From Octopus sinensis (Eukaryota), in contig NW_021824880.1 in the NCBI RefSeq assembly GCF_006345805.1, positions 1-17,332 on the forward strand: 17,332 bases of DNA, given 5' to 3'. Position 1 is the first letter of the stretch. Each line of letters starts with the position of its first letter. This document shows, in pieces, positions 1 to 17,332 of this stretch. Both the position numbers and the translations under genes were made by a program. Below the pieces are notes generated by a model, which saw only the letters and a program-made list of their open reading frames with translations, had not been told where the DNA came from and did no database searches.

Positions 1-108
1 CGGATCTAAAAGCGAAAATTAAGCCGAATTTGATAACAGAACTTTCATGTTTTGAAAGATATTGAAAAGATCAGGAAAATCCCAATCATGTCCGTGGAGT
101 ATTTAGTA
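1..108 (+). pseudogene. Decayed RTE-like non-LTR reverse transcriptase remnant, part 1 (left of the hAT insertion)
   Basis: Removing the hAT and one TSD copy joins ...HVRGVFS to KWILKVNE..., which resembles RTE-type RT sequence just after the YADD motif. Upstream DLKAKIKPNLITELS looks like the run-up to a YADD motif that is no longer present. Manual translation only. Confidence 0.45.
101..108. repeat. Left 8-bp target site duplication ATTTAGTA of the hAT element
   Basis: Identical ATTTAGTA at 101-108 and 2260-2267, directly outside the TIRs. The central TA (nnnTAnnn) is the known Buster-family target preference. Confidence 0.97.
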
Positions 109-172
109 CAGTGGTTCTCAAACTTTTTTTCCTTGCGTACCCCTTGCCATCTAATAATTTTTCGCGTACCCC
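109..172. repeat. hAT TIR plus subterminal motifs, downstream of the transposase
   Basis: TIR 109-124; GCGTACCCC at 135-143 and CGCGTACCCC at 163-172. Confidence 0.93.
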
Positions 173-210
173 TTATCGATTTTTAAAAAATTAAGGAAAA
201 AAAATATTAA

Positions 211-2065
211 TTAATGAGATGGATGGTGTTGTTATCAATCACTAATCTATCGATTTCTGGATCCTTTGACGAAAGACACCCGAATATCATGAACAACATT
301 CAGCCTCGCACGATGAACTGATTTTAAATTAAACAACGATGAAAATCCTTGTTCGCAGAGATATGTAGTCGGAAACAAAAGCAAAAAATCGATTATATAA
401 AATCCAATATTGTGATATTTTGATGTCATTTTACACCAAAATTCAATTAATGGTGCAGATTCAAATAAGATTTTTGACTCGTAAGAATTTATTAATTCAA
501 TAACTTCTTCTTGAATATTTGAAGGCAAAACATTAACTTTTACGAAAAAGGATTGACAAAAACTTAAGATCTACTTCATTAATTTCAGGTATATATTTTT
601 CAATTTCATTCTTCAATCCAAGTAAATGGGAAGTTATTTGATGTTTTAAATTTTCTATTTCATTTAATTTTAGATGGAAAATGTTTTCATTCAACTTATC
701 AAACATAGTAAAATTAGAATTTGTTGTATTATCTATCCACAGTTGGAGCTTCATACGAAAAGACCTACAATATTGCATTATTTCGTAAAAAACCTTGTTT
801 TTTCTAAAAAGTCAACAATGGTAACTCCCTTAGTTTGTACCGATAAATTCAAAGCATTAATTGCGAAAAAATGTCCGTTAAATAAGATAGCATTACACCC
901 CAATACATATTTGATAACTTTGATAAATATAAATTTTTATTTTCGCGAAGAAAATATTCATAAATTTCATTCTTCAAACTGTGCACTCTGGAAAGAACAT
1001 TTCCTTTGGATAACCATCGAACTTCTGTGTGATATAGTAAAACCTTCTCATCTGAACCAAATTCTTCACAAATTGAATAAAAAATTCGCGAATTTAAAGG
1101 ACTTTTTTTGATATGATTGACAATTTTAATAACATCGTCAAGAACATTTTTAAGTTCAAGAGGCATTGTCTTCACAGCAAGAAACAACGATGCAACATAC
1201 AGTGAAGATGTTTTACATTTGGATTGACAGATTGTACTCTACCTCGGAAACCAGAGTTACATCCAAGCATAGCTGGTGCTCCATCTGTGGTGCATGCACT
1301 AAGATTTTGCCACAATAGGCCTATCATAAGTAAAAAATCAAAAATGTACCTTCTGTTTCAAAAAAACAATTAACTGCATCGAAAATATCAGAACCTTTTG
1401 TGTTTAAAGGTAAGGAATAGTTGAACAAAAATTCTCCTTAATATTTTCCATATAAATATATCGCACATAAACGAGTAACTGAGAGCAATTTGCTACATCT
1501 GTTGATTCATCCAATTGAATTGAAAATTTTTTAAAGGCAGCACTTTTTATTTCAGTAATGACCTAATAATAATTAACCAGAAAATAACTTGTTCTTTTAT
1601 GTTTTCGGATAGATCTCGTATTCTTCTATTGACGGTATCATTTGAACATGGAATTTTTCGAACAATATGCTCCATTTATTGCCAGGGAAACATTCAAACA
1701 TGTCCTTAATGCACGGTATAATAAGATTCTCGGCAATTGTATGTGGTTTTTGGCTTTTGCGATCCGATATGAAATCATGTAAGAGAGTTTTGATAGTAAA
1801 AAATTAATGTCAAAATTGAAAGAATCGTCTATTTTCCGAATATTATCTTTTTTGTTCTTAAAAAGTCATTTGGTTTTCCGATAGTTTCGAAATGATTAGA
1901 AACTTGATGCCGAGAAAGTAATGAAGGTTTCATGGATTCAGGGCAAAGAATCTTTTGGCAAATAATACACTGCGGATGTGGCACACCGTTTTTAATCACA
2001 AAATAAAATCCATAGTTGAGATAACTATCGTTGTATTTTCGAATCTTGTTAACAGGTAAACTCAT
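211..2065 (-). pseudogene. Buster-type hAT transposase (~615 codons), broken by multiple frameshifts in this sequence
   Basis: Motifs occur in the expected order across frames: RKYNDSYLNYGF; BED finger CIIC...LSRHQVSNH; KPHTIAENLIIPC; FSIQLDESTDVA (first D); CTTDGAPAMLG (second D); HCMLHR (CxxH); HTEVRWLSKG; PTTYLCEQGFS (catalytic E); C-terminal QHHPSH-stop (TAA at 211-213). Confidence 0.93.
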
Positions 2066-2194
2066 AAGAAAAACTAGTAGCGTGGAGATTTATTTTATTA
2101 TTAATTATTTAATTTAATTATGATTTTTATTATAATTAGAATTAATAACTTTTTTATGTTGAAACGAAAATTAAATAGATTTTCAAAAAATTTT

Positions 2195-2259
2195 CGCGTA
2201 CCCCCTACAGAATTTCGCGTACCCCTAGGGGTACGCGTACCCCAGTTTGAGAACCACTG
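2195..2259. repeat. hAT subterminal palindromic motif cluster plus TIR, upstream of the transposase
   Basis: CGCGTACCCC at 2195 and 2216; overlapping perfect palindromes CGCGTACCCCTAGGGGTACGCG (2216-2237) and GGGGTACGCGTACCCC (2228-2243); TIR 2244-2259. Confidence 0.93.
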
Positions 2260-2267
2260 ATTTAGTA
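2260..2267. repeat. Right 8-bp target site duplication ATTTAGTA
   Basis: Exact match to 101-108. Confidence 0.97.
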
Positions 2268-2515
2268 AATGGATTCTGAAAGTGAACGAACACTAATCAT
2301 AGTTCACAACTGTCAAAAAAGAAAGCCAATGGACAACTTAGATAAGAACAAAGAATCTCGAAGCATTACTATGGGACTGATAAAATGCAGAGCAAAAAAG
2401 TGCTCTCAATTCTTGCACTCAAAAACTAAAATCAAAATGGGTAGAATACCCACATATTTCCAAATCTATGAAAGTACGTCTATACTACGAGTTCTCTCAC
2501 ACTATACTGCAATAA
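2267..2515 (+). pseudogene. Decayed RTE-like RT remnant, part 2 (end of RT/thumb region)
   Basis: One frame from 2267 reads KWILKVNEH*S*FTTVKKESQWTT*IRTKNLEALLWD**NAEQKSALNSCTQKLKSKWVEYPHISKSMKVRLYYEFSHTILQ*. This matches the RTE-type pattern W-x-LKVN-xx-KTE...TKKLGSLLGD...KL-xxx-W...IS-xxx-K-x-RLY...IL-x-Y, with several stops. Confidence 0.65.
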
Positions 2516-3160
2516 ATAAGGTCCAATTTAGATCGGAACGACTACTTCGAAATATCTCCAAAGTAGATCTTGCCGATCCTGTGAACGTGTCTCTCTTATT
2601 TTTTATCGTAGAAAATAGATTATTTTATTAATAAAATTTAGTGATTTAATTGTTAAATTTGATTTTTAGAATTAAATAAAAATTTAATTAGTTAAAAATA
2701 CATGAAATGCAAACATTTCTTGCAAGAATTAATCCCCGATTTCTTCAGCGATGACCAAAGCACGCATTTCAAGGCGGTGACACGTCTATAAGAACTATTA
2801 AAATACAAAGACTGCACCACCTCAGAATCCGACTTTCAATCAATTATTAATGGACTTTTTTCTATAATTACGACCAGCTTCAGCCACTGCAGATACAACC
2901 CAGGGGTTACCATTCTTTAAGAAATCTAAACAGTAGCATAATCGAATTTGTCAGTTTCGGCAGTTAAAAATAATCAATTATGTAAATCTCTAATAATTTT
3001 TGCTTTTTCCTTTTTAGTGGTTTTCAAAATCTGATAATTGCACAGTATATTCATGGTCGATAACAATTAGAGCTTTTATTTTATTTTTTTAACGAAAATT
3101 TAACAAAAAGAATTTATGTCATCGAAAAAAGATAGCTAAGCTAATTAATGGCCTCACGAG

Positions 3161-3936
3161 GCTTGAAGGTTGTGGAGGACCTCATCATGTGAGTCGAGGA
3201 CTTTCTTGTCGTTCATTTTAACAAAAACGCAGAAAATATTTTTTTTTAATTTTTGGGCTTGAAGGTTTTGGGGACCACATCATGTGAGTCGAGGACTTTC
3301 TTGTTGTTCATTTAACAAAAACGCAGAAAATAATTTTTTTTAATTTTTGGCTTGAAGGTTTTGAGGGACCACATCATGTGAGTCGAGGACTTTCTTGTTG
3401 TTCATTTTAACAAAAACGCAGAAAATAATTTTTTTTAATTTTTTGGCTTGAAGGTTTTGAGGGACCACATCATGTGAGTCGAGGACTTTCTTGTTGTTCA
3501 TTTTAACAAAAACGCAGAAAATAATTTTTTTAATTTTTTGGCTTGAAGGTTTTGGGGACCACATCATGTGAGTCGAGGACTTTCTTGTTGTTTATTTTAA
3601 CAAAAACGCAGAAAATAATTTTTTTTAATTTTTTGGCTTGAAAGTTTTGGGGGACCACATCATGTGAGTCGAGGACTTTCTTGTTGTTCATTTTAACAAA
3701 AACGCAGAAAATAATTTTTTTAATTTTTTAGCTTGAAGGTTTTGGGGGACCACATCATGTGAGTCGAGGACTTTCTTGTTGTTCATTTTAACAAAAACGC
3801 AGAAAATAATTTTTTTTAATTTTTTGGCTTGAAGGTTTTGGGGGACCACATCATGTGAGTCGAGGACTTTCTTGTTGTTCATTTTAACAAAAACGCAGAA
3901 AATAATTTTTTTAATTTTTTAGCTTGAAGGTTTTGG
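3161..3936. repeat. ~95-bp satellite array, left segment (~8 units)
   Basis: Unit CTTGAAGGTTTTGGGGGACCACATCATGTGAGTCGAGGACTTTCTTGTTGTTCATTTTAACAAAAACGCAGAAAATAA(T)7-8AA(T)5-6(GG/AG/AC). ACCAC anchors at 3274, 3368, 3464, 3558, 3654, 3749, 3845 give periods of 94-96 bp. Confidence 0.98.
3923..3936 (+). repeat. Left TSD of the LINE (CTTGAAGGTTTTGG)
   Basis: The satellite stops after CTTGAAGGTTTTGG at 3936 and restarts with CTTGAAGTTTTGG at 7796-7808, so this part of a single unit is present on both sides (one-G difference). Confidence 0.88.
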
Positions 3937-3987
3937 TGCGTTTCGTTTCTGGTTGTGCAAATAGCAAAATTGAAAATAGCAAAATTA

Positions 3988-5114
3988 ATGTTAATTTCAA
4001 ACAAGAAAAAGAAAATCGGAAAGTGTCGATAATTGTACGTGTGTCAAACACCTCTTTTGATTCAATTGAGGTTGCCAACATCATCTGTAATTCGAAAACT
4101 GCCCTCAAGGCGAGAATCTCCCGTCGCTTTGATGGCTCATACGAACTTGTCTTTAATTCGGAACGGGATTTCGAGTCTTTTAAAAACGATTGGGAAATGA
4201 AGCTTCCTTTTGGTGACAATGGGCACACAATAGAGCACCGAACACCCAGGGATTCGACCTTAATGATGAGGAATCTACCTTTTTGGGTTGATAACGAGGA
4301 TCTACACAGGCTTTTGTCGAAAGTGCTATCCCCAGGGTTCAAACTGGAAAGATTTAGTAAAAATGGGAAAAATCTGCCACTTGGCAAGCTTACTATCCAG
4401 GACAGAAACGAAGCACAGTCGTTGATCACCCTAGGTCTTAAAATTGGCTTCAACCAAATCCGTTTTACCTGGTACAAAAATCCCGAGAGGCAATGCTATC
4501 GATGTTACAAATTTGGACACATCTCGTTATACTGTAAAGAGACAGTGCGCTGTTTGTTGTGTGGTGATGCACACGATCGCACCCAATGTACGATCGGAAC
4601 ACACGTCAAACTCCCGTGCATCAACTGCGGATCACATGGACACCGGGCGAACTGGTTGGGCTGTCCGGTGGCGAAACAATCGACAAAGAAGAAACTGGAA
4701 GTGACTCCCACTAAGAGAAATCGTGTAAATGCAATACAAATGTCTGGCATACAAATGTCTTGGTCGAAGAAGTTACTTAATCCGAAATGCGATATTGGTG
4801 TTCAAACTGACGTTATCGTCATGAACTTGATCGAATCAGGAAGTCAGACCTGCTTCATTAACACGGGAATTCAAACGGACCCATGCCCAGAAACAAAACC
4901 CGCCGCCCCGAAGGCGAGAGCAGTGAAGAAAACTGCAGTAGCAAAATCTGGAGTTCAGCTGCCAAGCCCTGAAGCCCGGCTGGAGGACGATGGGACGCCT
5001 CCAGAGCCGGCTGAAACCGGTGGCAAACGGAAAGCAGGCAGACCCCCTTTACCGAAAAAGGTGGCGCTCCCACGGGAGGTCAGCCACCCATGTCGGAAGG
5101 ATTCCTTGCTCTGA
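3988..5114 (+). CDS. LINE ORF1p, gag-like nucleic-acid-binding protein with three CCHC knuckles (start uncertain)
   Basis: CYRCYKFGHISLYC, CLLCGDAHDRTQC, CINCGSHGHRANWLGCP, preceded by an RRM-like region (LMMRNLPFWVDNEDL) and followed by a basic Pro-rich tail. The listed TTG start at 3924 lies in the satellite/TSD. The ATG at 3988 is one base out of frame and the first in-frame ATG is at 4197. Confidence 0.88.
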
Positions 5115-7665
5115 CAATTCTAAATGCCCGCTCGCTTGCGAGACGGGCATCGGAGCTGAGGCTCCTGCTGGCCACAGCGAAGTCTCACATATTGATTATC
5201 AATGAGACTAAGCTGAAGGAAGCTACGAGGGTGGAATTCGAAGGCTATAAGTCTATTAATATACCATGGAAAATAAACTCAGTGGCGGGGACAGGAACCT
5301 CAGTCTACTACAGGGCGAACCTTAAGGTAAGAAACATCAGAATTGTGGAGGAGTCACTCTGTGAACTTATTGTGCTCGAGCTGCACACGACTGCTGGCTG
5401 GCTAACCGTCGGGGGAATGTACTCAAAGTCGCTAAGGCGCTATTCAAACGTTATTGGGACGTTCTTTGAGGAAAATTGCCTGTCAATCCTAGCAGGAGAT
5501 CTTAATGCCAAAAATGTGAGTTATGGATGTGAAACTACGAATATGGATGGAACTGTCCTTGAGGACTTGGCCAGTAGCTTGGGTTTTTCGGTCTTTACAT
5601 CGGAAGAACTGAATCATGCAGACAGAGGCAGGGCTGATCGCTTGGGTCTCTTTCTATGCTCGGCATCAATTAGTCCTTTATGTTACATACCGAGGTTGGA
5701 AGCGGACATTGGCTCTGACCACGTGCCGCAAACGATGTTGATAAAGATGACTATGAATGTTACGGAGGACTTGTTCATTGGTTACAACCTCGTGAACATG
5801 AACTGGAGTTTATTCGAATCATATATGCGGGATTCTCTTCGAAATGTCGTGTCCCAGCCTCTGAGAAGCAGAGATGATATTGACAATCTCGATGATCACC
5901 TTAGATCGTCAATCATAAAATTCCTGGATGTTTATGCATTAAAAAATGTATGGAAACCCAAAGGAACGCAAAAGCGGATGAATTCGAAACTTGTCACTCT
6001 GATCAGAACGAAAGGTACCCTGGAAAATCGCAGGAGAAGATGTCGGGTTGAGTCAATCAAATGCCGCCTGAAATTGGAGATCGACAAGATAAAATCTACT
6101 ATTGCAAAAATGGCCAAGACTGAGGTCGAAAGTAAATGGAGGTCTGAATGCAGAAAACTGGATAAGCGAAACCCTAATTTCTGGAAAGCATATCAACGCC
6201 TTACCAGAAATGATGCCAAAGGATTTGAAATTTCACTAAAAGAACCAGACGGGAAATATATCTCCTCTGATCGTATCCCGGAAGTACTCAGGAACCAACT
6301 GAGTAAGGTTCAAGAGGTCGAATCTACCGTTCCACGAGGGACTTATGACCGAATTGTGAAGAAGCTTGGCTCTTCGCAATTATCGGAGGGACCATTATGT
6401 GGGGCGATAACACAGGAAGAGGTTGAAAGGGCAATTGCTGGGTTGAAGAACAAGGCGCCTGGCTTCGACTACATCCCTCCGAAGTTGTTAAAGAAGGCCC
6501 CTGAAATCTTGATACGAGCATTGACTATGTTGTTTCACGCCAGCTGGACGTTCGGACACCTTCCATCGGCGTGGAAGCATACGATTGTTCGAATGATTCC
6601 AAAATCTGGTAAATCGACACTGCTGGCACAGAACTACCGGCCAATTAGCCTCATTTGTGCTTTCTCTAAGACAATGGAAAAGATTGTCTTTAACAGACTC
6701 TCTGGTCATATAGAATCACAAAATTTGCTTTTACCTGAACAATGGGGATTTCGTGGAGGAAGATCCACAGGGGACTGCCTCAGGGAGTTAGAGCACCAAT
6801 TATCCCGTGCTGACAGAAATGAAGCATGGCTAACTGTGGTGTGTCTGGATCTGGCCAAAGCCTTCGATAGCGTGTGGCACCTGGGCCTACTCTCCAGAAT
6901 CCATGACATCGGAGCCGGGATAAAGACCTATCGATGGCTGGAGAGCTTCTTGTCAGGAAGACAATCATTTCCGCTGTGGAAACCGCCTATCGGGGTGTGT
7001 GGAACTTAGAAGGGGAGTCCCGCAGGGATCTATCTTGAGTCCACTTCTGTTCAACCTCTTCTTGGCGGACATTCCTCTGCCGTCGACACGTACTGGCAAG
7101 CTCGTTATCTATGCTGACGATATCCTGGTCATGGATACCTCGAAAAGGATATCGCAGTCTTGGAGACGACTGAAATCATACATTGCAACGCTAAAGATGT
7201 GGACTATAGAGAAGGGTTTGACCCTAGCACCGGAGAAGAGCACCATTTCATGGTTGCGGAGAGGGAGTCGCTATGCGGAGTCTTGTGCATATGCGATGAG
7301 TAGCTATGTGATGGATCTCTCGAAAAGAAAAAATCTTTCTTACCTGGGAGCAACCATTAACTGTCGTGGCTCGTACGTAGAGCATATAGCAAATCAGAGA
7401 AAGAGGAGTGTGAGGATCCTCAAAAGCTTAACCAGGTTCCATCTGGATCTGGAAACGTACATCTACGTTTAAAAGACGTGTGACAGCCAGTTTTCACATA
7501 TGGCTACGAGGCGCTTTCGGTACAGAGGAGAGTGACTACCTTATCAAACAGTTGGAAAAGACAAGACGTTTCGCGTTGAAACTGGCTTACGGAAAGCTAG
7601 AAGACTCGCATGAATCCTCTGTGCCCACGATCCGGATGGTCCTGGAGAATTGTCGTCAAACATGA
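5090..7665 (+). pseudogene. LINE ORF2p: apurinic-like endonuclease plus reverse transcriptase (~855 codons), interrupted in this copy
   Basis: APE motifs: LNARSL, INETKL, LAGDLNAK, GSDHVP. RT motifs: KAPGFDYIP, YRPISL, QWGFRGGRST, LDLAKAFDSVWH, GVPQGSILSPLLFN, YADD, YLG; then QPVFTYG and QLEKTRRFALKLAYG. There is a frameshift near 6960-7000, TAA at 7470-7472 and further shifts near 7480-7520. No RNase H or C-terminal CCHC is visible. Confidence 0.93.
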
Positions 7666-7763
7666 CTAGTATTGGGGATACGCATGGAAAGAGACACTTC
7701 GGTGCCTTGTTTTTATCTCCCCGCCGATGTTTTTCTTCCTTGTTTTTCTTTTTCTTCTCGCTC

Positions 7764-7798
7764 AATAAACACTATTCTATTCTTCTATTCTTCTTCTT
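7764..7798 (+). promoter_or_regulatory. LINE 3' end: AATAAA signal followed by a TATTC/TTC repeat tail
   Basis: AATAAA at 7764-7769, then CAC-TATTC-TATTC-TTC-TATTC-TTC-TTC running into the TSD; no poly(A). Confidence 0.8.
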
Positions 7799-10700
7799 GA
7801 AGTTTTGGGAGACCACATCATGTGAGTCGAGGACTTTCTTGTCGTTCATTTTAACAAAAACGCAGAAAATATTTTTTTTAATTTTTGGGCTTGAAGGTTT
7901 TGGGGGACCACATCATGTGAGTCGAGGACTTTCTTGTTGTTCATTTTAACAAAAACGCAGAAAATAATTTTTTTAATTTTTTACCTTGAAGGTTTTGGGG
8001 GACCACATCATGTGAGTCGAGGACTTTCTTGTCGTTCATTTTAACAAAAACGCAGAAAATATTTTTTTAATTTTTGGCTTGAAGGTTTTGGGGGACCACA
8101 TCATGTGAGTCGAGGACTTTCTTGTTGTTCATTTTAACAAAACGCAGAAAAAATTTTTTTTAATTTTTTACCTTGAAGGTTTTGGGGGACCACATCATGT
8201 GAGTCGAGGACTTTCTTGTTGTTCTTTTAACAAAACGCAGAAAATAATTTTTTTAATTTTTTAGCTTGAAGGTTTTGGGGACCACATCATGTGAGTCGAG
8301 GACTTTCTTGTCGTTCATTTTAACAAAAACGCAGAAAATATTTTTTTTAATTTTTGGCTTGAAGGTTTTGGGGGACCACATCATGTGAGTCGAGGACTTT
8401 CTTGTTGTTCATTTTTAAAAAACGCAGAAAATAATTTTTTTAATTTTTTACCTTGAAGGTTTTGGGGGACCACATCATGTGAGTCGAGGACTTTCTTGTT
8501 GTTTATTTTAACAAAAACGCAGAAAATAATTTTTTTTAATTTTTTGGCTTGAAGATTTTGAGGGACCACATCATGTGAGTCGAGGACTTTCTTGTTGTTC
8601 ATTTTAACAAAAACGCAGAAAATAATTTTTTTTAATTTTTTGGCTTGAAGGTTTTGGGGGACCACATCATGTGAGTCGAGGACTTTCTTGTTGTTTATTT
8701 TAACAAAAACGCAGAAAATAATTTTTTTAATTTTTTGGTTTGAAAGTTTTGGGGGACCACATCATGTGAGTCGAGGACTTTCTTGTTGTTCATTTTAACA
8801 AAAACGCAGAAAATAATTTTTTTAATTTTTTAGCTTGAAGGTTTTGGGGGACCACATCATGTGAGTCGAGGACTTTCTTGTTGTTCATTTTAACAAAAAC
8901 GCAGAAAATAATTTTTTAATTTTTTACCTTGAAGGTTTTGGGGGACCACATCATGTGAGTCGAGGACTTTCTTGTTGTTCATTTTAACAAAACGCAGAAA
9001 ATAATTTTTTTAATTTTTACCTTGAAGGTTTTGGGGGACCACATCATGTGAGTCGAGGACTTTCTTGTTGTTCATTTTAACAAAAACGCAGAAAATAATT
9101 TTTTTAATTTTTTAGCTTGAAGGTTTTGGGGACCACATCATGTGAGTCGAGGACTTTCTTGTTGTTCATTTTAACAAAAACGCAGAAAATAATTTTTTTT
9201 AATTTTTTGGCTTGAAGGTTTTGGGGGACCACATCATGTGAGTCGAAGACTTTCTTGTTGTTCATTTTAACAAAACGCAGAAAATAATTTTTTTAATTTT
9301 TTACCTTGAAGGTTTTGGGGGACCACATCATGTGAGTCGAGGACTTTCTTGTTGTTCATTTTAACAAAAACGCAGAAAATAATTTTTTAATTTTTTACCT
9401 TGAAGGTTTTGGGGGACCACATCATGTGAGTCGAGGACTTTCTTGTTGTTCATTTTAACAAAACGCAGAAAATAATTTTTTAATTTTTTAGCTTGAAGGT
9501 TTTGGGGGACCACATCATGTGAGTCGAAGACTTTCTTGTTGTTCATTTTAACAAAAACGCAGAAAATAATTTTTTTATTTTTTTTGCTTGAAGGTTTGGG
9601 GGACCACATCATGTGAGTCGAGGACTTTCTTGTTGTTCATTTTAACAAAAACGCAGAAAATAATTTTTTTTAATTTTTTTGCTTGAAGGTTTTGGGGGAC
9701 CACATCATGTGAGTCGAGGACTTTCTTGTTGTTCATTTTAACAAAAACGCAGAAAATAATTTTTTTAATTTTTTAGCTTGAAGGTTTTGGGGACCACATC
9801 ATGTGAGTCGAGGACTTTCTTGTCGTTCATTTTAACAAAAACGCAGAAAATATTTTTTTTTAATTTTTGGCTTGAAGGTTTTGGGGGACCACATCATGTG
9901 AGTCGAGGACTTTCTTGTTGTTGTTCATTTTAACAAAACGCAGAAAATAATTTTTTTTAATTTTTTGGCTTGAAGGTTTGGGGGACCACATCATGTGAGT
10001 CGAAGACTTTCTTGTTGTTCATTTTAACAAAAACGCAGAAAATAATTTTTTTAATTTTTTAGCTTGAAGGTTTGGGGGACCACATCATGTGAGTCGAAGA
10101 CTTTCTTGTTGTTCATTTTAACAAAAACGCAGAAAATAATTTTTTTATTTTTTGGCTTGAAGGTTTTGGGGGACCACATCATGTGAGTCGAGGACTTTCT
10201 TGTTGTTCATTTTAACAAAAACGCAGAAAATAATTTTTTTAATTTTTTGCTTGAAGGTTTTGGGGGACCACATCATGTGAGTCGAGGACTTTCTTGTTGT
10301 TCATTTTAACAAAAACGCAGAAAATTTTTTTAATTTTTTAGCTTGAAGGTTTTGGGGGACCACATCATGTGAGTCGAGGACTTTCTTGTCGTTCATTTTA
10401 ACAAAAACGCAGAAAATATTTTTTTAATTTTTGGGCTTGAAGGTTTTGGGGGACCACATCATGTGAGTCGAGGACTTTCTTGTTGTTCATTTTAACAAAA
10501 ACGCAGAAAATATTTTTTTTAATTTTTTGGCTTGAAGGTTTTGGGGGACCACATCATGTGAGTCGAGGACTTTCTTGTTGTTTATTTTAACAAAAACGCA
10601 GAAATAATTTTTTTAATTTTTTGGCTTGAAGTTTTGGGGGACCACATCATGTGAGTCGAGGACTTTCTTGTTGTTCATTTTAACAAAAACGCAGAAAATA

Positions 10701-13700
10701 ATTTTTTTAATTTTTTACCTTGAAGGTTTTGGGGGACCACATCATGTGAGTCGAGGACTTTCTTGTTGTTCATTTTAACAAAAACGCAGAAAATAATTTT
10801 TTTATTTTTTTAGCTTGAAGGTTTTGGGGGACCACATCATGTGAGTCGAGGACTTCTTGTTGTTCATTTTAACAAAAACGCAGAAAATAATTTTTTTAAT
10901 TTTTTGGCTTGAAGGTTTTGGGGGACCACATCATGTGAGTCGAAGACTTTCTTGTTGTTCATTTTAACAAAAACGCAGAAAATAATTTTTTTTAATTTTT
11001 TACTTGAAGGTTTTGGGGGACCACATCATGTGAGTCGAGGACTTTCTTGTTGTTCATTTTAACAAAAACGCAGAAAATAATTTTTTTAATTTTTAGCTTG
11101 AAGGTTTTGGGGACCACATCATGTGAGTCGAGGACTTTCTTGTTGTTCATTTTAACAAAAACGCAGAAAATAATTTTTTAATTTTTTACCTTGAAGGTTT
11201 TGGGGGACCACATCATGTGAGTCGAGGACTTTCTTGTTGTTCATTTTAACAAAAACGCAGAAAATAATTTTTTAATTTTTTACCTTGAAGGTTTTGGGGG
11301 ACCACATCATGTGAGTCGAGGACTTTCTTGTTGTTCATTTTAACAAAAACGCAGAAAATAATTTTTTTAATTTTTTAGCTTGAAGGTTTTGGGGACCACA
11401 TCATGTGAGTCGAGGACTTTCTTGTTGTTCATTTTAACAAAAACGCAGAAAATAATTTTTTTTAATTTTTTGGCTTGAAGGTTTTGGGGGACCACATCAT
11501 GTGAGTCGAAGACTTTCTTGTTGTTCATTTTAACAAAAACGCAGAAAATAATTTTTTTAATTTTTTACCTTGAAGGTTTTGGGGGACCACATCATGTGAG
11601 TCGAGGACTTTCTTGTTGTTCATTTTAACAAAAACGCAGAAAAAATTTTTTTTAATTTTTGGGCTTGAAGGTTTTGGGGGACCACATCATGTGAGTCGAG
11701 GACTTTCTTGTTGTTCATTTTAACAAAAACGCAGAAAATAATTTTTTTAATTTTTTACTTGAAGGTTTTGGGGGACCACATCATGTGAGTCGAGGACTTT
11801 CTTGTTGTTCATTTTAACAAAAACGCAGAAAATAATTTTTTTTAATTTTTTGGCTTGAAGTTTTGAGGGACCACATCATGTGAGTCGAGGACTTTCTTGT
11901 TGTTCATTTTAACAAAAACGCAGAAATAATTTTTTTAATTTTTTGGCTTGAAGTTTTGGGGGACCACATCATGTAAGTCGAGGACTTTCTTGTTGTTTAT
12001 TTTAACAAAAACGCAGAAAATAATTTTTTTAATTTTTTGGTTGAAAGTTTTGGGGGACCACATCATGTGAGTCGAGGACTTTCTTGTTGTTCATTTTAAC
12101 AAAAACGCAGAAAATAATTTTTTTAATTTTTTACCTTGAAGGTTTTGGGGACCACATCATGTGAGTCGAGGACTTTCTTGTTGTTCATTTTAACAAAAAC
12201 GCAGAAATAATTTTTTTAATTTTTTACCTTGAAGGTTTTGGGGGACCACATCATGTGAGTCGAGGACTTTCTTGTTGTTCATTTTAACAAAAACGCAGAA
12301 AATAATTTTTTAATTTTTTAGCTTGAAGGTTTTGGGGGACCACATCATGTGAGTCGAGGACTTTCTTGTTGTTCATTTTAACAAAACGCAGAAAATAATT
12401 TTTTTAATTTTTTACCTTGAAGGTTTTGGGGGACCACATCATGTGAGTCGAGGACTTTCTTGTTTTCATTTTAACAAACGCAAAAAATTTTTTTAATTTT
12501 AACCAAAAAACGCAGAAAATAATTTTTTTAATTTTTTACCTTGAAGGTTTTGGGGGACCACATCATGTGAGTCGAGGACTTTCTTGTTGTTCATTTTAAC
12601 AAAACGCAGAAAATAATTTTTTAATTTTTTAGCTTGAAGGTTTTGGGGGACCACATCATGTGAGTCGAGGACTTTCTTGTTGTTCATTTTAACAAAAACG
12701 CAGAAAATAATTTTTTTTAATTTTTTGGCTTGAAGGTTTTGGGGGACCACATCATGTGAGTCGAAGACTTTCTTGTTGTTCATTTTAACAAAACGCAGAA
12801 AATAATTTTTTTAATTTTTTACCTTGAAGGTTTTGGGGGACCACATCATGTGAGTCGAGGACTTTCTTGTTGTTCATTTTAACAAAAACGCAGAAAATAA
12901 TTTTTTTAATTTTTTACCTTGAAGGTTTTGGGGACCACATCATGTGAGTCGAGGACTTTCTTGTTGTTCATTTAACAAAAACGCAGAAAATAATTTTTTT
13001 AATTTTTTAGCTTGAAGGTTTTGGGGACCACATCATGTGAGTCGAGGACTTTCTTGTTGTTCATTTTAACAAAAACGCAGAAAATAATTTTTTTAATTTT
13101 TTGGCTTGAAGGTTTTGGGGGACCACATCATGTGAGTCGAGGACTTTCTTGTTGTTCATTTTAACAAAACGCAGAAAATAATTTTTTTAATTTTTTGGCT
13201 TGAAGGTTTTGGGGACCACATCATGTGAGTCGAGGACTTTCTTGTTGTTCATTTTAACAAAAACGCAGAAAATAATTTTTTTAATTTTTGGCTTGAAGGT
13301 TTGGGGGACCACATCATGTGAGTCGAGGACTTTCTTGTTGTTCATTTTAACAAAAACGCAGAAAATATTTTTTTTTAATTTTTTGGCTTGAAGGTTTGGG
13401 GGACCACATCATGTGAGTCGAGGACTTTCTTGTTGTTCATTTAACAAAAACGCAGAAAATAATTTTTTTAATTTTTTGGCTTGAAGGTTTTGGGGACCAC
13501 ATCATGTGAGTCGAGGACTTTCTTGTTGTTCATTTTAACAAAACGCAGAAAATAATTTTTTTTAATTTTTTGGCTTGAAGGTTTTGGGCCACATCATGTG
13601 AGTCGAGGACTTTCTTGTTGTTCATTTTAACAAAAACGCAGAAAATAATTTTTTTTAATTTTTTAGCTTGAAGGTTTTGGGGACCACATCATGTGAGTCG

Positions 13701-16249
13701 AGGACTTTCTTGTTGTTTATTTTAACAAAAACGCAGAAAATAATTTTTTTTAATTTTTTTGGCTTGAAGGTTTTGGGGGACCACATCATGTGAGTCGAGG
13801 ACTTTCTTGTTGTTCATTTTAACAAAAACGCAGAAAATAATTTTTTTAATTTTTTGGCTTGAAGGTTTTGGGGGACCACATCATGTGAGTCGAGGACTTT
13901 CTTGTTGTTCATTTTAACAAAAACGCAGAAAATAATTTTTTTTAATTTTTTGGCTTGAAGGTTTTGGGGGACCACATCATGTGAGTCGAGGACTTTCTTG
14001 TTGTTCATTTTAACAAAAACGCAGAAAATAATTTTTTTAATTTTTTACCTTGAAGGTTTTGGGGGACCACATCATGTGAGTCGAGGACTTTCTTGTTGTT
14101 CATTTTAACAAAAACGCAGAAAATAATTTTTTTATTTTTTCCTTGAAGGTTTTGGGGGACCACATCATGTGAGTCGAGGACTTTCTTGTTGTTCATTTTA
14201 ACAAAAACGCAGAAATAATTTTTTTAATTTTTTTGGCTTGAAGGTTTTGGGGGACCACATCATGTGAGTCGAGGACTTTCTTGTTGTTCATTTTAACAAA
14301 AACGCAGAAAATAATTTTTTTTAATTTTTTGGCTTGAAGGTTTGGGGGACCACATCATGTGAGTCGAGGACTTTCTTGTTGTTCATTTTAACAAAAACGC
14401 AGAAAATAATTTTTTTTAATTTTTTGCTTGAAGGTTTTGGGGGACCACATCATGTGAGTCGAGGACTTTCTTGTTGTTCATTTTAACAAAAACGCAGAAA
14501 ATAATTTTTTTAATTTTTTGGCTTGAAGGTTTTGGGGGACCACATCATGTGAGTCGAGGACTTTCTTGTTGTTCATTTTAACAAAAACGCAGAAAATAAT
14601 TTTTTTTAATTTTTTGGCTTGAAGGTTTTGGGGACCACATCATGTGAGTCGAGGACTTTCTTGTTGTTCATTTTAACAAAAACGCAGAAAATAATTTTTT
14701 TAATTTTTACCTTGAAGGTTTTGGGGGACCACATCATGTGAGTCGAGGACTTTCTTGTTGTTCATTTTAACAAAAACGCAGAAAATAATTTTTTTAATTT
14801 TTTACCTTGAAGGTTTTGGGGGACCACATCATGTGAGTCGAGGACTTTCTTGTGTTGTTCATTTTAACAAAACGCAGAAAATAATTTTTTTAATTTTTTA
14901 CCTTGAAGGTTTTGGGGGACCACATCATGTGAGTCGAGGACTTTCTTGTTGTTCATTTTAACAAAAACGCAGAAAATAATTTTTTTAATTTTTTACCTTG
15001 AAGGTTTTGGGGGACACATCATGTGAGTCGAGGACTTTCTTGTTGTTCATTTTAACAAAAACGCAGAAAATAATTTTTTTTAATTTTTTTTGCTTGAAGG
15101 TTTTGGGGGACCACATCATGTGAGTCGAGGACTTTCTTGTTGTTCATTTTAACAAAAACGCAGAAAATAATTTTTTTAATTTTTTTGCTTGAAGGTTTTG
15201 GGGGACCACATCATGTGAGTCGAGGACTTTCTTGTTGTTCATTTTAACAAAAACGCAGAAAATAATTTTTTTTAATTTTTTGGCTTGAAGGTTTTGGGGG
15301 ACCACATCATGTGAGTCGAGGACTTTCTTGTTGTTCATTTTAACAAAAACGCAGAAAATAATTTTTTTTAATTTTTGGCTTGAAGGTTTTGGGGGACCAC
15401 ATCATGTGAGTCGAGGACTTTCTTGTTGTTCATTTTAACAAAAACGCAGAAAATAATTTTTTTAATTTTTTGGCTTGAAGGTTTTGGGGACCACATCATG
15501 TGAGTCGAGGACTTTCTTGTTGTTCATTTTAACAAAAACGAAAAATAATTTTTTTAATTTTTTACCTTGAAGGTTTTGGGGGACCACATCATGTGAGTCG
15601 AGGACTTTCTTGTTGTTCATTTTAACAAAAACGCAGAAAATAATTTTTTTAATTTTTTACCTTGAAGGTTTTGGGGGACCACATCATGTGAGTCGAGGAC
15701 TTTCTTGTTGTTCATTTTAACAAAAACGCAGAAAATAATTTTTTTTAATTTTTTTGCTTGAAGGTTTTGGGGACCACATCATGTGAGTCGAGGACTTTCT
15801 TGTTGTTCATTTTAACAAAAACGCAGAAAATAATTTTTTTTAATTTTTTGGCTTGAAGGTTTTGGGGGACCACATCATGTGAGTCGAGGACTTTCTTGTT
15901 GTTCATTTTACAAAAAACGCAGAAAATAATTTTTTTATTTTTTGGCTTGAAGGTTTTGGGGGACCACATCATGTGAGTCGAGGACTTTCTTGTTGTTCAT
16001 TTTAACAAAAACGCAGAAAATAATTTTTTTTAATTTTTTGGCTTGAAGGTTTGGGGGACCACATCATGTGAGTCGAGGACTTTCTTGTTGTTCATTTTAA
16101 CAAAAACGCAGAAAATAATTTTTTTTAATTTTTTTGGCTTGAAGGTTTTGGGGGACCACATCATGTGAGTCGAGGACTTTCTTGTTGTTCATTTTAACAA
16201 AAACGCAGAAAATTGACTTGAAGGTTTTGGGGGACCTCATCATCGAGGA
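7796..16249. repeat. ~95-bp satellite array, right segment (~8.45 kb, roughly 89 units)
   Basis: Same unit and orientation as 3161-3936. Variation is mainly homopolymer length plus a few recurrent substitutions. Copy number is estimated as length divided by 95. Confidence 0.98.
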
Positions 16250-16388
16250 TATTCTTTCTTATTAAAATTTTTTGACAGGAAGGTTCTTAGAGGATATCAA
16301 CCTTTTATTGTGCCTCATTATCGAATAACTACAAAAGGGAAGGTTTTGACAATTTGATCTGGTTTGTAACAATTTGAATGTGGGTGTG

Positions 16389-16432
16389 CACAGACAGACA
16401 GACAGACACACAGACAGACAGACAGACACACA
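16389..16432. repeat. Compound (CAGA)n/(CA)n microsatellite
   Basis: CACAGACAGACAGACAGACA repeated twice exactly (16389-16408, 16409-16428), then CACA. Confidence 0.95.
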
Positions 16433-16454
16433 CCATACCATTTTATTATTAAGA

Positions 16455-16926
16455 AATATTAAAATTTGAGACTACACATTAATATAATTTTGAAACATGA
16501 AATAGAGGTTAAAAAAAATTTGGAGAAGAGAATTTCGGAAAGCGATCTAACGAAAATTATTAATATGGAAGACAAAAATATCTCTCCTGAAGATTATTCA
16601 TTCTTTCAAAACTGTCAGCCATCCTCAGCATCTGTCGAACGATGCTTTTCGCAATTCAGGAGTTTCTTGAGGTCAAATAGAAACTTTAGTACTCAAAATC
16701 TGGAAAATTACGTTATGTCAATTTTCAATAAATAGTTCTTAAAATAAGTTTTGTCTTTTAGTGTCTCGTATAAAAGTTTAAACTAAGAACTTTACAAGTT
16801 TAAGTTGAGAAAAAATAAGTTAATCTTTTTAATTTTAAAGTTAAAAATTTTGGTTTATAGGTTAATAAAGTTAACTTTTTAAGGTTAATTTTTTTCAATT
16901 TTTAAGGTTAAAAAATGTTCGCCCTA
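16455..16926 (+). mobile_element. 3' end of a second, unrelated hAT-like DNA transposon (5' part absent)
   Basis: Transposase C-terminal fragment, then AT-rich subterminal A(A/G)GTTAA repeats (about 16818-16912) and a candidate TIR ending AAAAATGTTCGCCCTA at 16911-16926 (TAGGGCGAACATTTTT on the - strand, a hAT-like TAGGG start). The partner TIR was not found. Confidence 0.65.
16466..16735 (+). pseudogene. C-terminal fragment of a hAT-like transposase
   Basis: CQPSSASVERCFSQFRSFLRSNRNFSTQNLENY matches the hAT C-terminal S-x-x-V-E-R-x-F-S motif carrying the catalytic Glu. TTG start and no N-terminal domains, so it is a fragment. Confidence 0.72.
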
Positions 16927-17172
16927 GTCATTAATACTAGTTTGACTATTCCCCTGACGTTGTGAGAGTGGTATATGTCTTAGGTTGGAATATTTGGAGT
17001 TCTACAAGGACGTGGTCAGGATGGTCCCCGATATGTACAATCTGGTGGTGGTCAGGCATTTGTTTGTTTATGTCGGCAATACTTTGACTGACTGTGAGTC
17101 ATTTCTGCCAAACAATGTTACATTTGAGGAAGCGGACATTTCTGAAGATAGGAAGGTTATTGCTCTCAAAAT

Positions 17173-17332
17173 CAATTATCAAACAAACATTTCTACTCCA
17201 ATTACAATGTAAATCCGTTGGACGAAGAAATAAGAAGTAATAGATGGGGCTTATTCGGTCACATCCTACGAATGGACAGGAAAACTCCCGCAAATCTCGC
17301 AATGGAACACCACTACGCTCCTCATCCGGAAA
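17173..17332 (+). pseudogene. RTE-like non-LTR ORF C-terminal fragment, running off the window
   Basis: A frame absent from the ORF track reads QLSNKHFYSNYNVNPLDEEIRSNRWGLFGHILRMDRKTPANLAMEHHYAPHPE, containing the RTE-type ISN-xx-LY...RW-x-LFGHILR motif. Confidence 0.8.

What the first reader, a model, noticed from the sequence alone, without database searches (positions are those of the whole stretch)
3923..7808. Candidate satellite-targeted LINE: near-complete element inserted cleanly in a 95-bp repeat unit
Seen: the element sits in one satellite unit, duplicating CTTGAAGGTTTTGG, and the array continues in register on both sides. Known: several APE-type non-LTR elements are repeat-specific (R1 in 28S rDNA, TRAS/SART in telomeric repeats, Tx1-clade elements in multicopy targets), and Jockey-clade G2/Jockey-3 is enriched at Drosophila centromeres. 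Inference: this may be an undescribed family that uses this satellite as its niche. One copy cannot distinguish targeting from chance in a 9-kb target.
Basis: partly seen in the sequence, partly recalled or inferred. Interest (0 to 1): 0.75.

Follow-up and report, generated by a model that had tools for sequence, protein, structure and literature searches.

The report
Dispersed LINE favouring Helitron repeat arrays
This is a real insertion of a young jumping gene (a LINE), likely from a dicyemid parasite sequenced along with an octopus; about nine in ten copies lie elsewhere, so it is not satellite-specific, but it lands several times more often than expected, and always the same way round, in the 95-base repeat carried inside another transposon.

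Summary
The insertion is real, but the duplication is imperfect (one G short on the 3' side) and the copy is damaged. The "satellite" is the internal array of a non-autonomous Helitron (431 ends genome-wide; 5'-TC, hairpin-CTAG, A/T target). LINE and array sit on unplaced contigs with 23-25-nt introns, likely a ~70-Mb dicyemid genome inside an octopus assembly, so the fair background is 0.9-2.6%, not 0.02%. Of 86 3' ends examined, 10 (7-8 of 73-74 independent events) abut the array; the rest lie in unrelated AT-rich DNA. Strict targeting is refuted, and no other copy clearly uses the CTTGAAGG site. A weak preference remains: about 4-12-fold (P 3e-3 to 3e-7), one orientation only (none reversed in a strand-neutral genome search), 7 of 8 within about 15 bp at the unit's T-run, and only among the youngest copies. 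A motif built from non-array sites explains the position and up to about 2.5-fold, but predicts the opposite strand. The nearest precedent is Tx1-Mar/SINEU weakly preferring another transposon; here the RT looks Jockey/I-like, clade unresolved. The scan had noted the dicyemid host before, but not this LINE.

The parts
2916..16454 (-). Non-autonomous Helitron (A subfamily) that carries the 95-bp array. Its 5'-TC end is at 16454; its 3' part (Pif1 remnant, hairpin, CTAG) is missing in this copy beyond 2916
   Evidence: Shared flank with five other A copies stops about 254 bp upstream of the anchor here, against about 1,663 bp in those. Ends and A/T target. PIF1 remnant in a sister copy, E 1e-19
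3160..3936 (+). Left part of the 95-bp internal array (8.2 units)
3923..3936 (+). 5' copy of the target-site duplication; the last TGG is shared with the element's 5' end
3934..7797 (+). APE-type non-LTR retrotransposon, 98.8% identical to the intact copy at C12605 and lacking its first 3 nt
3933..5114 (+). ORF1 with three Cys/His knuckle-like motifs; the start ATG (nt 3-5 of intact copies) is replaced by target TTG
   Evidence: (zf-CCHC E 0.052, below cut-off)
5090..7665 (+). ORF2: APE endonuclease + RT, no RNase H hit; broken here by a frameshift near 6969 and indels near 7480-7520; 864 aa and open in C12605
7764..7797 (+). AATAAA signal and (TATTC/TTC)n tail, overlapping the target by CT
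7796..7808 (+). 3' copy of the target-site duplication (one G short)
7796..16243 (+). Right part of the 95-bp array (about 89 units)
16389..16432 (+). ACAG microsatellite next to the Helitron 5' end

Best explanation
A young, genome-wide LINE family, likely of a dicyemid parasite, that inserts into AT-rich DNA and has a weak, one-directional hot spot in the T-run of a Helitron's 95-bp internal array; it is not satellite-specific. Shown: APE+RT anatomy, 7-16-bp duplications, 1-6-nt tail/target overlaps, dispersed copies, enrichment and one orientation in arrays, Helitron ends. Inferred: target-primed reverse transcription in which the endonuclease nicks the A-rich strand of the unit's long A/T tract (family-wide loose motif AW|TWW on the top strand) and the freed A-rich 3' end pairs with the U-rich tail. 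The array repeats this site every 95 bp; some feature beyond the linear motif (tract shape next to the G-run, or chromatin or replication of the array) likely adds the rest of the excess and the strand bias. Older subfamilies likely miss the arrays because the arrays are younger or purge insertions.
For: 66 of 74 independent events lie in unrelated flanks. Non-array sites are 84% AT against 64% background, with an AW|TWW core. 7-8 events lie in arrays against 0.6-1.9 expected at a share of 0.87-2.6%. The events have different 5' truncation points (3934, 3935, 4953, 5060, 5175, 6837, about 7060, 7298), and six have the 5' junction at the same T/G-run or just past it, as TSDs predict. A strand-neutral genome-wide pattern returned the same 10 junctions, none reversed. 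7 of 8 events lie 1-15 bp upstream of the unit's GAAG. The non-array Helitron body is as long (mean 1,572 bp against about 12 units) but holds only one event (C12605). 66 arrays (78.6 kb) picked by Helitron end had no internal insertion with array on both sides, so arrays are not full of insertions generally.
Against: n is small (7-8 events); window and L131 may be one event (both near full length, shared SNPs at 892 and 908, noisy L131 junction). The 21 held-out ends with 1-2 mismatches gave 0 in arrays, and about 18 listed ends of an older variant gave none, so the family-wide excess is nearer 3-10-fold. With the highest background (2.6%) times the motif's AT bias (2.5-fold), the count is not significant (P 0.11-0.20). 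No second young LINE family was found as a control. The extra feature that would give the strand bias is not identified.
Confidence: 0.62

Rival explanations
1. No preference beyond AT-richness: the excess reflects the family's general liking for A/T tracts, neutral survival in junk DNA, and a burst that coincided with the Helitron's spread; the shared orientation is luck.
For: A motif from 28 non-array sites puts the peak in the same A/T tract and gives up to about 2.5-fold over both strands. AT-weighted shares of 4.5-6.5% give P 0.02-0.2. All array copies are young (at least 98.8% identical) against 0 of 39 older events. Only this LINE and this Helitron recur at 96% identity or more among 1.1 Mb of held loci, apart from one small family.
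Against: The same motif favours the reverse strand (plus 0.2-1.7-fold against minus 0.6-3.9-fold), yet 7-8 of 7-8 events are plus (P 0.004-0.008 at 50:50; 7e-5 to 3e-3 at a plus share of 0.30-0.43). The best-founded share (0.9%) AT-weighted still gives P 2e-4 to 1e-3. Among the youngest copies, 7-8 of 34-35 lie in arrays (threshold chosen after seeing the data).
Confidence: 0.22
2. Coupling to Helitron activity: the LINE primes on the Helitron's own sense strand, which in the rolling-circle model is nicked, peeled off and resynthesised, so insertions would follow exposed 3' ends or single-stranded gaps in the array during Helitron copying.
For: The Helitron reads on the window minus strand (5'-TC at 16454), which is the strand that primes cDNA for a plus-strand LINE in all array events. 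The model of nick, 3'-OH priming and strand displacement is from PMC4778049 (passages). Both families are young.
Against: Array insertions have ordinary 7-14-bp duplications. The C12605 copy sits in an A-rich tract of the same Helitron family in the opposite orientation. There is no excess in the rest of the Helitron body. No direct evidence of any intermediate.
Confidence: 0.1
3. Few true events: one or two old insertions were copied by the Helitron or by array recombination and then deleted internally, inflating the count.
For: Tandem duplication of insertions within arrays is seen (C8750 x2, C9004 x2). The five B-type 3' junctions are nearly the same. L104 and L105 are identical or nearly so to the reference, so SNPs cannot separate them. 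L115 lacks an array 5' flank.
Against: Four B-type 5' junctions fall at the same T/G-run as their 3' junctions, with different truncation points, as separate TSDs predict and random deletions do not. Tails, array variants and distances to the Helitron end differ, and both A and B subfamilies are hit.
Confidence: 0.04
4. A strictly satellite-targeted family.
For: Enrichment and a single orientation.
Against: About 90% of ends lie elsewhere with normal duplications. The family is below the 20% of flanks that PMC4494074 uses to call a family target specific (section read). The CTTGAAGG site is not shared.
Confidence: 0.02

Closest known systems
Tx1-Mar and SINEU-1/-2 in Mariner-N4_AMi; Tx1 in Tx1D (PMC4494074, passages and section 6 read)
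   Same: APE-type retroelements that prefer another transposon, at set positions and set orientation; SINEU-2 (13%) and SINEU-1 (23%) show equally partial preference.
   Different: The target here is a tandem array inside a Helitron. The ORF2 (864 aa) has its best hits among mostly arthropod Jockey/I-like proteins, and nothing ties it to Tx1.
Cuscuta europaea L1-CS LINEs in the CUS-TR24 satellite (PMC8091179, passages read)
   Same: LINE insertions map to preferred AT-rich positions of a repeat monomer, with TSDs and an orientation bias.
   Different: There 91% of elements are associated with the satellite; here about 10%. Plant L1 lineage and heterochromatic satellite there, against dispersed Helitron arrays here.
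Drosophila G2/Jockey-3 (bioRxiv 10.1101/2022.11.25.518008, abstract and passages read)
   Same: Dispersed LINE with a weak bias seen mainly in young insertions and no strict target motif.
   Different: G2 favours centromere islands; nothing here shows that the arrays are centromeric (most are about 1 kb and dispersed).
Repeat-carrying rolling-circle elements: Cg_HINE of Crassostrea (PMC7492417, passages read); Helraiser ends (PMC4778049, passages read)
   Same: The host element has fixed flanks, a 4-nt microsatellite and a central satellite-like array; TC...hairpin-CTAG ends between A and T as in Helraiser.
   Different: Cg_HINEs are Helentrons that insert at TT; this one has canonical Helitron ends.

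Membership tests
APE-type non-LTR retrotransposon | ORF2 with APE endonuclease and RT | tested here: met
   Exo_endo_phos_2 E 2e-7 and RVT_1 E 1.9e-35 on the intact copy; YADD at 675
APE-type non-LTR retrotransposon | 5'-truncated copies, fixed 3' end with simple tail, variable TSDs | tested here: met
   86 ends examined, most 5'-truncated; TSD-like matches of 7-16 bp in 42 of 74 events
Jockey clade | ORF1 with CCHC knuckles; ORF2 of about 900 aa without RNase H (definition recalled) | tested here: met
   Three Cys/His motifs read by eye; Pfam zf-CCHC only E 0.052; no RNase H hit in 864 aa
Jockey clade | RT groups with labelled Jockey elements | tested here: inconclusive
   Long branch, best RT identities 30-37%; groups loosely (inner support 0.5) with a set that includes RNase H-bearing proteins rather than the large ~890-aa cluster; no clade-labelled references available
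Target-specific non-LTR elements (R1, TRAS/SART, Tx1 type) | More than 20% of flanks in one target (criterion of PMC4494074) | tested here: not met
   10 of 86 ends (12%), 7-8 of 73-74 events (10-11%); 21-23% only in a post hoc youngest subset
Target-specific non-LTR elements (R1, TRAS/SART, Tx1 type) | One fixed nucleotide position and orientation in the target | tested here: inconclusive
   Orientation fixed (10 of 10 junctions); position spread over about 15 bp, with one outlier
Target-specific non-LTR elements (R1, TRAS/SART, Tx1 type) | Endonuclease cuts the target sequence specifically | not testable with these tools
   Needs an in vitro nicking assay
Helitron (host element) | 5'-TC and CTAG-3' ends with subterminal hairpin | tested here: met
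   Both ends in 54 complete copies; hairpin folds at -11.8 kcal/mol
Helitron (host element) | Insertion between A and T | tested here: met
   A beside CTAG in 54 of 54; T beside the other end in 48 of 54
Helitron (host element) | Rep/helicase coding or remnant | tested here: met
   PIF1 remnant E 1e-19 in an A-type copy; no autonomous partner was looked for
Dicyemid origin | Introns under 30 nt in ordinary genes on contigs with the repeat | tested here: met
   Six GT-AG introns of 23-25 nt in a myosin gene on C1302, which carries the same array; median 27 bp in Dicyema sp. (PMC6543705 passages)
Dicyemid origin | Marker-gene phylogeny with named dicyemids | not tested
   A separate short (1,667-nt) 18S lies on unplaced C1618 but no reference set was available

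The most novel reading that the evidence does not exclude
A LINE caught in the act of specialising on another mobile element: its youngest lineage puts about a fifth of new copies into the internal array of a Helitron, always priming on the strand that the Helitron displaces and recopies, which would link retrotransposition to rolling-circle intermediates and give the LINE a self-multiplying safe site in a compact parasite genome.
Probability: 0.12. Interest if true: 0.72.

Novelty: new member of a known kind. Interest (0 to 1): 0.38.

Why it matters
Strictly target-specific LINEs must have arisen from dispersed ones, but intermediate states with countable preference are seldom documented. This family gives one (about 10% overall, about 20% among the youngest copies, one strand) with an intact source copy and a defined 95-bp substrate, so the endonuclease can be assayed directly. 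It also shows a trap: with the whole 2.7-Gb assembly as denominator the enrichment would look about 500-fold, whereas the cobiont-corrected figure is about 4-12-fold. If the excess is only AT bias, it is an ordinary nested insertion.

Tried and rejected
Whole-assembly denominator (array = 0.023% of 2.72 Gb): rejected, because none of the 65 exact LINE ends, none of the first 100 listed array units and none of the first 100 listed Helitron ends lie on the 30 chromosomes (2,340.9 Mb). First 3'-end pattern carried a window-private base and found only 2 copies; redone. Control with another young LINE family: none recurred at 96% identity or more in four or more of the held loci, so the control could not be run. 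Collapsed arrays as the cause: contig depths in run X2 give about 21 array units per A-type Helitron (150,000/7,000), close to the assembly's roughly 24-29 (my estimate), so no sign of collapse, but the tool warns that depth is not copy number. No listed contig piece bridged the window's junctions (lists cut), which proves nothing either way. No RNA holder listed. Clade naming: word-based search, full HMMER search, Atlas and name look-ups gave only unnamed or hypothetical, mostly arthropod, proteins. A sub-lineage of array copies: not seen, tree poorly resolved. Literature: seven searches listed no paper on this family or on a LINE preferring Helitron arrays; only the CC-licensed library was searched, Repbase and subscription papers were not, and no supplementary files were read (the D. 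japonicum repeat tables may bear on whether the family is catalogued).
Full report
Observation. The window is a whole 17,332-bp contig (C1351) of a 2.72-Gb, 13,516-contig assembly. A 95-bp array runs from 3160 to 3936 and from 7796 to 16243. Between lies a non-LTR element with an ORF1 carrying three Cys/His motifs and an ORF2 with APE and RT. The duplication is CTTGAAGGTTTTGG on the left and CTTGAAGTTTTGG on the right, one G short. Against an intact copy at C12605 (ORF1 about 393 aa, ORF2 864 aa) the window copy is 98.8% identical, lacks the first 3 nt including the A of the ORF1 ATG, and has a 3-nt deletion, a 2-nt frameshift and a divergent tract near its 3' end. One contig of run X2 carries window-type letters at several positions of that tract, so it is probably real; the two small deletions may be assembly errors.

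Whose DNA. A 99% identical protein is annotated from Octopus sinensis, but none of the 65 exact 3' ends and none of the first 100 listed array units or Helitron ends lie on the 30 chromosomes, which hold 2,340.9 Mb; 378.3 Mb are unplaced. Twelve 10-kb stretches of LINE-bearing contigs had 0-40 bp of microsatellite against 374-1,394 bp in four chromosome stretches. A myosin gene on array-bearing C1302 has six GT-AG introns of 23-25 nt, and a second, 1,667-nt 18S lies on C1618, against about 2,600 nt on the chromosomes. Dicyemids have a median intron of 27 bp (PMC6543705, passages), and D. japonicum, collected from octopuses, has a 67.5-Mb genome (PMC6736024, passages). Helitron-end density on 14 large contigs (46 ends in 7.55 Mb) scales the 431 ends to about 71 Mb (range 54-99). 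I infer a dicyemid cobiont; no marker phylogeny was run. Earlier scan notes on other contigs say the same, seen after I had reached this reading.

What the repeat is. Arrays have fixed flanks: an ACAG microsatellite and ...CCATTTTATTATTAAGA on one side, and on the other a 1.1-1.9-kb body ending in a hairpin and CTAG. In 54 complete copies the neighbouring bases are A (54 of 54) and T (48 of 54), and A-type bodies keep a PIF1 remnant. These are the canonical Helitron features (PMC4778049, passages). There are two subfamilies (41 B, 9 A, 4 unassigned of 54). Most arrays are about 1 kb, with a few of 9-30 kb. The window's Helitron reads on the minus strand from 16454 and is cut at 2916. At least 6,318 units at about 100 bp per match make 0.63 Mb, or 0.9% of about 71 Mb. 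Local samples gave 1.8% (5,734 of 326,599 bp) and 2.6% (3,152 of 120,000 bp).

Where the LINE goes. I fetched all 65 exact ends and 21 further ends (18 of the 19 non-chromosomal one-mismatch ends newly, one of them already held, and 2 of the two-mismatch ends; chromosomal near-matches, at control level, were not fetched). Ten of the 65 abut the array and 0 of the 21. Collapsing duplicates gives 8 of 74 events, or 7 of 73 if the window and L131 are one event; a few further duplicates, such as L129/L135, may remain uncollapsed. Enrichment is 3.7-12.4-fold, P 2.9e-3 to 3e-7. A strand-neutral genome-wide pattern returned the same 10 junctions, none reversed, out of 114 matches to the bare 3' motif, 8 of the 100 listed being on chromosomes and the control giving 14. 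The family-wide share is thus about 10%, and the unexamined older ends lower the excess to roughly 3-10-fold. Seven of eight events start 1-15 bp upstream of the unit's GAAG, at or just past the T-run; only the window uses CTTGAAG. All array copies are at least 98.8% identical to the intact copy: 8 of 35 such events against 0 of 39 older ones (Fisher P 0.0016, threshold post hoc). The equally long non-array body of the Helitron has one event (C12605, opposite orientation; seen, missed by the stricter test). In 60 loci chosen by Helitron end, 66 arrays (78.6 kb) had no insertion with array on both sides and none of this LINE (about 1 expected); six or seven had truncated or foreign outer edges.

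How it likely works. TSD-like matches of 7-16 bp were found for 42 of 74 events, usually overlapping the (TATTC)n tail by 1-6 nt, with a loose AW|TWW core in 84% AT context. That is ordinary target-primed reverse transcription at AT-rich sites (established for non-LTR elements; the steps are inferred here). Models trained on 28 non-array sites place the best positions in the unit's A/T tract and give at most about 2.5-fold over both strands, but favour the reverse strand in every setting. Sequence preference therefore explains the position and part of the excess, not the strand. If the background is taken at its highest and AT-weighted, the count alone is not significant; the orientation still is (P 0.004-0.008). 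I commit to a weak intrinsic preference for the A-rich strand of this tract (0.62), with pure AT bias plus luck (0.22), coupling to Helitron rolling-circle copying (0.10), inflated counts (0.04) and strict targeting (0.02) as rivals. That local DNA structure adds to endonuclease preference has precedent in Entamoeba (PMC1635306, abstract only).

Comparison. The family fails the 20% criterion for target specificity of PMC4494074 (section 6) but resembles the partial preferences of SINEU-1/-2 and Tx1-Mar for a Mariner element (passages). Cuscuta L1-CS is the strong satellite case (91%; PMC8091179, passages), and G2/Jockey-3 the weak-bias case (bioRxiv 10.1101/2022.11.25.518008, abstract and passages). 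Arrays carried by rolling-circle elements are known (PMC7492417, passages). The anatomy is Jockey-like (definition recalled), but the RT is a long branch at 30-37% identity to its best hits and could not be placed without labelled references. Seven literature searches listed no description of this family or of a LINE preferring Helitron arrays, and the scan's own index had no look-alike.

Verdict. A real nested insertion of an apparently undescribed family; not a satellite-targeted element; a modest, testable, strand-biased hot spot. New member of a known kind, interest 0.38.

Noticed in passing
window 3933-3936; L204/L205 (C12605), L040/L220 (C8320), L049/L050 (C7755), L134 (C12463), L037 (C8845): Full-length copies begin (AA)GCATGG, so the in-frame ORF1 ATG lies only 2-4 nt from the element's 5' end: almost no 5' UTR, which would require a promoter inside ORF1 or borrowed from the flank.
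   Followed up: partly
window 109-2259: hAT-type DNA transposon with perfect 16-bp terminal inverted repeats (109-124, 2244-2259) and an 8-bp duplication ATTTAGTA (101-108, 2260-2267); broken transposase-like frames on the minus strand without a Pfam hit.
   Followed up: partly
window about 7440-7640: Cluster of about 19 substitutions and a 15-nt deletion private to this copy; no other assembled copy matches it, but one X2 contig shares some of the letters. Possibly a conversion tract from a rarer subfamily.
   Followed up: partly
G000:C12433 about 169,900-200,900 (L277, L207, L130, L131): One Helitron array expanded to about 31 kb including two insertions of this LINE, against a typical array of about 1 kb: a Helitron interior growing to satellite size.
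   Followed up: partly
L102 (C8750) and L104 (C9004): Truncated LINE copies duplicated in tandem together with one or two array units, showing that array recombination amplifies inserted LINE fragments.
   Followed up: partly
L204, L104, L176, L210: B-type Helitrons carry several nested tandem repeats (15, 102, 118 and 94-95 bp, plus an A-rich tract); several Helitrons lie head to tail or inside each other (L208, L174, L249).
   Followed up: no
G000:C1618 (L141:1501-3167): Short 1,667-nt 18S rRNA gene distinct from the roughly 2,600-nt chromosomal copies; likely the cobiont's.
   Followed up: partly
window about 17,200-17,332: Reading frame ending GLFGHILRMDRK at the contig end, resembling the C-terminus of another LINE RT (read by eye; family label recalled).
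   Followed up: no
L290:2774-3684: An older relative of this LINE (78% identity) lies about 1.3 kb from a B-type array, near the Helitron's edge.
   Followed up: no
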